From the NCBI GenBank assembly GCA_945892765.1, contig CAMDDQ010000001.1, forward strand, positions 40,486 through 104,485: a DNA stretch of 64,000 bases. The letters run 5' to 3'. Of this stretch, positions 1 to 64,000 are shown piece after piece. The DNA is from Asaia bogorensis. Lineage in GTDB: Bacteria > Pseudomonadota > Alphaproteobacteria > CACIAM-22H2. The position numbers were made by a program, and so were the translations under genes. Below the pieces are notes generated by a model. The model worked only from the letters and a program-made list of their open reading frames with translations, did no database searches and was not told where the DNA came from. Positions within the stretch are counted from its first letter, which is position 1; each line of letters begins with the position of its first letter.

Positions 1-137
1 GGCATATTGCAATGCACTTTGCCAAGCTGCATGGGGATTTTCCGCAAAATGCGATGCGCGATGAAGATGGTGCTCTGCGGAAAATTTTATCTTATTGAAA
101 AACAACAGTAATTTTTTACCCACACTTTCGTCTAGTT

Positions 138-153
138 TGGCATGGCGCATGCC
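138..153 (+). promoter_or_regulatory. sigma54-like -24/-12 promoter element (TGGCAT-N5-ATGCC)
   Basis: tttGGCATggcgcATGCc has GG and GC spaced 12 nt apart as in the TGGCAC-N5-TTGCW consensus. It lies about 70 bp upstream of the ATG at 218 inside a locally AT-rich stretch. Confidence 0.3.
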
Positions 154-196
154 TACCTACTTTAGTAGAGCACAACAGGCACATCTACTGAGTAGC
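153..196 (+). promoter_or_regulatory. pair of short palindromes CTAC-N3/4-GTAG (candidate operator sites) with a tandem CTACCTAC
   Basis: CTACTTTAGTAG at about 157-168 and CTACTGAGTAG at about 185-195, between the sigma54-like element and the AAGGAG RBS at 204-209. Confidence 0.3.
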
Positions 197-217
197 ATGC
201 GATAAGGAGTACTTCTA

Positions 218-853
218 ATGAAGCTTCTGCTCATCCACCCGGCGACCGCGACCCGCTCGGTTCTGTCCCACGCCCTCGGCAAGTTGTGGCGCGAGGCGGT
301 GGTGGCCGAACGCGACACCGCCGGGCCGGCGCCGGGCGCCGAGGAGCCGGGCATGATCGTGGTCGATGCCCCGTTATGCGGGAAGATGAAGGCCGCCGAT
401 CTTCGCCTGTTGTGCCGCGCCGGCACCGCCGCCCCCGTGGTCTTGCTCTCCACTGTCGTGGATTTGAGCTTTGTCATCGCCGCGTTCGACCGCGGCATGG
501 CCGGTGTCGCGCCCAAATCCATCCCGGTGGCGGCCATGGTTCAGGCGTTTCGCCTCATCGCCTCGGGTGAACGATTCGTCCCGGCATCCGTGCTCGCCGC
601 CGTGCTCCCGCTGGGCGGCGACCGCGGCGCGGAGACACCCACGCTCGACCGCCTCACCCCGCGCGAACGCGAAGTGCTCGGCCTGCTGCTCGAAGGCGGC
701 TCGAACAAGGCGATCGCCCGCACGCTCAGTCTGACCGAAGCCACGGTCAAAGCCTACATGATGACGCTGTGCCGCAAACTGGGCGCGCGCAACCGCGCCC
801 ATGCCGTGCGCATCGCCGTCCAAAACGGCTTCGCCGCCGCCGCAGCGGCCTGA
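218..853 (+). CDS. LuxR/FixJ-family response regulator with an atypical receiver domain and a C-terminal HTH_LuxR
   Basis: The REC fold has the phospho-Asp position (MIVVDAP), LLST and a Lys, but no N-terminal acidic pair (LLLIHPA). The C-terminus carries the LTPREREVLGLLLEGGSNKAIARTLSLTEATVKAY LuxR helix-turn-helix. AAGGAG lies 8 nt upstream. Confidence 0.8.
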   Translation: MKLLLIHPATATRSVLSHALGKLWREAVVAERDTAGPAPGAEEPGMIVVDAPLCGKMKAADLRLLCRAGTAAPVVLLSTVVDLSFVIAAFDRGMAGVAPKSIPVAAMVQAFRLIASGERFVPASVLAAVLPLGGDRGAETPTLDRLTPREREVLGLLLEGGSNKAIARTLSLTEATVKAYMMTLCRKLGARNRAHAVRIAVQNGFAAAAAA

Positions 854-924
854 AGTCCGCCGGGGCCGCGTCGCCCCAACCCGCACCAATTTCCCGTTAG
901 GGCGAGGAGGCACCTCATACCCAT

Positions 925-955
925 CAAGCGATCGAGGGTGTGAGGGCCTCCCCCC
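925..955. terminator. imperfect GC hairpin between convergent genes (possible bidirectional terminator)
   Basis: GGTGTGAGGG-cctcc-CCCTCACC lies between the response-regulator stop (853) and the priA stop (966). There is no U-run. Confidence 0.2.
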
Positions 956-965
956 TCACCTTCAC

Positions 966-3221
966 CTACATGAAGCTGTAAGGGTCCACGTCCACTTCGA
1001 TCTTCACGCCGGGCTTGATCTTGGTCGAATCCAGCCATTGGCGCAGGATCGCCTGGAGGTTCGCGGCCTTGCCGGTCTTGAGCAGGAGCCGGAAGCGGTG
1101 ACGCCCGCGCAGCAGCGATAGCGGGGCAGCGGCAGGGCCCAACACCCTGACGCCTTTGATCCGCGGCGCGTTTTTGGCGAGCGCGCGGGCGGCGGCTTCG
1201 GAATCCGCCGCCGCCGGCGCCGACACCACGATAGCGGCCAGCCGGCCGAAGGGCGGCAGCAGGCGGTCGCGCCGGTCCTCCGCCTCGCTCGCCATGAAGC
1301 GGTCGCGGGCGCCCGCGGCCAGCGCCTGCGTCACCGGGTGTTGCGGCAGATAGGTCTGGAGATAGACGCGGCCCGGGTGTTCGGCGCGGCCAGCCCGTCC
1401 CGCCACCTGGTGCAGAAGCTGGAAGGTCCGTTCCGCCGCGCGCAGATCGCCGCCGGCCAGCCCCAAATCCGCATCGACCACGCCGACCGTGGTGAGCAGC
1501 GGGAAATGATGGCCCTTCGCCATCACCTGCGTGCCGACCAGGATGTCGATCTCGCGTGCCTGCATCCGATCGACCAAGGCCTCGGCCTCGCGCGGGCTGG
1601 TCACGGTGTCGCTGGTCATGATCGCGATGCGGGCCTGGGGCCAGGCCGCGGCGGCTTCCTCGGCAACCCGCTCCACGCCGGGGCCGCAGGCGATCAGGCT
1701 GTCCTCGGCCCGGCAATGCGGGCAGAGGCGTGGCAGCGGCTGGCTTTCCCCGCAATGATGACAGGCCAGCCGCCCGGCCGCGCGATGTTCCACCAGCCAG
1801 GCCGCGCAATTGGCGCAGCGCATCCGATGGCCGCAGCCCCGGCACAAGGTCAGCGGCGCGTAGCCGCGGCGGTTGAGGAACAACATCGCCTGCTCGCCCT
1901 GTTCCAGCGCCTCTTGTACCGCCGTCCGCAGGACCGGGGACAGCCAATGCCGGCGCGGCGGCGGATGGCGGCGCAGATCGACGATCGCCACCTGCGGCAT
2001 CTGCGCCCCGCCATGGCGGTCGGCGAGCACCAGCCGCGTGTACCGCCCTTCCTCGACATTGGTCAGCGTCTCCAGCGACGGCGTCGCCGAGGCCAGCACC
2101 GCCGGGACCGCGGCGAGCCGCGCCCGCACCACCGCCATGTCGCGGGCGTGGTAGATGACGCCCTCCTCCTGCTTGAAGGCGGCTTCGTGTTCCTCGTCCA
2201 CGACGATGACCCCCAGCGCCGCCAGCGGCAGGAACAAGGCCGAACGCGCGCCCACCGCCACGCGGGCGTGGCCGGCGGCGATGGCATGCCAGGTCGCCCG
2301 CCGCACCGCCGGCGTCAGGTCCGAATGCCACACCGCCGGATCGGCCCCGAAGCGGCGGCGAAACCGCTCCAGCCATTGCGCCGACAACGCGATTTCCGGC
2401 AGCAGCACCAAGGCCTGCCGCCCCCGCCTTAGGGCCTCGGCAATCGCCTCGAAATACACCTCGGTCTTGCCCGAGCCGGTCACGCCATCGAGCAGCGTCA
2501 CCGAAAACCCGCCATCACCCACCCGCCTCCGCAGCGCCGCCGCCGCCTCTTCCTGCGCGGGCGACAGGGATGGCGCCGGCGGCAAGCCATTGACGCCCGT
2601 TGGCCCCCACACCGCCACCGCCGGTTCCAGCGGCGTGGCCTCGATCAGACCGGCATCGACCATGCCGTGGACGACCGCGCCGCTCACCCCGGCCGCCTTG
2701 GCCAAGGCCGCGGACGACCACGGGCCGGGTTGGTTTAGCCTCGCCAACACGCGGTGCCGCGCCGGCGTAAACCGCGCGCCGGCGGGCGGAGGCTCAACCA
2801 GCCCGTAGACGATGCGCGGGGCCGGCGGGTGCAGGATCGTGGGTGTGTTGATCGCCATGCGCAGCACCTTGCCGCGCGGCGTCAGCGTGTAGGCGGCCAC
2901 CCAATCAATCAGCCGGCACAGATCGGCGGGCAGCGGCGGCAAGTCGAGCTTTTCCAGAACCGGCTTGAGGCGCGCGCCGTCCACGGGCTCGGAATCCGGC
3001 GTCGCTTGCGCCCACACCACGCCGATTCCGCGGGTTTTTCCCAAAGGCACGGCGACGATGTCGCCCGGCTTCAGCGCCATCCCTTTGGCTGATGGATCGT
3101 CGGTCCCGGGAAGCGGAAGATAGTCGAAAGTCCGGTCCACTGGCACCGGCAGCAACACCGCCACGCGATGGGTCGATACGCGCGATCCGTCGGGGGGCGA
3201 AGTGGCGCGGGCGGCGGGCAT
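966..3221 (-). CDS. priA: primosomal protein N' (replication restart helicase PriA)
   Basis: Walker A GSGKTEVY, DEEH box and two CxxC zinc-finger pairs (CRGCGHRMRCANC / CHHCGESQPLPRLCPHC) in a 751-aa protein. Confidence 0.9.
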   Translation of the reverse strand: MPAARATSPPDGSRVSTHRVAVLLPVPVDRTFDYLPLPGTDDPSAKGMALKPGDIVAVPLGKTRGIGVVWAQATPDSEPVDGARLKPVLEKLDLPPLPADLCRLIDWVAAYTLTPRGKVLRMAINTPTILHPPAPRIVYGLVEPPPAGARFTPARHRVLARLNQPGPWSSAALAKAAGVSGAVVHGMVDAGLIEATPLEPAVAVWGPTGVNGLPPAPSLSPAQEEAAAALRRRVGDGGFSVTLLDGVTGSGKTEVYFEAIAEALRRGRQALVLLPEIALSAQWLERFRRRFGADPAVWHSDLTPAVRRATWHAIAAGHARVAVGARSALFLPLAALGVIVVDEEHEAAFKQEEGVIYHARDMAVVRARLAAVPAVLASATPSLETLTNVEEGRYTRLVLADRHGGAQMPQVAIVDLRRHPPPRRHWLSPVLRTAVQEALEQGEQAMLFLNRRGYAPLTLCRGCGHRMRCANCAAWLVEHRAAGRLACHHCGESQPLPRLCPHCRAEDSLIACGPGVERVAEEAAAAWPQARIAIMTSDTVTSPREAEALVDRMQAREIDILVGTQVMAKGHHFPLLTTVGVVDADLGLAGGDLRAAERTFQLLHQVAGRAGRAEHPGRVYLQTYLPQHPVTQALAAGARDRFMASEAEDRRDRLLPPFGRLAAIVVSAPAAADSEAAARALAKNAPRIKGVRVLGPAAAPLSLLRGRHRFRLLLKTGKAANLQAILRQWLDSTKIKPGVKIEVDVDPYSFM

Positions 3222-3310
3222 GGGTTAGACTCTGCGGAAGCGGAGGCGGTTTTCCCCGTCCTCTTATAGCGCCGGATCGGCGCGTACGGCACGACGATCG
3301 AGCAAGGACG

Positions 3311-4072
3311 ATGGCCAGCGATCCCGAAAAGATAACCAAGGCCCCGACCGCTGCGGACATGGCCGCCGCCGATGTCGCGGTCTATCTGCGCCGGCACCCG
3401 GATTTCCTGGACAAAAACCCCGAGATTCTGGCCGCGATGCTGCCGCCCGCGCGGCGCGAGGGCGACGGCGTGGTCGATTTACAGCGCGTGATGGTCGAAA
3501 AGCTCCGCGCCGAGATCGATCGGCTCCGTTCGGCCGAACACGAGCTGGTCTCGCTCGGCCGCAACAACATGCACCATCAGGGCCGCGTCCATGCCGCCGC
3601 ACTCGCGCTGCTGGGCGCCACCACGCTCGAACACCTGATCGAACTTGTCGGCACCGATCTCGCCGTCGATCTGGACGTGGACGCCGCCACCTTGTGTTTC
3701 GAGGCGCCGCCGCCCGCGGGCGAAGCCCGCTCGACTCCGGATTCCGGGCGGGCGCCGCCCCCCGACGGCGTTGCCTGCCGGGGTCTGCGCCTCGTGCCGC
3801 GCGGCGCCGTCAAACGCCTGCTCGATGGCAAATCCATCGTCCTGCTCGCCGACGAACCTGGCGACAAGGACCTGTTCGGCGAGGCCGCCAGCCTGGTCCG
3901 GTCCCAGGCCCTGATCAGCATCGAACCGCGGCGCGGCGCCCCCTTCGGCATCCTGGCGCTGGGCAGCCGCCATGCCGAGAAATTCCACCCCGGCCAGGGC
4001 ACCGAGCTGCTAGCCTTCCTCGGCCGCGTCGCCGAGCACTGCATCCGGTCATGGCTGGACCGCACGACCTGA
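3311..4072 (+). CDS. DUF484 family protein (conserved partner of xerC)
   Basis: N-terminus MASDPEKITKAPTAADMAAADVAVYLRRHPDFL, sitting immediately upstream of and overlapping xerC. Start taken at M74 of the ORF-track frame. Confidence 0.75.
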   Translation: MASDPEKITKAPTAADMAAADVAVYLRRHPDFLDKNPEILAAMLPPARREGDGVVDLQRVMVEKLRAEIDRLRSAEHELVSLGRNNMHHQGRVHAAALALLGATTLEHLIELVGTDLAVDLDVDAATLCFEAPPPAGEARSTPDSGRAPPPDGVACRGLRLVPRGAVKRLLDGKSIVLLADEPGDKDLFGEAASLVRSQALISIEPRRGAPFGILALGSRHAEKFHPGQGTELLAFLGRVAEHCIRSWLDRTT

Positions 4073-5016
4073 GCGAATTCCTTCCGAACCCCGAAACCGC
4101 GGACGCGGTCGCCGGCTGGCTCGAATGGCTGGCGACGGAACGCCGCGCCTCCCGCCACACTCTTTCCGCCTATCGCCACGACCTGCTCGCCTTCCTCGGC
4201 TTCATGGGTGGACATCTGGGCAGCGCCCAGTCCCCGGCCGATCTGGCGCTTCTCCGCACCGGCGATTTCCGAGCGTTCCTCGCCCGCCGCGCCGGCAAAG
4301 GCCTGACCGCCGCGACCAATGCCCGCGCGCTGTCGGTCCTGCGTTCGTTTTTTCGCTGGCTCGACCGCAACGGCCACGGCAAATGCGCCGGCCTCGGTGG
4401 ACTGCGCTCACCCAAGTTGCCGCGATCGGTGCCGCGCCCGTTGACCGTGGACGACGCGCGCAACGCGGTCGATCAGGTCGGCGATCTCAGCGACGAACCC
4501 TGGGTGGGTTTACGCGATACCGCGCTGCTTTGCCTGCTCTATGGATGCGGCCTGCGTATCGACGAGGCGTTGTCATTGAACCGCAGCGACATCGCGCCCC
4601 TGCTCCAGGGCGCGGACAGCCTGATCGTGCTCGGCAAAGGCCGTAAGCAGCGCATGGTCCCGGTTCTGCCCGCCGTGCGCGAGGCGCTGGCCGCCTATCT
4701 CGCTGTCTGCCCCCATGCCGCCGGCGTCACCGCGCCGGTGTTCTTCGGCATGCGCGGGAAACGCCTGCACGCCGGCATCGTGCAGAAACGGGTGCGAGAA
4801 CTGCGCGGCCTCATCGGCCTGCCCGACCGGGCCACGCCACACGCGCTGCGCCACAGCTTCGCCACACATCTGCTGGCCGCTGGCGGCGATCTGCGCGCCA
4901 TCCAGGAACTGCTCGGCCACGCCTCGCTGTCGACAACACAGCGCTACACCGAAATCGACGAAACCCAATTGCTCGCCGTCTACGACAAGGCGCATCCGCG
5001 AGCCCGTCGGGCGTAG
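4051..5016 (+). CDS. xerC: tyrosine recombinase XerC
   Basis: Carries HALRHSFATHLL and the LGHASLSTTQRYTEID catalytic Tyr motif. Start MAGPHDLSEF chosen by the usual XerC N-terminus. Confidence 0.9.
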   Translation: MAGPHDLSEFLPNPETADAVAGWLEWLATERRASRHTLSAYRHDLLAFLGFMGGHLGSAQSPADLALLRTGDFRAFLARRAGKGLTAATNARALSVLRSFFRWLDRNGHGKCAGLGGLRSPKLPRSVPRPLTVDDARNAVDQVGDLSDEPWVGLRDTALLCLLYGCGLRIDEALSLNRSDIAPLLQGADSLIVLGKGRKQRMVPVLPAVREALAAYLAVCPHAAGVTAPVFFGMRGKRLHAGIVQKRVRELRGLIGLPDRATPHALRHSFATHLLAAGGDLRAIQELLGHASLSTTQRYTEIDETQLLAVYDKAHPRARRA

Positions 5017-5573
5017 CCCGGCTGGGTTGGAATCAGCAAGGGGCAGTAGGGAAAGAAATGTGGGGGCCGCTTGGTCCCCACACCCCCAATAGTCCCGGGC
5101 AGGCCAGCTCCTCCGGCGCCTGCCTCGGACAATTCACGGCTTAGCGGGCTGAAGCCGGCAGTCCCGACCACAGCTCCACATCGTCGCGCTATACCCACCC
5201 GGAACACGCCGAATTTGAAGCTGTCGGCCGTGCGATAGGCGATGATCACGTTGAAGGGGAATTCCTGGCCGGTAAGGTCTTCCTTCAACACCTTGAAGAC
5301 GAGCCGGTTGCCCACAGGCTGGATGCGATTGTCGATCAGATGGTCGGTGTCGCCGTCCCAACGCACCCAATAGCCGAGATTGCTGCGCTGCAGCAGCAAA
5401 TTGCCCCAGGGTTTGGCGATGACAAAGGTGGCGAGCGGCTGATCGCCGTGCAGATCGATTTCGCGAACGATCTCGGCGGCCTCCGGCCGAATGGCGAGCG
5501 GCGCCAGGATCGCGCCTTCAACGCTCAACGTCTCGCTCCAGCCTGTGGCCGGAACGAGGAACGCTAACAACAT
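4980..5573 (-). CDS. hypothetical exported protein
   Basis: Signal-like N-terminus MLLAFLVPATGWS and alternating beta-strand-like sequence. The C-terminal ~45 residues are low-complexity and overlap the xerC 3' end, so the true stop is uncertain. Confidence 0.4.
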   Translation of the reverse strand: MLLAFLVPATGWSETLSVEGAILAPLAIRPEAAEIVREIDLHGDQPLATFVIAKPWGNLLLQRSNLGYWVRWDGDTDHLIDNRIQPVGNRLVFKVLKEDLTGQEFPFNVIIAYRTADSFKFGVFRVGIARRCGAVVGTAGFSPLSRELSEAGAGGAGLPGTIGGVGTKRPPHFFPYCPLLIPTQPGYARRARGCALS

Positions 5574-5698
5574 GAAAAAACAGGCAAATCCAAATTTGCA
5601 CGTACACGGCCTTCGGTCGTGTTCCGCTTGGATCGTGCGCCAACAGCGCCCCCCGGTTATCCCCCACTTTTTTTCCCGGCAAACAAAGCCGCGCCACT

Positions 5699-7402
5699 CT
5701 AATGCGGCGCCGCCGTTTGGCCAACCCGCGCCGCGCCGATGGTTCGCGGACGCATCGGTCCCATGGCCGGGGTGTGGAAGACGTGGCAGGCCACGCAGGT
5801 CGAAGGCACCAGCGCGGTCACGTCTTCACCGCCATGGCACCCACGGCAATTGGCGATGCCCGGTAGCAGGACGTCGGAACTGGCAACCGATTTGGGGGCG
5901 GCGTGGCAATCGACGCAGCCGGTGTTCTTGTGTTTGCTGTGATCGAATTTGCCCTTGGGCATCCAGGTCGTCGCCACCAGCACCGGCTTGACCCGGAAAT
6001 TGGGTCTCTCGTCGAGCCTGGTCGTCCGTTCGACGAAGTGGCAGCTCCCGCATATGCTCTTGCCGTAAACGATCTCGATGGTCGCATCGGCACGGCTGCG
6101 CGCCCAGGCCAGCGCTTCGGCGCGCGCCGCTTCCTCTAGCGGCGAGCCGGGACGGCGGCGCACGACGGCCGGCGCTTCGGGATCCTCGAAGCCGCCTTCG
6201 AGGGCGACGCGGCCGTAGAAATCGTTGAGAACATTGGCGACTTCGTCCGGTTTGCCATGCGGCACTTCGCGGTCGAGCGCGCGGGCCTCGAACTTCAATT
6301 TGTGGCAATCGCGGCAATCGGTCTCCATGTCCACCGCGCGCATGCCCACGCCGCCGGTCTCCGGCCGGTGGCAATCATTGCAGACCATTTTCTGCAACCC
6401 GGTGGGGCCCCGCACGCCGGCGTCCACCAAATGTTTGTCGTGCGGGAAGATCAGGTTGGAATTCTCCTTCAGCGCGGGATCGCCGACCGGCAGCCGCACC
6501 AATGTCCGGGTCGCCGGGTCGGTCACCACCGACGGCCGAAATTCGGGGTGATCGCGGCCGAAATCGCTGACATTGATCAGCTTGGTCGTAGGCACCATCG
6601 TGGTCAGCCGCACATGGCAGTCGTCGCACAAGGCCTGCGCCGTCTGGATCGCCGGCTGCCGGCCTTGATGTTCCTTGTGGCAAGACGCGCACCGGGTTTC
6701 TTCCAGGGCCGGCAGACGCACCGTCTTCACGTCGGCGTGGTGGGCGATGTCGTTGTGACAGGTTAGGCAGGCCTGGTCCTGGACCATGATGAACGGCCGC
6801 TCGTGGCAGGTTGTGCAATCAGTCGCGAAATATTTGTGCACACCGGAGATTTCGCCGGATTCCCATGACTTGTCCGCCGCGATCGGCATCGCGGTCATGC
6901 TCTTGTGAAGGTCGGGGATGAAGAAGGCGGCGACCGGAAGGATAAGAAAGAGCAACAGCACGGTGGCAAAGGCGGCCCAAGACAACACACGTTTGCTGAT
7001 CGCGGCATCACCCAAGCGGGCGTGGCTGCGTTGTGTCAGTTCAACGAGATCGTCGCCGAGCGGCTGCACCAGTTCGACGGTAACAGCGACGCCATAGCCG
7101 GGCGGCGCTTCCACGATTTCGATCTTGTAAGGACCGACGGCAATCGAGTCGCCTGGCTGGACGCGGCCGGAGTTGGCGGCGGCTCCGTTGATGGAGAGAT
7201 CGTTGGTGCCCACCGCGGAGACGTAGGACTGGCCGTCGCGCACATGCAGTTCGGCGTGGTCGAGCCCGATCCGCGGGTCGGGTAGATAGACTTCGTTCTT
7301 GGTGCCGCGGCCGATGCGAATGAATTCCACTGTGGCGTCTTGGTCGCGCCGGGAAACGCCACGATTGCCGCGCCGAGTCAGATAGCCGACCTGGACAAGC
7401 AC
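5699..7402 (-). CDS. FHA-domain / single-TM / decahaem cytochrome c fusion protein
   Basis: N-terminal FHA signature (TVEFIRIGRGTKNEVYLPDPRIGLDHAELHV), one TM (VLSWAAFATVLLLFLILPVAAFFIP), then ten CxxCH motifs (CTTCH, CLTCH, CASCH, CDDCH, CNDCH, CRDCH, CGSCH, CVDCH, CRGCH, CVACH). Confidence 0.8.
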   Translation of the reverse strand: MLVQVGYLTRRGNRGVSRRDQDATVEFIRIGRGTKNEVYLPDPRIGLDHAELHVRDGQSYVSAVGTNDLSINGAAANSGRVQPGDSIAVGPYKIEIVEAPPGYGVAVTVELVQPLGDDLVELTQRSHARLGDAAISKRVLSWAAFATVLLLFLILPVAAFFIPDLHKSMTAMPIAADKSWESGEISGVHKYFATDCTTCHERPFIMVQDQACLTCHNDIAHHADVKTVRLPALEETRCASCHKEHQGRQPAIQTAQALCDDCHVRLTTMVPTTKLINVSDFGRDHPEFRPSVVTDPATRTLVRLPVGDPALKENSNLIFPHDKHLVDAGVRGPTGLQKMVCNDCHRPETGGVGMRAVDMETDCRDCHKLKFEARALDREVPHGKPDEVANVLNDFYGRVALEGGFEDPEAPAVVRRRPGSPLEEAARAEALAWARSRADATIEIVYGKSICGSCHFVERTTRLDERPNFRVKPVLVATTWMPKGKFDHSKHKNTGCVDCHAAPKSVASSDVLLPGIANCRGCHGGEDVTALVPSTCVACHVFHTPAMGPMRPRTIGAARVGQTAAPH

Positions 7403-7426
7403 GGTACTACTCCCGCTCCGAAATCG

Positions 7427-8257
7427 TTACCAGTAGAAGAAAACAGAGAAGACGTGGGTGGTCAGGGCCGCCAGAAGGCCGACCGACAACGGCACGTGGA
7501 AAATCAGCCAAATTTCCAGGAATGCACGGTATTGCACGTCGCGCCGCGCGCGACCGACGAGGTCGTCCTTACGGCTCAACAACGTCAGCAACTTACGAAC
7601 GGCGACGGCGTCTTCAACCGAAACCTTGGTCGCCAGTTGCTTGATCCTGGCCAACGCGCGGGCCGTCGGGCAATTGGGATCGCGCCCGGAAAGCTGACGC
7701 CACACCGACCCGCCGATCTGCGTATTGCGGCCGGAATCGAGCACCGCCCGCGTGATCTCGTCGGGCAATCCCATGGAGGCATCGCGGCTTTCCGAATCGA
7801 GCGCGGCGATGCGGGTGAAAATCTCGGTCAGCGTCAGGCCGCCGCGGTTCTGCGTCATCAACGCGGGATACCTTTGGTAGAAAAACACGCCGAACACCCC
7901 GGACAGGATGACCAGCATCATCAAGGTGTAGGCAAGCGTATGCACATTCCAGCCGAACTGGAACCCGGTGTGCAGCGTGGCCACGACGATCAGGGCGAGG
8001 CCGAGATAGACATGCGCCGAGAGCCAGCCCTGGAGCTTCGTTGGACCCAAATTGTACCGCCGCTTGCGCACGCCGAACCACATAAGCCAAAGGACCAAGA
8101 CCGCGCCGATCGTGCCCAGCACGTAGCCGAGCCAGGTGCCGCCATTGGGCGGGTCCATCGGGCTGTCGGCGGCATAGACGATCGCGGCCGCCAGGGCGCC
8201 CAGGACGGCCACCTTCAGATACCGGAAGTTGCGATAGACGAGATAGGATTGATGCAT
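7427..8257 (-). CDS. integral membrane protein, putative di-haem b-type cytochrome (~5 TM)
   Basis: Two TM helices each carry His-x13-His (SAHVYLGLALIVVATLHTGF and IFHVPLSVGLLAALTTHVF), the spacing used for bis-His ligation of two b haems in NarI/FdnI-like cytochromes. Confidence 0.55.
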   Translation of the reverse strand: MHQSYLVYRNFRYLKVAVLGALAAAIVYAADSPMDPPNGGTWLGYVLGTIGAVLVLWLMWFGVRKRRYNLGPTKLQGWLSAHVYLGLALIVVATLHTGFQFGWNVHTLAYTLMMLVILSGVFGVFFYQRYPALMTQNRGGLTLTEIFTRIAALDSESRDASMGLPDEITRAVLDSGRNTQIGGSVWRQLSGRDPNCPTARALARIKQLATKVSVEDAVAVRKLLTLLSRKDDLVGRARRDVQYRAFLEIWLIFHVPLSVGLLAALTTHVFSVFFYW

Positions 8258-8280
8258 CGTCTTTTGGCTGTTGGCCGACC

Positions 8281-10680
8281 TTAGAGACCCCGGTTAGAAA
8301 GCGAGAAGAACTCGTCCGGGCTAACACGAATGGCGGCGCCGGTCGGACAGGCCCGCACGCAGGACGGTCCGCCTTCGATGCCTTTGCACATGTCGCATTT
8401 CACCGCCATCTTGCGTTTGTTGGGGTCCTTTTTCTTGCCGTGGGTGGCTTCCCAGTCCTCGCCGGGTCCATGGCCCAGCCCAAACAACATCCAAGCCAGC
8501 AAACCCGGCTTGGCCGGCGGCTCCGCCGACATGTGGATGACGTGATAGGGACAGTTGCGCTCGCAATTGCCGCAGCCAATGCATTTTTCGTCGATGAACA
8601 CCTCGCCATTCGGCGAACGATGGATGGCGTCGGCCGGGCAGTCGGACATGCAGTGCGGATGTTCACAATGCCGGCACGACGTTGGCACATGGATCGAGGC
8701 ATAGGTCGGCCCAGCCTCGCGATCGAGCCGCGACACGCCGTGATGGGTCTCGGCGCAGGCCTTTTCGCAATTGTCGCACCGCACGCACAGCGATTCGTCG
8801 ATCAGCAGAACGTCAGTTGCCTCGCCCAACCCTTGATCGAGCAGGAACTGCATCAGGTTCGAGTGGTCGGGGCGGCCTTCCATGCGGACGTTTTCGACGA
8901 GCCGCGCTTGGAACCGAGCCTCGACCTCTACGCGCAACTCCGGCGAGCACTCGAGCAGGCCGCGAAAGGCGCCGCCGTCGATCTTTATGGCCTCCGTCGC
9001 CACCGCCGCCCGCACCGTGGCGGTGCGCCGGCTCTTGGTCAGCAGCGCCATTTCGCCGACATAGTGGCCAGCCGGAACATACGACAAAACCACGTCGCGG
9101 CCGCCCAGGCTGCGCGACACGGTCACCGACCCGCTGCGGATCAGATAGACGTTGTCGCCGACATCACCCTCCTTGATCAGCACGTCGCCCGCACTGAAGG
9201 ACTGGATGGTGGCCGTCCGCACGACATCGACGAGGTCGCGCTTGGAAACCTGCGGCGCCAGATGGGTCTGAACCTGGCGGATCATGGCGGTCTCGTCGAG
9301 AACACGTTTGGCCGCGGCGATCGAGCGAGTCAGCTTGATGACCTGCCTGCGCGGCGTCTCGATCAACACGCAATCGGCGCCCGCCACGACCGTCGCCGTG
9401 CGGCGGCGGCCGGAAATCAAACCCATCTCGCCGAAGAATTCGCCGGTCTTCAGCGTCACCTTGATCGCCGGGTTTTCGGCGCTGACCTGGACATCGACCG
9501 ACCCCGACAGGATCGAATAGAAGCTGTTGGAGTAATCGTTGCGCTTGAAAACGGTCTCGCCCTGCTTGGGCACATGGACGTCGCTGTCGAGCAGGAATTC
9601 TCGAAGCTGCAGCTTGGTCAGCGAGGAGAACATCGGCACGCGCTGTTGCACGCCTTCCAGGAACTGCGAGACCGTCACCCCTTGTAGGCCGGTGAGTTTT
9701 GCCTCAAGCAACGGCTCGTCGGCCGGCTTCACCTCATTCCCCAGGATGTACTCGATTACCTCATAGCCCTGGTTCATGCAGTGTTTGATTAGGGGATAAC
9801 CGGCCAGCGCGCCGATGATGTAAAGCCCCTTCACGTTCGATTCGTAGCTGTCGCTGACCCCCGGAACCGAGGCCGGATCGGCGTTGGGGAACACGATGCC
9901 GCAGGCTTCGACGAATTTGCGCGGCGGCAGGGCGCCAATACGAGCGATGACCCGGTGGCACTTGACCACCGCCTCACCCTCCGGGGTTTTCAGAAAAATG
10001 GCGCTGGGATCGGTCTCGACCTTAATGACCTTGGTGTTGAAATAACACTGGATGCGGCCGTCCTTGATGGCCGATTCGATCAGTGCGACGTTGCCCGCCT
10101 TGGCGCGGGCGAAATCGCCCATGACGTTGACGACGATGACCTCGTTCTGGGCGGCCAGCGCGATGGCGTTTTCGAGCCCGGCATCACCGGCGCCGATCAC
10201 AACGATGGTTTCGTCTTTGTATTCTTCTGGATCGTCGAGCTGGTACTGGACGTTGGGGCCGGTTTCGCCGGGTACGCCTAGGGTGCGGATATTGCCCTGC
10301 AATCCAATGGCGAGCACAACGGCATCGGCGGTGAGCGTTTGTTTGTTGGCGAGCGTGATCGTGAAGATCGCGCCGTCCTTCTTGATGCCCGCGACATCGG
10401 CGTTTTGGCGCAGGTTGAATTTCAACTCGCCGGTGCTTTTGTCCCAGGAACCGAGGATGGTTTCGCGGGCGCCTTCCTTGAATTGAAGATCGCTGCGCAG
10501 GGGCAGGACCTCCGGCGTCGCCATGACGTGTTTTTTCTTCTGATACTTGTAGATCGTATCGGAAAGATGGGTGGTGCGTTCGAGCAGGACATAAGACGCG
10601 CCGCGCTTGGCGGCACGCCCCGCCGCGCTTAATCCCGCCGGGCCCGATCCGACAATCGCGATCGCATAGTGTTCGGCCAT
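8281..10680 (-). CDS. NAD(P)/FAD pyridine-nucleotide-disulfide oxidoreductase fused to two cNMP-binding domains and multi-cluster 4Fe-4S ferredoxin domains
   Basis: GSGPAGLSAAG and VVIGAGDAGLENA Rossmann motifs; two CAP-type cNMP-binding segments (FGEMGLISGRRRTATVVA, VGEMALLTKSRRTATVRA); Cys clusters CVRCDNCEKAC, CRHCEHPHCMSDCP, CIGCGNCERNCP, CDMC...CVRACP. Confidence 0.8.
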   Translation of the reverse strand: MAEHYAIAIVGSGPAGLSAAGRAAKRGASYVLLERTTHLSDTIYKYQKKKHVMATPEVLPLRSDLQFKEGARETILGSWDKSTGELKFNLRQNADVAGIKKDGAIFTITLANKQTLTADAVVLAIGLQGNIRTLGVPGETGPNVQYQLDDPEEYKDETIVVIGAGDAGLENAIALAAQNEVIVVNVMGDFARAKAGNVALIESAIKDGRIQCYFNTKVIKVETDPSAIFLKTPEGEAVVKCHRVIARIGALPPRKFVEACGIVFPNADPASVPGVSDSYESNVKGLYIIGALAGYPLIKHCMNQGYEVIEYILGNEVKPADEPLLEAKLTGLQGVTVSQFLEGVQQRVPMFSSLTKLQLREFLLDSDVHVPKQGETVFKRNDYSNSFYSILSGSVDVQVSAENPAIKVTLKTGEFFGEMGLISGRRRTATVVAGADCVLIETPRRQVIKLTRSIAAAKRVLDETAMIRQVQTHLAPQVSKRDLVDVVRTATIQSFSAGDVLIKEGDVGDNVYLIRSGSVTVSRSLGGRDVVLSYVPAGHYVGEMALLTKSRRTATVRAAVATEAIKIDGGAFRGLLECSPELRVEVEARFQARLVENVRMEGRPDHSNLMQFLLDQGLGEATDVLLIDESLCVRCDNCEKACAETHHGVSRLDREAGPTYASIHVPTSCRHCEHPHCMSDCPADAIHRSPNGEVFIDEKCIGCGNCERNCPYHVIHMSAEPPAKPGLLAWMLFGLGHGPGEDWEATHGKKKDPNKRKMAVKCDMCKGIEGGPSCVRACPTGAAIRVSPDEFFSLSNRGL

Positions 10681-11072
10681 GCCGGCCCCCCCTCGGACAC
10701 GTCAACGTTTATCTTGAGCCCCCGAACCCGAATCGACACTTCGCGAAAGGTCCGAGCCGCCAGGATTTCATAGACACGTTAGGGTTATAGCCCGACGGTT
10801 GTCAATTTCGGAGTGTCCTTCTACAGTGCATTTCTGTCACGTCGAACGCGCCCGCAACAGGGGGGAACCAACGGGTGACAAAGCGGCGACGTTCCAGTAC
10901 CCGCTATGGAGCCTGATCGGCGATTTCCCCATGGCCGCGCTGATGGCGATGGGCAGGATGCAGCGAGAAGTGGACAAAGTTGTGGGGGCCCGTCGGGCGA
11001 AGCCCGACTGACTCCGGAGTCGGCCGTTTCGCCGGCAGGGGCCTCCACGCCCCCAATAATCCAGGTCGGTGT

Positions 11073-11687
11073 TTAGGTCTTCCGGCGCAGCGGGCGGATG
11101 CGGGTGAGGTCGGCGGCTTCGGGTTCTCCCCAACGTTTGACCAAACCGAGATCGAGGTCGAACTGATCGAGGATGCGGCCGACCGTTTGGTTGACGATGT
11201 CGTTCACGGTGGCGGGTTTGGCATAAAAGGCCGGCACCGGCGGCATCACCACCGCGCCCATTTCCGTCACCGCCGCCATGCTGCGCAGATGTCCCAGATG
11301 CAGCGGCGTTTCGCGCACCGCCAACACCAGCCGCCGCCTTTCCTTCAGGGTGACGTCGGCGGCCCGGCTCAACAGGCTCGAGGTCACGCCGGAAGCGATC
11401 TCCGACAAAGTGCGGATCGAACAGGGCACGATCGCCATGCCGAGTGTCTTGAAGGAACCGCTGGCCAGCGACGCACCGATATCCGTGACCGCATGGAAGA
11501 CCGCAGCGAGATCGCGCACTTGGGCGACCTTTAGCGTCGTTTCATGGGCCAGCGTGATTTCGGCGGAGCGCGACATCACCAGATGTGTTTCGACATCGGT
11601 CCCGCGCAGCGCTTCCAGCAGCCGAATGCCGTAGACGACGCCGGACGCGCCGCTGATGCCGACGACTAATCTTTTGGGAGAAGCCAT
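11073..11687 (-). CDS. ubiX: flavin prenyltransferase UbiX
   Basis: MASPKRLVVGISGASGVVYGIRLLEAL matches the UbiX/Pad1 N-terminus. Start placed at M13 of the ORF-track frame. Confidence 0.85.
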   Translation of the reverse strand: MASPKRLVVGISGASGVVYGIRLLEALRGTDVETHLVMSRSAEITLAHETTLKVAQVRDLAAVFHAVTDIGASLASGSFKTLGMAIVPCSIRTLSEIASGVTSSLLSRAADVTLKERRRLVLAVRETPLHLGHLRSMAAVTEMGAVVMPPVPAFYAKPATVNDIVNQTVGRILDQFDLDLGLVKRWGEPEAADLTRIRPLRRKT

Positions 11688-11827
11688 GACAACCATCCTA
11701 CCGGCGGCCCGGCAAAGCGGCAATGCGAAGCGCGGCCTTGCCTCGCCGGTATGAAAGACGCACCCTATCCTCCGTGAGCGCCGATTCGCCAGAAGCCGAA
11801 AACGCCAACGCCACCCATCGCGAAAAG

Positions 11828-12397
11828 ATGGCGCGGATCAAGGCGGCACGCGACCGCATGATGGCGACCAAGACCGAACAACGCGGCCTGCTCATTGTCC
11901 ATACCGGCAAGGGCAAGGGCAAATCGACCGCCGCCTTCGGCATGGCCTTGCGCGCCATCGGCCATGGGATGCGAATCGGCATCGTGCAATTCATCAAGGG
12001 CGCGTGGAATTGCGGCGAGCGCGGCGCGCTGGAACATTTCGCCGAGTTGGTGACCATCCGCGCGATGGGGGAGGGCTTCACCTGGGAAACCCAGGATCGC
12101 GAGCGCGACATCGCCGCGGCGAGCCGGGCCTGGGACATGGCAAAATCGATGATCGCCGATGCCGGTTACGACATGGTGATTCTCGACGAGTTGAACGTCG
12201 CGCTGCGTTATGGCTATCTGCCCCTCACCGAGGTCCTGGATGTGTTCCGGTCGCGGCCGCCGGGGCTGCACGTCGTTGTCACCGGCCGCAACGCCGCGCC
12301 CGAATTGATCGACCTCGCCGATCTCGTCACCGAAATGACCATGGTCAAACATCCGTTTCGCGATGGAATCAAGGCGCAGAAGGGGGTCGAGTTTTGA
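11828..12397 (+). CDS. cobO: cob(I)alamin adenosyltransferase CobO/BtuR
   Basis: GLLIVHTGKGKGKSTAAFGMALRAIGHGMRIGIVQFIKG is the BtuR P-loop signature. Start at M36 of the ORF frame by N-terminal alignment. Confidence 0.85.
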   Translation: MARIKAARDRMMATKTEQRGLLIVHTGKGKGKSTAAFGMALRAIGHGMRIGIVQFIKGAWNCGERGALEHFAELVTIRAMGEGFTWETQDRERDIAAASRAWDMAKSMIADAGYDMVILDELNVALRYGYLPLTEVLDVFRSRPPGLHVVVTGRNAAPELIDLADLVTEMTMVKHPFRDGIKAQKGVEF

Positions 12398-12444
12398 GGC
12401 CACCCGCCGCCATTCACGCCCCTACCCAAAGATTGGAGGCATCC

Positions 12445-13146
12445 ATGCTCCGCACTGCTATCCCGCACATCAACCAATCCCGCCGGTCCTTTTTGACCAC
12501 CGGGCTGGCTGCCGGAATCGGCGCCGCAACCTTGGCCGCGCCCGCCCGCGCCGATCAGCCCCTGGTCGATCGCGCCCGCCTTACCTTGCAGGCGCTGCTC
12601 GTCGACCGTGACTACGCCACCTTTCAACGCCTTCTGCCATTGGCCAAGGCCACCTTGATCGTGCCCAATCTGTTCAAGGCCGGATTGTTCCTGGGCGCCG
12701 AGGGCGGCGATGGCGTTCTTCTCGTCCGCGATCCGGGGCGCGGCTGGAGCCCGCCTGCCTTCTATGCCCTGGCCAGCGGCAGCATTGGCCTGCAAATCGG
12801 CGTGCAGGACGCCCAAGTCGTGTTGTTGATCATGAACGAGAAGGGGCTGAACGCGCTGACCCGCGATCAGGTCAAGCTGGGCGCCGACATCAGCATCGCC
12901 GCCGGCCCGGTCGGCGCCGGGCTGGACGCGGCAACCACGACCAATCTGGGCGAGGACATTTATTCTTTCTCCAAGACCCGCGGGCTGTTCGGCGGCTTGT
13001 CGCTCGAAGGCACGGTCATCTATCGCCGCGACGATTTTAATGCCGCCTATTACGGCGCCGGCGCCACGACCCAGACCATTGTCTTCGACCGGCGTTTCAC
13101 CAATCCCGGTGCCGCCGCCTTGATCGCCGCCCTGCCGCGAACCTGA
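12445..13146 (+). CDS. SYLF (Ysc84/DUF500) lipid-binding domain protein with a Tat signal
   Basis: Twin-arginine signal [25 protein letters not shown] and GGAG RBS. It is inserted between cobO and cobQ. Confidence 0.6.
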
Positions 13147-13151
13147 CCGCC

Positions 13152-14669
13152 GTGAGCCGCGCGGGGGTGACGGATACCGGCATCCGCCGCGACCGCAAGC
13201 GAACCGCCGCCCTGATGATCCAGGGCACCGGCTCGGACGTTGGCAAATCCATGATCGTCGCCGGGCTGGCTCGCGCCTTCACCCGACGCGGGCTGCGCGT
13301 GCGCCCCTTCAAGCCGCAAAACATGTCGAACAACGCCGCGGTCACCGAAGATGGCGGCGAAATCGGGCGCGCCCAGGCGCTTCAGGCCCGCGCCTGCGGA
13401 ATCGCGCCGCATTCGGACATGAACCCAGTGCTGCTCAAGCCGCAATCGGACACCGGCGCGCAAATCGTCGTGCAAGGCCGCGTGTATGGCTGGGCGAACG
13501 CCGCGGAGTATCGCGGCCTAAAAGGAACTTTGCTTCCCGCCGTGCTCGAAAGCTTCGGCCGGCTCGCCGTCGATGCCGATCTGGTCCTGGTCGAAGGCGC
13601 CGGCAGCCCAGCCGAAATCAACCTCCGCGACGGCGACATCGCCAATATGGGTTTTGCGCTCGCCGCCGAGGTTCCGGTCGTTCTTGTCGGCGACATCGAA
13701 CGCGGCGGCGTCATCGCCAGCTTGGTCGGCACATATTTGCTGCTGGAACCCGCCGAACGCGCGGCCCTGAAAGGTTTCATCGTCAACAAATTCCGCGGCG
13801 ATGCCCGATTGTTCGACGACGGCATCCGCGCAATCGTGGAGCGCACGGGCATGGAATGTCTCGGCGTGGCGCCCTATTTCGATGCCGCGTCGACGTTGCC
13901 GGCGGAGGATTCCGCCAGCCTCGATTCGACCAAGCTCCGGCGCCGGACTGACGGCCATATCCGAGTCGCCATCCCGCGTTTGCCGCGCATCGCCAATTTC
14001 GACGATCTCGACCCACTCGCGGCCGAAGCCGACGTGTCGGTTGAAATGGTGCTGGCGGGCCGGCCCTTGCCCGAAGATGCCGAGCTGATCGTGCTGCCGG
14101 GTTCCAAATCCACGCTGTCCGATCTGGCTTTCCTGCGGCGGCAGGGCTGGGACATCGACATCCTCGCCCATGTCCGTCGCGGCGGCACGGTGATCGGCAT
14201 TTGCGCCGGTTATCAGATGCTGGGCACACACATCGCCGATCCCGACGGTGTGGACGGAAACGCGGGTGAAACACCCGGTCTGGGCTTGCTCGCCGTGGCA
14301 ACGATCATGGGCAGGGATAAGACGCTGATCGCGGTGAAGGGTGGCGATGCCCTAAGCGGTGCGGCCATCCGCGGTTATGAAATGCATGTCGGCGCCACGA
14401 CCGGCCCCGATCTTAAGCGCCCGATGCTGGTCATCGATGGCAAGCCGCATGGCGCCTCCAGCCGCGATGGCCGGGTCCGCGGCTGTTATATCCATGGGTT
14501 GCTCGCGTCGGACGATTATCGCGGCAAACTCTTGCGGGGCTTGCGGCCGAGCCGCGACGGCGGCGTTGCCTACGACACGCTGGTCGAATCTACCCTCGAC
14601 CGACTCGCCGATCATTTGGCCGAAGCACTCGATCTCGACCGGCTGCTGACGATAGCCCGAGCGCGGTGA
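13152..14669 (+). CDS. cobQ: cobyric acid synthase CobQ/CbiP
   Basis: [13 protein letters not shown]-loop and a C-terminal glutamine amidotransferase domain. The start may lie at a later codon. Confidence 0.9.
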
Positions 14670-15668
14670 TCAGCTTCCGAGGCTGACCCAAGCCAGTCCG
14701 GCGACAAGCATGGCGTTGAGCAGACACGCGGCGACAAACATGAACAGCGCCCGGCGGATATCGCCGGCAGTGGCGCGCGCGCGGCCTTCGCCGATCCAGC
14801 GGTCGTTGACGAATTCGCCGGGGTAACGCCGCGGCCCGGCCAAAGCGAGGTCGAGCGCGCCCGCCATCGCCGCCTCCGGCCAGCCGGAATTGATCGAGCG
14901 ATGATGGCCCGAATCGCGCAACGTCGTTTTCAACGCCCGCCAGGGATTGGCCGTGGGCACGAAAAACGCGGCGAGGATCATCAGCAAGGCGCTCAACCGG
15001 GCGGGAACGAGGTTCAGCGCGTCGTCGAGCCGCGCCGCGGTCATGCCGAACGCCCGATACCGGGCGCTGCGATGGCCGATCATGCTGTCGAGCGTGCTAG
15101 CGGTCTTGTAGACGAACAGGCCGGGCAGCCCGGCCAGGGCGTACCAGAACACCGGCGCCACCACGGCGTCCGAGAAATTCTCCGCGCAGGATTCGATGGC
15201 GGCGCGGGCCACGCCGTGTTCGTCCAGGCTTTCCGGATCGCGGCCGACGATATGGCGCACGGCGTCCCGCCCGGCGTATAGTCCGCCCTTATCCAGGGCC
15301 ACGGCCACCGCTCGCACGTGATCGAACAGGCTGCGCTGCGCGACGAGGACGGCGACCAGGAAAAGTTCGAGCGCCCCACTCCAGACCCAGCCTTGGCCGA
15401 TCCATTGGATGAACCAAGCGACTCCGCCAGCGGACCCGCACAACACCAGGACGACGAAGGCGCCGCGCAGCGTTCGGTCGGCCTTGCTGCGGCTGTCCCG
15501 GTTGAGGCGGAGTTCCAGGAATTCGATGGCCCGGCCGACCAGTGCGACCGGGTGCGGCACGAAACGGAACAGTTGCGGCAGATCGCCGAGAACGGCGTCT
15601 ATCGCCAGCGCCAGCAATAGAATAATGAATGGATCGACGGCGACGGTCTCGGCTTCCCCCATGGCCAA
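14670..15668 (-). CDS. cobD: adenosylcobinamide-phosphate synthase CobD/CbiB
   Basis: Polytopic membrane protein of the CobD/CbiB family. Convergent with cobQ and divergent from cbiX. Confidence 0.85.
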   Translation of the reverse strand: MAMGEAETVAVDPFIILLLALAIDAVLGDLPQLFRFVPHPVALVGRAIEFLELRLNRDSRSKADRTLRGAFVVLVLCGSAGGVAWFIQWIGQGWVWSGALELFLVAVLVAQRSLFDHVRAVAVALDKGGLYAGRDAVRHIVGRDPESLDEHGVARAAIESCAENFSDAVVAPVFWYALAGLPGLFVYKTASTLDSMIGHRSARYRAFGMTAARLDDALNLVPARLSALLMILAAFFVPTANPWRALKTTLRDSGHHRSINSGWPEAAMAGALDLALAGPRRYPGEFVNDRWIGEGRARATAGDIRRALFMFVAACLLNAMLVAGLAWVSLGS

Positions 15669-15728
15669 AGCATGGGACGCGGAGTCGGGCGCGTCAATGA
15701 GAGCGAAACCAAGGTCGAGGCCGCAACG

Positions 15729-16700
15729 ATGGACGATGTCGCGATTCTAATCTGCGCCCATGGCAGCCGCGACGGCGACGCCATAACCGAGCTGGAGGCG
15801 TTGGCCGCCGGCATGAGGCGGCGTCTGCCCCACCGCGAAATCGGCGCGGCCTATTTGGAATTCGCCCGCCCCACCATCCGCGAAGGGCTGGAGGCGCTGG
15901 TCGCGCGCGGCGCCCGCCGCATCCATGCCCTTCCCGCCATGCTGTTCGCCGCCGGCCATGTGAAGAACGACCTGCCTTGGGAGTTGAACAGCTTCGCCGC
16001 CGACCATAAGGGCGTGGAATTGGCTTATGGCCGTGATCTCGGCATAGACGCCCGTTTGTTGGCGGCGGCGCGCGCCCGCATCGAGGCAGCCGAAAAAGTG
16101 TCGCCGCGCGCGATCGCGCGCAAGGAAACGCTGCTGCTGGTCATCGGCCGCGGCACCAACGATCCCGACGCCAATGGCAACATCGCCAAGATTGCGAGCA
16201 TGTTGTGGGAAGGCATGGGCTTCGGCTGGGCGATGGTCGGCTATAGCGGCGTTGCCCAGCCCCTGACGCCCGATGCGCTCGCATATGCCCAGCGGCTCGG
16301 CTTTAAGCGGATCGTGGTCTTTCCCTATTTCCTGTTCACCGGGGTGCTGGTGAAACGGATTTACGCCGCCACCGCCGAAGCCGCCGCCGCCCATCCCGAA
16401 ACTGAAATTCTCAAGGCGAGCTACCTCAACGATCACCCCGAGGTTCTCGACACCTTCATCGACCATCTGGCCGAAATCGGCCGGGGCGAGAATCTGATGA
16501 ATTGCCGGCTGTGCAAATACCGCGAAAGGCTGGTCGGGTACGAAAGCGCCGTCGGTGCGCCGCAGGTCGGGCATCATATCCATGTCCGCGGCATCGGCAC
16601 CGATGCCGATCATCATCACGATCACGAGCACGATCATGACCACGATCATGACCGCGATCATGGCCATCACGACCACGGCCATCGGCGCGATTCAAAATAG
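15729..16700 (+). CDS. cbiX: sirohydrochlorin cobaltochelatase CbiX, long form with a His-rich C-terminal tail
   Basis: MDDVAILICAHGSRDG N-terminus, a duplicated CbiX fold, a CxxC pair and the tail HHHDHEHDHDHDHDRDHGHHDHGH. Confidence 0.8.
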   Translation: MDDVAILICAHGSRDGDAITELEALAAGMRRRLPHREIGAAYLEFARPTIREGLEALVARGARRIHALPAMLFAAGHVKNDLPWELNSFAADHKGVELAYGRDLGIDARLLAAARARIEAAEKVSPRAIARKETLLLVIGRGTNDPDANGNIAKIASMLWEGMGFGWAMVGYSGVAQPLTPDALAYAQRLGFKRIVVFPYFLFTGVLVKRIYAATAEAAAAHPETEILKASYLNDHPEVLDTFIDHLAEIGRGENLMNCRLCKYRERLVGYESAVGAPQVGHHIHVRGIGTDADHHHDHEHDHDHDHDRDHGHHDHGHRRDSK

Positions 16701-16704
16701 CCGC

Positions 16705-18258
16705 ATGAGGCAGTTCGACGCCTATGTGATGGTCGATTGGAGCGCCGCCTCGAAGCCCGTCACCGGAAAAAACAGCATCTGGTATGCGGTCGGGCGGCGC
16801 GGCAAGGCCGGGCCGGATATCGAAACCGGAAACGTCGCGACACGTTCCGCCGCGATCGCGGAAATCAGGCGCCGGCTGATGGATTTCCAGGCGCGGAAAC
16901 AATCGGTGTTGGTCGGCTGGGACTTTCCCCACGGTTATCCGCGCGGATTCGCGCGCCGGCTTGGGCTGGGCGGTACGCCCTGGGACGCGACCTGGCGTTT
17001 CCTCGCCGAACGCAGCGACCTCGTTGACGCGGAGGACAATTCCAACAACCGGTTCGAGATCGCCGCCGCCCTCAACCGCAACCATTTCAAAGCCGGCTTT
17101 CCGTTTTGGGGCCATCCGGCGGGCCGCAGAATCGCCGGGTTAAAGCCGACCAAGACCCCGGGCTTCGGGCAGGGTGAAATCGCGGAAAGACGCCTGATCG
17201 AAACGGCGCCCTATGTCGCCAAGGCGAAATCGGTCTGGCAACTCGCTTATAACGGCTCGGTCGGCAGTCAGGCGCTTCTGGGCATCCCCTGTGTGCATCG
17301 GCTGCGGCACGATCGCGACCTGGCCCCGCATTCCACCATATGGCCGTTCGAGACCGGGCTGCGCGCCCTGACCCGTCCGGCCACGGCCGAGCCCTGGATC
17401 GTCCATGCCGAAATCTATCCGTCCCTGTGGTCTTCGCGGATCAAGCCGGAGCCCGGCCAGACTTTGGACGAGGCGCAGGTTCGTGCCGTCGTCTCCCTTC
17501 TCGCCGAGCGCGACGACGCCGGGGCGCTGCCGCGCCTGTTCGCCGGCCCCTCCGATTTGAGCGCGGCCGAACGGCGGAGTGTTGAGCAGGAGGAAGGCTG
17601 GATATTCGGCGTGACAGGAAAGCTGGACTATGAACGCGATCCCCAAGCCATCTACCGGCGTTCCTTCGCCACCATCACCGAGGAAGCCAATCTCGCGCGC
17701 CTGCCGCGGGACATGGTGGCGATCGCCACCCGCCTTATTCATGCCTGCGGCATGACCGATGTCGTCGACGATCTCGCCTGGTCGGCCGACGCCGCGGCCG
17801 CGGGTCGCCAAGCGCTCGCGGGCGGCGCCCCGATCCTAGTCGATTCGCGCATGGTCGAAGCCGGCATCATCACCGCACGCCTAACGGCCGGCAACAGCAT
17901 CGTCTGCACACTGCGCGACAAAGGCGTCGACGGGCTCGCGCGCAAACTCGGAACGACACGTTCCGCCGCGGCCGTGGAAAAATGGCGCACCCGGCTTGCC
18001 GGCGCCGTCGTCGCCATCGGCAACGCACCCACAGCGCTGTTCCGCCTGCTCGAATTGCTCGACGAAGGGGCCGAGCGCCCGGCCGTGATTCTCGGCTTTC
18101 CCGTCGGTTTCGTCGGGGCCGCCGAAGCCAAAGCGGCGCTGGAGGCCGATTCGCGCGGCGTGCCCTTCATTACTTTACGTGGCCGTCGCGGCGGCAGCGC
18201 CATGGCCGCGGCCGCCGTCAACGCCCTGGCGCGGCCTGAAAACGAGGACAGCGCATGA
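16705..18258 (+). CDS. cobH: fusion of an uncharacterised ~330-aa N-terminal domain with precorrin-8X methylmutase CobH/CbiC
   Basis: The C-terminal ~190 aa (AIYRRSFATITEEANLARLPRDMVAIATRLIHACGMTDVVDDL...) align to CobH. The N-terminal domain (MRQFDAYVMVDWSAAS...WDFPHGYPRGFARRLG) has no recognised family. Confidence 0.75.
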   Translation: MRQFDAYVMVDWSAASKPVTGKNSIWYAVGRRGKAGPDIETGNVATRSAAIAEIRRRLMDFQARKQSVLVGWDFPHGYPRGFARRLGLGGTPWDATWRFLAERSDLVDAEDNSNNRFEIAAALNRNHFKAGFPFWGHPAGRRIAGLKPTKTPGFGQGEIAERRLIETAPYVAKAKSVWQLAYNGSVGSQALLGIPCVHRLRHDRDLAPHSTIWPFETGLRALTRPATAEPWIVHAEIYPSLWSSRIKPEPGQTLDEAQVRAVVSLLAERDDAGALPRLFAGPSDLSAAERRSVEQEEGWIFGVTGKLDYERDPQAIYRRSFATITEEANLARLPRDMVAIATRLIHACGMTDVVDDLAWSADAAAAGRQALAGGAPILVDSRMVEAGIITARLTAGNSIVCTLRDKGVDGLARKLGTTRSAAAVEKWRTRLAGAVVAIGNAPTALFRLLELLDEGAERPAVILGFPVGFVGAAEAKAALEADSRGVPFITLRGRRGGSAMAAAAVNALARPENEDSA

Positions 18259-19460
18259 CACCCTGGCTTTTTGTCGTTGGCGTCGGCGAGGACGGGCTGG
18301 ATGGCCTGCCATCGTCCCATCGCGCGCTGATCGATTCCGCGGAGGTACTGGTCGGCGGCGAACGCCTGCTCGCAATGGTTCCCGCCGGCAAGGCCGAACG
18401 CATCACCTGGTCCAGGCCGTTTGCCGATTCATTTCCCGCCATCGCCGCCCAGCGCGGGCGCATGGTCGTCGCACTCGCCTCTGGCGATCCGCTGTGGTTC
18501 GGCGCCGGCGCCTCCCTGCTCGACCGGTTCACGATCGAGGACATGACGATCCTGCCCACGCCCGGCGCCTTCAGCCTGGCGGCGGCGCGCCTGGGCTGGC
18601 CGCTCGCGGGCGTGGAGACGATCAGCCTCGCGGCGCGGCCGCTCGCGCAGCTCAACCTTTTTCTCGCGCCCGGAATCCGTATCCTGGCGCTTTCACAGGA
18701 CGGGACAACACCCGCGCAAGCCGCCGTGCTGCTGCGCGAGGCGGGCTGGGGGCCCAGCCGATTCGTCCTGCTTGAAAGGCTCGGCGGCGAGCGGGAACGG
18801 ATTGTCGAGGGCACGGCGGAAAATTGGCTGGCCGAACGCTGCAACGTGCTCAACACCATCGCCATCGAGTGCCGCCCCGGCCCAGGGGCCAAGCCGCGCT
18901 CGCGCACCGCCGGTTTGCCCGACGAGGCCTTCAGCCATGACGGCCAGATCACCAAACAAGAGGTGCGCGCCGCGACTCTCGCCGCGCTGGCGCCGCTGCC
19001 GGGCGCGCTGCTTTGGGACATCGGCGCCGGCTGCGGCTCGATCGGCATCGAATGGTCGCGCGCCGCGCGCGACGCCCAGGCCATCGCCATCGAACGCGAT
19101 GAATCGCGGCGCGCGCTGATCGCCGCCAATGCCACCGGGCTCGGTGTACCCGGCCTGCGGATCGTGGCCGGCGCCGCGCCCGGCGCGCTCGCAAAATTAC
19201 CGGCGCCGGACGCCGTTTTCATCGGCGGCGGCATCGGCGATCCCGGCCTTGTCGAGGCGGCGTGGGCGGCGCTGAAGCCGCGCGGGCGGCTCGTCGCCAA
19301 TGCGGTGACGGTCGCGGGCGAAGCCGAGGTGGCGGCTGCGCGCGCGGCTTATGGCGGCGAGCTGGTGCGACTTCAGGTATCGCGCGCAGAGAAACTCGGC
19401 GATCATCTGGCATGGCGGCCATTGTTGCCGGTCACGCAATGGGCGGCCACGAAGGATTAA
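18255..19460 (+). CDS. cobL: precorrin-6Y C5,15-methyltransferase (decarboxylating) CobL (CbiE/CbiT fusion)
   Basis: An N-terminal tetrapyrrole-methylase fold plus a C-terminal SAM-MTase (LWDIGAGCGSIGIEW). The ATGA overlap with cobH indicates translational coupling. Confidence 0.85.
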   Translation: MTPWLFVVGVGEDGLDGLPSSHRALIDSAEVLVGGERLLAMVPAGKAERITWSRPFADSFPAIAAQRGRMVVALASGDPLWFGAGASLLDRFTIEDMTILPTPGAFSLAAARLGWPLAGVETISLAARPLAQLNLFLAPGIRILALSQDGTTPAQAAVLLREAGWGPSRFVLLERLGGERERIVEGTAENWLAERCNVLNTIAIECRPGPGAKPRSRTAGLPDEAFSHDGQITKQEVRAATLAALAPLPGALLWDIGAGCGSIGIEWSRAARDAQAIAIERDESRRALIAANATGLGVPGLRIVAGAAPGALAKLPAPDAVFIGGGIGDPGLVEAAWAALKPRGRLVANAVTVAGEAEVAAARAAYGGELVRLQVSRAEKLGDHLAWRPLLPVTQWAATKD

Positions 19461-20171
19461 GTGATGGGCATCGGCACCCTTTACGGTCTCGGTGTCGGGC
19501 CGGGCGATCCGGAGCTCCTCACGCTCAAGGCCCTGCGCGTGCTGCGCGCCTGCCCCGTAATCGCCTATCCCGCGCCGGAGGAAGGCAACAGCTTCGCGCG
19601 CTCCATCGTTGCGCCCCACCTGATCGGAAACCAGCGAGAGATCGAAATCCGCATGCCGTTGAGCGCCGAGCGATTCCCCGCGGCGGAGGCTTATGACCGC
19701 GGTGCCGCGGCCATCGCGGCCGAGCTGCGCGGGGGAAACGACGTGGCGGTGTTGTGTCAGGGCGACCCGTTTCTCTATGGCTCCTTCCAATATCTGTTCG
19801 CGCGCATGGCCGACGACTTCAGGGTCGTGGTTGTTCCGGGCGTTTCGTCGATTACCGCGTCGGCGGCGGCGCTGTGCATGTCATTGGCCGCCCGCGACGA
19901 TGTCGTCGCGATTGTCCCCGCGACGCTGCCGGAAGAGCGGCTGGAAGCGACCCTCGCCGCGGCCGATGCGGCGGCCATCCTCAAACTCGGGCGGCATTTC
20001 GCCAAGGTACGCACCGTGTTGGACCGGCTTGGCCTCGCCGATCGCGCCCGTTATATCGAACGCGCCACGTTGGACGGCCAGACCATGACACCGCTCGCCA
20101 GCGTCGATCCGGCGCGGGTTCCCTATTTCTCGATAATCCTCGTGCATAAACGCGGCGCGGCTTTCCGATGA
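19461..20171 (+). CDS. cobI: precorrin-2 C20-methyltransferase CobI/CbiL
   Basis: LYGLGVGPGDPELLTLKA motif. Confidence 0.85.
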   Translation: MMGIGTLYGLGVGPGDPELLTLKALRVLRACPVIAYPAPEEGNSFARSIVAPHLIGNQREIEIRMPLSAERFPAAEAYDRGAAAIAAELRGGNDVAVLCQGDPFLYGSFQYLFARMADDFRVVVVPGVSSITASAAALCMSLAARDDVVAIVPATLPEERLEATLAAADAAAILKLGRHFAKVRTVLDRLGLADRARYIERATLDGQTMTPLASVDPARVPYFSIILVHKRGAAFR

Positions 20172-21985
20172 ACCGGACACGTCTGCCCGCGGGCGCCGCG
20201 CTGGTCGCGCTGACCGCCGACGGCGCGCGGCTCGCCGCCCGAATAAAGCCCGCGCTGCCGGCCGCCCGCATCCATGGGCTCGGTGCGCGCATTGCCGTCG
20301 CCGACGAGATTTTCTCCGACACGGCCGAACACCTGCGCTTCCTCTTCGCCGCCGGCCGGCCGATCATCGGTATCTGCGCGGCCGGCATCCTGATCCGCGC
20401 GTTGGCGCCGCTGCTCGCCAACAAACGCGCGGAGCCGCCGGTAATCGCGGTCGCGGCCGATGGCGGCGCGGTTGTGCCGCTTCTCGGCGGGCATCGCGGC
20501 GCCAACCGGCTCGCCAAGGCCATCGCTGCCGCGCTCGGCGGCGTCGCTTCGATCACAACCGCCGGCGACACGGCCCTCGGCTTTGCCCTGGACGACCCGC
20601 CCGCGGGCTGGCGCGTCGCCAATGTAGAGGCCGCCAAGGCAATGACGGCCGCGCTTCTTGCGGGCGGTTCCGTGGCGCTGGCGGTGGAGGCCGGCGACGC
20701 CACCTGGCTGCGCGACTCGGGGATCGGCTTCGTGGAAACGGCGCCGCTCCGCGTGCTGGTAACCGACCGCGCCGTCATTGGCGATGCCTCGACGCTGGTC
20801 CTGCATCCGCCGGTTCTGGCGGTGGGTGTGGGCTGCGAGCGGGATGCCGACCCGGAGGAACTTGCCCGGTTGGTCGATGGCACCTTGGCCGCGCATGGGC
20901 TGTCGCCGCTTTCGGTCGCCTGTGTCGCCAGCATCGATTTGAAGGCCGACGAGCCGGCCGTGCAGTCCATGGCACGAAGACTGGGCGTGCCGGCCAGGTT
21001 CTACCCAGCCGCGCGGCTAGAGGACGAAAAGCCGCGCCTGCGCAACCCGTCCGACGTCGTGTTCCGCGAAACCGGCTGTCATGGCGTCGCCGAGGGTGCG
21101 GCGCTGGCCGCCGCTGGGAAGGAATCTGTCCTGATCGTGCCCAAGGTCAAATCGGCGCGCGCCACCGGCGCCGTCGCGCGCAGTCCCGCCGACATCGATG
21201 CGACCGCGGTTGGCCGCGGGCGCGGCCGTCTGGCAATAATCGGCATCGGTCCCGGCGCGGCCTCGTTGCGCACACCGGAGGCCTCCGCCGCCTTGGCCGA
21301 AGCGACCGATATCGTCGGCTATTCCCTCTATGTGGAACTGCTGGGGTCCGCCGCCATCGGCAAACGCATTCACGAACGGCCCTTGGGCGCCGAGACCGAA
21401 CGGACGCAACTCGCGCTCGACCTCGCTGCCGCGGGAGCCAACGTCGCCTTGATTTCATCCGGCGACGCCGGAATCTATGGCTTGGCGAGCCTCGCCTTTG
21501 AAATGCTCGACCGCGAGAACCGGGCCGATTGGAATCGCGCCGCCATCGCGGTTATTCCCGGGGTTTCCGCGCTACAGGCCGCGGCGGCAGCCGCCGGGGC
21601 CATCCTCGGCCATGATTTCGCGGCGATTTCGCTGTCCGACCTGCTGACGCCATGGCCCGATATCGAGCGACGGCTGCGGGCCGCGGCCGAGGGCGATTTC
21701 GTCGTTGCCCTCTACAATCCCGCCTCGGCGAAGCGGCAACGCGGGATCGGCGTGGCCCGCGACATCCTGCTGGCCCATCGCGCGCCCGACACGCCGGTCG
21801 TGTTGGCGCGCAATCTGGGCCGCGACGGCCAACGTGTCGACACCATCACCTTGGCGGAGCTCGGCCCCGACAAAGTCGACATGCTGACTATCGTATTGAT
21901 CGGCTCGACCCAATCGCGAAGATTGCGCCGCGGCCGGGAGGATTGGGTCTACACGCCGCGCGGTTACGAACGGAAATCGACGTAG
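20168..21985 (+). CDS. cbiG-cobJ: CbiG (cobalt-precorrin-5A hydrolase) fused to precorrin-3B C17-methyltransferase CobJ/CbiH
   Basis: N-terminal CbiG domains (...GIGCERDADPEEL...) and a C-terminal tetrapyrrole methylase (LAIIGIGPGAASLRTPEA...DVVFRETG). Confidence 0.85.
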   Translation: MNRTRLPAGAALVALTADGARLAARIKPALPAARIHGLGARIAVADEIFSDTAEHLRFLFAAGRPIIGICAAGILIRALAPLLANKRAEPPVIAVAADGGAVVPLLGGHRGANRLAKAIAAALGGVASITTAGDTALGFALDDPPAGWRVANVEAAKAMTAALLAGGSVALAVEAGDATWLRDSGIGFVETAPLRVLVTDRAVIGDASTLVLHPPVLAVGVGCERDADPEELARLVDGTLAAHGLSPLSVACVASIDLKADEPAVQSMARRLGVPARFYPAARLEDEKPRLRNPSDVVFRETGCHGVAEGAALAAAGKESVLIVPKVKSARATGAVARSPADIDATAVGRGRGRLAIIGIGPGAASLRTPEASAALAEATDIVGYSLYVELLGSAAIGKRIHERPLGAETERTQLALDLAAAGANVALISSGDAGIYGLASLAFEMLDRENRADWNRAAIAVIPGVSALQAAAAAAGAILGHDFAAISLSDLLTPWPDIERRLRAAAEGDFVVALYNPASAKRQRGIGVARDILLAHRAPDTPVVLARNLGRDGQRVDTITLAELGPDKVDMLTIVLIGSTQSRRLRRGREDWVYTPRGYERKST

Positions 21986-23759
21986 AAGGCCTCGATCTGG
22001 CCCTGGCGACCGCGCACCTCCACCAGGCCGATGGATGTGACGGGAAGATCGAGCTTTGACGCCTGCCGCGTGACCCCGCTCATCACGACCACGACATTGC
22101 CGGGCTTATCGATGGACTTGCCAAGCTGCTCCAGCCGGTTCGCGGTGTTCACCGTGTCGCCGACGATGGTGTAGTTGATGCGGCCGGGTGCGCCGATATT
22201 GCCGACGACCACGTCACCCGAATGCAGTCAGATGCGAATGCCCAAGGTCCCGCCCTCGCGCCCCATGGCCTCGGCGATGGCCAGTGCCGCGCGGCAGCCA
22301 CGGGCGGCATGGTCTTTCTGTTTCTCGGGCGCGCCCCAAAAGGCCATGACATCGTCGCCGATGAATTTGTCCACGGTGCCACTCTCGGCCTCGATGCAGG
22401 CGGTGATCAGCCCGAAATGTCGGTTGAGCAGCGGCGCGACCTCCGGCGCCGGGAGTTTTTCCGCCATCGTGGTGAACCCGGCGATGTCGGTGAACATCAC
22501 TGTGACGGTGCGTTCCTTCGACGGCATCGCACCCTTGGCCGCGTCCCATTCGCCATGGCCGACCAGTCGCTGCACCAGCTTCCTGGGGACATAGGTCTCG
22601 AACCAACGCAGCCCGACGACCATGGCGTTGAAGGCCTGGCCGGCGGCGTTCAGTTCCACGAACAGGGTACGGGGTAACCTTTCGACCGTATCGAGCGACA
22701 AATCGCTTACCCGCCTTGCGGCGATCGAAAGCCGGATCAGCGGCACGGTCAAATATCGGGAATAACCGTAAGCGACCAGCAACGAGACGAGCAGAACCGC
22801 GATCCCGGCGATCGCCGCCCAGCGCAGGCGTGTCAGTTCGTCGGTGATGTCGGTGGCCGCGAAATAGACTCCGACTTCCCAGGGCTTGTCGCTGTAACGG
22901 TCCAAGACGCGCGACAGCATGGCATATTGAATGCCCCCGGATTCGGCGAGCCGAATGCCGGTCTTTTCGATGAAGTCCCGGTCGAGCACGCCCAATTTCT
23001 GCGGGCGGTCAAAAGCCAGGAGAACCGGATCCCCGACCTCCGCGATCGTGGGCAGCAAATTCTCGCCGCGCGGCGGCCGGCGCGTCTGAAGAAGAGGATG
23101 GGCGAGGACCATGTGATGGTCGTAAAGAATGAAGGCCGTGCCTTTGAGGGTGCGCGCGGTGTCGTCGAGAATTTGCGAAAACTGGTCCACCTGGACGGTG
23201 CCACCAATAGCCCGACATAATTGCCGCCGATGCGAACCGGATAGCGAACATTGACCAGCACCTGATCGGCGGTTTCCGGCAGCACGATTTCGGCCCAATA
23301 CAGCCCCGTCCTGTCGCGCGCCGCGTCCATGGCGTTGCTGATGACCGGCATCTCCCGCACATCGATGACATCGAGAGCGACTCCATTCGGATGGCGAAGG
23401 GCCCGCAGCATCGAATTGTCGGTGCCGATGAGTACGAGCGAACGCACTTCGGGAGTCGCCGACAAGGCGCCGGCCTCGATCTGGCGGGCAAGGTGAATAA
23501 GCTGACTCTCCACTGGCCGCAGATATTGGTCGATCACGCTGACGATCTGCAGGCTCGCGGCTTCGGATTTGTCGCGCAGCAAGTCGATGGTATTGGTGCG
23601 GGCGCTCCAGAGGCCGAGCGCGAGGGCCGAAGCCACGGCAAGGAAGACGAGGCCGCCGAAGCCAAGCACCAATCCGGTGGCGATCTTGATCTCGGCCGAC
23701 GGGTGCGGCGCCTCGCCTTGTGCGGCCGGCGCGGCAATGGCGGGGGAGTGGCTTTTCAT
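21964..23759 (-). pseudogene. disrupted sensor adenylate/guanylate cyclase (dCache-like periplasmic domain, HAMP, class III cyclase)
   Basis: The reading frame switches near 23200-23215 (RIGGNYVGL in one frame, AIGGTVQVDQFSQILDD continuing in another). An in-frame TGA at 22228-22230 sits inside the catalytic domain (...GTLGIRI*LHSGDVVVGNIGAPGRINYTIVGDTVNTANRLE). Confidence 0.6.
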
Positions 23760-23784
23760 GACGGCACCAAGCTAAGAATACCGG

Positions 23785-24555
23785 ATGATCGTGCATTTCA
23801 TCGGCGCGGGGCCGGGTGCCGCAGACCTTATCACGGTGCGCGGCCTCAACCTCATCCGGCGCTGCCCCGTCATTCTTTATGCCGGATCGCTGGTCCCGGA
23901 GGCGGTGGTCGCGGAGGCCCCCCAAGGCGCCCGAATCGTCGATACCGCGCCGCTCCACCTGGATCAAATCGCGGAAGAGATGCGCGCCGCCCATGCCCGG
24001 AACGAGGACGTGGCGCGAATCCATTCCGGCGATCCCTCACTGTACGGCGCGATCGGGGAGCAGATGCGGCGGCTCGACGCTTTGGGTATCCCGTATGACG
24101 TGACGCCGGGCGTGCCGGCCTATGCGGCGGCGGCGGCGGCGCTGCGCGCCGAGTTGACCCTGCCTGGACTTAGCCAGACCGTGATCCTAACCCGCACCGC
24201 CGTGCGAGCCTCACCCATGCCCGAAGGGGAGTCGCTGTCCAGGCTTGGGGCCAGCGGGGCGACGCTCGCCATTCATCTGTCGATCAACAACCTCGCCGTC
24301 GTTCTTCGCGAATTGACACCTTTGTATGGCGGCGATTGCCCGGTCGCCGTCGTCCACCGTGCCTCGTGGCCGGACGAGGCGATCCTGCGCGGCACACTCG
24401 CCGACATCCGCGCCAAGGTGAAGGCGGCGGGGTTCACGCGCACGGCCATGATCCTGGTCGGCCGCGCCTTGGCGCCGGCCGGCTTCGACGACAGCCGGCT
24501 TTATGCCGCCGACCATCGCCATGTCTGCCGCAAAGCCGGAAACGATCAGGACTGA
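23785..24555 (+). CDS. cobM: precorrin-4 C11-methyltransferase CobM/CbiF
   Basis: [20 protein letters not shown]...[14 protein letters not shown]. Confidence 0.9.
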
Positions 24556-25310
24556 AGCCGCGCCATTATCCAGGCGAACGCCGCCGCGGGTGTGGCCACG
24601 GTTTCGGCGTGGTCCTTGGCCGGCCGCCGCAGAAGGATCACCGGGATGTGCGCCTCGCGCGCGGCGATCAGCTTCGCCGCGGTCGCGCCGCCCCCGCTGG
24701 CTTTGGTGATGACCACGTCGATGTGGTGGCGGGCGAGCAGGACCCGTTCGGATTCGAGCGTGAACGGCCCGCGGCCGAGAACAATTTCATAAGCGTTCAG
24801 TTGCAGACGCGCCTTGGGCGGATCGATCAGGCGCACCAGGAACCAGGTATCCGCGATCCCGGAAAACGCCGGCAGGACGCGGCTCCCGACGGTGAGGAAC
24901 ACCCGCCGGCCGAGCCCAGCCAACAACGAAGCCGCCGCGGCGGCATCCTCGACCTCGACCCAACGATCGCCGTCCTGACGCTCCCAAGCGGGGCGGGCGA
25001 GTCGCAACAGGGGCACGCCGGCGGCGGCGCAGGCGGCATCGGCATTGGCCGCGATCTCGGTGGCGAAGGGGTGGGTGGCGTCCACGACAAGCGCGACGTT
25101 CCGTTCGGCAAGAAAGGCGGCGAGGCCGTTCTTTCCCCCGAAACCGCCCCTGCGGACTTCCCCCGGCGGCAGATTTGGATGTTCGGTGCGGCCGGCGAGC
25201 GAGGTCACGACTTCGACTCCCGGCGGGAGCACCAGGCTCAGCATCTCCGCCACGGCCACGGCCTCCGCCGTGCCGCCCAGGATGAGCAGCCGGCGGCTAG
25301 GGCCCGGCAT
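24546..25310 (-). CDS. cobK: precorrin-6A reductase CobK/CbiJ
   Basis: Start at M37 of the ORF frame ([17 protein letters not shown]). CobK fold. Confidence 0.8.
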
Positions 25311-26412
25311 GGCCGAGCAAGACGCCGCCCCGATCGAAGACCGCCACGTCAACCGCGACGCCGCCGGCCAGCGTGGCCAGCGCGGTTTCGCGCGCACGGC
25401 GCGCGACCTGTTCGGCAAGACGTGGCCCCCAGGCCCCGGCGGCGGCCATGATCTGCCCCGCCGTCGTGGCGCCGGCCACCGCTTGCAGAGCCTCGTCCGG
25501 TGCTCCGATCTCGCGCAACAGGCTCATCAACGCGACGCTGTCCACGGATGAACGGCCGGAATGAAGGTCGAGGTGCCCGGCCGCGAGTTTCGACAATTTT
25601 CCGAAGCCGCCGGCGATTGTTAGCCGCGGCACCGGATGCAACCTCAGATATTTGAGAAGGCCCCCGGCGAAATCGCCCATATCGATCAGGGCAACCTCCG
25701 GCAATTCGTAGAGGCGTTGCACGGCCGCTTCCGAAGTCGATCCGGTGCAGGCCGCGATATGCGCCCGTCCGGCGGCGCGGGCGACATCGACGCCGCGCTG
25801 AACCGCATGAATCCAGGACGAACAGGAATAGGGAATGACAACGCCAGTCGTGCCGAGGATCGAAAGGCCGCCGACGATGCCCAGCCGCGCATTCATGGTT
25901 TTTTTCGCGAGTTCGGCCCCGCCGGGTATGGAGATGGTGACCATGACATCGCCGCTGCCGCCAAAGGCGCCCGCGATTTCTTCGATTGTCTGTCTAATCA
26001 TCACACGCGGCGTGGGATTGATTGCGGGTTCGCCCGGCGCCAGCGACAACCCGGGCAGGGTTACCGTGCCGACACCCTCCCCGGCCTTGAAAACGACGCC
26101 GCCGCCTTCCGCGCCTTGCGCGACCTCGACGACAATCAACGCGCCATGGGTGATGTCGGGATCGTCGCCGGCATCCTTGATAATGGCGGCGCGCGCCCAA
26201 TCGGCACCGAGTTCGCCGCGGGCGAGGGCGAAACTCGGTTTTTTGCCACGCGGCAGGGCAATCACGACCGGGTTTGGAAAGATTCCCGTTAGCAGCGCCT
26301 GATAAGCGGCCCGTGCGGCGGCCGTGGCGCAAGCGCCGGTGGTCCAGCCGCGGCGCAAATCGCGCCGGTCGGCCGGCCTGGTCGCCGATTCTTCGGGATC
26401 GACATCGGCCAC
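25297..26412 (-). CDS. cbiD: cobalt-precorrin-5B (C1)-methyltransferase CbiD
   Basis: LRRGWTTGACATAAARAA N-terminal signature of CbiD. Confidence 0.85.
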   Translation of the reverse strand: MADVDPEESATRPADRRDLRRGWTTGACATAAARAAYQALLTGIFPNPVVIALPRGKKPSFALARGELGADWARAAIIKDAGDDPDITHGALIVVEVAQGAEGGGVVFKAGEGVGTVTLPGLSLAPGEPAINPTPRVMIRQTIEEIAGAFGGSGDVMVTISIPGGAELAKKTMNARLGIVGGLSILGTTGVVIPYSCSSWIHAVQRGVDVARAAGRAHIAACTGSTSEAAVQRLYELPEVALIDMGDFAGGLLKYLRLHPVPRLTIAGGFGKLSKLAAGHLDLHSGRSSVDSVALMSLLREIGAPDEALQAVAGATTAGQIMAAAGAWGPRLAEQVARRARETALATLAGGVAVDVAVFDRGGVLLGHAGP

Positions 26413-26489
26413 GAAAAAATCCTCAAGGTTTTCCCGTTCATCAAAGCGGCTATCGATGGCTTATGGCAAGTCCCGTGCGCGGCGGCTCG

Positions 26490-27030
26490 CTATGTCATCG
26501 CGCCGATGCCATACAGCCAAGCCACGGCCACAGCCATGGACAGCAACGCGATCGGGATGCCCGCCCGGGCATGGTCGGCGAAACTCAGGCGAACACCCAC
26601 CGTTGCCGCTCGCTCCACCACGATCAGATTGGCGATGCTGCCGACCAGCAGAAAATTGCCGGCGAGCGTCGATAAAAGGGCCAGTCCGTGAGGCGCGCCT
26701 TTCGGCAATTCCGGCCACATCTCCAGCAGCATCACAACCGCGGGCACATTGCCGATCGTGTTGCTGAGGACCAGCGCCAACGGCGCCATCAAATGCAGGC
26801 GGTCTGGCAGCCAACCCTGCTCCGCCAGCATTCCCAGAAACGCGTTGGGCGGGCCTGTGGCGGCAAAGGCGTCATTGACGACGAACAAGGCGGCAAAAAG
26901 AACAAGAAGTGGCCAGTCGACGGTCACGAGCAGGTCGCGGCTGGCGAAGCGGCGGCTGAACAACATCGCTGAGGCAACCAAAAGCGCCGCACTTTCGCGC
27001 GGCAGCTCCGTCGCGAACAAGACGAGGAGG
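26490..27030 (-). CDS. membrane protein resembling the C-terminal half of an ArsB/NhaD-superfamily permease (possible gene remnant)
   Basis: Hydrophobic repeats (...LVLSNTIGNVPAVVMLLEM...LLSTLAGNFLLVGSIANLIVVE...). No ATG is available, TTG is the probable start, and only ~180 aa remain, about half a typical permease. Confidence 0.35.
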
Positions 27031-27081
27031 ACACCAACCCCCAGGCCGGCGCCCGGGATCGACGAAGCCCCGGCGAGAGTC

Positions 27082-29109
27082 TCAGGCGCCGCGCACCGCC
27101 ATGGGCTGCGGGGCGGCGGTCGCGGTCGCCGACACCTGGGACCCGGGCTGCACGCGTGGCGCCGCCGCCGGCTTGCGGGCCTGGGTAACACGCTCCTGCG
27201 CCGCCTCCAGGATCAGGCGCAGCAGGTCGGCGTAACGCAGCCCGGCATAACTCGCCATGATGTTGAGCTTGCCGTCCCAGCACCAGCCGGGATTGGGGTT
27301 GACCTCGAGCAGCTTGATCGCGCCTTCGGCATCGGCGCGGAAGTCGAATCGCGCATAGTCGCGACAACCCAGGCGCTCGAACAGCACGGTCGAGTAGTCG
27401 ACCAGGCGGCGCCGCACATCCTCGTCGATCGCCGCCGGCTTGTACTTGATCTGCGTCCAATAGGGCGATTCCGGCACCCATTTCGATTCATAAGAAAGAA
27501 TCTTGGGCAAATCGGCGTTGAGCCCGCTGAAATCGACCTCGAGCGTGGGCAGCACCTGATAGCTCAATCCGGGATTGCCGATGATGCCGATGCTGTATTC
27601 CGCGCCGGTGAGATATTCTTGCACCAGCACCGGGCGACCGGGCAATTCCTCGCGCAGCTTTTCCAGATAGGTGATCGCTTCTTCCGGCGTCCACACCACG
27701 GCGTCCTTGGTGATGCCTATGCTGCTGTCGCCGAAACAGGGCTTGATCAGCGCCGGAAAGATAGATGGCAGGTTCGCCGATTGGTCGTCCGGGTTGACAT
27801 AGGTTTCGGCCGGGACCGGGAGATCGAGCGATTCGGCGATCGAACGGACCAACGCCTTGTTGTAACAAAGGCCGAGGCAGCTCGCGCCGGCGCCGGTATA
27901 GGGCACGCCCAGCATTTCAAGCAGCGCCGGCACATGCGGCTCGAGGAAGGCGTCGTTGTTGAAGCCTTCGTCGCAGAGATTGAGCGCGAACTTGGGCGGG
28001 TTGGCGCGAAGCTGGCTGACCATCGCGGTGTGATTGTCGATGAAGTCGAATTTGTAACCGGGCAATTCGCCCAGGGCCTCGCGCAGGCGCTTGATAGTTT
28101 CGAAGTCTTCCTTATTGAACTGGCCGCCGCGCTTGACCATGTCGGGCAGGCGCGGATCACCCATGACAACGCTGACCTCCGGGTAAGCGATGCCGCGCAC
28201 CGCCGTGACCGCGACCTTGCGCGGCGCCTGCGCCGTCAGGAACATACGCGTGGCCATCATGCCCAGGTCTTGGTTGCGGCCGGATTCGGTGCCCACCCAA
28301 TCGTGGAACCGCAGCGATTCGAAACCGACTCGTTCCAGGAGCTCGCGGATGCGTTCACGTGAATAGAGGCGCTCGGCATAAAATTGATCGGCGATCACGC
28401 CGCGTTCGGCATGCACAACAACTTCGCGCGAAACCAGGCGTTGTTGATCGTTGGCGAGCGAACGTTCGCGGCAGACAAAGTGATTCTGGTCGATCCATTC
28501 CCAGGACCGCCGCTCGAAATGCGTCCGCAGCCAGTCGCCATCGGCAAGGTCCATGGCCAGCGTGCCGTTGGAGGCCAGCGCCCGTTTCACCGCCTCCAGC
28601 ACCGCCACGTCGTCTTCCTCGCGGTCGAAATAGCCGTAGGAATTGCCCATCAGCGTGACGCAGTGGAAGGAATTCTCCGGAACCCGAAATTTGCGGGCGT
28701 CGCCTTCATGGAAGGAGACGTTGAGGCCCAACTGCTTGGCGCGTTTGCGGGCGAGCCGGACCAGATAACGCGAGCGGTCGATGCCGGTGACGGCGTTGAA
28801 GCCCCGGCGCGCGAGTTCGATGACGTGGCGACCCTGGCCGCAGCAGAGATCGAGGATGCGGTCGTTCGGCTCCAGACCCGACGATTTGATCAGCGAATCG
28901 ATTTCGCGCCCGGTATTGGTGTCGTTTTCGACGACATCGCCATCGGTTTGGATGTAGAGCGAATTGAACAGCGTCCGCCACCAATCGGATGGCAGGTGGC
29001 GCTCGAGATCGGAAACCGGGCCAAGCGTTCTTACCGGTCCCTGCGGCTTGGGCGTACCGTTCCCATTGGGTTTATGGACGCCGTTGCCGTTGGACGACTT
29101 TTTCGCCAT
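27082..29109 (-). CDS. class I SAM-dependent methyltransferase fused to a D-Ala-D-Ala-ligase-like ATP-grasp domain
   Basis: MTase motif I ILDLCCGQGRHVIELARRG. C-terminal ATP-grasp segments (LVQEYLTGAEYSIGIIGNPG, DYARFDFRADAEGAIKLLEVNPNPGW). Start at M64 of the ORF frame (MAKKSSNG). Confidence 0.7.
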   Translation of the reverse strand: MAKKSSNGNGVHKPNGNGTPKPQGPVRTLGPVSDLERHLPSDWWRTLFNSLYIQTDGDVVENDTNTGREIDSLIKSSGLEPNDRILDLCCGQGRHVIELARRGFNAVTGIDRSRYLVRLARKRAKQLGLNVSFHEGDARKFRVPENSFHCVTLMGNSYGYFDREEDDVAVLEAVKRALASNGTLAMDLADGDWLRTHFERRSWEWIDQNHFVCRERSLANDQQRLVSREVVVHAERGVIADQFYAERLYSRERIRELLERVGFESLRFHDWVGTESGRNQDLGMMATRMFLTAQAPRKVAVTAVRGIAYPEVSVVMGDPRLPDMVKRGGQFNKEDFETIKRLREALGELPGYKFDFIDNHTAMVSQLRANPPKFALNLCDEGFNNDAFLEPHVPALLEMLGVPYTGAGASCLGLCYNKALVRSIAESLDLPVPAETYVNPDDQSANLPSIFPALIKPCFGDSSIGITKDAVVWTPEEAITYLEKLREELPGRPVLVQEYLTGAEYSIGIIGNPGLSYQVLPTLEVDFSGLNADLPKILSYESKWVPESPYWTQIKYKPAAIDEDVRRRLVDYSTVLFERLGCRDYARFDFRADAEGAIKLLEVNPNPGWCWDGKLNIMASYAGLRYADLLRLILEAAQERVTQARKPAAAPRVQPGSQVSATATAAPQPMAVRGA

Positions 29110-29492
29110 TGCGCGCTCGCGTTTTCGGGTTGATGGGGAGGCAAAACCGGCTTCGCCGGGAAAGACATCGGACGCACGCCCGCCCAGGCCGGCTTCGTGC
29201 AACGAAGCGGATGATGAGCCTATGGCCGCCTCCGACCGTAATTTGGCCGGCGGCGGCAGACTACTCCCAGGGTCGGGATCGGGTGATTGACGAGGCATTC
29301 TCGCGCACGTTCGTCGAGCCGCTACTTAACGTCGCGGTCGGACGGCCGTCAAGCGGTTCGGAAACGATTCGCGGCGGGCGACACAAAAAATTGAAGGGTG
29401 CGACTGAGGGGTCACTGTGGATGATTCGATCGCGTGCCCACAGACCGAGATTCGGCCGCCTATGTTTCGCCGAAAAGGCGGTATAGGCTGAG

Positions 29493-30338
29493 ATGATGAA
29501 CGACAATTCGACGATCGATTTGCCGGTGTTCGAGAGCGGATGGGTTTGGCTGGTTGGCGCCGGCCCGGGCGAACCCGGATTGCTGACGTTGCTCGCTCAT
29601 CACGCGCTCCGCTCGGCCGACGCGGTCGTTTACGACGCACTTGTCGATCCGCGCATCCTGAAACTCGCGCGGCCGGGCGCACGCCTGGAATATGCGGGCA
29701 AGCGCGGCGGCAAGCCTTCCTCCCGGCAGCCCGACATCTCAGGACGGCTGATCCAGCTCGCGCGCCGCAAGCTCCGTGTGCTCCGCCTCAAGGGCGGCGA
29801 TCCGTTCGTGTTCGGCCGCGGCGGCGAAGAGGCGCTGGCGCTGGTCGCCGCCGGCATCCCCTTCCGGCTGGTGCCTGGAATCACCGCTGCCATCGGGGGA
29901 CTCGCCTATGCCGGCATCCCGGTCACGCATCGCGACACCAACTCGGCGGTGACCTTCGTTACCGGCCACGCCGCGGGCGGCGACGTCCCCGACGATGTGG
30001 ACTGGACCGCGCTGTCGCGCGGCGCGCCGGTCCTGGTGATTTACATGGCCCTCAAACACCTCGATCGCATCGCCGCGCGGCTGATCGCGGCGGGACGTCC
30101 AGGCACCCAACCGGTCGCCATCATCAGCAAGTCGGCGACGCCGGATCAGCGCGTGCTGGAAACGACGCTCGATTCCTGCGCCGCGGATGCCACGACGCAT
30201 CACATGGAGCCACCGGCGTTGATCGTCGTCGGCGAGACGGTGCGGCTGCGCGCGGGGCTCGACTGGATCGGCGCGTTGTCCGGGCGGGTTCTCGACGCCG
30301 ATCCACTCCGCAACCGGCATCGGCGGAAAAGCGTGTGA
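29493..30338 (+). CDS. cobA: uroporphyrinogen-III C-methyltransferase CobA (SUMT)
   Basis: WLVGAGPGEPGLLTL...VLRLKGGDPFVFGRGGEE. Confidence 0.9.
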   Translation: MMNDNSTIDLPVFESGWVWLVGAGPGEPGLLTLLAHHALRSADAVVYDALVDPRILKLARPGARLEYAGKRGGKPSSRQPDISGRLIQLARRKLRVLRLKGGDPFVFGRGGEEALALVAAGIPFRLVPGITAAIGGLAYAGIPVTHRDTNSAVTFVTGHAAGGDVPDDVDWTALSRGAPVLVIYMALKHLDRIAARLIAAGRPGTQPVAIISKSATPDQRVLETTLDSCAADATTHHMEPPALIVVGETVRLRAGLDWIGALSGRVLDADPLRNRHRRKSV

Positions 30339-30619
30339 GATACGGCTCCTGCCTGCGCGCCGGGTTGTCGGGCGCCGCGTTCCTTTTTGTTTCGGCCTGC
30401 GCGCCCTCCGGCTTGCAATGGGTGCGCGAAGGCACGGGTCCTGACGATTTCCGCCGCGACCAGGCCGGTTGCCTCGACCGCGCCGGCGATTTCGATTTCA
30501 TGTCCGGCGGCCGCCGCGAGGAACGCCCGATTGACCGCAGCCAGGGACATATCTATCGCACCTGCCTGGAGGCGTTGGGGTATCGGCAGGTGCGCGTGAA
30601 TTCGGGGCGCGGATCATGA
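30335..30619 (+). CDS. small putative lipoprotein
   Basis: GTG start overlapping the cobA stop; signal/lipobox AAFLFVSAC; its stop overlaps the ATG of the next gene (ATGA). Confidence 0.45.
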   Translation: MRYGSCLRAGLSGAAFLFVSACAPSGLQWVREGTGPDDFRRDQAGCLDRAGDFDFMSGGRREERPIDRSQGHIYRTCLEALGYRQVRVNSGRGS

Positions 30620-31242
30620 CCGGCTACACCCGCATCCTGGCCGTCCTGCTCGCCGTTCTGATCGGCGGCGGCGTCGGGCTGCTGGCGCGGCTGGCGCTCT
30701 ACCCATCGGAGGCGCCGATCGTTACCGTCCTGCGCGAGGGTGCGGCGACCGGCGCCTCGTTGATCGGCGGTCCGTTCACCCTGGTCGATCAAAACGGCTT
30801 GACCCGCCAGGACACCGAATTTCGCGGGCGGCTCATGCTGGTGTATTTCGGCTTCACCTACTGCCCCGATGCCTGCCCAACCAGTCTCCAGGTCATGAGC
30901 GACGCGCTCGACATGCTCGGCAATGACGCCCCGCGCGTTCAGCCGATCCTCATCACCATCGATCCTACGCGCGACACGCCGCAAAGACTGAAAGACTATG
31001 CCGCTCATTTCCATCCACTTTTGCTGGCGCTCACCGGCACCGCCGAGCAGGTGGCAGAGGCGGCGCGCGCCTATCGCGTCTATTACGCGAAATCGGCGGC
31101 CACGGCGCCGGAGGATCCGGACTACATGATGGATCATTCGTCGTTCATTTATCTGATGGGATCTGACGGAAAATACCTGACCCATTTCCGTCCCGATGTG
31201 CCCGCCGATCGCATCGCGGCAAACCTGCGCGATCATCTGTGA
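30616..31242 (+). CDS. SCO1/SenC family thioredoxin-fold copper chaperone
   Basis: N-terminal TM segment and the CPDACP motif (YFGFTYCPDACPTSL), plus a conserved His. Confidence 0.85.
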   Translation: MTGYTRILAVLLAVLIGGGVGLLARLALYPSEAPIVTVLREGAATGASLIGGPFTLVDQNGLTRQDTEFRGRLMLVYFGFTYCPDACPTSLQVMSDALDMLGNDAPRVQPILITIDPTRDTPQRLKDYAAHFHPLLLALTGTAEQVAEAARAYRVYYAKSAATAPEDPDYMMDHSSFIYLMGSDGKYLTHFRPDVPADRIAANLRDHL

Positions 31243-31246
31243 CGAC

Positions 31247-32569
31247 GTGGCGACGCGCGGCCGGGGATTGATCGTCGCCGCCCCGGGCTCGGGAAGCGGC
31301 AAGACCATCGTGACCCTCGCCCTGCTGCGCCTGTTGGCGCGCGCGGGCAGCGAGACGGTGGCGGCGAAATGCGGCCCCGACTATATCGATTCGAGCTTCC
31401 TGGCGGCGGCCAGCGGACGGCCCTGTCTCAACCTCGATGCCTGGGCGATGCGGCCGGCGACGTTGAGCCGGATCGTCGGCGATGTCTCGCGCGGCGCCTT
31501 CGTGCTCTGCGAGGGTGCGATGGGTCTGTTCGACGGCGCCGAAGGCGGCGGCGGCTCGACCGCGGACATCGCCGCCCTGACTGGCTGGCCGGTCCTGTTG
31601 GTCGTCGACGCGCGCGGCCAAGGCGCATCGGCGGCCGCGGTCGTCCGCGGCTTCGTGGGTTTGCGACCGAAAACGACCATCGCCGGCGTTGTCTTCAACC
31701 GCGTCGGCGGGTCCCGCCACGAATCGATCCTGCGCCAGGCCATGGAGAGGATCGTCCCCGGCGTGCCGGTCTTGGGCTTCGTCCCGCGCGACGCCCGGCT
31801 GGCCTTACCGGAGCGGCATCTGGGCCTGGTTCAGGCCCAGGAACACGCCGAACTCGGCGCCCGACTCGATGCCGCCGCCGACGCTATCGCCCCGGTTCTG
31901 GACCTCGCCGCCATCACCGCCATCGCCCGAACCAGTTCCCTGGCCATGACCAGCGGCGAGCCGGCCCGGCCGTTGCCACCGCTCGGCCAGCGCATCGCCG
32001 TGGCCGCGGACACGGCCTTTTCCTTTACCTATCCAGCGATTTTGGCCGGATGGCACGCGGCCGGCGCTGAGATCATTCCCTTTTCGCCGCTGGCCGATGA
32101 GGCGCCGGATGAAACGGCCGATGCCGTCTATCTACCCGGCGGTTATCCGGAGTTGCATGCCGGCAAGCTCGCCGGCAACCGGCGCTTCCTCGAGGGCCTG
32201 CGCGGCGCGGCGCACAAACGCGCGGCGGTCTTCGGCGAATGCGGCGGCTATATGGTGTTGGGCCGGACGTTGACCGACGCCGGCGGACTGTGCCACGCCA
32301 TGGCCGGTCTGCTGCCGGTTGCAACGTCCTTCGCCGAGCGCCGACTTCATCTCGGCTACCGGCAGGTCGAATTGGTCGAGCCTTGCGCGCTGGGCGAAAT
32401 CGGCGCGCGTTTCCGCGGCCATGAATTCCACTACGCAACCGCGTTAGGCGAAGGGCCGGGCGATCCCTTGTTCAGCGTCGCCGATTCGACCGGCCAGTCT
32501 TTGCATAATGCCGGCTGGGTGGACGGCAGCGTCGCCGGTTCCTTCATTCACTTGATCGACGCCGCCTAG
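31247..32569 (+). CDS. cobB: cobyrinic acid a,c-diamide synthase CobB/CbiA
   Basis: APGSGSGKT P-loop and a C-terminal GATase domain (GECGGYMVLG). A GTG start is assumed just after the sco1 stop. Confidence 0.85.
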   Translation: MATRGRGLIVAAPGSGSGKTIVTLALLRLLARAGSETVAAKCGPDYIDSSFLAAASGRPCLNLDAWAMRPATLSRIVGDVSRGAFVLCEGAMGLFDGAEGGGGSTADIAALTGWPVLLVVDARGQGASAAAVVRGFVGLRPKTTIAGVVFNRVGGSRHESILRQAMERIVPGVPVLGFVPRDARLALPERHLGLVQAQEHAELGARLDAAADAIAPVLDLAAITAIARTSSLAMTSGEPARPLPPLGQRIAVAADTAFSFTYPAILAGWHAAGAEIIPFSPLADEAPDETADAVYLPGGYPELHAGKLAGNRRFLEGLRGAAHKRAAVFGECGGYMVLGRTLTDAGGLCHAMAGLLPVATSFAERRLHLGYRQVELVEPCALGEIGARFRGHEFHYATALGEGPGDPLFSVADSTGQSLHNAGWVDGSVAGSFIHLIDAA

Positions 32570-32608
32570 GACCTTCGTTGCCGGCGGCGTCGATCCCGCC
32601 GTCGCCGA

Positions 32609-33169
32609 TCAGCGGCGGAGAGCCGCGTCCACGGCTTGCGTCACTTCGCGAGAGGTTGGCTTCACATCCGATGGCCATGCCCCGATCAGCGCGCCGTCGC
32701 TGCCGATCAGGTATTTGTGGAAATTCCATTGCGGCGAGCCGGCTTCGCCAAGCTGGGCTGCGATCCACCGATAAAAAGGATGGGCGGCAGAGCCGGCCAC
32801 CACCTGCTTGTCGGTCATCGGGAAGGTGACGCCGAAATTGGCTTCGCAGAATTGTTTGATCTCGGCCTTGCTGCCCGGCTCTTGCCCGCCGAAATCGTTC
32901 GACGGAACCCCGACCAGGATTAGGCCCTTCGCCTGGTATTTCTCCCACAGAGCCTGCAGAGTTTCGTATTGGCCGGTATAGCCGCAGAAGGACGCCGTGT
33001 TGACGACCAGGACAGGCTTGCCCTTGTAGTCCTTCAGCGCGAGGTCGCCGCCATCGATCGACGGAAAGGTGAAATCGTGAGCACTCATCGCCACCGCCCC
33101 CATCGAAACCAGCGCCAAACAAACCACAGCAGCCGCCCGCAACGCGAGCCGAACCATCAACTTAACCAT
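32609..33169 (-). CDS. glutathione peroxidase (BtuE-like), exported
   Basis: VNTASFCGYTGQYETLQALW active-site motif with a signal peptide. Confidence 0.85.
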   Translation of the reverse strand: MVKLMVRLALRAAAVVCLALVSMGAVAMSAHDFTFPSIDGGDLALKDYKGKPVLVVNTASFCGYTGQYETLQALWEKYQAKGLILVGVPSNDFGGQEPGSKAEIKQFCEANFGVTFPMTDKQVVAGSAAHPFYRWIAAQLGEAGSPQWNFHKYLIGSDGALIGAWPSDVKPTSREVTQAVDAALRR

Positions 33170-33827
33170 ATCTCTCCTCTTTCCACGGATCCCCGTGATT
33201 GTGATAGCCGCGAGCCTCCCAGAAACCGGGGCGGTCTTGAATTGTGAATTCGAGCCGGCGCACCCATTTCGCGCTTTTCCAAAAATACAGCTTTGGGATG
33301 ATCAGCCGCATCGGCCCGCCATGGTCGGAATGGATCGGTTTTCCTTCCCAGGAATGGGCAAGCAGCACGTCGGATTCGGCGAATTGGGCGAGCGGGATAT
33401 TCGTCGTATAACCGTCATAACTATGGGCGATGACGAACTTCGCGCTGTCATGCGGCTTGACCACGGACAGCAGGTGTTTCGTCGACACGCCTTCCCAATG
33501 GTTATCGTAGCGGCTCCACGACGTCACACAGTGAATGTCGGACATGTCCTGGATCTGGGGTTGCGTCCGAAACTCGAGCCATCCCCAGTTCAACTGGTTC
33601 TCGACGGCGCCGTCGACGACCAGCCGCCACCGAAACGACTCGATCTTCATCTGAAAGCCGAGATCGAGGATCGGCCAATTGGTCACATGGCGCTGGCCCG
33701 GCGGCAGGCGCGGACGCGCCCCATCGGCCGCCTTGCCGGTGAGCAGCCGCCCCTCTTGCGCCCATTTCTGCTTGGCCTCGACCAGCTTCTGGCGGTCCTT
33801 GCCGCCCAAGCGGGCATCTTCGGGCAT
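33162..33827 (-). CDS. molybdopterin-dependent oxidoreductase, sulfite-oxidase fold (short form)
   Basis: SUOX-fold Moco-binding segment (...HCVTSWSRYDNHWEGV...). Its stop overlaps the gpx start by 8 nt. Confidence 0.7.
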   Translation of the reverse strand: MPEDARLGGKDRQKLVEAKQKWAQEGRLLTGKAADGARPRLPPGQRHVTNWPILDLGFQMKIESFRWRLVVDGAVENQLNWGWLEFRTQPQIQDMSDIHCVTSWSRYDNHWEGVSTKHLLSVVKPHDSAKFVIAHSYDGYTTNIPLAQFAESDVLLAHSWEGKPIHSDHGGPMRLIIPKLYFWKSAKWVRRLEFTIQDRPGFWEARGYHNHGDPWKEERYG

Positions 33828-33972
33828 AGTTCGTCTCCTACCGCCGACACTCGACGTCAAGATAGCGCGAATGCGCCCACTGGAAAGGCGTTGTTTCGGT
33901 CACATCGCGTTGATCTGAAATTTCCAGCGGTCGCCTGTGACAAGGAAGACGGAAGCGATTAGGTTCTGCCAC

Positions 33973-36204
33973 ATGATCCGCCGACACAATGTTGCCAGCC
34001 TGTTCCCGTTGATGGCAGGCCTGGGTTTGTTCCTGGGCCTGGCTATAGCCGCGCCAAAGACAGCGACGGCGCAGGCCGTTTCCAACACCGCCGCCGGCCC
34101 CGGTGCGGCGGAACTCGAAGCGCTGGCCGCCACGCTGGAGGATGAAGCCGCTCGCAGGCAACTGATCGAACACATCCGCGCTCTGGTTGCTGTCCAGCAA
34201 AAGCAGCCGGATTCGCCGATCGCGCTGCCGCCCGACAGTCTGGGCGCCCAGCTTCTGGCCTTCCTGTCGCAACAGGTCGCCGACGTCAGCCGCAGCCTTT
34301 TTTCGGCCTTGGCCTTTGTTAATGACGCGCCGAATCTGCTGATGTGGGTGTGGCGCCAGGCCGAGAGCCCGGAGGGCCGCAACCGGCTTCTGGAAATCAT
34401 CGTCAAGGTCGCCGTTGTCATCGGCATCGGCATGTTGGCCGAGCGGTTCGCACACCGGCTGCTGGCGCGGCCGCGGCGTGCGGTTGAGGACCGCGACACC
34501 GAGACCTTGTGGCTGCGTTTCCTGCTGCTGATCGCCCGCGCCGGCATCGACTTGGCCGCCATCGTGGCCTTCGCGGCGGTGGCCTATTCGGCGCTGCCGC
34601 TGACCGAGCCGAACCTGACCACCCAGTTGGTCGCGTTGGGCCTGATCAACGCCAGCCTAGTGGCCCGCGCCCTATTGCTGTTGGCGCGGATCGCGCTGGC
34701 CCCGAATACGCCGTCGTTGCGGCTGGTGCCGCTCGACGATGCCGCGTCCGCGTATGGATTTAGGTGGGCGCATCGACTGGCCAACACCACCGTCTATGGC
34801 TATTTCGCCGCCGAGGCGAGCCTGTTGCTCGGCCTGCCGACGGGAGGCCGCGATTTCATCCTCAAATCCGTCGGGCTCATCGTCGCGGGCATGTTGGTAT
34901 TCCTGATCTTGCGGCAGCGGATCGCGGTAGCGGATTGGATCCGAGGCCGCACGGCCGGGGGTTCACCCGCGCTCGCCGGGCTGCGGCGGCTGCGCCAGCG
35001 CATCGCCGATGTCTGGCACATCCTGGCGATCGCCTACTTCGTCGCCATCTACGCGATCTGGGTTCTGCGAGTTCCCGGCGGCTTCGAATTCGTCCTGCGT
35101 GGGACAGGGCTCACGCTGGCGACGCTGGTCGCCGCCCGCCTTCTTGGGCAATGGGTGAACCGCCTGTTCACGAGGGAAATCCGGCTAGGCAGCGAAATCA
35201 AGCGGCGATTTCCGACCTTGCAAAAGCGGCTGAACCGCCATCGCGACCTTTTCCATTCCATCCTCAGGTCTGCGATCAACGTGTTCGCCGCCCTCTCCAT
35301 CCTTCAGGCCTGGGGCATCGGATCGCTGGATTGGCTGCTGTCGGACAAAGGGCGCAACGCTCTCGGCGGCGCCTTTAACATTCTTCTTATCCTTTTGGTC
35401 GCGCTCGCGTTGTGGGACGCGCTCAACGCGATGATGGAGCGTTATCTGTCGCAGACGGCCAGCGGAGACGCCGCCCGCCGGCTGGCCCGCGCCCAGACGC
35501 TGATGCCGCTGGTGCGCCGCATCGTCTTTGCCGTCATCGCTACCTTTGTCACGCTGATGGTGCTGTCCGAGATCGGCGTCAACATCACGCCATTGCTGGC
35601 CGGCGCCGGCGCGATCGGCCTGGCCATCGGTTTTGGCGCGCAAAATCTGATCAAGGACTTGTTGAGCGGCGTCTCGCTTTTGATGGAGGACGTCATCGCG
35701 GTGGGCGATGTCGTCGATCTCGACGGCCATGCCGGAGTCGTCGAGGCCATGTCGATTCGGTCGATTCGCCTGCGCGACGAGGCCGGCACCGTGCACACCG
35801 TTCCCTTCAGCGCGGTCACCACGGTCCGCAACATGACCAAGGATTTCGCCTTCGCCGTGATCCAGATCGGCGTGGGCTACCAGGAGGACTACGAAGCGGT
35901 GAGCGTCTTGATCTGCGCGGTCGGCGACGGGTTGCGGGCCGATCCGGCATTCGCCGAGCAAATCCTGGCCCCCACGGAAATGGTCGGCATCGACAGCTTT
36001 GGCGATTCCTCGGTGATCGTCAAAGCCCGGATCAAGACCAGACCGGCGCAGCAATGGACCGTCACCCGCGAATTCCGCCGCCGGCTTAAGAAAGCCTTTG
36101 ACGAACGCGGCGTGGCCTTCGCCTCGGGTCCGCGCACCGTCCGCATTGTGACCACCCCGGAACCCGCCGCGCCAGCCCTGCCCACGCCAAGCGCCGCGCG
36201 GTAG
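33973..36204 (+). CDS. MscS-family mechanosensitive channel (large MscK/YbdG-like)
   Basis: Signal peptide, multiple TM segments and a C-terminal MscS core (GVSLLMEDVIAVGDVVDLDGHAGVVEAMSIRSIRLRDEAGTVHTVPFS). Confidence 0.85.
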   Translation: MIRRHNVASLFPLMAGLGLFLGLAIAAPKTATAQAVSNTAAGPGAAELEALAATLEDEAARRQLIEHIRALVAVQQKQPDSPIALPPDSLGAQLLAFLSQQVADVSRSLFSALAFVNDAPNLLMWVWRQAESPEGRNRLLEIIVKVAVVIGIGMLAERFAHRLLARPRRAVEDRDTETLWLRFLLLIARAGIDLAAIVAFAAVAYSALPLTEPNLTTQLVALGLINASLVARALLLLARIALAPNTPSLRLVPLDDAASAYGFRWAHRLANTTVYGYFAAEASLLLGLPTGGRDFILKSVGLIVAGMLVFLILRQRIAVADWIRGRTAGGSPALAGLRRLRQRIADVWHILAIAYFVAIYAIWVLRVPGGFEFVLRGTGLTLATLVAARLLGQWVNRLFTREIRLGSEIKRRFPTLQKRLNRHRDLFHSILRSAINVFAALSILQAWGIGSLDWLLSDKGRNALGGAFNILLILLVALALWDALNAMMERYLSQTASGDAARRLARAQTLMPLVRRIVFAVIATFVTLMVLSEIGVNITPLLAGAGAIGLAIGFGAQNLIKDLLSGVSLLMEDVIAVGDVVDLDGHAGVVEAMSIRSIRLRDEAGTVHTVPFSAVTTVRNMTKDFAFAVIQIGVGYQEDYEAVSVLICAVGDGLRADPAFAEQILAPTEMVGIDSFGDSSVIVKARIKTRPAQQWTVTREFRRRLKKAFDERGVAFASGPRTVRIVTTPEPAAPALPTPSAAR

Positions 36205-36235
36205 CGCGCACCGTCCCGCGCCCGATCGCCTTTCC

Positions 36236-37051
36236 ATGGAGCCACACATGCCGCTTCAATCGATTCCGCTTCCCCGCCGCTACGGTCCGGTCAATTGGCT
36301 CGGATTGTGGACGCTGTATTGCCGCGAAGTGCGCCGCTTCTGGAAGGTGGGAACCCAGACGATCGCCGCACCCGTGGTCTCCGCACTTCTGCTTCTGGCC
36401 GTGTTCCTCCTCGCGCTCGGCGGCGCTTCTCAAAGATTCGGCGACGTCGATTTCCTGGAGTTCCTGGCGCCGGGCCTGATCATGATGACGATGGTCCAGA
36501 ATGCCTTCGTTAATACCTCGTCCTCCCTGATGATCTCCAAGGTTCAAGGCAACATCGTCGATACAGTCATGCCGCCCTTGTCGCCAGGAGAGCAGACCTT
36601 CGGCTTTGCTCTCGGCGGCGTGACCCGGGGGTTGGTCGTGGGCGTGGCGGTGGCGCTGGCGGTTCTGCCCTTCACCTCCCTGCACGTTCACGATTGGGCC
36701 TTCGTTGTCTTTCACGCTATCGCCGCCTCGCTCATGCTTTCGCTGATCGGCATCATCGGCGGCATCTGGTCCGAGAAATTCGATCAGCTGGCCGCCCTGA
36801 CCAATTTCGTGGTGACGCCCCTATCCTTCCTCTCCGGCACCTTCTATTCGGTATCGCGGCTGCCGGATGCCTGGCAGGTCGCGGCCCATCTCGATCCCTT
36901 TTTCTACATGATCGATGGGTTTCGCTATGGTTTCGTCGGCCATGCCGACGGCTCGCTTTCCGCCGGAATTTGGGTTCTGATCGTTTGCAATATTGGGCTG
37001 TGGTGGCTGACCCACCGCATGTTCGCATCAGGTTACAAACTCAAGACCTAG
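36236..37051 (+). CDS. ABC-2 type transporter permease
   Basis: Six TM segments with ABC-2 topology. No ATPase gene is adjacent. Confidence 0.65.
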   Translation: MEPHMPLQSIPLPRRYGPVNWLGLWTLYCREVRRFWKVGTQTIAAPVVSALLLLAVFLLALGGASQRFGDVDFLEFLAPGLIMMTMVQNAFVNTSSSLMISKVQGNIVDTVMPPLSPGEQTFGFALGGVTRGLVVGVAVALAVLPFTSLHVHDWAFVVFHAIAASLMLSLIGIIGGIWSEKFDQLAALTNFVVTPLSFLSGTFYSVSRLPDAWQVAAHLDPFFYMIDGFRYGFVGHADGSLSAGIWVLIVCNIGLWWLTHRMFASGYKLKT

Positions 37052-37096
37052 ACCGGTTCATTCCGGTTTCCTCGTACCAACACATCGAGGGCCGCG

Positions 37097-37486
37097 ATGG
37101 GTTTAGCTGCACGTTCGGTCAAATGGATAATGTTGGTGTCGGGCACCTTGACCTGCACCATGGTCTACGCGGCGACTGCGCCGCAGGCGGCCCTTCAGGC
37201 CACTTTTGGGGAAACCCTCGACGGACCGCTTGCCGAGATTGTCTTGCGTAACTGGGGTCTGTTGATCGCGGCGGTCGGCGGGCTGTTGATCCATGGAGCG
37301 TTTAACCCGGCGGTGCGCGCGCCGATCCTGGTCGTCGCCGGGGTCAGCAAACTGGCCTTCGTTGTGCTCGTGCTTTCTCAAGGCTCACGTTATCTGGAGT
37401 ACGGTGCGGGTATCGCCATAGCGGTCGATCTCGTATGGGTGATTCTCTTCGCGTGGTGTTTGCTGGGGCGCCGCGCGTCGGCCTAA
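37097..37486 (+). CDS. small hypothetical membrane protein
   Basis: 129 aa with 3-4 TM segments. Confidence 0.45.
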   Translation: MGLAARSVKWIMLVSGTLTCTMVYAATAPQAALQATFGETLDGPLAEIVLRNWGLLIAAVGGLLIHGAFNPAVRAPILVVAGVSKLAFVVLVLSQGSRYLEYGAGIAIAVDLVWVILFAWCLLGRRASA

Positions 37487-37614
37487 ATCCGACACGACAT
37501 CGTCATATTCCCGCCGTTGACTTGCCGCGCCCACCCGCCAATACTTGTCGTTTTTCTGCGGAGGCCCTTGGGCCGAAGGAAGGGCGGGCGACCGCCCCAG
37601 CAACAGGAGCAACA

Positions 37615-38790
37615 GTGATTTCCGCCGTGATGCCCACCTATGCTCGGGCGGCTATCGCCTTCGAGCGTGGGGAGGGGGCTTATCTCTTTGACGCCGATGG
37701 TACCAGTTTCCTCGATTTCGCCAGCGGCGTCGGCGTGACCGCGCTCGGACACGGCCATCCCCATCTTGTCGGCGCGTTGACCGAACAGGCGTCGCGCCTG
37801 TGGCACACCTCGAACCTGTACCGCTGTCCGGGCCAGGAGAGGCTCGCGCAAAGGCTGGTCGACAACAGCTTCGCCGACACCGTGTTCTTCACCAATTCCG
37901 GAGCGGAGGCGGTGGAATGCGGATTGAAATTGATCCGCAAACATTTCGACGAAACCGGCAAGCCCGAACGGTATCGCGTGATCTGCTGCGAAGGCGCGTT
38001 TCATGGGCGCACGCTGGCCACCATCGCGGCGGGCGGCCAGGAGAAAAATTTGAAGGGATTCGATCCCGTCGTCGGCGGATTCGATCACGTCGCGTTCGGG
38101 AATTTGAACGAGCTGCGCGCGAAGATCGGGCCGGAAACCGCCGCCATCCTGGTCGAGCCGATACAGGGCGAGGGCGGCATCCGCGTCGGCGATTCCGACT
38201 ATCTCAAGGGGCTGCGTGCGGTCGCTGACGAATTCGGCCTTCTCCTTTTTTTCGACGAGGTTCAGTGCGGCATGGGCCGGACCGGCCGCCTCTTCGCCCA
38301 TGAATGGTCCGGCGTGACGCCGGACGTGATGGCCGTGGCCAAGGGCATTGGCGGCGGCTTCCCCGTCGGTGCCTGTCTGGCGACCGAACGCGCCGCCATC
38401 GGCATGACCGCCGGGACCCATGGTTCGACCTACGCCGGTGGGCCTCTGGCCATGGCCGCGGCCAATGCCGTCCTGGACGTGATCCTGGCCGATGGCTTTC
38501 TGGCCGGGGTCCGGCGTGTTGCCGCCATTCTCTCGGAGAAGCTGCGTGTTTTGGTCGCTTCCCATCCCCGCGTCTTCTCGACTTTGAGCGGCCGCGGGTT
38601 GATGCTGGGCTTGAGTTGCGTCGCCGCAAATACCAAGGTCGTCGAGCGGCTGCGCGCCAACCGGCTGCTTGTGGTCGCCGCCGGGGGAAATATGATTCGC
38701 CTGTTGCCGCCGCTCATCATCGACGGCCGGCATGTCGAGGAGGCGGGGGGTCTGATCGAGACCGCCTGCCGGCAATTGGACGCCGCCTGA
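37615..38790 (+). CDS. argD: acetylornithine aminotransferase ArgD
   Basis: Class III aminotransferase ([22 protein letters not shown]...). PLP-lysine region present. Confidence 0.85.
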
Positions 38791-39707
38791 TGGGTGAGCC
38801 GCGGCACTTCCTCGACATCGACCTCTGTAGCGCGGCCACGCTGCGCGGCATCCTCGAACTCGCCACCGCCTTCAAGCGGCGTCGGCCGCCCAAGGGGGAG
38901 CCGCGGCCCCTTGTCGGCAAGACCCTCGCGATGCTCTTCGAGAAGCAATCGACCCGCACGCGTTTGTCCTTCGAGGTCGGGATGAGCCAATTGGGCGGCG
39001 ATACGATCGTGCTCAACACCCAGGATTCGCAGCTCGGCCGCGGCGAAAGCATCGCCGACACCGCGCGTGTGCTGTCACGGTATGTCGATGCCATCGTGTT
39101 GCGCACGACCAGCGCGGACAAGCTGCACGAATTGGCCGATCATTCGCAGGTGCCGGTCATCAACGGCCTGACCGACAAGAGCCACCCCTGCCAAGTCCTC
39201 GCCGATGTCATGACGTTCGAGGAACATCGCGGCCCCATCCGCGGGCGGGTCGTGGCATGGAGCGGCGATGGCAACAACGTCGCCGCTTCGTGGGTCCATG
39301 CCGCCATCCGCTTCGACTTTGTCCTGCGGCTGGCCTGTCCTGCCGGCCTGCAACCGCCGGAGGCGCTGCTGGCCTGGGCGCGCAAGGAAGGCGGTACGGT
39401 CTCCGTCACCGAGGACGTCGAAACGGCGGTCGTGGATGCCGATTGCGTGGTCACCGACACTTGGGTTTCCATGGGCCAGACCGACGGCGAATTCCGGCAC
39501 AATCTACTGCAGCCCTATCGCGTTGATGAACGATTAATGGCGCGCGCCAAGCCCGACGCGATCTTCATGCATTGCCTCCCGGCCCGGCGCGACCGCGAGG
39601 TGACCGCGGGCGTCATCGATGGACCGCAATCGGTGGTCTGGGATGAAGCCGCGAACCGCCTGCACGCGCAGAAGGGCTTGCTCGTCTGGTGTCTGAACGG
39701 GATTTGA
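38790..39707 (+). CDS. argF: ornithine carbamoyltransferase ArgF
   Basis: STRTR and HCLP motifs ([23 protein letters not shown]). Its ATG overlaps the argD stop. Confidence 0.9.
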
Positions 39708-40696
39708 GCGCACCTCCTGACGATTTTATTCAGTCCTTCAAGGCGGCGCCGCTGACGTTGCGCGGCCGCCTGTTGCGGCTTGGCCCCTCGATCGACTCGA
39801 TCTTGCGCCAACACGGCTATCCTCAGCCGGTGGCGTCGGTGCTTGGGGAGGCGCTGACACTGGCCGCCCTGCTCGCGGCGACGCTGAAATACGACGGCGT
39901 CTTCACGCTGCAAACCAAGGGCGACGGAGCGGTCAGCTTACTGGTCGCCGACGTGACCAGCGAGGGCGCCTTGCGCGGTTATGCCCAATACGACGGCGAC
40001 CGCCTGGCGACTATCGCCGCCCCTGGGCAGCCCGGGCCATCGGCATCGGTGCCACGCCTGCTTGGCGCCGGTTACCTCGCCTTCACCGTCGACCAGGGAA
40101 CCCACACCGAACGTTATCAGGGTATCGTCGAATTGACCGGGGTGACGTTGGCCGACTGCGCGCATCACTATTTCAGGCAGTCCGAACAATTAGAGACGGG
40201 GATTCGGATCGCCGTCGGACAAGGCGTCGATGGCGCTTGGCGCACGGGCGGTCTGTTGGTGCAAAGGCTGCCGCCGGCCGGCGGCGAGGTCGCGGCGCTG
40301 TCGCCGAGACAGGACGAAGACGAGGCCGAGGATGGCTGGCGGCGCGCCTTGGTCATGGTCGGCAGCGCGGCCACGTCCGAATTGCTGGACCCGGGGCTTG
40401 CCGCGGAGATGCTGCTCTACCGCTTGTTCCATGAAAAAGGCGTGCGCGTTTGGCCGCCCAAGAGTCTTCGCCATTCCTGCCACTGCTCGCCACACCGGGT
40501 CGAGGCCATGCTGCGCCAATTGCAACCCACCGAACTCGCCGATCTGTTGGTCGACGGGAAGCTGATCATTACCTGCGAGTACTGCAATGCGCGCTACACC
40601 TATGACGACCATGCCCTACTTCGCCTTGACCCAAAGGCCACCGGCGCCCAATTTGTTCAACATCGAGACGTCGACAAGAGGCGGAACCCGCGATGA
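39689..40696 (+). CDS. hslO: redox-regulated chaperone Hsp33
   Basis: Hsp33 fold with the C-terminal zinc centre CHCSPHRV...CEYCNARY. Confidence 0.85.
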
Positions 40697-41313
40697 CACC
40701 AAAGGCCCGCTACCCAACCTCGGCGAGAGTGCTCGGCGCCCTCGCTTTGACGTTGTTATGGAGCTGCGCCCCGATACCGGCGCAGGCGCCGCTACCGCAA
40801 TTGACCTACGGACATCTCGGTGTCCTTCGTCTGGATGCCCGCACGGTCGAAATCGTCGCCGAATATTCTCCGCCGCTGACCTACCCCAATGTCGAACACC
40901 TATTCCCGGTATCGCCGGAAGCGGCGCTGCGGCGGTGGGCGGTCGATCGTTTGCAGCCGGCCGGGCGACAAGCGCTGGGCGACGGACGGCGCGTCATCGT
41001 CCTGGTCAAGGACGCCCGGGTCGTGGAAACCCGCCTGCCGCGGACCGAGGGCCTGCGCGGGGCGTTCACCGAGGACCAGTCCGAGCGTTACGACGCCGTG
41101 CTGGAGGTGGCCATCGAAATCCGGTCCGACCGCGCCAATTTCCGCGACGCCTTCGTGACGGCGCGCGCCGAACGCTCGCGGACGGTGACGGAGGGAATCT
41201 CCATCAGCGCGCGCGAAAGAGTGTGGTTTGAGATTACCGAGAGCCTGATGAACGATCTGAACCGCGAACTGGATCGCCAGATGCGGGAGAATTTCAGGCA
41301 GTTCTTGTTGTAG
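40693..41313 (+). CDS. hypothetical lipoprotein
   Basis: Lipobox LLWSC after a signal peptide. ATGA overlap with hslO. Confidence 0.5.
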   Translation: MTPKARYPTSARVLGALALTLLWSCAPIPAQAPLPQLTYGHLGVLRLDARTVEIVAEYSPPLTYPNVEHLFPVSPEAALRRWAVDRLQPAGRQALGDGRRVIVLVKDARVVETRLPRTEGLRGAFTEDQSERYDAVLEVAIEIRSDRANFRDAFVTARAERSRTVTEGISISARERVWFEITESLMNDLNRELDRQMRENFRQFLL

Positions 41314-41319
41314 CCGCCC

Positions 41320-41754
41320 CTAAGCCCGGCGGCCGCGGCGACGCTTGATCTCGATGCCGACCGCCGCAGCTTGCGCGTAGACGTCAAGTTTTGCCACCCG
41401 CACACGCGCCTCGATCGCCCGTTCATCGGCAAGACAGAGGGCGGCGATGCGCTCGGCCAGGGTCTCGATCAGATTGATGTGGCCGACGCCGACCAGCGCG
41501 CGAATCCCCTCCACGATCGATTCATAGGACAACACGGCCGACAGGGCGTCGGGAAAAGGCGATGGCTGTTGCCGGACCCCGAGATCGACATTGATGCTGA
41601 CGCGCTGGGGCGCGCGTTTTTCGTGCGCGTGGACGCCGATGTTCGCGATGAGAACGAGATCGCGAATGAAAATCGAGTACTGGCCGGTCTCGTCCTGCGT
41701 TTCCACTCTTGTTTCCCCTTTCGGCGCGCGAGCCCCGTCCCTCGGTCCTTCCAC
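41320..41754 (-). CDS. folB: dihydroneopterin aldolase FolB
   Basis: YSIFIRDLVLIANIGVHAHEKRAPQRVSINVDL. An internal GTG about 48 nt downstream may be the true start. Confidence 0.8.
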   Translation of the reverse strand: MEGPRDGARAPKGETRVETQDETGQYSIFIRDLVLIANIGVHAHEKRAPQRVSINVDLGVRQQPSPFPDALSAVLSYESIVEGIRALVGVGHINLIETLAERIAALCLADERAIEARVRVAKLDVYAQAAAVGIEIKRRRGRRA

Positions 41755-41801
41755 GTTATCGCGCCCTTCCTCGACCTTGGCAATTCATCGTAGGTTGCGG
41801 C

Positions 41802-42314
41802 ATGGAATGTGTGCTGATCGCGCTGGGCACCAATCTCGGCGACCGGCTTGCTAATCTCGGCGCGGCCCTGCGCGGTCTCGACGGGCCGCTTCGCGCCATC
41901 GTCGCCTCCCCGGTCTACGAGACCGCGCCGCGTTATGTCGAAGACCAGCCGCCTTTCCTCAACATGGCGGCGCGCGCGGAGACGACCCTCGCGCCGCTCG
42001 ACCTGCTGGCCGCGCTCAAGGACATCGAACGGACGCTGGGACGCAAAGATGGCGTGCGCAACGGCCCGCGCCTCATCGACCTCGACATAATTTTCTACGG
42101 CACGCGCGTTCTGCGCCTGCCGGGGCTGACCATCCCCCATCCCAGGCTGGCGGAGCGCAGCTTCGTGCTGCGCCCGCTCGCCGATATCGCGCCCACTTGG
42201 CGGCATCCGGAGACGAGCGCGACGATGACCGAAATGTTGGCGCCCATCGCCGACGATCCCGGCGTGAGGCTGGCGACGCGGCAACTTGAGCGGATTGCGG
42301 CGAGCCAGGGCTAA
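41802..42314 (+). CDS. folK: 2-amino-4-hydroxy-6-hydroxymethyldihydropteridine pyrophosphokinase FolK
   Basis: MECVLIALGTNLGDRL...RLIDLDIIFYG HPPK signature. Divergent from folB. Confidence 0.85.
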   Translation: MECVLIALGTNLGDRLANLGAALRGLDGPLRAIVASPVYETAPRYVEDQPPFLNMAARAETTLAPLDLLAALKDIERTLGRKDGVRNGPRLIDLDIIFYGTRVLRLPGLTIPHPRLAERSFVLRPLADIAPTWRHPETSATMTEMLAPIADDPGVRLATRQLERIAASQG

Positions 42315-42778
42315 CGCGGCGGCGCGCGTGACGGGCCGAGAACGACGCTGTGTTCGCCCGCAGCCGATCCCAGAAGGATACGGTCCTGGGCAATGGACTT
42401 CACAGTCCAGCCTTCGATGTCGCTGCCCTCGGGCACCCGCAGGACGCGGCCAGTATAGCCTTCCCGCAGCATCACAAAACGCCGGTCGCCGGACGTCACC
42501 GCGCCGGTCAGCCGATACCGTCCGATGGTGGCGCCGTCGGGCGCAACTTGACCAGCCTGGCTTGGCGCCGGCGCCGCTCGCCGCGCCGCAACGAAAAGCG
42601 GGCGGCGGAGCGATTCGGCGAGCTCTTCGAAAGGCGGCAGAACCGGCAGTGCGGCGCCTTCGGCCCCCTGACCCGGCTGGCGCCCCGAGGTCGGCGCGGA
42701 TTCGTCAATCGGCAGCACCCAGGGAAGGCCGCCGAGGATGATGAAGACGGCCATCGCCGCCGCCAGCCTTCCGCCCAC
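42311..42778 (-). CDS. hypothetical membrane-anchored protein
   Basis: N-terminal TM then a soluble domain with no confident family. It lies upstream of the prepilin peptidase on the same strand. Confidence 0.4.
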   Translation of the reverse strand: MGGRLAAAMAVFIILGGLPWVLPIDESAPTSGRQPGQGAEGAALPVLPPFEELAESLRRPLFVAARRAAPAPSQAGQVAPDGATIGRYRLTGAVTSGDRRFVMLREGYTGRVLRVPEGSDIEGWTVKSIAQDRILLGSAAGEHSVVLGPSRAPPR

Positions 42779-42846
42779 GCGCCCGCCCTGTTTCCTATCT
42801 GTTTCTTATCTATGGTGTGTTCTGGAAGAAAACGCCTAACCGGAGA

Positions 42847-43395
42847 CTATTGAATGGGCAGGGGACCGTAAAGCCACACCAGCCAGATGGCGAGGGCAAG
42901 AAACGGCCCAAAAGCGATCGAACGGTCGAGACCCGCCTCGCGATTGAACATCCGGCGCAGGCCGAAACCCGCAAGCCCGGCGAGCGCAGCAATCAAGACA
43001 ACACTCGGCAGACTTTGCCAACCAACCCAGGCCCCGGCCGCGGCCATCAGCTTGGCGTCGCCCAAGCCAAGCCCGTCGCGCCCGCGCCAGAGCCGGTAAA
43101 GAGCCGCCACTGAGGCAAAGGCGGCATAACCGGCGACGGCGCCCAGACCGCGGTCGGCAAGTGGACCGCCGTCAATTGCGGCCAGGGCGAGGCCGGCGGC
43201 GGTGAGTGGTAGCGTTAATGTGTCCGGCAGGATGCCGCGCCGGACATCGATCGCGGCCAGGGCCATCAAGGCCCAGGCCAGCCCGCAAGATGCCGCGAGA
43301 TCGAGCCCATCGCGCAGGCTCGCGGCCCATACCGCCAGCCCCGCTGTCCCTGCGACCGCGACGAGGATCGCCCAGACCGGAAACCGCGCCATCAC
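42847..43395 (-). CDS. A24-family prepilin peptidase (CpaA/TadV-like)
   Basis: Polytopic protein with two Asp-containing segments (GILPDTLTL, GLGDAKLMAAAG). Confidence 0.75.
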   Translation of the reverse strand: MMARFPVWAILVAVAGTAGLAVWAASLRDGLDLAASCGLAWALMALAAIDVRRGILPDTLTLPLTAAGLALAAIDGGPLADRGLGAVAGYAAFASVAALYRLWRGRDGLGLGDAKLMAAAGAWVGWQSLPSVVLIAALAGLAGFGLRRMFNREAGLDRSIAFGPFLALAIWLVWLYGPLPIQ

Positions 43396-43483
43396 GAAAT
43401 CGCAACACGTCGACGCTTGCCTGGCAGCCCGGCGCCGACTAATCTGATCCTAGAAAAAAGAAGCGTAGCAGGGGGGGGCGATC

Positions 43484-44827
43484 ATGACGATGTATGGCAA
43501 GTTTTCCGCTTGGGTAGCCGCCGTGGTTACGGCCTGGGCGTTGTTTGGGGCGGTGCCCGGCCTTACCGCCACGCTACCGCATTTCGCGGAGGATTCGCAT
43601 CTAGGTGTGACCTCTTGCGCCGGCAGCACTTGCCATGGCGCCGTCGAGCCCTGGAAGGATTCCACGGTTCTCCAAAACGAGTACATCACCTGGCAGCGCC
43701 AGGACAAACACGCCAAAGCCTATCAGGTTCTGCTCAACGAACGGTCGCAGCGCATCGCGAAGAATTTGGGCCTGCCCAACGCCCATACCGCAGAAATTTG
43801 CCTCGACTGCCATGCCGACAACCCCGCCGCGAACAAACGCGGGCGCCAGTTCCAGGTGAGCGACGGCGTCGGTTGCGAAGCCTGTCACGGCGGCGCCCAG
43901 CGCTGGCTCGGCATTCACATCGCCGGGTCCGGCAGCCACCAGGATAATGTCACCGCCGGCATGTATCCGACGGAAAACGCCGTCGATCGCGCCAAGCTCT
44001 GCGTGTCCTGCCATTTCGGCGACACGCGTAAGTTCGTCACCCATCGAATCATGGGCGCCGGCCATCCGCGCATGAGTTTCGAGCTCAATACCTTCACCGC
44101 GATCCAGCCCGCCCATTACCGTGTCGACCTCGACTACCCGAAGCGCAAACGCGTCTTCACCGGCATGCAGACCTGGGCCATCGGTCAGTCCATCGCCTTG
44201 TCCGAGACCCTGGACGCGTTGATGGATGCCAAGCGCGGTCGCGACGGCATTTTCCCCGAACTCGTGTTGTTCGATTGCCACAGCTGCCACCACCCGATGA
44301 GCAACCTGCGCTGGGAAGCGCGCGCCAGCACCGGCCTTGGGCCAGGCGTGGTGAAATTCAACGACGCCAACGTCATCATGCTGCGTATCATCGCCGACCG
44401 TGTTGATCCGGAACAGGGCAAGGCGGTTCGTGCGCTCGGTGTCGCCCTGCACACGGCTTCGACCCAGGGGCACGATGCTATGCTCAAGGTGGCAAAGGAC
44501 CTGCGCGAGGTCAGCGGCAAGCTGACCGACAAATTCGCCGCCCACGTCTTCGGCAAGGACGACATGACCGCCCTGCTGACCGGCGTGGTCAAGGAAGGAT
44601 TGAGCGGGGAATATATCGACTACTCCGCCGCCGAACAGGCGACCATGGCGCTCGGCTCGATCATCACCGCGATGCGCGCCGGCGGCATCATCGACGAAAA
44701 GCAGCAAACCTCGCTCAGCGCAGCCGTGGATAAATGCTACGCCGCGGTGGCCAAGGACGAGGAATATCAACCCAGGACCTTCATTGCCGCGCTTCAATTG
44801 GTCCAGGCCGCGATCCCGAGCTTCTGA
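43484..44827 (+). CDS. secreted pentahaem c-type cytochrome
   Basis: Signal peptide plus CAGSTCH, CLDCH, CEACH, CVSCH, CHSCH. Confidence 0.75.
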   Translation: MTMYGKFSAWVAAVVTAWALFGAVPGLTATLPHFAEDSHLGVTSCAGSTCHGAVEPWKDSTVLQNEYITWQRQDKHAKAYQVLLNERSQRIAKNLGLPNAHTAEICLDCHADNPAANKRGRQFQVSDGVGCEACHGGAQRWLGIHIAGSGSHQDNVTAGMYPTENAVDRAKLCVSCHFGDTRKFVTHRIMGAGHPRMSFELNTFTAIQPAHYRVDLDYPKRKRVFTGMQTWAIGQSIALSETLDALMDAKRGRDGIFPELVLFDCHSCHHPMSNLRWEARASTGLGPGVVKFNDANVIMLRIIADRVDPEQGKAVRALGVALHTASTQGHDAMLKVAKDLREVSGKLTDKFAAHVFGKDDMTALLTGVVKEGLSGEYIDYSAAEQATMALGSIITAMRAGGIIDEKQQTSLSAAVDKCYAAVAKDEEYQPRTFIAALQLVQAAIPSF

Positions 44828-46199
44828 TCCAACGCCGCGCGCCGCCGGCGGACAGGACCTGTCCGCCGGCGGCCGCGGATTGCCCCTCGCCGCAGCCCTC
44901 GGAAGCGTCGTCATCGGCGTAGCCCTTGCCGGCTGCGCGGTGGATTTGTTGGGTGAACTGCAATCCGGCTCCCGCCGAGTCTCCGAGACCATGGGACGGT
45001 TGCTGACGCCGGCGGCGGCGGACGTCGATATCAAGGCGATCACCGGTTATGGATTGGACGACTTCACGGTGACGTCGCCCGGCGTCATCGCCGTGGACGC
45101 CGGCCAACGCCGCGCCGAACTAGCCCGGCTCGACGTGGAACGCCGCAACTTGGTCTGCGCGGCAACCGGCGCGGCCGCGCCAAGCCGGACCGTCGCTGAG
45201 ATTCTTGGCGAACCTGGAGGCCCGCCCGACGACGATCCGACAACGCCGTTCGCGGTCTTCATGATGGCGAAGGGGGCCGCCTATTTCGCCGCACCCGACA
45301 GGACCGAGGCCGAGGCCGCGATCGCCACGCTCCGCCAATGGGCGCAAGCATCAGCAATGACGTCGATCCGCGACTATGGCGGCGATCGCAGCAACCTCAA
45401 CTCCGTCCACTTGCTGCTCCGCACTTTGACGCCGACACTCAGTGCCTGGTCAATCTTGCGGTTTTATCCGGGACTATCCGGTGCCGATCGCGAGGTCATC
45501 GATGGTTGGCTGATTTCGTTGGTCGCGCGCGCCGATGTGAACACCGGACCGCTGGACGACCGCGACGCCAACCCCGACCGCTATCTCTCGCAATACGATT
45601 CACATCGTTACCTGCGCGACCTCGTTGCGATGCAATGGGGCATATTGAGCGCCGACGATCGTCGCTTCCGCCGCGGGATCGAACGCTTCTTCGTCGCGTT
45701 GCGCCAGATGCGCAACGATGGCAGCCTGCCGCTGGAGATAGCGCGCGGCGGTCGCGCCTTGTCGTCGCAAAACGAAGCCATCGCCATCCTGGTTCATATC
45801 GCCGAACTCGCGGCGGTGCAGGGCTACGATCTCTATGGTTTTGACGTCGACGGCGCGTCGATTCATACCGCGATCCGTTTCCTGCTCGACGCGATCGACG
45901 ACCCCAGAATCGCGCTCAAATATTCGGGCGATGGCGGGTCATTAGGCCCGACATTGAGCGCCTCGCGCGGCTCGGTACAGAATCTTGCCTTTCTCTTTGC
46001 CCGCGGGCAGCGCCACGCCATGGCATGGATCGAGCCCTACGTCGCGCGTTTCCCGGAATCGGCCAATGCGGTGAGGCTCGCCGCGCTGCGCGGCGGGCGT
46101 GTCCTGCGCGAGCGGCCTCTGCTGTCCGAGCTGATCGGCGGCAACGCGACCTGTCTCTACGGCCGCAAATCCCAGTCCCTGGCCGAATTCAGGTTTTAA
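44784..46199 (+). CDS. alginate-lyase-fold (alpha/alpha-toroid) family protein, probable lipoprotein
   Basis: Lipobox ALAGCA. The C-terminal two-thirds resemble alginate lyase / heparinase-II-III-like domains. The start is uncertain; the first ATG overlaps the cytochrome gene by 44 nt. Confidence 0.45.
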   Translation: MPRFNWSRPRSRASDPTPRAAGGQDLSAGGRGLPLAAALGSVVIGVALAGCAVDLLGELQSGSRRVSETMGRLLTPAAADVDIKAITGYGLDDFTVTSPGVIAVDAGQRRAELARLDVERRNLVCAATGAAAPSRTVAEILGEPGGPPDDDPTTPFAVFMMAKGAAYFAAPDRTEAEAAIATLRQWAQASAMTSIRDYGGDRSNLNSVHLLLRTLTPTLSAWSILRFYPGLSGADREVIDGWLISLVARADVNTGPLDDRDANPDRYLSQYDSHRYLRDLVAMQWGILSADDRRFRRGIERFFVALRQMRNDGSLPLEIARGGRALSSQNEAIAILVHIAELAAVQGYDLYGFDVDGASIHTAIRFLLDAIDDPRIALKYSGDGGSLGPTLSASRGSVQNLAFLFARGQRHAMAWIEPYVARFPESANAVRLAALRGGRVLRERPLLSELIGGNATCLYGRKSQSLAEFRF

Positions 46200-46211
46200 G
46201 TTTCGGGTCGA

Positions 46212-46511
46212 TCACGTCGCGCAGGCCGTCGCCGAGTTGGCGCCGCAGAACCACGGCAACGACCCGGCGCGGCAGCGCTGCCGAAGGCCCGGCGCCTGGA
46301 TGGCGTAGAGCCGCAAGCGCCGGCCGTCGACATCCATTTCGCCGGCATCGATGACGCTGGCTTGACCGATGATCGGTTTGTCGTTTTCCTGGGCCAAGGC
46401 CGGCGCCGCCGGAAGCAGCAGTGCCATGGCCAACGCCGCGCCCGCTATGTGACCCAGATCACAGCGAGCACGGGTTGTCCTCGCTAACCTGACCCAAGTA
46501 TTGGTGGGCAA
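46212..46511 (-). CDS. thermonuclease (SNase)-like secreted protein, truncated
   Basis: Signal peptide, then RLRLYAIQAPG...C...CG resembling the SNase LYGIDAPE core, but only 99 aa before the stop. Confidence 0.3.
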   Translation of the reverse strand: MPTNTWVRLARTTRARCDLGHIAGAALAMALLLPAAPALAQENDKPIIGQASVIDAGEMDVDGRRLRLYAIQAPGLRQRCRAGSLPWFCGANSATACAT

Positions 46512-46608
46512 ATCATGGGCGATCCTATCCTGAAGGCTGTCATGGCCGGGCGGCGGCGTGCCATTGCGGCGTGGCGAGCGGCTCGACCTTCATCGTTGAG
46601 AATGGGCT

Positions 46609-47022
46609 ATGTTTCGGCTGGATGACCGCCTGACGGCGGACACCGCCCTCGTCGATCTCTGGGATTTGTGCGAAGTCCGATTGATGGACGATGCCAACTA
46701 CCCGTGGTTCGTCCTGGTCCCTCAGCGCACCGATCTGCGCGAGATTCATGACCTTGCCTCCGCCGACCGCCTGCAGTTGATGGACGAAATCGTGCGTGCG
46801 ACGCGTATTCTCGAACAGGCATGGCGACCCGACAAGATCAATGTCGCGGCGCTCGGCAATCAGGTGACTCAACTTCATGTCCACATCATCGCCCGCTATT
46901 TGACCGATGGCGCCTGGCCACGCCCGGTATGGGGCGTTCGGCCTGTTCTGAAATACACGAAACCTCAGCGTTTGGACGTGATATCACGCTTTCGTGAGAC
47001 TCGGGGGCTCACCGCCGCCTAG
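46609..47022 (+). CDS. HIT family hydrolase
   Basis: Histidine triad HVHIIAR. Confidence 0.8.
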   Translation: MFRLDDRLTADTALVDLWDLCEVRLMDDANYPWFVLVPQRTDLREIHDLASADRLQLMDEIVRATRILEQAWRPDKINVAALGNQVTQLHVHIIARYLTDGAWPRPVWGVRPVLKYTKPQRLDVISRFRETRGLTAA

Positions 47023-47384
47023 AGGCAAACGCGGCATGATCGAGACGGCGAAGGCTCTCGTATAACGTTCATGAAAAGCAGCCTCTTCGGGCTCGCTTGC
47101 CCTCGCCGCGGCCACGGACAAGCCATGAAGAACCTCATTTATTTGCCGCAAGCGCGGCCGCCGCGGTTTTCTCTGGCGGCGTCGCTGGGCTTTGCTACAG
47201 TTGAATCGCCGAGGGAGTGTCGGGTAATGGGGCGGTGGCGGACGCCATCCTCTCTGAACGGGGGACGTAATGCAGAGCCAGGTGCGGGCGACCGCAGCCT
47301 TGTTGCTGAAGAACACCCTATTGTCTGGTGCGATCGCGGCTGATTCCATGGCCGGCCTTCCCGCCCGCGCGTTCCGCAGACGCC

Positions 47385-48770
47385 ATGACGCCTGACGGTT
47401 TGGGAGGAGGCGGTCCGCCGCTCAAGATCGCGGTGGTGGGCGGCGGCGTGGCCGGGCTCGGCGCCGCTTGGCTTCTCGATCGCGGGCACGACGTCACCGT
47501 CTATGAGAAAAACGACTGGATCGGCGGCCACACCCATACCATCGAGGTGAGCCACCCCGGCGGCAAGACCCCCATACCGGTCGATGTGGGCTTTATTATC
47601 TTCAACGAGGCGAACTACCCGAATCTGAGCGCATTTTTCCAGCGACTCGGCATCCGATCGGAACCGAGCAACATGTCTTTTTCGGTAAGCGTTGGCGATG
47701 GCGCTCAGGAATACGGCACCGGATCGCTGAACGCTCTAGTTGGGCTTCGCAATCTTTTCCGCGCCGATCATTGGCGAATGTTGCGCGACCTGGTCCGTTT
47801 CTACCGGGAAGCGCCGCGCTTGCTCGACGAAGTCGGGAGCGATGGCCCCTCGCTCGGCGAATACCTGGCCGCCGAAGGTTATTCCGAGGCCTTCATCCTC
47901 GATCATTTGCTGCCGATGGGTGCGGCGTTGTGGTCGGCCCCGATGGCCACGTTCATGGATTTCCCGGCCAAAAGCCTCGTCCGCTTTTGCCACAACCACG
48001 GTCTGTTGCGGGTGTTCAGGCGCCCGCAATGGCGCACGGTGTCCAATGGCGGCCGCGAATATGTTCGAGCCGCGCTCGCCGATATGCGCGCCGATGTGCA
48101 AGCCGCGGCGCCCGTCGTCCAAGTCCGCCGCCTCGCCGATGGTGGCGGCGTTATGGTGCGCGATGGGCGCGGCGACGAACGCCAATTCGATCACGTCGTC
48201 ATGGCCTGCCACGCCGATGAGGCATTGGCGCTGCTCGCCGACCCGTCCGCGGACGAACGGCGGGTTCTCGGCGGTTTTTCCTATCAGAAGAACCGCGCCT
48301 ACCTGCATCGCGACACCCGCCTGATGCCGCGCCGGCCGGCGGTATGGTCGAGCTGGAACTACATCGCCGATGATCGCCGCGACCTGGAACGGCGCGTCTC
48401 CGTCACCTATTGGATGAATAGTCTTCAGAATCTCGACCCGGCCTGCCCATTGTTTGTCTCGCTCAACCCATTCCGCGAGCCCGATCCCGGGTTGGTCTTC
48501 GCGACGCTCGATTACAGCCACCCCATATTCGATGCCCACGCCATTGGCGCCCAGCGTGAACAGGACCGCGTTCAAGGCGTTCGCCGGACGTGGTTCTGTG
48601 GCAGCTATTGGGGTTACGGATTTCACGAAGACGCCTTTTCCTCCGGGATTGCGGTCGCCGAATCCCTGGGCGTAAAGCGGCCCTGGGCGGCCACCCCCGC
48701 GCCGATCGCGACGACGGGAAATCCGACATTCGCGGCCCCGGCGATCGCCGCGGCGGCGGACGGCGAATAG
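47385..48770 (+). CDS. NAD(P)/FAD-dependent oxidoreductase (amine-oxidase-like), first gene of the CFA-synthase cluster
   Basis: KIAVVGGGVAGLGAAWLL dinucleotide fold. Confidence 0.8.
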   Translation: MTPDGLGGGGPPLKIAVVGGGVAGLGAAWLLDRGHDVTVYEKNDWIGGHTHTIEVSHPGGKTPIPVDVGFIIFNEANYPNLSAFFQRLGIRSEPSNMSFSVSVGDGAQEYGTGSLNALVGLRNLFRADHWRMLRDLVRFYREAPRLLDEVGSDGPSLGEYLAAEGYSEAFILDHLLPMGAALWSAPMATFMDFPAKSLVRFCHNHGLLRVFRRPQWRTVSNGGREYVRAALADMRADVQAAAPVVQVRRLADGGGVMVRDGRGDERQFDHVVMACHADEALALLADPSADERRVLGGFSYQKNRAYLHRDTRLMPRRPAVWSSWNYIADDRRDLERRVSVTYWMNSLQNLDPACPLFVSLNPFREPDPGLVFATLDYSHPIFDAHAIGAQREQDRVQGVRRTWFCGSYWGYGFHEDAFSSGIAVAESLGVKRPWAATPAPIATTGNPTFAAPAIAAAADGE

Positions 48771-48776
48771 GACAAC

Positions 48777-49613
48777 ATGACCCAGGCAGCACCCGCGACG
48801 ATGCCGCAGGCCGCCGTTTATATCGGGCGAGTCATGCACAGCCGCATGCAGCCGATGCGCCACCGTTTTTCTTATCGCGTCTTTTCCCTTCTGCTGGACC
48901 TCGATGCGCTGCCGGCGTTGGCCGGGCGGCTCAAATTGTTCTCCTACAATCGCTTCAATCTGTTCGCCTTCTTCGACCGCGACCACGGCGCGCGCGACGG
49001 CGGGTTGCTGCGGCCGTGGGTCGAACGCCAACTCGCCGCGGCCGGGATCGATCTCGCGGAGGGCCGCATCTTCCTTCATTGCTTCCCTCGCCTGCTCGGC
49101 TACGTTTTCAACCCGATCAGCATCTATTTCTGCTATCACGCCGATGGTCGTTTGTTGGCGATCCTCTACGAAGTGAAAAACACCTTCGGCGAGCAGCACG
49201 GCTATCTGATCGGCGTCGACCCCGACCACGAGGCGGGCGCGCCGATTTTTCAGGGTTGCAGCAAGAATTTTTATGTTTCACCATTCCTTCCCATGGATTG
49301 CTCCTATCGTTTCCGCGTTCAAGCGCCAGGTTCTGAATTGTCGATCCTGATTCGACAGACCATGGCGGCCGGCGAAGTTCTGATCGCCGCTCACAACGCG
49401 CGGGCGGAGCCGATTTCAGACGGGACACTGCTCTGGGCGTGGCTGTCGCATCCGCTGATGACCCTGAAGGTCATGGCCGGAATTCATTGGGAAGCCCTGC
49501 GCCTGTGGCGCAAGGGCGCCAACTATTACACTCGGCCCGCGCCGCCGCCGATCGAGGTTACGATCGTGCCCGCGACGTCCGGCGCCGATTTTCGCTTTTC
49601 GGATGCCGCATGA
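48777..49613 (+). CDS. DUF1365 family protein
   Basis: Conserved partner of the oxidoreductase and CFA synthase in this cluster type. Confidence 0.75.
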   Translation: MTQAAPATMPQAAVYIGRVMHSRMQPMRHRFSYRVFSLLLDLDALPALAGRLKLFSYNRFNLFAFFDRDHGARDGGLLRPWVERQLAAAGIDLAEGRIFLHCFPRLLGYVFNPISIYFCYHADGRLLAILYEVKNTFGEQHGYLIGVDPDHEAGAPIFQGCSKNFYVSPFLPMDCSYRFRVQAPGSELSILIRQTMAAGEVLIAAHNARAEPISDGTLLWAWLSHPLMTLKVMAGIHWEALRLWRKGANYYTRPAPPPIEVTIVPATSGADFRFSDAA

Positions 49614-50850
49614 GGAACCAATGACCGACGTCAACCAACCCACCGGCGGCCCGGCGGCCGTGGCCGGGGCCTGGATCGACGAGCAATCGTTGCGGCTTTC
49701 GCTGGGCATGCTTCGCGCCGTGCGCTTTGGCGGTTTGTCGGTCGTTCTGCCCAACGGTCAATCGATGCACATCGCGGGACAGGAACCCGGCCCTCGGGGC
49801 ACGATCAACATCCGGCGAGCACGCGTCGCCCGGCGTTTTGTCGCCAACGGCGCTGTCGGTTTTGCCGAATCCTATCTCGACGGCGATTGGGATACGCCCG
49901 ATCTTCCCGTCTTGCTGCATTTCTTCGCCCTCAACGAGCCGGCCCTGGCGCCGGCGTGGCGGGGCCGAGCGTGGTATCGGGCCTTTAGGCGATTCACCCA
50001 CGGACTGCGTAGCAATACCCGCCGCGGCAGCCGCCGTAACATCGCCGACCACTACGATCTCGGCAATGAATTCTACCGGCGCTGGCTCGACCCGAGCATG
50101 ACCTATTCTTCCGCGGTTTATGCCTCGCCCAATCAAAGCCTGGAGGAGGCGCAGCGCAACAAATATGGGCGCATCGCGGATATGCTCGCGCTCCAGCCCG
50201 GGCAGTCCCTTCTTGAAATCGGCTGCGGTTGGGGCGGCTTCGCGCGATTTGCCGCGGCCGAACGCGGCAGCCACGTCACCGCGATTACATTGTCGCGCGA
50301 GCAGTACGATTTCGCCCGCCGTCAGGTGCATGAACAAGGCCTGGGCGAACGTGTCGATGTCCGCCTGATCGACTATCGCGATGTAACGGGATCATTCGAT
50401 CGGGTGGCGTCGATCGAAATGCTGGAAGCGGTGGGCGAGCAATATTGGCCGGTCTATTTCTCGAAAATCCGGGAGAACCTCGTATCCGGCGGACTCGCCG
50501 CGGTGCAGGTGATTACCATCGGCGATCACTGGTTCGACGATTATCGACGCGATGCCGATTTCATCCAGCGTTATGTGTTCCCGGGCGGGATGCTTCCTTC
50601 GGAAACGGCGCTGCGGCGGGCGACGGAGGAGGCCGGACTAGGCTGGCGCGAACTCAGCCGTTTCGGCGGCCACTACGCCAATACGTTGGCGGAGTGGCAG
50701 CAACGCTTTCAATCGGCCTGGGGCGATGTCGCCAAGCTCGGCTTTGACATGCGCTTCAAGCGCCTGTGGGAATATTACCTGGCCTATTGCGAGGCCGGTT
50801 TCCGAGTCGGCTACATCGACCTGGTGCAGGTCGGACTTGCCCGCATCTGA
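49603..50850 (+). CDS. cfa: cyclopropane-fatty-acyl-phospholipid synthase family methyltransferase
   Basis: LLEIGCGWGGFARFAA SAM motif and the CFA-synthase C-terminal region. Confidence 0.85.
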   Translation: MPHEEPMTDVNQPTGGPAAVAGAWIDEQSLRLSLGMLRAVRFGGLSVVLPNGQSMHIAGQEPGPRGTINIRRARVARRFVANGAVGFAESYLDGDWDTPDLPVLLHFFALNEPALAPAWRGRAWYRAFRRFTHGLRSNTRRGSRRNIADHYDLGNEFYRRWLDPSMTYSSAVYASPNQSLEEAQRNKYGRIADMLALQPGQSLLEIGCGWGGFARFAAAERGSHVTAITLSREQYDFARRQVHEQGLGERVDVRLIDYRDVTGSFDRVASIEMLEAVGEQYWPVYFSKIRENLVSGGLAAVQVITIGDHWFDDYRRDADFIQRYVFPGGMLPSETALRRATEEAGLGWRELSRFGGHYANTLAEWQQRFQSAWGDVAKLGFDMRFKRLWEYYLAYCEAGFRVGYIDLVQVGLARI

Positions 50851-52195
50851 AGGGCGCAGCCGCCTCGACAACAGCCTCCTTCTCGCCTATGGCCTTCCGG
50901 CGGTGCCGCTCGCCGCGCTTGGCATCCCGCTTTACCTATACCTGCCGCCATTTTACGCCGATGAAATTGGCCTAGGGCTATCCACCGTGGGCGGCATTCT
51001 GCTGCTCGCGCGCCTGTGGGACATGGCCATCGATCCGGCCATCGGCCAATTGAGCGACACCGTCTCGACTCGTTTCGGCCGGCGCCGGCCCTGGCTGATC
51101 GTGGCGGCGCCACTGGTGATGATTTCAGTCTGGCGCCTACTGGTGCCGGAACAGGGCGCCGGCCCGGTCTATCTGTTGGGCTGGACCATGGCCCTGTATC
51201 TGTCGTGGACCATGATTCTGTTGCCCTATACGGCCTGGGGAGCCGAATTGTCCGGCGACTATCACGACCGCTCCCGTGTCGCTGCATGGCGCGAAGGTGG
51301 AGTCATTCTTGGCACACTGGCGGCGGCGGCGCTGCCCGCCCTGGCCGCCGATGGCGGTGGCTCGCAGCGTTCGGTTCTGGCGGCGCTTGCCTGGACCATC
51401 ATCGTCCTGCTGCCGGTGACGCTTGCAGTTCTTCTGTGGCGGGTGCCGGAGCCGCGGGCGGCGGCGGCGCCCCGGCGCTTGGGGTGGCGCCGCGGTTGGC
51501 GATTGCTGGCCCGCAATACGCCCTTCCTTAGACTACTGGCGGCCTACCTATTAAACGGGTTGGCCAACGGCTTGCCGGCCACGCTGTTCCTGCTTTTCGT
51601 CGGCGATGTGATCGATCGATCCGCGGCCGCGGGTGTGTTGCTACTCGTGTACTTCCTCTGCGGCATCGCCGCCGTGCCGGTTTGGCTGAAGGTCAGTTAT
51701 CGTTTTGGAAAACACCGGAGCTGGGCGATTGCGATGGCGTGGGCTTCGCTTGCCTTTCTCGGCGTGCCTTGGCTCGGGTCGGGGGACCTGTACGCCTTTG
51801 GTTTGGTGTGTGTCTTGACCGGCATCGCCTTGGGCGCCGACATGACGCTGCCGGCGGCCATCCAGGCCGATGTCATCGATCTGGATACACTCCGCGGCGG
51901 GAGACAACGAACCGCGCTCTATTTCGCGCTGTGGAGCATGGCCACGAAGCTCGCCCTGGCGCTCGCGGTCGGGATCGCCTACCCGCTTCTGGACCTCACG
52001 GGATACCAACCTGGGGGAACCAACGATTCAGACGCGCTTGGAGTGTTGACCGCGCTTTACTGCCTGGCGCCGGTCACATTTAAGGTCGCGGCCATAACTC
52101 TGGTCTGGAATTTCCCGCTCGACCAGGCACGACAGGCAAAGATCCGCCGGCGGCTCGAAGCGCGCCCGGCGCAAGGGTCAGAAATTCACCCTTAG
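50837..52195 (+). CDS. MFS transporter (GPH / sugar-cation symporter-like)
   Basis: 12 TM segments. A probable TTG start just upstream of the cfa stop; the alternative upstream ATG overlaps cfa. Confidence 0.7.
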   Translation: MPASEGRSRLDNSLLLAYGLPAVPLAALGIPLYLYLPPFYADEIGLGLSTVGGILLLARLWDMAIDPAIGQLSDTVSTRFGRRRPWLIVAAPLVMISVWRLLVPEQGAGPVYLLGWTMALYLSWTMILLPYTAWGAELSGDYHDRSRVAAWREGGVILGTLAAAALPALAADGGGSQRSVLAALAWTIIVLLPVTLAVLLWRVPEPRAAAAPRRLGWRRGWRLLARNTPFLRLLAAYLLNGLANGLPATLFLLFVGDVIDRSAAAGVLLLVYFLCGIAAVPVWLKVSYRFGKHRSWAIAMAWASLAFLGVPWLGSGDLYAFGLVCVLTGIALGADMTLPAAIQADVIDLDTLRGGRQRTALYFALWSMATKLALALAVGIAYPLLDLTGYQPGGTNDSDALGVLTALYCLAPVTFKVAAITLVWNFPLDQARQAKIRRRLEARPAQGSEIHP

Positions 52196-52810
52196 GCCGG
52201 CCTTGAAATAACTGGCCGTGGTGTCGTCGTTACTGCCTTGGCCGTCGAAAACAACCAGATAGCGATAGCCTGCGGTCAATTTCGTCGTGGCCGACAGCGG
52301 AAAGGCCAGGCCGATTTCCCCATGGGTCATCACGCTCGTTTCTTCATGCCCAGGGGCGGTCACCGACACACCGTTGATCGTACCTTGCGCCCGAGGCACA
52401 TCGCTGCGGGCGATGCCGAGACCGCCGCCAACATAGGGGACCACGGCCATGCCTATTGGAACGTCGTAAAAGGCGTTGATCGTCAGCGTATAGAAAAAGG
52501 AATTGTCGTCGCCTTGGCCGACGCTGCCGCTGCCGGAATTGAGGCTGTCGATCGGCGCGCTGGCGTAGCCCAACTCGACTTCGGAACGAAAACCGCCACC
52601 CCAATCGAGGCCAAGCGCCAGAGTCAGCGCGTAATTCGCATCAAAGCTGACGGAATAGGGCACGCCATTGGCCGTGCCGTCGGTATCGTGAGGAACAAAG
52701 ACGCCGCCGGCGACACTGAAATAGTCGAGGCGATTCTGCGCCGATGCCGGCGTTGATACCGTGCCAGCAAGGGCAAGAAATCCGCCGATCAGGAATGCAA
52801 AACGCAGCAT
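52178..52810 (-). CDS. outer-membrane beta-barrel protein (OmpW/OmpA-like porin family)
   Basis: Signal peptide MLRFAFLIGGFLALAGTVSTPASA and a C-terminal aromatic residue (RVNF). Confidence 0.6.
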   Translation of the reverse strand: MLRFAFLIGGFLALAGTVSTPASAQNRLDYFSVAGGVFVPHDTDGTANGVPYSVSFDANYALTLALGLDWGGGFRSEVELGYASAPIDSLNSGSGSVGQGDDNSFFYTLTINAFYDVPIGMAVVPYVGGGLGIARSDVPRAQGTINGVSVTAPGHEETSVMTHGEIGLAFPLSATTKLTAGYRYLVVFDGQGSNDDTTASYFKAGLRVNF

Positions 52811-52889
52811 GTCGTGCCCCCGCTTCCTTCGTGTTTGGTGAAGACCTAGCGCAACGGTTTGCCCCCGTACAATCAAGCCGGTCGCCGCC

Positions 52890-53669
52890 CTACAGCCCGG
52901 TTGCACGTTTTAGAATTGGAAAGTAAAGCCGATAGGGCAGGCACCGCAGCGCCTTCAGCAGCAAGGCGAATCGGCGCGGAAAGGTGATTTCAAAGCCGCC
53001 CGATGCCAGGCCGCGCACCAAGCGGTCAGCAGCATCCTCCGCCGACATCAGAAACGGCATGGGGAACGGATTTTCATCGGTCAGCGGCGTCTTCACAAAG
53101 CCTGGATTGACCAATGACAGCCTTATGCCACAGCGGTCCAGATCGAATTTCAGCGCCTCGCACATATTGATCAGCGCTGCCTTGGTCGCCCCGTAGGCGG
53201 CCGCCGTCGGCAACCCACGATACCCGGCGACCGAGGAAACGACGGCGATGTGGCCACCGCGCCGCTCCACCATGCGCGGCAGCAAGGCGGCAATTCCATT
53301 GACCACACCCATGACATTGACCTCATGAAGGCGCCGGAAAATCGCCGGGTCAAAGGTCGCGACCGAAATCGGCAGGTGGGTACCGGCATTGAGCACGGCA
53401 AGCACGATTGGGCCATTGCGGGCTTCGATGGCGATCGTCGCGGCCCGCATGCCTTCTTCATCGGTGACGTCGAGGGGCATGGGATCGATGCTGCCCGGCA
53501 CGCCCGCCGCTTCCCTGGCGAGATCGTCGAGGGCGACGTCGCCACGGGCGCTGGCGGCCACACGCCAGCCATCCCGCGCAAGACGCAAAGCGAGAGCGCG
53601 GCCGATGCCGCTCGATGCGCCCGTGACCCAAGCGCAACCGGTGGAAGGCGGCGGCAGCGTTGCGGTCAC
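52890..53669 (-). CDS. SDR-family oxidoreductase
   Basis: TGASSGIG cofactor motif and YxxxK (YGATKAAL). Confidence 0.8.
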   Translation of the reverse strand: MTATLPPPSTGCAWVTGASSGIGRALALRLARDGWRVAASARGDVALDDLAREAAGVPGSIDPMPLDVTDEEGMRAATIAIEARNGPIVLAVLNAGTHLPISVATFDPAIFRRLHEVNVMGVVNGIAALLPRMVERRGGHIAVVSSVAGYRGLPTAAAYGATKAALINMCEALKFDLDRCGIRLSLVNPGFVKTPLTDENPFPMPFLMSAEDAADRLVRGLASGGFEITFPRRFALLLKALRCLPYRLYFPILKRATGL

Positions 53670-53713
53670 GGCTCTTGTCCTTGCGGTGGAACGGGGAGAA
53701 GGGGAGGCGCCGA

Positions 53714-54472
53714 TTAGAGGCGCACGTACTTTATGTCTTGGCCCCGGATTTCAAATTGAATCTTGACCCAGACGTCTTGGGAATACCACAGGTTCAGATC
53801 AAGGTCGCCGGTCATGCGATAGCGGCGGGCATCGCCGGGGGCGCCCGGCGCCGGATTTTTGTCGGGACCCATCTCCGTGACATCAACTTTGGAGATTTCG
53901 CCGGTTTGTGTGTTGAGGAGGTTCTTCTGGTTCACGGTCGCGATGTTCCAGTAACTGGCTGGAATCAGCCCGCCGGGAACAACGAGCTGGTTCGCCGGGG
54001 TATTCACGACCGCCTTGTCGCCGTCGGCGCGGCACGAGACCCGGTAAGGCGTGCCGTCGTCATCGGTCTTGGTGTCCAGCGACACCAGGCGCTCGCCACG
54101 CCAGATTTCGGTGTTGTGATGCACATAGCGAAATAGGGTCAGAAACCCGAGCTGGTAGCGGAGTTCAATGTCGATCTCAACCTTCAATTCATCGCCGTTT
54201 TCGGTAAAGACCACGCTGTGTTTACCGAAGTCGCTGCCGTTGCGAAGGACGAGGAAATCCAGGCGACGTGTTTGCGGCACGGAGGCAAGCAGCCGCCGTG
54301 ACCGACGCTGATCGGTCTGCGCCCACACATCCTTAGGCGCGAGAATCGAGCCAAGGGCCCCTGCTGCGGTGCACAAAAAGCGACGGCGCGACGACGAATC
54401 GGGGACCGGCGCAACACATAGCCGCGCAGCCTCCCTCAGATTTTCTCTTTCGTCGTTTGCCCTTCTCTCCAC
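53714..54472 (-). CDS. hypothetical Tat-secreted protein
   Basis: Twin-arginine signal SSRRRFLCTAAGALGSILAPKDVWA. A GTG start is inferred because the longer ORF would overlap the divergent hupE gene. Confidence 0.45.
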   Translation of the reverse strand: MERRANDERENLREAARLCVAPVPDSSSRRRFLCTAAGALGSILAPKDVWAQTDQRRSRRLLASVPQTRRLDFLVLRNGSDFGKHSVVFTENGDELKVEIDIELRYQLGFLTLFRYVHHNTEIWRGERLVSLDTKTDDDGTPYRVSCRADGDKAVVNTPANQLVVPGGLIPASYWNIATVNQKNLLNTQTGEISKVDVTEMGPDKNPAPGAPGDARRYRMTGDLDLNLWYSQDVWVKIQFEIRGQDIKYVRL

Positions 54473-54628
54473 CGCGATCTCGTTGGTCCCGTACGCCGAA
54501 GACCTCGGCGCAATAGCCGGAGAACAATGCGCAACCGAAGCAATTGTAACAAATCGTGATCGAATGTCGACAATTGACGTTGCGGCGGGTCCGTAATAAC
54601 CCTTGACGTTCACTCGACAAAACAGGGG

Positions 54629-55234
54629 TTGCCCATGGAATCGCGTCGGCCCGGAACGTTCGCCTTGCGCGCATTTCTTCCGCTGGTTGGTGCCAGTCTG
54701 TTTGGAAGCTCGGCCGAAGCCCACCTTTTGGGCGCTCATGGCGCGGCGGCGGCGGGAGGATTCGCGCATCCCTTCGTCGGCCTCGACCACCTCGTGGCGA
54801 TGGTCGCGGTCGGGGTGTGGGCGGTGCAGCAAGGCGGGCGCGCTATGTGGGCCGTCCCCGCTTCCTTCGTCGGTGCGGTGACGATCGGCGGCGCCTTCGG
54901 CCTGGTTGGGGGCACCCTGCCCGCAACCGAGTCGGTCATCGCCGGTTCGCTAATCGTTCTCGGCCTTCTGGTCGGGCTGGCGGTGCGCCCGGCGCCTTGG
55001 ATCGCGGCCTGCATCGTCGGCTTTTTTGCGCTGTTTCACGGTTATGCCCATGGCGGCGAATTGCCGGTGGCCGCCGCGCCTTGGCAGTACGCGCTTGGGT
55101 TCATCGTCGCGACCGCCACGCTGCATGGCATCGGCATGCTCGGGGGTCTGGCGCTTGGCGCCAAACCCCTTCTGCGTTGGGCTGGTGCCGGCGTGACCGC
55201 CGCGAGCCTGATGTTTGTTCTCGGAGCCTATTGA
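54629..55234 (+). CDS. HupE/UreJ family metal (Ni/Co/Zn) transporter
   Basis: HPFVGLDH signature after the signal peptide and 6 TM segments. Confidence 0.8.
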   Translation: MPMESRRPGTFALRAFLPLVGASLFGSSAEAHLLGAHGAAAAGGFAHPFVGLDHLVAMVAVGVWAVQQGGRAMWAVPASFVGAVTIGGAFGLVGGTLPATESVIAGSLIVLGLLVGLAVRPAPWIAACIVGFFALFHGYAHGGELPVAAAPWQYALGFIVATATLHGIGMLGGLALGAKPLLRWAGAGVTAASLMFVLGAY

Positions 55235-55793
55235 TCGGGACACACCCATGAGGCCGAGTGGCGAGCGGCGGGCCTCCGCGTTGCCGCAGGCGGGTGTGAC
55301 GCCACGCCAATCGCCTCGCGGCCGGCGTTCGCCATTCCCAAAAGACAGCCACGATCACAAGGCTTGTGTCTCCACCGCGGTTGCCGCGGCCGAGGCCTAT
55401 TGCGGGCACCGGCGCCAACGCCTCACGCCGATGCGCAAACGTGTGCTGGAAATGGTGTGGCACGGTCATAAGCCGGTCGGCGCCTATGCGCTTTTGGACG
55501 GTCTTCTCGAGGAAGGCCACCGCGCGGCGCCGACGACGGTCTATCGCGCCTTGGATTTTCTTCTCGGGCTGGGGCTAGTGCACCGCATTGCGTCACTCAA
55601 CGCCTTCGTGGGCTGTCCTCATCCGGGCCAGCCGCATACCGGGCAATTCCTCATTTGCGAGGCCTGCGGCAGCGCCGAGGAAATCGACGATGACGGCATC
55701 GCCCAGGCGGTGCGGCGGGGGGCCGAACGCATCGGCTTTCGCGTGCAGCACCCGACCATCGAAATTACCGGACGCTGCCCGCACTGCCGCTGA
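55215..55793 (+). CDS. zur: Fur-family transcriptional regulator, Zur-like
   Basis: N-terminal HDHKAC...EAYC...RLTPMRKRVLEMV, typical of alphaproteobacterial Zur. C-terminal CxxC pairs (CEAC, CPHC). Confidence 0.75.
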   Translation: MFSEPIDRDTPMRPSGERRASALPQAGVTPRQSPRGRRSPFPKDSHDHKACVSTAVAAAEAYCGHRRQRLTPMRKRVLEMVWHGHKPVGAYALLDGLLEEGHRAAPTTVYRALDFLLGLGLVHRIASLNAFVGCPHPGQPHTGQFLICEACGSAEEIDDDGIAQAVRRGAERIGFRVQHPTIEITGRCPHCR

Positions 55794-56835
55794 GCCGATG
55801 CGCGGCCCACAGCGCGGCCGCGAATAGAGCCATCGCACCCGCCTGATGAAGAATGGCCAGCGGGATCGGAACGACGTAGAGCAGCGTTATTATCCCGAGC
55901 GTGACCTGGAGCAGGGTTGTGGCGAGGACGACGTGGATGGCGAAACGGATTTCGCCAGAGTGGTCGGCGCCGCGCGCGCGCCACCCCAACCAAACCGCCA
56001 CCGCCAGGATCGTTATCCCCAGAAGCCGGTGATTGAATTGCACGGCGGCGACATTCTCAAACGCGTTCGCCCACCACGGCGACAGGTCGAAATAACCTTC
56101 CGGGATCAGTCTTCCATTCATCAGGGGAAAGGTGTTGGAAGTCAGCCCGGCATCCAGCCCGGCGACGAAAGCGCCGGCCAACACTTGTAGAAATACGAGG
56201 ACCGCCAGGATGGCCGCCCAACGCCCAAGCGTCCGCGCCGTTTGGTCCGGGCGCGAACGCCGCGAACTAAGGCCGAAAGCCAGCCACAACATCCACCCCA
56301 AGACAATCGTCGCCAGACCCAAATGCGCCGCCAGTCGATAGGGGCTGACATCGGGTTCGTCCACCAGACCGCTTTGCACCATGTACCAGCCGAGAGCACC
56401 CTGTAATCCGCCCAGCGCCAAAATGCTCCAGCACTGCAACGCCAGACCGCCGCGCAACCGGCCCTTGATCACGAACCAGGCGAATGGCAGAGCAAAAACC
56501 AAGCCGATCAGCCTTCCCCACAACCGGTGTGTCCATTCCATCCAGAAGATCGCCTTGAACTCGGCGAGCGACATCCCTTCGTTCAATTTCCGATATTCCG
56601 GAAACTGTTGGTATTTGCCGAAAGCATCCGCCCAATCCTGGGCGGACAGGGGCGGCAGGGCACCGAGTAATGGCTGCCATTCGACAATCGACAGGCCGGA
56701 TTGGGTGAGACGGGTCATCCCGCCCAACACGACCATGACAAAAACCATGGCGCAGCACAGATACAGCCAAAGCGCCACGGCCCGGGATTTCGGCGCCGGG
56801 GAAATTTCGGCGGAGGGGAGCACGTCGACCTTCAT
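55765..56835 (-). CDS. ctaA: haem A synthase CtaA (COX15)
   Basis: Eight TM segments with conserved His pairs. Confidence 0.85.
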   Translation of the reverse strand: MKVDVLPSAEISPAPKSRAVALWLYLCCAMVFVMVVLGGMTRLTQSGLSIVEWQPLLGALPPLSAQDWADAFGKYQQFPEYRKLNEGMSLAEFKAIFWMEWTHRLWGRLIGLVFALPFAWFVIKGRLRGGLALQCWSILALGGLQGALGWYMVQSGLVDEPDVSPYRLAAHLGLATIVLGWMLWLAFGLSSRRSRPDQTARTLGRWAAILAVLVFLQVLAGAFVAGLDAGLTSNTFPLMNGRLIPEGYFDLSPWWANAFENVAAVQFNHRLLGITILAVAVWLGWRARGADHSGEIRFAIHVVLATTLLQVTLGIITLLYVVPIPLAILHQAGAMALFAAALWAAHRLSGSAGSVR

Positions 56836-57007
56836 GAGCCGTTCAATACGCCGCCGATCCTCGCCACGCAATTCGTTCCCTATTGCGGACCCCGCATTTC
56901 CTCACGCCACGTGGGGATGTATCGGACATGACACGCCGCTGACCGAGTGTTAAGAGCCTAGGCCGAAATCCAACCCTATTTCACTTCCTTGAGCGTAGTT
57001 TTAGGAC

Positions 57008-60000
57008 ATGAACGACAATCGAACCGCGATCGCCGGGACCCTCGCTCTCGCCCATGGCTTGTCTTTCCCCGATCTGTATGACCGCGACGGTCTTGCCAAG
57101 CTCGACGCCCAGTTTATCGCTTCCCTGCGTCAAGCCGATGGCGCGCTGTGTGAACTCCTTCTCAGCGGGCGCGCGGCCCCCCAGACCCTTTCCGCGAAAG
57201 ACGAGGGAAATCTTCTGATCGCGCTGGCCCCGCATCTCGATGCCTTCATCGTCGCGCTGTTCGGGATCGCCCAGGAAGCCACAGCACTTCGCCAGAGTCA
57301 TGCCCGGCTGAACCCGCTTTCCGAGGTCAAGCGGCTGTTCGTCCAACGCCGCGCGGTGAAGGACTTTGGCGCCGCGACCGCGATGGCCTTCGACGGTCCG
57401 GCGCTGACTTCCGCCTTGGAAAAGCGGATCGGCGGGAAGTTCACCGAACTCACCTTTGCCGAGGCCGTGGCCCAATGGCTGAACGATGAGGCCGCGAATG
57501 CCGAGGCGCTGGACCTCGCCGCGCGTTACGCTGCCTGGGCGGTGCACAGCGATGCCGGTCGCGGACGCCACGGCGCCGGCGTGTTGTTCAAGGTGCCGCG
57601 TAAAGTCGACCACGAACACCTGGTGCCGGTCGAAGCGACATCGGTGAACGGCGTGCCGGCGGTGGGTCTTGCCCCTGGGCATTGGCGTCACCGCGAAGGC
57701 TTCGCCCTGACGGACCCCGGCATGGACCTGACCCATGCCCTCGACCAGGCCAATTACTGCATCTGGTGCCACAATCAGGGCAAGGATTCCTGCTCGAAGG
57801 GCCTCACGGAGAAGTCCGGCGCCTTTCGCAAGAGCCCGCTGGGCGTGACGCTTGCCGGCTGCCCGCTCGAAGAAAAAATCTCGGAAATGCACGTGGCCAA
57901 GGCCGCGGGCGATGCAATCGGCGCCCTCGCAATCATCGCCGTCGACAACCCGCTGGCCGCGGCGACAGGGCACCGCATCTGCAACGACTGCATGAAATCC
58001 TGCATCTTTCAAAAGCAGGAGCCGGTCGACATTCCGCAGGCCGAGACCCGAACCCTGAAAGACGTCCTCGACCTGCCTTGGGGTTTCGAGATCTATTCGC
58101 TGCTGACGCGCTGGAACCCGCTCAATCTGCGCCGGCCCTTGCCGCTGCCGGCCAGCGGCCGGTCGGTGCTGGTTGTCGGTCTCGGGCCGGCGGGGTTTTC
58201 GCTGGCCCATCACCTGCTCAATGACGGGCACCATGTTGCGGCCATCGACGGGCTGAAAATCGAACCCCTGCCTGAATCGGTATCGGGGGTAAAGCCCAAT
58301 GGCGAACGTGTGTCCTTTGCCCCGATCCGGGACATCGCGTCGCTCAATGAATCCTTGGACGACCGCGTGATGGCGGGTTTCGGTGGCGTCGCCGAATACG
58401 GCATCACCGTGCGCTGGGACAAGAATTTCTTGAAAATCATCCGCCTAATGCTGGAGCGGCGCGCCGCTTTTGCGATGTTCGGCGGAATCCGCTTTGGCGG
58501 CACCGTCACCGTTGAATCCGCGTTCGCGATGGGGTTTGACCACATCGCCCTGTGCGCCGGCGCGGGGAAACCGACGGTCATCGACATTCCCAACCGTCTT
58601 GCCCGCGGCGTGCGCGCCGCCTCCGATTTCCTGATGGCCCTGCAGCTGACAGGCGCGGCCAAAGCCGCGTCCATCGCCAATCTGCAAATCCGCCTGCCGG
58701 TGGTCGTGGTGGGTGGCGGCCTGACCGCTATCGACACCGCGACCGAATCGATCGCCTATTACCCGCGGCAGGTCGAAAAATTCCTGTCGCGTTACGAAAT
58801 CTTGGCGGCGGAGCGGGGCGAGGCCACCTTGCGTCAGGGCTGGACCGAAGAAGATCGCGAAATCGGCGAAGAATTCATCCTTCACGCCCGCGCCCTGCGT
58901 GCCGAACGCGAAGCGGCAACGCGCGAAAGTCGGGCGGCGGCCTTTTTGCCCCTGCTCGAATCCTGGGGCGGCGTGACCATCGCCTATCGCCGGAAGCTGA
59001 TCGAGGCACCCAGCTACACCCTCAACCACGAAGAAGTTCACAAGGCGATGGAAGAAGGCGTGCGTTTCGCCGAAGGGCTGACCCCGGTCGCCATAGACAC
59101 CGATTCGCGCGGTTATGCCGCAGCCATGCGTTTCACCGGCGCCGACGGCGCCGAGGCGGTGCTTCCGGCTCGCTCGATCTTGGTCGCCGCGGGCACCCAA
59201 CCGAACACCGTGCTAGCGCGCGAGGACCCGGACCACTTGGAGCTCGACGGCCGTTTCTTCCGCGCCCTCGACGAGGCCGGAAACCCGGTGAAGCCGGAGC
59301 GCCTGGCCAAGCCCGGCGCGGTGCATGTGCTGACGCACCTCGCTCCCGATGGCCGCGCCGTCAGTTTCTTTGGCGATCTGCATCCTTCATTTTCGGGCAA
59401 TGTCGTCAAGGCCATGGGCGGCGCGAAGCAAGGCTACCCGCTGGTCAGCCGCATGTTGGGCCGGGTCGCGCCGCGCCGATCCGATCCGACGGCGCTTCTT
59501 GCCACGCTGAACGATGAGCTTCGTGCCCGCGTGCACGAAGTCGTGCGGCTGACGCCAAACATCGTCGAGGTCGTTGTGAAGGCGCCCGCCGCCGCCCGCG
59601 AATTCCGCCCCGGCCAGTTCTACCGCCTGCAGAACTACGAGACGCTGGCTTTGACCGTGGATGGCACGACGCTGGCCATGGAAGGCCTTGCTCTCACCGG
59701 CGCGTGGGTGGACCGGGCGAAGGGCTTGGTTTCCGTGATCGTCCTGGAGATGGGCGGCTCGTCCGATCTCTGCACCTGGCTGAAGCCGGGCGAACCCGTG
59801 GTGTTGATGGGCCCGACGGGAACGCCGACGGAGACGCCGGGCGGCGAGAGCGCGATTCTGGTGGGCGGCGGACTCGGCAATGCGGTGTTGTTCTCGATTG
59901 GGCAGGCGCTACGGTCGGCCGGGTCTCGCGTCGTTTATTTTGCTGGCTACAAACGCGGAATCGACCGCTACAAGGTGGAGCAGATCGAAGCGGCCGCCGA

Positions 60001-60496
60001 TATCGTGGTGTGGTGCTGCGACGAAGCCCCCGGATTTCAGCCGACGCGGACACAGGATCGCGCTTTTGTCGGCAATATCGTCGATGCCATGTTGGCCTAT
60101 ACGACGGGTCGCTTGGGGCCGGCGCAGATCCCGCTATCCGGCGCCCAGCGCATGATCGCCATTGGGTCCGACGGCATGATGGCGGCGGTGACACGCGCCC
60201 GTCATGGCGTGCTCGCCCCCCACCTCAAGCCCGGCCATATCGGCATCGCCTCCATCAACTCGCCGATGCAGTGCATGATGAAGGAAATCTGCGCCCAATG
60301 CCTGCAGCCGCACCGTGATCCCGTGACCGGCGAGGAGACCGTCGTCTTTTCGTGTTTCAACCAGGACCAGTTGATGGACGAGGTCGATTTCGCCGCGCTT
60401 CGTCAGCGCCTCGGCCAAAATAAGGTTCAGGAAAAGCTGACACGGGCCTGGATCGATCGCTGCCTGCGGCGGCTCAATCTGCGTAAGGCGGCCTGA
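57008..60496 (+). CDS. large multidomain flavoprotein with a GltD/NfnB-like FeS-FAD-NAD(P)H module and a PyrK/NfnA-like FNR module with a 2Fe-2S site
   Basis: Unknown ~270-aa N-domain; CIWCHNQGKDSC...GCP...CNDCMKSC 4Fe-4S motifs; VLVVGLGPAGFSLAHHL Rossmann; FNR-like RPGQFYRL...; C-terminal CMMKEICAQC...C cluster. Confidence 0.75.
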   Translation: MNDNRTAIAGTLALAHGLSFPDLYDRDGLAKLDAQFIASLRQADGALCELLLSGRAAPQTLSAKDEGNLLIALAPHLDAFIVALFGIAQEATALRQSHARLNPLSEVKRLFVQRRAVKDFGAATAMAFDGPALTSALEKRIGGKFTELTFAEAVAQWLNDEAANAEALDLAARYAAWAVHSDAGRGRHGAGVLFKVPRKVDHEHLVPVEATSVNGVPAVGLAPGHWRHREGFALTDPGMDLTHALDQANYCIWCHNQGKDSCSKGLTEKSGAFRKSPLGVTLAGCPLEEKISEMHVAKAAGDAIGALAIIAVDNPLAAATGHRICNDCMKSCIFQKQEPVDIPQAETRTLKDVLDLPWGFEIYSLLTRWNPLNLRRPLPLPASGRSVLVVGLGPAGFSLAHHLLNDGHHVAAIDGLKIEPLPESVSGVKPNGERVSFAPIRDIASLNESLDDRVMAGFGGVAEYGITVRWDKNFLKIIRLMLERRAAFAMFGGIRFGGTVTVESAFAMGFDHIALCAGAGKPTVIDIPNRLARGVRAASDFLMALQLTGAAKAASIANLQIRLPVVVVGGGLTAIDTATESIAYYPRQVEKFLSRYEILAAERGEATLRQGWTEEDREIGEEFILHARALRAEREAATRESRAAAFLPLLESWGGVTIAYRRKLIEAPSYTLNHEEVHKAMEEGVRFAEGLTPVAIDTDSRGYAAAMRFTGADGAEAVLPARSILVAAGTQPNTVLAREDPDHLELDGRFFRALDEAGNPVKPERLAKPGAVHVLTHLAPDGRAVSFFGDLHPSFSGNVVKAMGGAKQGYPLVSRMLGRVAPRRSDPTALLATLNDELRARVHEVVRLTPNIVEVVVKAPAAAREFRPGQFYRLQNYETLALTVDGTTLAMEGLALTGAWVDRAKGLVSVIVLEMGGSSDLCTWLKPGEPVVLMGPTGTPTETPGGESAILVGGGLGNAVLFSIGQALRSAGSRVVYFAGYKRGIDRYKVEQIEAAADIVVWCCDEAPGFQPTRTQDRAFVGNIVDAMLAYTTGRLGPAQIPLSGAQRMIAIGSDGMMAAVTRARHGVLAPHLKPGHIGIASINSPMQCMMKEICAQCLQPHRDPVTGEETVVFSCFNQDQLMDEVDFAALRQRLGQNKVQEKLTRAWIDRCLRRLNLRKAA

Positions 60497-60498
60497 GG

Positions 60499-61653
60499 TT
60501 ATTCCGCAGCGGTTTCGCTGGCCAGTACCTTGGCGAAGGGGATCGCCGCGACGGCCTGACGACGGATCAGCTGCGATGCGGGGTTCAGCCCGGATTTGCG
60601 GGCGGCCTCCATGACGTGGCGCATCGCCGCGACCAGGTGACCCGCAGTGGCCGGCGCAAGATTCGCGGCGATGATGTCGATCGCGCGTTCCTCGAACGGG
60701 GCGAACCCGTTGGGGCGGCGGCGCTGGGAATCGAGCATGACCTGCACGAACCGCTTTCCGTCCGCCGCCGACAGCGGATCGAGAACAATCTGCGCGCGCA
60801 GACGCCCGAGAACCGGATCGGTGAAAATCGCCGGCACTTCGGCCGCCGACAGATCGGCGGCGACGACCAGGCAAAAACAATGGCGGCACAACTCGCACAG
60901 TTTGAGCAAGGCTTGGTTGGCGGCGAACAAATCGGCGGGTTCGGCGAATCGCAATGCGTCGAAATCGTCGATCAACACATAAGCCGCTTTCTTAAAGCGC
61001 GTCGGATCGAGATCGATTTTGAAGTCGATCACGAACAGCCCGACGATGCCGGCGAACATGGCCAGGGCGTCCGCATTCGACTGGTGCGGCGGCGTCAACA
61101 CCGCCAGCAGGTCGGGAAGTCCGGTGCAGCCTCGGATTTTCTTGGCGAGATTGGCTAGGCCCGGGACCTGAATAAGGTGATCGATGATTGCTTCGTCCGA
61201 GACAAACGCATTGACCTTGTGGAGGCCGCGATACCGCAGCAATTTCCGTTGAAGATGGTCTTGGAAATACAGGATTTGGCGAACGAAGTCGGATCGCCCG
61301 ATGACGTCTTCCCGAAAGGTGCGCGCAAGGCCGAGCCGGCGGCCGGCGGCGACCAGCGAAGGCAGATAGAAGGCGACGGCCTGATAGTCCTCCGCTTCGG
61401 CTTCCATCACCTTGTGGCGCGCCCATTGCAGCGCGTGGGTCTTGCCGGCGCCGGCCGCTCCGCGCAGAAGAACGATGCCCGAGCTGCCGAACTCATCGGC
61501 CCGCGCCAGCCTAAGGTGTTTGACCAGATGTTTCTGCGCCGTTTCATTTCCAGCCCAAAGGGCAGCCCTCGGATCGAGTCCGGGAACGGCCTCCGCCCGA
61601 AAGGGATTGGCGGAAAGATTGGCAGCCTTCAGAAACTCATCGGGCGCCAGCAT
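60499..61653 (-). CDS. AAA-type P-loop ATPase, ExeA/GspA-like
   Basis: Walker A LLRGAAGAGKTH and Walker B VLIDDFDAL. The N-terminal pattern resembles the GspA/ExeA family. Confidence 0.5.
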   Translation of the reverse strand: MLAPDEFLKAANLSANPFRAEAVPGLDPRAALWAGNETAQKHLVKHLRLARADEFGSSGIVLLRGAAGAGKTHALQWARHKVMEAEAEDYQAVAFYLPSLVAAGRRLGLARTFREDVIGRSDFVRQILYFQDHLQRKLLRYRGLHKVNAFVSDEAIIDHLIQVPGLANLAKKIRGCTGLPDLLAVLTPPHQSNADALAMFAGIVGLFVIDFKIDLDPTRFKKAAYVLIDDFDALRFAEPADLFAANQALLKLCELCRHCFCLVVAADLSAAEVPAIFTDPVLGRLRAQIVLDPLSAADGKRFVQVMLDSQRRRPNGFAPFEERAIDIIAANLAPATAGHLVAAMRHVMEAARKSGLNPASQLIRRQAVAAIPFAKVLASETAAE

Positions 61654-61825
61654 GGGGAGCACATATCCTTTTCGCGGTCGCCTGACGACCGCCGTTCGAT
61701 AGCCGCCTCGCCCCCCGGACAACGCCGGCGCCGAGAACGATCTTAGCCCTAGACCGCACTCTTGCGAGATGGTTTACATCGGTTAAGCTCCGCTGGTAAA
61801 CAAAGTCTTAACAAGGGGGGAACCA

Positions 61826-61894
61826 ATGCCGAAATACTGGATGGCGCCGCCGCGCCGCGCGGATTGCGAAATCCGCAACGGCGAAAGGCGCTGA
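61826..61894 (+). other. 22-codon upstream ORF (MPKYWMAPPRRADCEIRNGERR) with a strong Shine-Dalgarno sequence, in frame with the downstream gene
   Basis: AAGGGGGG lies 7 nt before the ATG. The TGA stop is separated by one codon from the TTG start of the downstream FeS-Mo gene. Confidence 0.2.
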
Positions 61895-61897
61895 ACA

Positions 61898-64000
61898 TTG
61901 GCACCTCCGACCAAAACCGTCGCCTTCGGGCTGAATGGACACGGCGCTGAAGTTCCAGCCGAACCGGAACGCCGTCTCGTCGATGCGCTCCGCCAGGATT
62001 TAGGCCTCACGGGAACCAAGATCGGTTGCGACACCGGTGATTGCGGGCTGTGTCTGGTCCTGATCGACGGCCGCCCGGCGCGGTCATGCAAGGCCCCGGT
62101 TAGCCAAATCGATGGCTGCGCGGTTCGTACCGTGGAAGGCATCCTGCGCGACGGCGCGTTGAGCAAGCTGCAACAAGCCTTTATCGATCTCGGCGCCGCG
62201 CAATGCGGTTTCTGCACACCGGCGATGTTGATCGCGGCGCACGCCCTGCTGGTCCGCAATCCGACCCCCGATGGCGAGGCCGTGCGGACGGCGTTGGCCG
62301 GCATTCCCTGCCGCTGCACCGGGTACAAAGCCATCGTCGAGGCCGTGCTGGCCGCGTCCGCCGACCCGTCGGCACCGGCGGCCAGCCAGGGCACGACGCC
62401 GGTGGGTGCGCGTTTGTCCGGGATCGACGCCACGGCCAAAGTGACGGGCGCGGAGCGTTTCGCCGCCGATCTGCCGCCAGAGCCGGAAACTCTCTATGTG
62501 CGTATCGTCGATGCCGGCGACAACCTTGGGACGTTCACTATTGGCAACGTTGTGCCCTTCCTAGCGAAACACCCAGGAATCGTTCGGCTGCTGACTGCGG
62601 CGGACACCCCCGGCCGGGGCGGATCTTCTCCCTTCCCCGAAAACACGATTTCCTATCGCGGGCAACCTGTCTGCGCTTTGGTAGGCGAACTTGCCGCGCT
62701 GGCGGCCATCGATGTTGCGGCCTTGCCGATCGAATGGAAGAAATCCGTGTCGGGTAAGACCGGCCCCGCGCACGAATGGAACGTCGTTTCCGGTGACGCC
62801 GATTCCGCGCTTGCCGCTTCCCATTTGGTGGTCGAAACCACCATCGACACCTCCCTGGCCGATGCCGCAATCCTGGAGCCGGAAACGGTCAGCGCACGGC
62901 GCAAAGACAACATCGTCGAAATCACCGCCGGGACGACCTCGCCCTTCGCCGATCGCGCTCGCATCGCCGCGGCGCTCGGCCTCACCCCCGACCAGGTCCG
63001 CATCTTGACCGCGCCCGCGGGCGGCGCCCGGGGCGATTCGCCTCTCTCCACCATCGTCGCCCTAGCCGCTTGGCTGACCGGGCGGCCCACGCGGTGCACG
63101 CCGCCGCGCGCCCAATCCCTGGCCATGTCGCCGAAACGGCCGCGAGCAAAATTGTCAGGCCGCGCCGCCTGCGACCAATGGGGTTATTTCACGGCCATGG
63201 ACGTAAGGGGCCAATTCGACATCGGCGCCGAAACCGAGACCGATGCTGGCCTGCGTTTTGCCCTGCACGCGCCGGGGCCTTTCTACCTTCCCGCCGCCCG
63301 CGCCAGGTCGCGCGCCGAGCCGGGCGCCGCATTCGCCGCGAGCGCCGGGCGTGGCCTTGGCACGGCCGAGGCCGCTTTGCTGAACGACAGTTTGGTCGAT
63401 GAGCTGGCGGATCAAATGAAAATCGATCAGCTGCAATTCCGCTGGCAGAACGCATTGCGGCGCGGGCTGCCGACACCCAGCGGCCAATGGCTTACCACCA
63501 GCGTCGGGCTCAAACCCTGCCTCGACGCTTTGCGGCCGCGGTGGCAGACGGCGCGCGAAGAGGCCTTGCGTTACAACACCGGCGCGGCGCGGCTGAAACG
63601 CGGGGTCGGCATCGCCTGCGGCTGGAGCGGTATCGGCGCCCCGGCGCGACCCGATCCGGCGGCCGCGCGCATCGGCTTGGGACAGGGCGGATTTTTCACG
63701 CTTTACGCCGATGCCGCCGATGGCGGCGGCGGTGCCGCGACGGCACTGATCCAAATCGCCGCGGAGACGCTCGGCCTGCCGACCAGCCTTTTCCGACTCG
63801 CCAAGGCCGACACCGACATCATCCCCGATGCCGGCCCGCCATCGGCGTCGCGGCGGATATTCATTTTGGGCCAGGCGATTCGGCTCGCCGCGTCCGACTT
63901 GAAGCAGCGAATATTGGCCATGGCCGCTCTTGGCGCCGACGCCACTTTGGCGGTACAGGGGCGAACCGTGACGGTCGCCGCCGGTAAGCAGTCAAAACAG
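61898..64000 (+). CDS. xanthine dehydrogenase / aldehyde oxidoreductase family protein with fused N-terminal 2Fe-2S domains and a molybdopterin subunit (partial, runs off the window)
   Basis: TTG start. TVAFGLNG...GCDTGDCGLCLVLIDG...CKAP then QCGFCTPAM...CRCTGY 2Fe-2S motifs, followed by a MoCo large-subunit fold. No FAD subunit intervenes. Confidence 0.75.
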   Translation, partial: MAPPTKTVAFGLNGHGAEVPAEPERRLVDALRQDLGLTGTKIGCDTGDCGLCLVLIDGRPARSCKAPVSQIDGCAVRTVEGILRDGALSKLQQAFIDLGAAQCGFCTPAMLIAAHALLVRNPTPDGEAVRTALAGIPCRCTGYKAIVEAVLAASADPSAPAASQGTTPVGARLSGIDATAKVTGAERFAADLPPEPETLYVRIVDAGDNLGTFTIGNVVPFLAKHPGIVRLLTAADTPGRGGSSPFPENTISYRGQPVCALVGELAALAAIDVAALPIEWKKSVSGKTGPAHEWNVVSGDADSALAASHLVVETTIDTSLADAAILEPETVSARRKDNIVEITAGTTSPFADRARIAAALGLTPDQVRILTAPAGGARGDSPLSTIVALAAWLTGRPTRCTPPRAQSLAMSPKRPRAKLSGRAACDQWGYFTAMDVRGQFDIGAETETDAGLRFALHAPGPFYLPAARARSRAEPGAAFAASAGRGLGTAEAALLNDSLVDELADQMKIDQLQFRWQNALRRGLPTPSGQWLTTSVGLKPCLDALRPRWQTAREEALRYNTGAARLKRGVGIACGWSGIGAPARPDPAAARIGLGQGGFFTLYADAADGGGGAATALIQIAAETLGLPTSLFRLAKADTDIIPDAGPPSASRRIFILGQAIRLAASDLKQRILAMAALGADATLAVQGRTVTVAAGKQSKQ

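What the first reader, a model, noticed from the sequence alone, without database searches (positions are those of the whole stretch)
5699..10680. Three-gene module looks like a signal-gated transmembrane electron conduit
Three same-strand, tightly spaced genes encode (i) a cytoplasmic flavoprotein with a thioredoxin-reductase-like NAD(P)H/FAD module, two cNMP-binding domains and several 4Fe-4S clusters, (ii) a 5-TM protein with His-x13-His on two helices, the di-haem cytochrome b hallmark, and (iii) a protein whose cytoplasmic N-terminus is an FHA (phospho-Thr-binding) domain joined by one TM helix to a periplasmic decahaem cytochrome c. Read together, these are a cytoplasm-to-periplasm electron wire with two regulatory inputs, a cyclic nucleotide and Ser/Thr-kinase signalling. 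I am not aware of a characterised system with this composition.
Basis: partly seen in the sequence, partly recalled or inferred. Interest (0 to 1): 0.8.

Follow-up and report, generated by a model that had tools for sequence, protein, structure and literature searches.

The report
Inner-membrane electron conduit module, outer half deleted
The three genes are real and almost always travel together; they look like the cytoplasm-to-periplasm half of a widespread, never-tested bacterial electron-export system (called PCC4 or Ptd in genome surveys), and in this genome the outer-membrane half has been deleted.

Summary
Three minus-strand genes sit 23-24 bp apart. A (8281-10680) is a soluble 799-aa protein with an FAD/NAD(P)H module, two cNMP-binding domains and four 4Fe-4S motifs. 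B (7427-8257) is a 5-TM protein with W-x3-H-x13-H on TM3 and TM5. C (5699-7402) has a cytoplasmic FHA domain, one TM helix and ten CXXCH motifs.

The trio is adjacent in 64 of 66 related loci. It is not new as a gene cluster. It matches the Fe-S gene, inner-membrane protein and decahaem of "PCC4" (He 2017) and PtdE/F/G (2024 preprint), and resembles the Ferrigenium "NHC" cluster (2026 preprint). None has been tested experimentally.

In most genomes the operon continues with a small protein, a double HbpS-like protein, a probable outer-membrane barrel and a decahaem LVIVD protein. In this window those last three genes were lost in a ~7.8 kb deletion. A, B and C remain under purifying selection (dN/dS 0.04-0.13).

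Best reading (confidence about 0.5): NAD(P)H to FAD to Fe-S to two b haems to ten c haems, running outward. Cyclic-nucleotide gating is plausible because the binding residues are conserved. Phospho-Thr reading by the FHA domain is doubtful because the canonical Ser and Asn are not conserved.

The parts
8281..10680 (-). Gene A: soluble 799-aa flavo-iron-sulfur protein (the PCC4 'Fe-S gene', PtdE)
   Evidence: ORF and translation. Pfam and NCBIfam hits. No TM segment. 97% identical to P0241 and 53-65% identical to orthologues in 70+ loci.
9766..10665 (-). A aa 6-305: two-dinucleotide-binding FAD/NAD(P)H module (G11SGPAG, G163AGDAG). No redox-active CxxC.
   Evidence: Pyr_redox_3 E 7e-33 and Pyr_redox_2 E 1e-28. 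Closest solved structures are YpdA/Bdr 7a7b and 7a76. TrxR scores 60 bits against a cut-off of 343, and YpdA 131 against 340. Motifs, conservation.
8887..9609 (-). A aa ~358-598: tandem cyclic-nucleotide-binding domains. PBC motifs are G417E...R427TA and G542E...R552TA.
   Evidence: cNMP_binding E 3e-38 in two stretches. Resembles PKG and PKA-R tandem CNB domains, E 1e-22. PBC Glu and Arg are at least 95% conserved in 71 orthologues.
8311..8808 (-). A aa 625-790: four-cluster [4Fe-4S] ferredoxin-like wire of the HycB/HydN/DmsB type
   Evidence: Fer4_7, Fer4_11 and related families. HycB 7z0s_B E 1e-18 and HDCR HycB3. 16 Cys in four motifs, all conserved.
7427..8257 (-). Gene B: 276-aa 5-TM putative di-haem b protein (the PCC4-type IMP, PtdF). 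It has W78xxxH82x13H96 on TM3, S119GxxG123 on TM4, W250xxxH254x13H268 on TM5, and a 117-aa cytoplasmic helical domain between TM4 and TM5.
5699..7402 (-). Gene C: 567-aa FHA-TM-decahaem cytochrome c (the PCC4 decahaem, PtdG)
7070..7402 (-). C aa 1-111: cytoplasmic FHA-fold domain. G31-R32 is invariant, with a family-specific L40-x-D42-P-R44 patch.
   Evidence: Pfam FHA 29.5 bits. GarA/OdhI E about 1e-6. pLDDT about 90, with Foldseek hits only to FHA domains, target-normalised TM-score up to 0.79.
6905..6994 (-). C aa ~137-166: single transmembrane helix
   Evidence: Hydropathy peak of 2.76. Helix 137-161 in the model.
5774..6838 (-). C aa 189-543: periplasmic domain with ten CXXCH and ten further invariant His (probable bis-His ligation)
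   Evidence: Cytochrome_C7, c3_2 and Paired_CXXCH hits.
5691..5710 (-). Terminator-like hairpin plus T-tract overlapping the stop codon of C
   Evidence: This is a consensus match only; the number of such sites does not exceed the shuffled expectation.
4980..5573 (-). Remnant of the conserved small gene ('s164') that follows C in about 44 related loci. The homologous part is 5196-5555, and the 3' 70 codons are read-through.
   Evidence: tblastn 39% identity. The L004 orthologue ends '...FRVGIAQ*', overlapping the D start codon. No Pfam hit.
5093..5186 (.). Deletion scar. The close relative L004 carries about 7.8 kb here (genes D, E and F).
   Evidence: blastn of window against L004: window 5186 matches L004 12220, and window 5093 matches L004 20057. 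D, E and F are absent from the whole window.
43484..44827 (+). Possible detached partner: a tetrahaem cytochrome (c554-like), homologous to the tetrahaem gene that lies within 10 kb of the cluster in about 36 of 80 loci by tblastn
   Evidence: The association is by homology and recurrent neighbourhood elsewhere. In the window it is 36 kb away.

Best explanation
A, B and C form one inner-membrane complex that carries electrons from a cytoplasmic pyridine nucleotide to the periplasm without using the quinone pool.

Proposed path: NAD(P)H reduces the FAD of A's N-terminal module. Electrons pass along A's four [4Fe-4S] clusters to the cytoplasm-side b haem of B (His82/His254). They cross the membrane to B's periplasm-side b haem (His96/His268). 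They then enter the ten bis-His c haems of C, whose first haem motif lies about 30 residues beyond its TM helix.

In most genomes C would hand electrons to an outer module. This is either D (HbpS-like), E (putative barrel) and F (decahaem with an LVIVD propeller), or the 4-haem, 5-haem and porin set of PCC4/Ptd. That would reduce something at or beyond the outer membrane. In this genome the outer module is deleted, so the acceptor must be periplasmic, for example the tetrahaem protein at 43.5 kb or a soluble reductase or oxidant.

The tandem cNMP-binding domains lie between the flavin and Fe-S modules and most likely gate the flow allosterically. The FHA domain is more likely a cytoplasmic docking or regulatory module than a classical pThr reader. 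It could bind A, or B's 117-aa cytoplasmic domain, independently of phosphorylation.

Shown: domain content, cofactor-binding motifs and their conservation, topology, gene linkage, the deletion, and purifying selection. Inferred: complex formation, cofactor occupancy, direction of flow, gating and the acceptor.
For: - Domain content and motifs.
- All cofactor ligands are conserved in 71-81 orthologues: 16 Cys, 4 His in B, ten CXXCH plus ten His in C, both GxGxxG motifs and both PBCs.
- Topology: B is N-in and C-out, with each His pair split between leaflets. C has its FHA domain inside and its haems outside.
- Linkage: A-B-C is adjacent and in the same order in 64 of 66 loci anchored on C. The same operon appears when anchored on A. 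A and B (44-66% identity) are more conserved than C (36-50%).
- The outer partners are modular: D-E-F in 53 of 56 loci, or the PCC4/Ptd set in L068. In Nisaea the operon lies next to type II secretion genes.
- The trio is retained under purifying selection after loss of D-E-F: dN/dS is 0.04-0.05 for A, 0.05-0.06 for B and 0.12-0.13 for C, with no stops or frameshifts.
- Direction, from established bioenergetics (my own knowledge): outward electron movement is favoured by the membrane potential. NAD(P)H at -320 mV is a competent donor to Fe-S clusters and to low-potential bis-His haems.
- Precedents (my own knowledge): NOX and ferric reductases, MsrQ-Fre, FdnH-FdnI and HycB-type wires.
Against: - No experiment exists for any member of the family.
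- He et al. 2017 and the Ferrigenium preprint both favour inward flow from Fe(II) oxidation to quinone. The cluster does occur in Fe(II) oxidisers.
- A quinone site in B cannot be excluded.
- NADH versus NADPH preference is undetermined. The TrxR 'HRR' motif is replaced by N-V-M, read directly from the sequence.
- The haem domain of C was modelled poorly (pLDDT 30-50), so no wire geometry could be checked.
- No A:B:C complex model could be run.
Confidence: 0.5

Rival explanations
1. Quinone-linked module, as proposed by He et al. 2017 and the Ferrigenium preprint. B, or C in the manner of CymA/NrfH, exchanges electrons with the quinone pool. The system links periplasmic or extracellular redox chemistry such as Fe(II) or Mn(II) oxidation to the respiratory chain. 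A would be an accessory, regulatory or alternative-donor subunit.
For: Di-haem b proteins with H-x13-H helices often carry quinone sites (cyt b of bc1, FdnI, hydrogenase cyt b), as argued in PMC5566968 section 17. The cluster occurs in Zetaproteobacteria and Gallionellaceae Fe(II) oxidisers. PCC4 subgroup I (Hyphomicrobium) is reported to lack the Fe-S gene.
Against: A is present and adjacent in 64 of 66 loci, and it is the most conserved of the three proteins (dN/dS 0.04). That is hard to square with an accessory role. A complete NAD(P)H/FAD plus four-cluster wire has no obvious function if electrons stop at quinone. No quinone-site motif was identified. Hosts include ordinary aerobic heterotrophs such as Oceanibacterium, Desertibaculum, Zavarzinia and Nisaea.
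Confidence: 0.2
2. Inward conduit of the Tmc/Hmc kind. Low-potential periplasmic or extracellular electrons (H2, sulfide, cathode or a partner cell, via cytochromes) are carried through C and B to A, which reduces NAD(P)+ or a ferredoxin-like acceptor in the cytoplasm.
For: The layout is the same as in the Tmc/Hmc complexes of sulfate reducers (my own knowledge): a periplasmic multihaem c, a membrane cytochrome b and a cytoplasmic Fe-S protein. C gives a weak TmcA hit, E 4e-6. Every cofactor in the chain is reversible in principle.
Against: Inward electron movement works against the membrane potential. With Fe(II) or Mn(II) as donor it is also strongly uphill chemically (my own knowledge). No hydrogenase or other low-potential donor gene is conserved in the neighbourhood. 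Hosts are mostly aerobic or microaerobic Alpha- and Gammaproteobacteria.
Confidence: 0.1
3. Redox sensor rather than a bulk conduit. The haem, Fe-S and flavin chain reports periplasmic redox state to the cytoplasm. The cNMP-binding and FHA domains would be the signalling interface.
For: Two signalling-type domains (CNB and FHA) are unusual in a respiratory complex. FHA domains of GarA/OdhI regulate enzymes by direct binding (one search hits, plus my own knowledge).
Against: No output domain is present in A, B or C, and none is conserved next to them: no DNA-binding, kinase, GGDEF or similar gene. Sixteen redox centres are far more than sensing needs. The usual operon partners are a putative barrel and large multihaem cytochromes.
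Confidence: 0.05

Closest known systems
PCC4 gene cluster, subgroup II (He, Barco, Emerson & Roden 2017, Front Microbiol 8:1584), which equals ptdABCDEFG (bioRxiv 10.1101/2023.11.21.568154): the Fe-S/cNMP protein (PtdE), the inner-membrane protein (PtdF) and the decahaem (PtdG)
   Same: B carries every motif that defines the PCC4 inner-membrane protein: five TM helices, W-x3-H-x13-H on TM3 and TM5, and SGxxG on TM4. A Fer4_11 (pfam13247) gene lies directly upstream and a 10-haem cytochrome directly downstream. The related locus L068 shows the full PCC4/Ptd layout with 4-haem and 5-haem cytochromes and a probable porin.
   Different: The window has no porin or pentahaem gene, and its tetrahaem homologue is 36 kb away. 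Its lineage belonged to a different, more common layout (A-B-C-small-D-E-F) and lost D-E-F by deletion. The published descriptions are purely genomic. They treat the decahaem as simply periplasmic, do not report the FHA domain or the flavin module, and assume a quinone-active inner-membrane protein.
Ferrigenium straubiae 'NHC' cluster (bioRxiv 10.64898/2026.01.22.701106, section 6.3.2)
   Same: An FHA-TM-multihaem cytochrome, a 5-TM protein with no database match and a [4Fe-4S] protein are encoded together. The predicted topology is the same, and the cluster was expressed under all conditions tested.
   Different: Nine haems were reported rather than ten. It lies next to nirK. The authors propose inward flow from Fe(II) oxidases to quinone and consider the 5-TM protein non-redox.
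NADPH oxidase / ferric reductase superfamily (NOX, FRE, STEAP) and bacterial MsrQ-Fre
   Same: The logic is the same: a cytoplasmic NAD(P)H flavoprotein feeds two b haems stacked across the membrane, bound by His pairs on two parallel helices (TM3 and TM5), and these reduce an acceptor on the outside.
Tmc/Hmc (and Qrc/Dsr-type) transmembrane redox complexes of sulfate reducers
   Same: A periplasmic multihaem cytochrome c, a membrane cytochrome b and a cytoplasmic Fe-S protein are encoded as one operon and form a trans-membrane electron path.
   Different: There is no homology above curated cut-offs (TmcA 26.7 bits against 114). The cytoplasmic subunit there is HdrD-like and lacks flavin and cNMP domains. 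Flow there runs inward from H2. No FHA domain is present.
FdnGHI / NarGHI / HycB-type Fe-S wires docking on di-haem cytochrome b
   Same: A four-cluster ferredoxin-like module (HycB 7z0s_B, E 1e-18) would hand electrons to a di-haem b membrane subunit.
   Different: There is no molybdopterin or hydrogenase catalytic subunit. The Fe-S module is fused to a flavoprotein. The b subunit is unrelated at the sequence level.
GarA/OdhI FHA regulators (closest solved FHA domains)
   Same: The FHA fold matches, with target-normalised TM-score up to 0.79. GarA and OdhI also bind and regulate metabolic enzymes directly through the FHA surface.
   Different: The canonical Ser (SxxH) and loop Asn are not conserved here. 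The domain is tethered to a membrane cytochrome. Residues 1-24 are β-strands of the domain rather than a phosphorylatable tail.

Membership tests
PCC4-type inner-membrane protein (He et al. 2017) | Five predicted TM helices | tested here: met
   Hydropathy and the model helices 12-31, 42-67, 72-97, 105-138 and 214-275.
PCC4-type inner-membrane protein (He et al. 2017) | W-x3-H-x13-H on TM3 and on TM5, and SGxxG on TM4 | tested here: met
   W78-H82-H96, S119GVFG123 and W250-H254-H268. Conserved in 76 orthologues.
PCC4 / Ptd gene cluster | Fe-S (pfam13247) gene upstream of the inner-membrane protein and a 10-haem cytochrome in the cluster | tested here: met
   A has Fer4_11 at E 1e-9. C has 10 CXXCH. 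The gene order is A-B-C.
PCC4 / Ptd gene cluster | A porin plus 4-haem and 5-haem cytochromes in the same cluster | tested here: not met
   The trio in the window is flanked by a ubiX-like gene and xerC. The only other multihaem ORF is a tetrahaem at 43484-44827. The full set is present in the related locus L068.
FHA domain (PF00498) | HMM score above the gathering cut-off, and an FHA β-sandwich fold | tested here: met
   29.5 bits against 20.7. The top 50 Foldseek PDB hits are all FHA domains.
FHA domain as a phospho-Thr reader | Conserved Arg (GR), Ser (SxxH) and Asn (β6-β7 loop) that contact pThr | tested here: not met
   G31-R32 is invariant. The Ser position is Gly in the window and variable in the family, and the loop Asn is variable. 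The family instead has an invariant L40-x-D42-P-R44 patch. Binding itself was not assayed.
cNMP-binding domain (PF00027) | HMM match, and a phosphate-binding cassette with conserved Glu and Arg | tested here: met
   130 bits in two stretches. G417E...R427TA and G542E...R552TA are at least 95% conserved. The ligand (cAMP or cGMP) cannot be determined with these tools.
Thioredoxin reductase (TIGR01292) / YpdA bacillithiol-disulfide reductase (TIGR04018) | Score above the curated cut-off, and for TrxR a redox-active CxxC | tested here: not met
   60.5 against 343 bits, and 130.6 against 340 bits. There is no CxxC in aa 1-320; the Cys there are at 212, 241, 260 and 301.
Four-cluster [4Fe-4S] ferredoxin-like subunits (HycB/HydN/DmsB type) | Four Cys motifs (16 Cys), and homology to Fer4_11 or HycB | tested here: met
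   Motifs. HycB 7z0s_B E 1e-18 over aa 625-790. All Cys are conserved. Scores are below the equivalog cut-offs of any named enzyme subunit.
Prokaryotic cytochrome b561 (PF01292) / ferric reductase domain (PF01794) | HMM score above the cut-off, or a clear fold match | tested here: inconclusive
Multihaem cytochrome c | Multiple CXXCH motifs with distal ligands, located on the periplasmic side | tested here: met
   Ten invariant CXXCH plus ten invariant His. Cytochrome_C7, c3_2 and Paired_CXXCH hits are above their cut-offs. Covalent haem attachment cannot be tested here.
Tmc/Hmc complexes | Homology of subunits (TmcA, TmcB/HdrD-like, TmcC) | tested here: not met
   TmcA scores 26.7 bits against 114. 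There are no HdrD-type hits for A. The resemblance is in layout only.

The most novel reading that the evidence does not exclude
A second-messenger-gated, quinone-independent electron exporter. Cytoplasmic NAD(P)H would be wired through FAD, four Fe-S clusters, two b haems and ten c haems straight into the periplasm. Cyclic-nucleotide binding to the tandem CNB domains would switch the flow, and an FHA domain on the cytochrome would act as the cytoplasmic coupling or regulatory handle. This would be a bacterial NOX-like machine with a multihaem output, present in thousands of environmental Proteobacteria including ordinary aerobic heterotrophs, and able to work without any outer-membrane module, as in this genome.
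Probability: 0.35. Interest if true: 0.75.

Novelty: new member of a known kind. Interest (0 to 1): 0.55.

Why it matters
The A-B-C module is very common in environmental Alpha- and Gammaproteobacteria. Thousands of 90%-identity protein clusters were found for A and B, and 301 species genomes matched in a pattern-limited scan. It also occurs in Fe(II) oxidisers, Nitrospira and oxygen-deficient-zone bacteria. Nobody has tested it.

If it exports NAD(P)H-derived electrons directly, it would be the missing inner-membrane step of the PCC4/Ptd porin-cytochrome systems. It would also be a route that bypasses the quinone pool, and the first respiratory-type conduit with a built-in cyclic-nucleotide switch. 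That bears on iron and manganese cycling, on nitrogen loss in oxygen-deficient zones, and on wiring bacteria to electrodes.

This window adds one specific point. The module survives under purifying selection after a clean deletion of its outer-membrane partners, so it has a function of its own in the periplasm.

Cultured hosts make the question directly testable: Oceanibacterium hippocampi, Nisaea acidiphila, Zavarzinia and Desertibaculum.

Tried and rejected
- Thioredoxin or bacillithiol reductase identity for A: rejected. Scores are far below the cut-offs and there is no CxxC.
- A GarA-like autoinhibitory N-terminal phospho-tail, suggested by the conserved 'YLTRKxRGG' with Thr9: rejected. 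Residues 2-24 are confidently modelled as β-strands of the FHA sandwich.
- Wire geometry of the decahaem domain: the AlphaFold2 model is unusable there (pLDDT 30-50), so no comparison with MtrA or NrfB was attempted.
- A kinase, phosphatase or cyclase partner. None is conserved within 10 kb in 80 loci and there is no Hanks motif in the window. A 64-kb window cannot exclude one elsewhere in the genome.
- The Tenderiales uet/LVIVD preprint and the Methylobacter bioanode paper describe unrelated clusters.
- The ubiX-like gene upstream (11073-11723) is not part of the unit. L004 has 5.3 kb inserted between it and A, and no upstream gene is conserved.
- The promoter scan found nothing above chance.

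Full report
OBSERVATION

The three ORFs exist exactly as described: A 8281-10680(-) of 799 aa, B 7427-8257(-) of 276 aa and C 5699-7402(-) of 567 aa. The gaps between them are 23 and 24 bp.

A has Pyr_redox_3/Pyr_redox_2 at aa 6-305, two cNMP_binding stretches and Fer4 dicluster families at aa 625-790. It has no hydrophobic segment. It carries two GxGxxG motifs and four Cys motifs holding 16 Cys.

B has five hydrophobic helices, with H82-x13-H96 and H254-x13-H268.

C has an FHA hit above the Pfam cut-off, one TM segment at 135-167 and ten CXXCH motifs. Of the other 52 candidate ORFs in the window, only two have any CXXCH.

ANATOMY

A's N-terminal module is closest to YpdA/Bdr and TrxR-fold flavoproteins. 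It scores far below their curated cut-offs and has no CxxC. It is therefore a two-dinucleotide-binding flavoprotein fold, not a disulfide reductase.

The middle of A resembles the tandem CNB domains of PKG and PKA-R (E 1e-22). Both phosphate-binding cassettes keep the Glu and Arg in at least 95% of 71 orthologues.

The C-terminus of A is a HycB/HydN-type four-cluster wire, and all 16 Cys are conserved.

For B, the positive-inside rule gives N-in, C-out. Loops 0, 2 and 4 carry 1, 4 and 20 K+R, and loops 1, 3 and 5 carry none. H82 and H254 therefore lie near the cytoplasmic face, and H96 and H268 near the periplasmic face, on two parallel helices. This is the geometry expected for two stacked b haems. 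A 117-aa helical domain between TM4 and TM5 is cytoplasmic.

C's N-terminal 111 residues are confidently modelled (pLDDT about 90) and hit only FHA domains in the PDB. Sequence searches give GarA, OdhI and Rv1747. All ten CXXCH and ten further His are invariant in 20 homologues.

Only the Arg of the canonical pThr pocket is conserved. The Ser of SxxH is Gly here and variable elsewhere, and the loop Asn is variable. The family has its own invariant L-x-D-P-R patch.

CONSERVATION AND CONTEXT

C has hundreds of full-length homologues at 40-50% identity, mostly in Rhodospirillales and other Alphaproteobacteria, with some Gammaproteobacteria and Nitrospira. A pattern-limited scan of one genome per species found 301 genomes, and 80 loci were fetched.

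Among 66 loci with enough upstream DNA, 64 have A-B-C adjacent in the same order. One locus has A about 9 kb downstream, and one lacks A. Three further loci with short upstream flanks also carry A about 9 kb downstream, in the order B-C-D-E-F-A. Anchoring on A instead of C returns the same operon.

Clustering of all flank ORFs shows that the usual unit is longer:
- A-B-C
- a small protein of about 160 aa (44 loci)
- D, about 670 aa, with a signal peptide and two HbpS-like domains (59 of 65 loci)
- E, about 616 aa, with no Pfam hit, probably an outer-membrane barrel (53 of 56 loci)
- F, about 1280 aa, with about 10 CXXCH and LVIVD repeats (53 of 56 loci)

Nothing upstream of A is conserved. All other recurrent 'clusters' are antisense or alternate-frame shadows of A-F.

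A minority of loci pair the trio with a tetrahaem, a pentahaem and a no-Pfam 538-aa protein instead. L068 is an example.

The window lacks D, E and F entirely. L004, a Rhodospirillales MAG about 92% identical at the DNA level, has about 7.8 kb holding exactly D-E-F between the points equivalent to window 5186 and 5093. L005 has a larger gap.

The small gene after C survives at 5196-5555. It lost its stop codon and reads through to 4980.

A, B and C have no stops or frameshifts. Against both relatives, dN/dS is 0.04-0.05 for A, 0.05-0.06 for B and 0.12-0.13 for C. The trio is therefore maintained without its outer partners.

The rest of the window is housekeeping: priA, DUF484, xerC, a cobalamin island and arginine genes.

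PRIOR DESCRIPTIONS

He et al. 2017 (PMC5566968) defined "PCC4" as follows:
- a porin
- periplasmic cytochromes with 4, 5 and 10 haems
- a 5-TM inner-membrane protein with W-x3-H-x13-H on TM3 and TM5 and SGxxG on TM4
- in subgroup II, a pfam13247 Fe-S gene upstream of the inner-membrane protein

B has all of these motifs, and L068 shows the full layout.

The 2024 preprint on oxygen-deficient-zone Alphaproteobacteria named the same set ptdABCDEFG. PtdE is the cNMP plus 4Fe-4S protein, PtdF a 'ferric reductase-like' TM protein and PtdG the decahaem. The authors state that its function is 'completely unknown'.

A 2026 preprint on Ferrigenium describes an FHA-TM-nonahaem cytochrome with a 5-TM protein and a 4Fe-4S protein. 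It says the combination of FHA and multihaem had not been reported before.

The Gallionellaceae pangenome lists a 10-haem 'Forkhead-associated protein' in 27 genomes.

I found no experimental work.

MECHANISM

The best-supported reading is an outward, quinone-independent path: NAD(P)H, then FAD, then 4x[4Fe-4S] in A, then two b haems in B, then ten c haems in C. From there electrons pass to whatever outer module is present. In this genome that means a periplasmic acceptor.

- Shown: every cofactor ligand and its conservation, the topology, the tight linkage, the modular outer partners, and purifying selection.
- Inferred: complex formation, direction and gating.

The direction rests on established bioenergetics (my own knowledge). 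Outward electron flow goes with the membrane potential, and NAD(P)H is low enough in potential. The reverse from Fe(II) would be uphill on both counts.

cNMP gating is suggested by the position of two intact CNB domains between the flavin and Fe-S modules.

The FHA domain is more likely a docking or regulatory handle than a pThr reader. GarA and OdhI give a precedent for FHA surfaces binding enzymes directly (my own knowledge, with the hits).

The rivals are scored separately: quinone-linked function as proposed in the literature, inward Tmc-like flow, and a sensor role.

COMPARISON AND NOVELTY

By membership, this is the inner-membrane module of PCC4/Ptd. All of its defining features that can be tested in B, A and C are met. 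The cluster-level feature (porin plus 4- and 5-haem cytochromes) is not met here.

By working principle, it resembles three known systems without passing their membership tests:
- NOX, ferric reductases and MsrQ-Fre, in having a flavoprotein feed two transmembrane b haems
- Tmc/Hmc, in combining a multihaem c, a cytochrome b and a cytoplasmic Fe-S protein
- HycB/FdnH-type wires

It is therefore a new member of a kind that is known only from genomics and has never been characterised. It is partly supported on the conduit and the cNMP input, and not supported on pThr signalling.

Noticed in passing
window 43484-44827 (+), with 42847-43395 (-): A 447-aa tetrahaem cytochrome (Cytochrome_C554 Pfam) lies divergent from a prepilin peptidase (Peptidase_A24). 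It is homologous to the tetrahaem gene found within 10 kb of the A-B-C cluster in about 29 loci by ORF clustering (about 36 of 80 by tblastn). In Nisaea acidiphila (L085) the same tetrahaem and A24-peptidase pair sits immediately upstream of A, beside type II secretion genes. Here it is 36 kb from the trio.
   Followed up: partly
window 4980-5573 (-) and 5093-5186: The small conserved gene that follows C in about 44 loci is damaged here. Its stop codon went with the roughly 7.8 kb D-E-F deletion, so it reads through 70 extra codons into the 3' end of xerC. The basic signal-peptide n-region seen in L004 has no in-frame start codon here. About 95 bp of non-homologous scar remain.
   Followed up: yes
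L004 12222-20057, and most of L006-L083, L084, L085: The majority operon layout is A-B-C-(small)-D-E-F. D is a double HbpS-like protein with a signal peptide. E is a 616-aa protein with no Pfam hit that ends in an aromatic residue, probably an outer-membrane barrel. F is 1280 aa with about 10 CXXCH and an LVIVD β-propeller. This differs from the PCC4/Ptd layout in the literature and may be an undescribed outer module.
   Followed up: partly
L062, L073, L076, L079: In four loci, A lies about 9 kb downstream of C, giving the order B-C-D-E-F-A rather than A first. This is a rearranged but still linked version.
   Followed up: no
L025 (Azospirillaceae MAG): B, C, D, E and F are present, but no A homologue was detected within 10 kb upstream. 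This is the only such case with enough flank.
   Followed up: no
L005 12032-12035 versus window 5021-5385: The Baikal relative has a different, larger deletion end-point than the window. It also removes most of the small gene. This suggests either two independent losses of D-E-F in closely related lineages or continued erosion after one loss.
   Followed up: partly
L004 1193-6514 versus window 10884-10887: L004 carries about 5.3 kb between the ubiX-like gene and A that is absent from the window. I did not examine its content.
   Followed up: no
window 11723-32569: A large cobalamin biosynthesis island: cobO, cobQ, cobD, cbiX, cbiC, cbiD, cbiG, cbiJ, several tetrapyrrole methylases and cobB-like genes. 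It also contains an SCO1/SenC gene and a methyltransferase/ATP-grasp fusion (27082-29298).
   Followed up: no
window 33162-33860 (-): A short (232 aa) molybdopterin-binding oxidoreductase-domain protein lies next to a glutathione peroxidase gene. No MsrQ-like partner was seen beside it.
   Followed up: no
window 5691-5710 (-): A GC-rich hairpin followed by a T-tract overlaps the stop codon of C. It may terminate the shortened operon. It is a consensus match only.
   Followed up: no

Follow-up and report, generated by a model that had tools for sequence, protein, structure and literature searches.

A membrane-anchored FHA-decahaem cytochrome with a degenerate phosphothreonine pocket in a widespread, putative three-gene electron-transfer module

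Why is an FHA domain joined through one membrane helix to a decahaem c-type cytochrome, and does it place the cytochrome under the control of a phosphoprotein? This question is raised by a 567-residue protein, here called FHC, encoded in a window of 64 kb (the whole stretch of DNA analyzed; Table 1). The original prediction had read the open reading frame (ORF) as an FHA domain, a single transmembrane (TM) helix and ten CxxCH motifs, and this layout is borne out by translation, Pfam, an AF2 model and hydropathy. In the Pfam scan, both kinds of domain scored above their cutoffs: residues 28 to 90 match FHA (PF00498) with 29.5 bits (cutoff, 20.7), and the multihaem matches are Cytochrome_C7 (55.4 bits), Cytochrom_c3_2 (41.4 bits), Paired_CXXCH_1 (35.6 bits) and Cytochrom_CIII (34.5 bits). 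FHC is 92% identical to its orthologue P0001 at locus L004, and its dN/dS is 0.13 (versus L004 and L005). Three plus-strand ORFs that overlap the gene (5491-5991, 6257-6766 and 6905-7285) were treated as high-GC artefacts. The hairpin at its stop codon is a mere pointer, because such sites are as many as in shuffled sequences.

Table 1. Positions of the gene encoding FHC, its domains and the neighboring features in the window
Feature	Residues	Position	Strand	Basis or remark
FHC gene, FHA-TM-decahaem c-type cytochrome, 567 aa	1-567	5699..7402	minus	GTG start; ORF and translation, Pfam
FHA domain, predicted cytoplasmic, degenerate phosphothreonine pocket	1-111	7070..7402	minus	Pfam, AF2, Foldseek, alignments
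Juxtamembrane linker, LGDD motif, invariant R138	112-138	6989..7069	minus	alignments
Single TM helix, signal-anchor type, N-terminus predicted inside	139-163	6914..6988	minus	Kyte-Doolittle, AF2
Decahaem domain, predicted periplasmic	164-567	5699..6913	minus	10 CxxCH and 10 invariant distal His
Weak terminator-like hairpin, overlapping the FHC stop codon		5691..5710	minus	consensus scan; number of sites equals shuffle expectation
G4 remnant, fourth cluster gene; residues ~1-126 homologous, rest reads into the deletion junction		4980..5573	minus	tblastn
Deletion junction, ~93 bp replacing 7.8 kb (G4 3' end and G5-G6-G7) of L004		5093..5186		blastn
TMB, 276-aa five-TM protein, putative dihaem cytochrome b		7427..8257	minus	24 nt upstream of FHC
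OXR, 799-aa cytoplasmic flavoprotein (TrxR/YpdA-like, no CxxC) with two cNMP-binding domains and four [4Fe-4S] motifs		8281..10680	minus	Pfam, NCBIfam, PDB matches

How is the protein placed in the membrane? By the Kyte-Doolittle scale, the sole hydrophobic segment lies at residues 144 to 162 (peak score, 2.76), the AF2 model has a helix at 137 to 161, and hydropathy of the whole protein gave no N-terminal signal-like segment. The helix is flanked by the positively charged QRSHARLGDAAISKR on its N side and by DLHKSMTA on its C side. Since the protein has a single TM helix with positive charge on its N side, lacks a signal peptide and can acquire haem only in the periplasm, the FHA domain is predicted to lie in the cytoplasm and the haems in the periplasm, in agreement with the membrane-spanning arrangement first proposed. 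The N-terminal LTRRGNRG was also considered as a twin-arginine export signal and was rejected, since no hydrophobic stretch follows it and the AF2 model has FHA strands 1 and 2 there. Residues 101 to 138, which include FHA strand 11 with E110, have a dN/dS of 0.03 to 0.04, and residues 1 to 100 have a higher one of 0.17 to 0.34.

Conservation was followed in 118 relatives of FHC and in 76 more distant representatives, and synteny was followed in 83 loci with flanks of ±10 kb. The ten haem motifs (CTTCH196, CLTCH212, CASCH238, CDDCH259, CNDCH341, CRDCH363, CGSCH451, CVDCH496, CRGCH519 and CVACH539) are invariant in 118/118 relatives and contain every one of the 20 Cys of the protein; the paired spacing CTTCH-x11-CLTCH had been read correctly. 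Shuffled versions of FHC (20,000) hold a mean of 0.03 such motifs and a maximum of 2, against the ten observed. Ten further His residues (189, 222, 245, 285, 321, 324, 382, 488, 491 and 543) are equally invariant, and the family alignment has no invariant Met in the decahaem domain, suggesting that all ten are bis-His electron-transfer haems. With ten invariant CxxCH motifs and exactly ten further invariant His, FHC is probably a wire and not an enzyme. Its profile matches are those of a class III/c7-like multihaem c-type cytochrome; the NapC/NirT family gave no match at an E value of ≤1 (Pfam, NCBIfam), the DmsE/MtrA decahaem model TIGR03508 gave 18.8 bits against a cutoff of 192.2, and TmcA and HmcA scores were far below their cutoffs.

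Is the FHA domain a phosphothreonine reader? The AF2 model shows an 11-strand sandwich over residues 1 to 111 (mean pLDDT of 10-residue blocks, 73 to 90), and its best Foldseek matches in the PDB are the FHA domains of OdhI/GarA, FhaA and Rv1747, with a probability of 1.00 and target-normalized TM-scores of 0.7 to 0.79 for OdhI, GarA and FhaA. Within the canonical pocket, Gly31-Arg32 alone is invariant: this pair, at the end of strand 3 and including the phosphate-binding Arg, occurs in 118/118 relatives and likewise in 73 to 75 of the 76 distant representatives. When aligned to OdhI/GarA, Gly46-Leu47 replace the Ser of the SxxH motif and the basic residue that follows it (IGLDHAE versus VSRRHAE in OdhI). 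Across the 118 relatives, the Ser position is held by Pro in 31, Leu in 29, Ser in 15 and Ala in 13, and the next residue is Leu in 101; among the distant representatives, 9/76 have the Ser. The His of the motif is present (H49) and kept in 52/118 relatives, and the Asn of the loop between strands 6 and 7, equivalent to Rad53 N107, is N67 here and Asn in 5/118, with Thr66 also present at its aligned position. Judged from these alignments, the domain appears to have shed most of its phosphothreonine-reading residues. The original prediction had named the absence of the conserved phosphopeptide-binding residues as its refutation, and this is largely what is observed: across the family Gly-Arg alone is invariant, and conservation does not extend to the Ser, the Asn and the His. 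In a search of local DNA with two query sequences, the 64-kb window and the ±10-kb surroundings of the 83 related loci yielded neither a Hanks kinase nor a PP2C phosphatase, and precomputed Pfam annotations of the neighboring genes held none. The proposal that a phosphoprotein recruits or regulates the cytochrome is thus not supported. The apical loops tell of another use: D42 (111/118), R44 (112/118) and G90-P91-Y92 are conserved and specific to the family, suggesting that the domain probably still binds something, and R32 and R44 could form a noncanonical anion or phospho site.

Upstream of FHC, separated by gaps of 23 to 24 nt, lie the genes TMB and OXR. The same-strand order OXR-TMB-FHC recurs in 79 to 80 of the 83 loci, in Alpha- and Gammaproteobacteria, with OXR adjacent in 79/83; very distant members, including a 9-haem variant, keep the adjacency of OXR and TMB. 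OXR is the best-conserved gene of the triad (52 to 66% identity; dN/dS, 0.04 to 0.05). Its PDB matches are Bdr/YpdA, PKA-R/PKG and HycB, and it carries the glycine motifs GSGPAG and GAGDAG for FAD and NAD(P)H as well as 16 Cys in four [4Fe-4S] ferredoxin motifs, as in HycB/NrfC/DmsB. The cNMP-binding family PF00027 matches two stretches with 130.3 bits, above the cutoff, and the phosphate-binding cassettes (GE...R[ST]A) are intact, GEMGLISGRRRTA at 417 and GEMALLTKSRRTA at 542. Neither a TM helix nor a signal peptide was seen in its sequence. The redox CxxC of the NADPH domain was not found before residue 632, and the scores for TRX_reduct (60.5; cutoff, 343) and YpdA (130.6; cutoff, 339.9) are both below threshold; by these marks, OXR appears to be flavoprotein-like and not a disulfide reductase. 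TMB has two pairs of His, H82/H96 on TM3 and H254/H268 on TM5, both spaced i,i+14 and invariant in 76/76, a putative signature of a dihaem cytochrome b; a fifth invariant membrane His, H106, lies at the periplasmic face, and there are conserved polar residues besides. The window protein scores 17.7 bits against Ni_hydr_CYTB (PF01292), below the cutoff of 30.1, and all 30 TMB members tested gave sub-threshold matches to this family (best E value, 3.5e-7), together with sub-threshold matches to Ferric_reduct (PF01794) in 11 and DUF4405 in 8. The TMB alignment profile gave chance matches only among PDB sequences, e.g., ATP synthase b at an E value of ~0.4.

Relatives of FHC occur in at least 303 species genomes, about 0.16% of those scanned, and its FHA-linker-TM unit is matched by 223 clusters at 50% identity (E ≤ 1e-10). 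The architecture was originally called rare, which holds for its frequency but not for its standing, since it marks a conserved family that is already in two papers. The hosts are mostly uncultured Alphaproteobacteria of freshwater, sea and soil, with some Gammaproteobacteria; cultured ones include Oceanibacterium hippocampi, Desertibaculum subflavum and Zavarzinia sp. Relatives are also present in Fe(II)/S oxidizers and a biocathode MAG (Ferrovibrio, Sulfuriflexus and Biocath_Alpha_33). OXR-TMB-FHC appears to be a widespread, uncharacterized three-gene module for electron transfer. The layout of FHC is not new, as it was noted in Gallionellaceae in 2023 and 2026. Gallionellaceae have a cytochrome cluster with a 10-haem "Forkhead-associated protein" (PMC9900912 / PMC10734462), and Ferrigenium straubiae has a nonahaem "NHC" cluster (bioRxiv 10.64898/2026.01.22.701106). 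As described, both clusters resemble the window: the cytochrome, of unknown function, joins a cytosolic FHA domain through one TM helix to a multihaem domain in the periplasm, the neighbors are a 5-TM and a [4Fe-4S] protein, and signal peptides are absent. When a 9-haem member of the present family was used as query, the homologues came from Geminicoccaceae and not from Gallionellaceae. NHC has nine haems, whereas FHC has ten, and its hosts are betaproteobacterial Fe(II) oxidizers, whereas the window belongs to a freshwater Rhodospirillales lineage. The NHC preprint reports no redox motif in the TM protein, in contrast to the five invariant membrane His and the cytochrome b family matches of TMB, and it does not treat the FHA binding residues.

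In other genomes the cluster goes on: the usual downstream genes are G5 (HbpS-like), G6 (porin-like) and G7 (decahaem plus LVIVD propeller), with G6 and G7 downstream of FHC in 65 to 71 of the 83 loci. The window has lost them. It aligns by blastn with L004 (92% identical) in two blocks, 10887..5186 with 6514..12220 and 5093..3760 with 20057..21393, and G5-G7 were not found anywhere in its 64 kb. The fourth gene, G4, survives as a remnant whose homologous residues have tblastn matches in 52/83 loci and 43% identity to G4 of L001 (at 5519-5202); it has no family match in Pfam or NCBIfam. Is the locus decaying? A pseudogene state after the loss of G5-G7 was rejected, since the ORFs are intact and OXR, TMB and FHC remain under purifying selection (dN/dS, 0.04 to 0.13). 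Besides the window, triad-only loci recur in L005, L073, L074 and L083. A "phage integrase" match had hinted at a mobile element; the gene is a housekeeping xerC-type recombinase that lies beside DUF484 and priA, with synteny in close relatives. The Tenderiales uet cluster, which came up in the literature on LVIVD plus multihaem, is unrelated to this one.

What might the triad do? In the reading that we prefer, and that we consider just as apt to prove right as wrong, FHC would be the periplasmic electron-wire subunit of an inner-membrane redox complex with OXR and TMB, in which the degenerate FHA domain docks and cyclic nucleotides regulate. The path can be deduced from the cofactor motifs. 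Electrons would pass from cytoplasmic NAD(P)H to the FAD of OXR, along its chain of four [4Fe-4S] clusters, to the haem b of TMB on the cytoplasmic side (His82/His254), across the membrane to the haem b on the periplasmic side (His96/His268), and from there into FHC and its ten bis-His haems c. FHC in most genomes would then pass them to the periplasmic/outer-membrane module G5, G6 and G7, deleted in the window. The FHA domain would be a degenerate, probably phospho-independent docking module, like that of SctD or GarA in its phospho-independent mode, whose apical loops (R32, D42, R44 and G90-P91-Y92) would hold OXR and/or the TMB cytoplasmic domain at the membrane, and regulation would act by way of the two intact cNMP-binding domains of OXR rather than through phosphothreonine. 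Two considerations stand against parts of this model. Electrogenic outflow from NAD(P)H would dissipate the membrane potential, and inward electron flow has been proposed for Fe(II) oxidizers with related proteins (bioRxiv 10.64898/2026.01.22.701106). The invariant R32 and R44 on the FHA binding face could still bind a phosphate, and the window protein happens to have His49, Thr66 and Asn67.

Would the conserved face not argue for a working phosphothreonine reader, with a Ser/Thr kinase that phosphorylates a partner or FHC itself and so recruits or switches the cytochrome? The above-cutoff Pfam match, the invariant phosphate-binding Arg and the His49, Thr66 and Asn67 of the window protein agree with it, the closest structures (OdhI, GarA, FhaA, Rv1747 and DgcB) genuinely bind phosphothreonine, and the conserved R44, two residues before the Ser position, might stand in for the Ser. 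However, the Ser is Gly46 here and infrequent in both samples, with Leu mostly next to it, and Asn and His are not conserved either; a function common to the whole family could not depend on residues that vary in this way, and the window and the flanked loci yielded no Hanks kinase or PP2C. We regard a phosphothreonine switch as quite unlikely. It is also very improbable that the FHA-TM part oligomerizes FHC, as in T3SS SctD, T6SS TagH or gliding GltG, to organize a trans-envelope complex of G5-G7 to which the docking of OXR is incidental. The common layout of FHA domain, one TM helix and periplasmic domain and the frequent presence of G6 and G7 fit such a scaffold, but the matches to Yop-YscD_cpl, TagH and GltG are all below cutoff, secretion-system genes were not found in FHC neighborhoods, and the triad is kept under purifying selection in the loci that lack G5-G7.

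A quinone-linked role touches the electron path itself. In the manner of CymA/NapC, CbcL or NarI, TMB and FHC could together work as a quinol:cytochrome c oxidoreductase, or as a cytochrome c:quinone one, and so link the quinone pool to periplasmic partners, for example with inward flow from Fe(II) oxidation; OXR would stand to the side, as an accessory or a regulator, and the FHA domain would do no more than tether it. Such a role has been suggested for the nonahaem FHA cytochrome of F. straubiae, whose architecture is identical (bioRxiv 10.64898/2026.01.22.701106), and the relatives in Fe(II)/S oxidizers and the biocathode MAG are consistent with it. The best, sub-threshold matches of TMB lie among dihaem b proteins of the Ni_hydr_CYTB/NarI/FdnI type, which are usually quinone-reactive, and the invariant H106 at the periplasmic face and the conserved polar residues point the same way. 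On the other side, the NapC/NirT signature is lacking in FHC at E ≤ 1, no quinone-site motif was identified in the module, and the conservation of OXR and its presence in 79/83 loci are more readily explained if it is a core subunit than if it is accessory. We judge quinone linkage to be unlikely, though less so than the two readings above.

Which known systems resemble the redox complex that we favor? In Fre-MsrQ-MsrP, NOX/FRD, NarH-NarI and FdnH-FdnI, a cytoplasmic NAD(P)H flavoprotein or a four-cluster FeS protein exchanges electrons with a dihaem-b membrane protein, in which two b haems are stacked on paired His, with a periplasmic partner beyond. OXR-TMB-FHC seems to share this logic, but TMB is a scored member of none of those families, OXR fuses flavin, cNMP and FeS modules in one soluble subunit, unlike in those systems, and the periplasmic partner would be a membrane-anchored decahaem wire with an FHA domain. 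FHC also resembles CymA/NapC/NrfH, ImcH, CbcL and Hmc/Tmc, which are inner-membrane-anchored periplasmic multihaem c proteins with cytochrome b and FeS partners and connect the periplasm to redox pools of the cytoplasm or the membrane. Its anchor helix, however, follows a 138-residue cytoplasmic domain, whereas the NapC/NirT anchor is N-terminal with the tetrahaem domain next, and it would receive its electrons from a flavoprotein that uses NAD(P)H and carries cNMP-binding domains, unlike in the CymA/NapC type and Hmc/Tmc.

For the FHA domain itself, the FHA face of GarA binds metabolic-enzyme targets without phosphorylation too. OdhI and GarA (PDB 8p5x, 6i2q and 4qcj) are the closest solved structures and sequences to residues 1 to 111; they are soluble, have the full GR, SxxH and NG residues and are controlled by Hanks kinases, whereas the FHC domain is membrane-anchored and without the Ser. 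SctD (YscD/PscD/MxiG/PrgH) shares with FHC the bitopic layout of an N-terminal FHA fold in the cytoplasm, a single TM helix and a periplasmic domain; its FHA pocket is degenerate and does not bind phosphothreonine. MxiG-N has the FHA fold in an FHA-TM-periplasm protein and does not bind phosphothreonine (PMC3162421), and the FHA domain of PscD docks the cytoplasmic adaptor PscK (bioRxiv 10.1101/2020.09.22.308627). Docking of SctK by SctD is our working model for the FHA domain of FHC. The two families differ, as FHC scores 24.9 bits against Yop-YscD_cpl (PF16697; cutoff, 33.2), has a periplasmic decahaem domain instead of ring-building motifs and has no secretion genes nearby.

Taken alone, the window is a modest finding: its copy is intact but reduced, and others had already seen the family. 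It adds a natural triad-only variant to the material for testing, alongside the TMB histidines and the FHA face residues R32, D42 and R44. In its most specific form, which we put forward tentatively and consider rather doubtful, OXR-TMB-FHC would be a cyclic-nucleotide-gated, quinone-independent, NOX-like transmembrane wire of three components, built of FAD, four FeS clusters, two haems b and ten haems c, for electron export (or import); an FHA domain that no longer reads phosphothreonine would be its docking clamp for the soluble dehydrogenase, and in most hosts it would feed G5-G7 as an NAD(P)H-to-cell-surface conduit of aerobic freshwater and marine Alphaproteobacteria. If the path is true, these bacteria would have a widespread route from NAD(P)H to periplasmic or extracellular partners that bypasses the quinone pool and is under cAMP or cGMP control. 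This would matter for extracellular electron transfer, for the cycling of iron and manganese, and for the reuse of FHA folds as phospho-independent adaptors of membrane machines.

As originally predicted, the gene studied here (FHC) combines an FHA domain and ten CxxCH motifs in one real ORF, according to its translation and Pfam matches, although its strand is minus and not plus. The Pfam FHA domain covers residues 28 to 90 (29.5 bits versus a cutoff of 20.7), several multihaem Pfam families score above cutoff, and the ten CxxCH motifs use up all 20 cysteines of the protein, with 11 residues between the paired motifs CTTCH196 and CLTCH212, as predicted. Shuffling the protein 20,000 times gave a mean of 0.03 CxxCH motifs and a maximum of 2, versus ten observed. 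In an AlphaFold model with 19 relatives as input, residues 1 to 111 form an 11-stranded sandwich (mean pLDDT of 10-residue blocks, 73 to 90) and residues 137 to 161 form a helix; the haem domain is modeled poorly, as expected without haem. The top Foldseek PDB matches of the FHA domain are FHA domains only (OdhI, GarA, FhaA, Rv1747, and DgcB), with target-normalized TM-scores of 0.7 to 0.79. FHC has a single hydrophobic segment, at residues 144 to 162, with a basic flank on its N side, and the hydropathy of the protein reveals no signal-like segment at the N terminus. Therefore, the claimed architecture of one transmembrane (TM) helix, a cytoplasmic FHA domain, and periplasmic haems holds, and the topology inference behind it is sound. 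FHC is a member of both the FHA fold family and the multihaem c family, and family profile scans do not place it in NapC/NirT, DmsE/MtrA, SctD, or TagH. The N-terminal 'YLTRRGNRG' (window 7370-7402, FHC residues 1-11; 8-15), conserved across relatives as 'LTRK.RGG', was considered as a twin-arginine export signal and rejected, since no hydrophobic region follows and it sits in FHA strands 1 and 2.

Ten histidines outside the CxxCH motifs (residues 189, 222, 245, 285, 321, 324, 382, 488, 491, and 543) are invariant in 118/118 FHC relatives, among which no Met is invariant. We infer ten bis-His haems from these sequences, which argues for electron transfer and not catalysis; the haem domain is thus predicted to be a wire.

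Protein searches retrieved more than 120 full-length FHC relatives of 560 to 600 aa plus a 688-aa subgroup, labeled by NCBI just as 'FHA domain-containing protein' or 'cytochrome c3 family protein.' They come mostly from Rhodospirillales, Kiloniellales, and Azospirillaceae MAGs, with some from Gammaproteobacteria; when genomes were scanned at one per species, 303 species had a relative. Some hosts are in culture, such as Oceanibacterium hippocampi, Desertibaculum subflavum, Zavarzinia sp., and Ferrovibrio. The 688-aa subgroup (P0086, P0092, P0094, and others) has an insertion of ~100 residues between haem motifs eight and nine, and P0113 has separate insertions, one with extra Cys. With the FHA-linker-TM unit alone as the query, 223 clusters (50% identity) were matched at an E value of ≤1e-10. 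Among the matches listed of at least 500 aa, ten CxxCH motifs occur in 71 and nine in 4, so this FHA subtype goes essentially always together with the cytochrome.

Features of the FHC locus and of the downstream genes of related loci (L001, L002, and L084)
Feature	Position	Strand	Description
FHC	5699-7402	minus	GTG start, 567 aa
TMB	7427-8257	same as FHC	276 aa, five TM helices
OXR	8281-10680	same as FHC	799 aa, soluble
G4 N-terminal remnant	4980-5573		
G4			small exported protein
G5			~640 aa, signal peptide, two stretches matching HbpS-like family
G6			~600 aa, signal peptide, Cys-free, weak porin match
G7			~1270 aa, exported, ten CxxCH, LVIVD propeller, weak ExtM match
G5-G7 module, example	L001:9796-17755		
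G5-G7 module, example	L002:9812-17729		
G5-G7 module, example	L084:9743-17412		

Two genes on the same strand, OXR and TMB, precede FHC in 79 to 80 of the 83 loci compared, and the intergenic gaps of this triad in the window are 23 to 24 nt. The flavin domain of OXR is TrxR/YpdA-like and has GSGPAG and GAGDAG motifs but lacks a redox CxxC. OXR also contains two cNMP-binding domains, whose GE...RTA cassettes are intact, and a HycB/NrfC-like C-terminal domain, whose 16 Cys make up four [4Fe-4S] motifs. In TMB, H82, H96, H106, H254, and H268 are invariant among 76 distinct orthologues. H82/H96 on TM3 and H254/H268 on TM5 show i,i+14 spacing; as judged by the positive-inside rule and hydropathy, each pair has one His close to the cytoplasmic side (H82, H254) and the other close to the periplasmic side (H96, H268). 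This is the classical four-histidine pattern of two stacked, here putative, b haems. TMB scores below cutoff for every cytochrome b family, with this four-histidine feature present; sub-threshold matches among 30 members tested were to Ni_hydr_CYTB (30/30), Ferric_reduct (11), and DUF4405 (8). It has no PDB relative at the sequence level, and neither Pfam nor NCBIfam has a model for its family, in which no relative has a solved structure. The family looks very large (E value of ≤0.001 for 7536 of 8000 scored candidates), and a cytoplasmic helical insert of ~115 residues carries an invariant Cys196 and a Gly182-Gly183 pair.

Four more genes, G4 to G7, follow the triad in 65 to 71 of the 83 loci, an order kept in very distant members, and G5 to G7 look like a putative porin-cytochrome outer conduit. 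None of G5 to G7 is found anywhere in the window. Two MAGs from lakes, L004 and L005, share ~92% identity with the window. Window 10887..5186 aligns with L004 6514..12220 and window 5093..3760 with L004 20057..21393; therefore, a 7.8-kb segment (L004:12220-20057), holding the end of G4 followed by G5, G6, and G7, has been replaced by ~93 bp (window 5093-5186). In L005 the deletion end points differ (L005:12032-12035), and window 5386..5020 is missing as well, so either the loss did not arise in one common event or it has since extended. This lineage thus seems to be still losing the outer module, or to have lost it repeatedly. The triad also stands alone in other lineages (L073, L074, and L083). 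All three ORFs are intact and under purifying selection (dN/dS of 0.04 to 0.05 for OXR, 0.05 to 0.07 for TMB, and 0.13 for FHC) without G5 to G7, which argues that the triad is a functional unit by itself.

A GC-rich hairpin with a T-rich tail (window 5691-5710, minus) lies across the stop codon of FHC and may terminate the operon transcript in the reduced locus; terminator-like sites in the scan are no more numerous than in shuffled sequence. In L004, a further ~5.3 kb (L004:1193-6514) separates OXR from the upstream flavoprotein region; the window lacks this segment (10884-10887). Upstream of the operon (window 11073-14669 and beyond) lie a flavoprotein (PF02441) gene and a Ysc84-domain gene and, per the annotation of a close relative, the cobalamin biosynthesis genes CobO, CbiA, CobD, and CbiX, none with an obvious tie to the redox operon. 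A mobile element was rejected because the flanking 'integrase' is a housekeeping xerC-type gene beside DUF484 and priA.

The original prediction proposed that a phosphoprotein recruits or regulates the cytochrome, for which conservation of the binding site gives no support. HMMER aligns FHC residues 29 to 100 with OdhI/GarA, with 'RIGRG' as the counterpart of the GR motif and 'LPDPRIGLDHAE' aligned to 'LDDVTVSRRHAE'; therefore, the phosphate-binding Ser corresponds to Gly46 and the next residue to Leu47. Among 118 relatives, G31 and R32 are invariant, the Ser position (46) is P in 31, L in 29, S in 15, and A in 13, Leu occupies position 47 in 101, and the His (49) and loop Asn (67) are kept in 52 and 5, respectively; 76 more distant representatives show the same pattern. 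Conserved instead are D42 (111/118) and R44 (112/118), both in the loop joining strands 4 and 5; G90-P91-Y92, in the turn between strands 10 and 11; and E110, LGDD, and R138 in the juxtamembrane region, where residues 101 to 138 have a dN/dS of 0.03 to 0.04, below the 0.17 to 0.34 of the FHA body (residues 1 to 100). This contrast suggests that the canonical binding face is kept as a surface and phosphothreonine chemistry is not. R32 and R44, both highly conserved, may form a non-canonical phosphate site. No Hanks kinase or PP2C was found in the window or the 83 loci and their flanks by tblastn with approximate PknB and PstP sequences as queries, nor among precomputed Pfam annotations of neighboring genes. 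Two FHA-TM-periplasm proteins offer precedents: MxiG-N has a degenerate FHA fold without phosphothreonine binding (PMC3162421), and the FHA domain of PscD docks the cytoplasmic adaptor PscK (bioRxiv 10.1101/2020.09.22.308627).

With the cofactor motifs, topology, and co-inheritance observed for the triad, the best-supported reading is that OXR, TMB, and FHC form a three-subunit transmembrane redox complex, whose subunit contacts and direction of electron flow we infer. Electrons would pass within OXR from NAD(P)H through FAD to the four FeS clusters, then through the cytoplasmic-side (H82/H254) and periplasmic-side (H96/H268) haems b of TMB, and on to the ten haems c of FHC. We favor outward flow because the redox ladder should run downhill in that direction and the layout mirrors the well-established NOX-type and Fre-MsrQ systems. 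Inward flow or quinone coupling, put forward for Ferrigenium (bioRxiv 10.64898/2026.01.22.701106), is a serious rival. The FHA domain would be a tether holding soluble OXR and/or the cytoplasmic domain of TMB in place, and regulation would enter via the two cNMP-binding domains of OXR.

By description, a nonahaem protein of Ferrigenium straubiae reported in 2026 has the same architecture and three-gene neighborhood; its authors state that the combination of FHA and multihaem domains had not been reported previously and that their TM protein has no redox motif (bioRxiv 10.64898/2026.01.22.701106). In the 2023 Gallionellaceae pangenome, 27 genomes carry a 10-haem 'Forkhead-associated protein,' likewise compared by description (PMC9900912 / PMC10734462). 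New here are the breadth of the family, the strict triad and six-to-seven-gene cluster, the predicted dihaem-b signature of TMB, the NAD(P)H/cNMP/FeS nature of OXR, the degenerate FHA pocket, and the deletion in the window. FHC is one subunit of a widespread redox module, functionally uncharacterized and already noticed by others.

Follow-up and report, generated by a model that had tools for sequence, protein, structure and literature searches.

A putative dihaem cytochrome b between a cytoplasmic flavo-iron-sulfur protein and a membrane-anchored decahaem cytochrome c in Proteobacteria

We describe a locus where the gene for a membrane protein that probably carries electrons across the inner membrane (gene B) lies between the genes for a cytoplasmic flavo-iron-sulfur protein (gene A) and a decahaem cytochrome c (gene C). 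The features are collected in Table 1, and the window referred to throughout is the whole stretch of 64,000 nucleotides that was analyzed. The first-pass annotation had placed B between an FeS flavoprotein gene and a cytochrome c gene, which is what we find, and had proposed that B is the cytochrome b link of this module. That proposal was based on two His-x13-His motifs in predicted transmembrane (TM) helices, with a geometry compared to that of NarI, FdnI and HydC. Here we examine the motifs, their conservation, their placement in the membrane and the surrounding genes, and weigh what else the protein could be.

Table 1. Coordinates of the module genes, of the parts of protein B and of a possible companion gene, given as positions of the window (residue numbers are those of protein B)
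Feature	Position	Strand	Basis
Gene A, 799-aa cytoplasmic flavo-iron-sulfur protein	8281..10680	-	Pfam, NCBIfam, Cys motifs
Gene B, putative dihaem cytochrome b, five-helix membrane protein	7427..8257	-	ORF and translation, homologues, AlphaFold2
TM1, residues 12-30, in to out, without conserved His	8168..8224	-	Hydropathy scan, AlphaFold2 helix 12-30
TM2, residues 42-67, carries G48-x13-G62; RKRR cytoplasmic loop next	8057..8134	-	Conservation, loop charge
TM3, residues 72-97, H82 in inner leaflet, H96 in outer leaflet	7967..8044	-	His invariance, spacing
TM4, residues 105-138, H106 at periplasmic end (nt 7940-7942), G120 (nt 7898-7900)	7844..7945	-	Conservation
Cytoplasmic helical insert between TM4 and TM5, residues 139-246	7520..7843	-	AlphaFold2 helices, K/R count, conservation
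TM5, residues 247-276, H254 in inner leaflet, H268 in outer leaflet	7430..7519	-	His invariance, spacing, helical wheel
Gene C, 567 aa, FHA domain, one TM helix and decahaem cytochrome c	5699..7402	-	Pfam, CXXCH count, hydropathy
Gene D, small conserved protein inside ORF 4980-5573 (-)	5196..5471	-	tblastn
Tetrahaem cytochrome c, c554-like, 447 aa	43484..44827	+	Four CXXCH, Pfam Cytochrome_C554 1.4e-10

The open reading frame of B begins with an ATG at 8257 and encodes 276 amino acids, six of which are histidines. The first motif is made up of H82 (nt 8012-8014) and H96 (nt 7970-7972) inside SAHVYLGLALIVVATLH, the second of H254 (nt 7496-7498) and H268 (nt 7454-7456) inside FHVPLSVGLLAALTTH, and the two residues of either pair are exactly 14 apart. 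A Kyte-Doolittle scan gives five hydrophobic segments, and both motifs fall within such segments, in TM3 and TM5. The AlphaFold2 model (pLDDT 83.8 and pTM 0.72) also has both within helices, at 72-97 and 214-275. When the sequence is shuffled 200,000 times, two or more H-x13-H pairs are obtained in 0.36% of the shuffles.

There are more than 7500 homologues of B, every one of them named as hypothetical (in RefSeq, "hypothetical protein"), and at 50% identity the family comes to 2136 cluster representatives. A scan of GTDB species representatives finds the system in at least 584 of them, mostly Alpha-, Beta- and Gammaproteobacteria. Many of the carriers are aerobes without known extracellular electron transfer, and cultured ones are Sphingobium herbicidovorans, Oceanibacterium hippocampi and Zavarzinia.

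The homologues examined keep the four histidines. These are invariant in three alignments, namely A1 (n=22), A2 (n=83) and A3 (77 relatives), and the last of these, which holds diverse full-length relatives at 31-57% identity, has only six invariant columns, the four histidines together with G48 and G120. Over 150 cluster representatives, at 57% identity or less, each of the four is conserved to at least 96%. The spacing of 14 is kept in 143 of 144 representatives for TM3 and in 129 of 134 for TM5, and the loop between the two motifs varies by more than 100 residues while the registers of the histidines stay fixed. Because the four histidines are among the six invariant columns and their 14-residue spacing is held, these sequences indicate that the motifs are not due to chance. 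Two further positions follow the same register. G62 is conserved to at least 92% and lies 14 residues from G48 in all 132 representatives compared, and H106, a fifth conserved histidine (98%), precedes G120 (100%) as H-x13-G in 147 of 147. The simple four-ligand model does not explain H106.

The K+R counts along the loops of B run 1/0/5/0/20 across the five hydrophobic helices, with the 5 in loop 63-74 and the 20 in the insert between TM4 and TM5. This distribution of charge places the N-terminus in the cytoplasm, and a natural A::B fusion (P0163), a singleton from a Magnetococcus MAG, agrees with it. The C-terminus is periplasmic, the protein ending at the periplasmic end of TM5. Counted from the cytoplasmic boundary, H82 and H254 each lie at about 8 residues and H96 and H268 each at about 22. 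These matched depths therefore suggest that H82 pairs with H254 around an inner haem and H96 with H268 around an outer one. As the reading of these residues as haem ligands implies, they do not lie in unrelated leaflets but as two depth-matched pairs, one per leaflet. Nor does helical-wheel placement put any of the four on a variable face, the offsets from the conserved face being 70 degrees or less with the histidines left out of the calculation. The helical-wheel conservation moments are supportive for TM5, whose histidines deviate from its conserved face by 28 degrees at most, and uninformative for TM3, where no significant conserved face is left when the histidines are excluded.

The genes on either side of B are separated from it by gaps of 23-24 nt. 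Upstream, protein A has Pfam domains for Pyr_redox, two cNMP_binding and 4Fe-4S, and a hydropathy scan finds no hydrophobic segment in it beyond its Rossmann strand. Its FAD/NAD(P)H domain is thioredoxin-reductase-like without the CxxC, and its C-terminal ferredoxin domain carries 16 Cys in four motifs (at 632, 669, 700 and 762) and resembles the DmsB/NrfC/HybA/DsrO type in NCBIfam. Downstream, protein C matches FHA, Cytochrome_C7 and c3 in Pfam, with the cytoplasmic FHA domain at about residues 28-98, the TM helix at 144-162 and the ten CXXCH motifs on the periplasmic side at 196-540. The haems of C must be periplasmic.

This arrangement recurs in other genomes. Of the 80 genome loci, all that have room downstream carry the B-C pair, the order A-B-C is found in about 60 of 80, and the order is kept across Alpha-, Beta- and Gammaproteobacteria. 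Along with the short gaps and the one fusion, this context speaks for the proposed role of B as the link of the module. Gene A is missing at 13 loci with room upstream (in Betaproteobacteria, two Alphaproteobacteria MAGs, Arenimonas and Lysobacter), and where it is missing B is the first gene and adjoins ccm genes. In the window and at most Alphaproteobacteria loci ccm genes are not adjacent to the module.

The insert of B is a cytoplasmic helical block of about 105 amino acids, in which AlphaFold2 places helices at 143-161, 166-178, 185-190, 197-209 and from 214 onward with pLDDT of 83-95. Its conserved residues (T179, G182, G183, G191, C196, R238 and D240) are alike whether gene A is adjacent or not. 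Given the 13 loci without A and the equal conservation of the insert there, A is not an obligatory neighbour of B, and at these loci the cytoplasmic electron donor to B may differ. The same equal conservation led us to drop the idea that the insert is purely a docking domain for A.

Other genes accompany the module less regularly. Gene D, which has no Pfam match, shows 54% identity by tblastn to a 146-aa gene behind the decahaem gene in locus L001, and homologues of it in 37 of 82 loci make it a frequent fourth gene of the module. The tetrahaem cytochrome c encoded elsewhere in the window is likely a distant companion, and its homologues (51-58% identity) adjoin A-B-C at eight loci (L016, L017, L020, L035, L037, L045, L054 and L065). 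Penta- and tetrahaem genes flank the module at L033, L037 and L044. The copy in the window is without porin, pentahaem, HbpS-like and giant multihaem genes, the last two of which are present in most relatives. A scan for promoters and terminators gave sites no more numerous than expected by chance.

Searches of curated families place B at the edge of what the existing models describe. For no Pfam family does it reach the gathering score, and the best signal is to PF01292 (Ni_hydr_CYTB) with 17.7 bits against a cutoff of 30.1 (E 0.0032, residues 17-125 only). Weak matches to this family occur in 63 of the 77 relatives of A3 and in 78 of the 83 of A2 (best 3.8e-8), and among the 120 closest homologues about 17 have it in their precomputed Pfam domains. 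The match to Ferric_reduct (PF01794) is at 10.5 bits (E 0.64, cutoff 28), with weak matches in 9 of the 77 relatives (best 1.4e-3), and DUF4405, which belongs to the same Pfam clan as these two, is matched weakly by 19 of the 77 (best 4e-5). PF01292 (cytochrome b561) and Ferric_reduct are both haem-b families according to their Pfam descriptions. By these scores the B family sits at the fringe of the PF01292 model. Neither the NarI family PF02665 nor cytochrome b in Pfam matches B at E up to 1, and PF02665 is not among the 25 most frequent Pfam families listed for the 77 relatives. A search of NCBIfam with B returned no relevant match. Searches of solved structures in the PDB, with B as a single sequence and with the A2 and A3 profiles, gave only coiled-coil noise on the insert, and Foldseek comparison of the AlphaFold2 model to the PDB gave no match below E 0.27. 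Aligning A2 and A3 with hhalign gave probabilities of 0.3-2.5% for E. coli MsrQ and below 1% for E. coli CybB, each a weak test with a single sequence as template.

Looking at the ligand layout of known membrane cytochromes can help to place the family. The ferric reductase domain is defined by four haem-ligating histidines, two on TM3 and two on TM5, with the cytoplasm-proximal pair holding the inner haem and the surface-proximal pair the outer haem (PMC3591440). H82/H254 and H96/H268 of B follow this inner/inner and outer/outer layout. In the superfamily of this domain (NOX/FRE, STEAP and MsrQ/YedZ; PF01794) the N-terminus is inside and the loop between TM4 and TM5 is cytoplasmic, as in B, where that loop is expanded into the helical insert. 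Members carry electrons from a cytoplasmic flavin/NAD(P)H module to the outside, at times from a separate reductase as with MsrQ, and B may be likened to them in this as well. The differences are that they have six helices and B five, that the spacing on TM3/TM5 is x13/x12 in NOX2 and x13/x13 in B, and that the donor to B carries an FeS wire and its acceptor is a multihaem cytochrome c.

A second possible likeness is to cytochrome b, a four-helix bundle in which the alternate helices B and D each give two histidines 14 apart (PMC7908018). The histidine layout of our protein may be like that of the bc1/b6f cytochrome b, where two stacked bis-His haems are held on two alternate helices. The non-ligand helices of cytochrome b carry glycines at the same 14-residue register, and G48/G62 and H106/G120 would be their counterparts here. 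From the topology, the bundle of B appears to be upside down compared with cytochrome b, owing to the additional helix at the N-terminus. Unlike cytochrome b, the sequence of protein B is without PEWY or other Qo/Qi motifs, and its partners are not the Rieske protein and cytochrome c1 of the bc1/b6f complexes.

The analogy to NarI, FdnI and HydC made in the first-pass annotation has to be divided, as the architecture agrees and the ligand layout does not. The PF01292 family (b561/HydC/FdnI/CybB) provides a membrane dihaem b subunit on which an FeS subunit docks, NarGHI has the cytoplasmic multi-cluster FeS protein NarH on the dihaem b protein NarI much as A may sit on B, and Tmc/Hmc/DsrMKJOP add a periplasmic multihaem cytochrome c like that of gene C. 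With its four ferredoxin Cys motifs, A also resembles the FeS subunits found docked on NarI or FdnI. NarGHI and Tmc/Hmc/Dsr work with quinones or CCG-domain proteins and are without FAD/NAD(P)H, cNMP or FHA domains. As for the ligands, TM1 and TM2 of FdnI and CybB supply one His each and TM4 supplies two, whereas B has no conserved His in TM1 or TM2 and has two in TM3, one in TM4 and two in TM5. The haem ligands of NarI, on TM2 and TM5, are spaced x9 and x17, which differs from the x13/x13 of B, and none of NarI, FdnI and HydC is known to carry two H-x13-H helices. The layout is instead that of the ferric reductase domain and probably of cytochrome b.

Published descriptions offer comparisons for the module as a whole. 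In Geobacter, CbcL and CbcBA have a dihaem b protein beside or fused to a membrane-anchored periplasmic multihaem c of 7-9 haems (bioRxiv 10.1101/2021.04.15.440034). By this description they resemble B-C and send electrons outward, and they differ in being menaquinol oxidases with FdnI-/HydC-like histidines and without a flavo-FeS partner or an FHA domain. The ptdABCDEFG genes encode a cNMP and 4Fe-4S protein, a "ferric reductase-like" membrane protein and a decahaem protein (bioRxiv 10.1101/2023.11.21.568154), and the nonahaem cluster of Ferrigenium straubiae combines a 4Fe-4S protein with a five-TM protein and an FHA multihaem c with one TM helix (bioRxiv 10.64898/2026.01.22.701106). The gene order, domain content and five TM helices of B match what is published for PtdF and for the Ferrigenium protein, and on this match by description B almost certainly belongs to the same family and module. 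Both preprints leave the function unassigned, and neither names the signature of four histidines and two glycines.

Taken together, invariant histidines at fixed spacing, their matched depths and the recurrent gene context give good support to the inference that B is a dihaem cytochrome b. We consider it probable that it is an inner-membrane protein of this kind serving as a transmembrane electron wire from A to C. Its five helices, with the N-terminus in and the C-terminus out, would hold two bis-His haems in a stack that crosses the membrane, the inner one between H82 of TM3 and H254 of TM5 and the outer one between H96 of TM3 and H268 of TM5, and the invariant glycines on the flanking helices (G48 on TM2, G120 on TM4) would leave room for the porphyrins. 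With A docked on B, electrons would pass from NAD(P)H to FAD, along the [4Fe-4S] chain of A to the inner haem b and on to the outer one. From there they would enter the ten c-haems of the membrane-anchored periplasmic C and leave for periplasmic or outer partners, which in most relatives could be the HbpS-like proteins, the giant multihaem protein and a tetrahaem cytochrome. Electrons most likely flow outward through B without depending on the quinone pool, for which NADPH oxidases and MsrQ provide parallels. That A has two cNMP-binding domains, and C a cytoplasmic FHA domain, suggests regulation of this flow. We would go further only tentatively, to the possibility that A-B-C is an uncharacterised class of split, NOX-like and quinone-independent electron exporter gated by cNMP and FHA. 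Such an exporter would bring electrons of low potential into the periplasm or to the cell surface through the decahaem protein, and the FHA domain of C, a domain of phospho-threonine signalling, could possibly read the cytoplasmic insert of B.

Other readings of B have to be set beside this one. The two b haems could be kept in a protein with another partner, if B were the quinone-reactive subunit of a bc-type oxidoreductase like CbcL/CbcBA, with quinol oxidised or quinone reduced near one haem, electrons exchanged with C, and A serving as an optional input or regulator. The invariant core of the module is indeed the B-C pair, with A missing at the 13 loci described above. PF01292, the best Pfam signal, has known members that are quinone-reactive, and a conserved polar periplasmic loop (Q100, N104 and H106) could line a quinol site. 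The authors of the Ferrigenium preprint also consider a quinone link (bioRxiv 10.64898/2026.01.22.701106). We still think this unlikely, given that a FAD/NAD(P)H protein with a four-motif FeS wire lies directly upstream of B in most of the loci and is once fused to it, and that we identified no quinone-site motif in B. The histidine layout, too, is not that of PF01292 but that of the ferric reductase domain, whose members are transmembrane carriers and not quinone-reactive (PMC3591440). A quinone partner would be compatible with the dihaem reading and would alter only the partner.

The remaining readings take the redox role away from B. It could be a scaffold or signalling protein without a redox cofactor that keeps the decahaem and FeS proteins in one assembly, or its histidines could coordinate a non-haem metal or make up a proton path. 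This would fit a family without above-threshold matches among curated families, motif libraries and solved structures, and the size and conservation of the cytoplasmic insert, like the FHA and cNMP domains of the partners, do point to regulation. The Ferrigenium preprint likewise reports no InterPro match or redox motif in the five-TM protein and suggests a scaffold (bioRxiv 10.64898/2026.01.22.701106). A scaffold, however, has no need for four histidines in a fixed 14-residue register as nearly the sole invariants over more than 2000 clusters. The classic signature of a bis-His dihaem protein is that of buried His pairs at equal depths, spaced by about 21 Å (PMC3591440, PMC7908018), and with no cofactor in B electrons would have no way to pass from the FeS clusters of A to the haems of C, so that we regard this reading as very improbable. 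It is harder still to credit that B handles or delivers haem for the maturation of the neighbouring decahaem protein. CcmF and CcsBA, the models for such a role, hold haem through conserved TM and periplasmic histidines, the B-C pair adjoins ccmH and ccmB in some Betaproteobacteria, and one of the 77 relatives has a weak Cytochrom_C_asm match (E 0.0033). B is much smaller than either protein and its sequence is without the tryptophan-rich WWD motif, the co-occurrence and fusion with an NAD(P)H/FeS protein fit electron transfer and not haem export, and the position of the ccm genes in the window and at most Alphaproteobacteria loci also argues against this.

The electron wire from A to C remains the reading that we prefer, and the four histidines of B offer clean targets for mutagenesis. 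The family is large and is without a relative above threshold in Pfam, NCBIfam or the PDB, and the signature of four histidines and two glycines would supply the missing path from a cytoplasmic NAD(P)H/FeS enzyme to a periplasmic decahaem cytochrome. If this is true, many aerobic and denitrifying Proteobacteria, among them marine Alphaproteobacteria of oxygen-deficient zones and iron-oxidising Gallionellaceae, would send cytoplasmic reducing power across the membrane in a regulated way that bypasses the quinone pool. The consequences would touch extracellular electron transfer, the cycling of iron and nitrogen, and redox repair in the periplasm.

The open reading frame between the two redox genes (gene B) encodes 276 residues and begins with an ATG at 8257. 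It contains both peptides quoted in the first-pass annotation: SAHVYLGLALIVVATLH carries H82 and H96 and FHVPLSVGLLAALTTH carries H254 and H268, the two members of each pair standing exactly 14 residues apart. A hydropathy scan gives five hydrophobic segments and both H-x13-H motifs lie inside such segments, in agreement with the placement first proposed for them. The protein has six His in total, and two or more H-x13-H pairs occur in 0.36% of 200,000 shuffles of its sequence. The AlphaFold2 model, made with 83 homologues as input (mean pLDDT 83.8, pTM 0.72), has helices at 12-30, 42-67, 72-97, 105-138 and 214-275, and residues 143-209 are also helical. The position claimed for B between an FeS flavoprotein gene and a cytochrome c gene holds as well, with gene A (the flavoprotein) 23 nt upstream and gene C (the cytochrome), preceded by a GGAG-rich ribosome-binding site, 24 nt downstream.

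A word-indexed search returned more than 7500 relatives of B, all named 'hypothetical protein' save one UniRef entry called 'ferric reductase like', and 2136 representatives of clusters at 50% identity came from an exhaustive search. Whether homologues keep the four His had been put forward as a check, and they are kept in all the alignments we made: they are invariant among 22 and among 83 close relatives and at least 96% conserved across 150 representatives (identity of 57% or less). Only six columns are invariant in 77 full-length representatives at 31-57% identity, namely G48, H82, H96, G120, H254 and H268. The 14-residue spacing is retained in TM3 of 143 of 144 representatives and TM5 of 129 of 134, and the length from H96 to H254 ranges from 94 to 236 residues. 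A fifth His that the first-pass annotation did not mention, H106, is 98% conserved in the 150 representatives; candidate roles for it are propionate binding, alternative ligation, a place in a quinol site or contact with the decahaem protein. The non-ligand helices TM2 and TM4 repeat the register of the ligand His, as G48-x13-G62 (132/132 representatives) and H106-x13-G120 (147/147). The non-ligand helices of cytochrome b carry conserved glycines, which this register may resemble.

The numbers of Lys and Arg in the non-membrane segments of B, from N- to C-terminus 1, 0, 5, 0 and 20, predict a topology with the N-terminus inside, 31-41 and 98-104 outside, 63-74 and the insert 139-246 inside, and the C-terminus outside. 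Weak support for this comes from a 1110-residue protein of the Magnetococcus sp. YQC-9 MAG (MEO5345780.1), in which the flavo-FeS protein is fused directly onto the N-terminus of B; the support is weak because the protein forms a cluster of its own and comes from a single contig, so that it could be a genuine Rosetta-stone fusion or a lost stop codon. With the N-terminus inside, the distance to the cytoplasmic helix boundary is about 8 residues for both H82 and H254 and about 22 for both H96 and H268. These matched depths would make H82/H254 the natural pair for an inner haem and H96/H268 for an outer one; G120 would then be level with the inner haem, and H106 and G44/G48 would be close to the level of the outer haem. 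In conservation moments computed with His excluded, TM5 has a significantly conserved face, and H254 and H268 are no more than 28 degrees away from it. TM3 is conserved on all sides with no significant face, and H82 and H96 are 30-70 degrees from its weak maximum. The helical-wheel check that had been put forward supports the reading in part: no ligand His is on a variable face and those of TM5 are near the conserved one, but TM3 gives no significant face.

The haem ligands of FdnI, HydC and CybB are found on TM1, on TM2 and, two of them, on TM4, and the ligand spacings in NarI are x9 and x17. These differ from B, and we dropped the analogy to the NarI/FdnI/HydC geometry drawn in the first-pass annotation; the layout instead looks like that of the ferric reductase domain (FRD) or cytochrome b. 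The hallmark of the FRD is an N-in protein whose TM3 and TM5 each supply a pair of His, matched inner to inner and outer to outer (PMC3591440), and in the cytochrome b motif two alternate helices of a four-helix bundle ligate both haems (PMC7908018). B resembles the FRD in its N-in orientation and in having two His on each of TM3 and TM5, but has five helices rather than six, and an approximately 105-residue cytoplasmic helical insert where NOX has a short TM4-TM5 loop. The protein may therefore work like either, with no demonstrable membership of either family and with sequence matches that are not significant. B of the window passes the cutoff of no curated model: it scores 17.7 bits to PF01292 (prokaryotic cytochrome b561: HydC/FdnI/CybB), below the cutoff of 30.1, and 10.5 bits to PF01794 (ferric reductase), below the cutoff of 28, and NCBIfam gave nothing relevant. 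Its relatives show consistent weak signals limited to three families, PF01292 (78/83 and 63/77 relatives, best 3.8e-8), DUF4405 (19/77, best 4e-5) and PF01794 (9/77, best 1.4e-3), which we take to be members of a single Pfam clan of cytochromes with two haems; two of the three, PF01292 and PF01794, are families of haem-b proteins. Sequence and profile searches of the PDB and Foldseek against the PDB returned nothing relevant, and hhalign of the family against E. coli MsrQ and CybB found no match. We consider it quite probable that B binds two b haems through its four His.

Protein A (799 residues) joins a thioredoxin-reductase-like FAD/NAD(P)H domain to two cNMP-binding domains and a ferredoxin domain. 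With a pair of GxGxxG Rossmann motifs and without CxxC, it resembles the thioredoxin-reductase-type ferredoxin:NAD(P) reductases. Its four Cys motifs (CxxCxxCxxxC, CxxCx4CxxxCP, CxxCxxCxxxCP and CxxCx8CxxxCP) suggest up to four [4Fe-4S] clusters, where the published account of PtdE gives two, and an FeS wire of the kind that docks to NarI/FdnI. A hydrophobic stretch, LLAWMLFGLG, lies between motifs III and IV. Protein C (567 residues) combines an FHA domain with a single TM helix and ten CXXCH motifs, and its haems must lie in the periplasm. Signalling domains of two kinds, cNMP in A and FHA in C, thus belong to the cytoplasmic side of the module; that the conserved T135, T179 and T198 of the insert of B are phospho-targets is pure speculation.

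Features of the module and of its possible partner in the window
Feature	Position	Strand	Remarks
Gene B	7427-8257	-	276 residues
G48 codon	8114-8116	-	TM2, invariant
G62 codon	8072-8074	-	TM2, in 14-residue register with G48
H106 codon	7940-7942	-	fifth conserved His, periplasmic start of TM4
G120 codon	7898-7900	-	TM4, invariant
cNMP domains of A	8881-9633	-	two domains
Ferredoxin C-terminal domain of A	8311-8808	-	16 Cys in four motifs, DmsB/NrfC/HybA type
FHA domain of C	7109-7321	-	always encoded next to B
Gene D	5196-5471	-	small conserved protein 3' of the decahaem gene, inside ORF 4980-5573
Tetrahaem c554-like cytochrome	43484-44827	+	447 residues, 33 kb from the module

When one genome per species was scanned, relatives of B turned up in at least 584 species, and the best 80 loci were fetched. 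The closest B among these is from a Rhodospirillales MAG (96% amino-acid identity). Gene C directly follows B in every fetched locus with room downstream. Four further genes follow the module in most loci, encoding a small protein of about 146 residues, one of about 620 with three HbpS-like domains, one of about 616 with no Pfam match and a multihaem protein of about 1290 with LVIVD repeats. In the cultured, completely sequenced Sphingobium herbicidovorans, A-B-C is on the 959-kb megaplasmid pMSHV (NZ_CP020539.1, 804960-823787), flanked by a gene for a 1329-residue multihaem cytochrome and two metallophosphoesterase genes, whose products could be cNMP phosphodiesterases or Ser/Thr phosphatases, fitting the domains of cNMP and FHA type. 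The module is present on twelve Sphingobium replicons.

The A-B-C-D block of the window has 92% DNA identity to positions 4369-10075 of the Rhodospirillales MAG locus and breaks at 5186 and 10887; beyond the breaks are xerC/DUF484/priA on one side and UbiX-like and cobalamin genes on the other. Of the four usual following genes only the small one (gene D) is retained, and the three large ones, present in that MAG and most genomes, are missing, which may reflect truncation of the module, a rearrangement or a join made in assembly. Homologues of gene D occur in 37 of 82 loci and its protein has no Pfam match; the last 70 codons of its reading frame lie past the point where synteny stops and run into the 3' part of xerC, and the end of the protein may be altered here. 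A GC-rich hairpin with a T-run (5691-5710, minus strand) is exactly at the stop codon of gene C. Such sites number 6 in the region against 6.6 expected by chance, which leaves the hairpin as only a positional hint that A-B-C is one transcription unit. The tetrahaem cytochrome gene, whose neighbours here encode a prepilin peptidase and an alginate-lyase-like protein, has homologues (51-58% identity) directly beside A-B-C in at least eight other genomes; its product is probably a periplasmic partner of the module, comparable to PtdD.

Parts of the module have been described before. A 2024 preprint named the ptdABCDEFG operon of marine Alphaproteobacteria, with PtdE a cNMP/4Fe-4S protein, PtdF a 'ferric reductase-like' membrane protein and PtdG a decahaem protein, and called its function completely unknown (bioRxiv 10.1101/2023.11.21.568154). 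A 2026 preprint reported the same trio in Ferrigenium straubiae and remarked on the unusual FHA-multihaem combination (bioRxiv 10.64898/2026.01.22.701106). In a pangenome of Gallionellaceae, 27 genomes are recorded as having a 'forkhead-associated protein' that contains ten CXXCH. RefSeq labels B of the S. herbicidovorans megaplasmid 'hypothetical protein' and its neighbours 'cyclic nucleotide-binding domain-containing protein' and 'cytochrome c3 family protein'. The four-His/two-Gly signature is not identified in either preprint, in the pangenome or in the RefSeq annotation.

In the mechanism we favor, electrons from NAD(P)H would pass through the FAD and FeS wire of A to two haems of B spanning the bilayer and on to the decahaem protein C. 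With two transmembrane haems B is the only plausible conductor between A and C. The flow would be outward, from cytoplasm to periplasm, on thermodynamic grounds, because NAD(P)H is well below typical multihaem c potentials and the membrane potential favors electron movement away from the negative side towards the positive one; inward flow would run against both. In the main rival B has the two haems and a quinone site as well, by analogy to CbcL/CbcBA of Geobacter. It gains weight from the loci without gene A: A is upstream of B in about 60 of the best 80 loci and not adjacent in 13 with enough upstream sequence, these being from Betaproteobacteria (Casimicrobiaceae, Burkholderiales), two Alphaproteobacteria MAGs, Arenimonas and Lysobacter. 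(Upstream sequence is too short to judge in L058, from Vicinamibacteria.) The variant was noted at L053, L061, L066, L068, L069, L071, L073, L081 and L082 (Betaproteobacteria, Lysobacter), and in the two examined, L053 and L069, B is first in line and has a divergent ccmH/ccmB or porin-like gene next to it on the upstream side. Conservation of all five His and of both Gly is 100% with or without an adjacent A, and the conserved residues of the insert are identical in both groups.

For the five-TM protein of Ferrigenium, which is reported to match no InterPro redox motif, a scaffold role has been proposed (bioRxiv 10.64898/2026.01.22.701106). That B is only a scaffold, or else a haem chaperone, is unlikely in view of the particular residues that never vary and of the association of B with a NAD(P)H/FeS enzyme in the cytoplasm. 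To the full outward, quinone-independent path from A through B to C we would give about an even chance. The evidence supports, by inference, the role first assigned to B as the cytochrome b link of the module, and B would then represent a widespread, uncharacterised family of dihaem b proteins with five helices, the central part of a transmembrane electron module that is under regulation.
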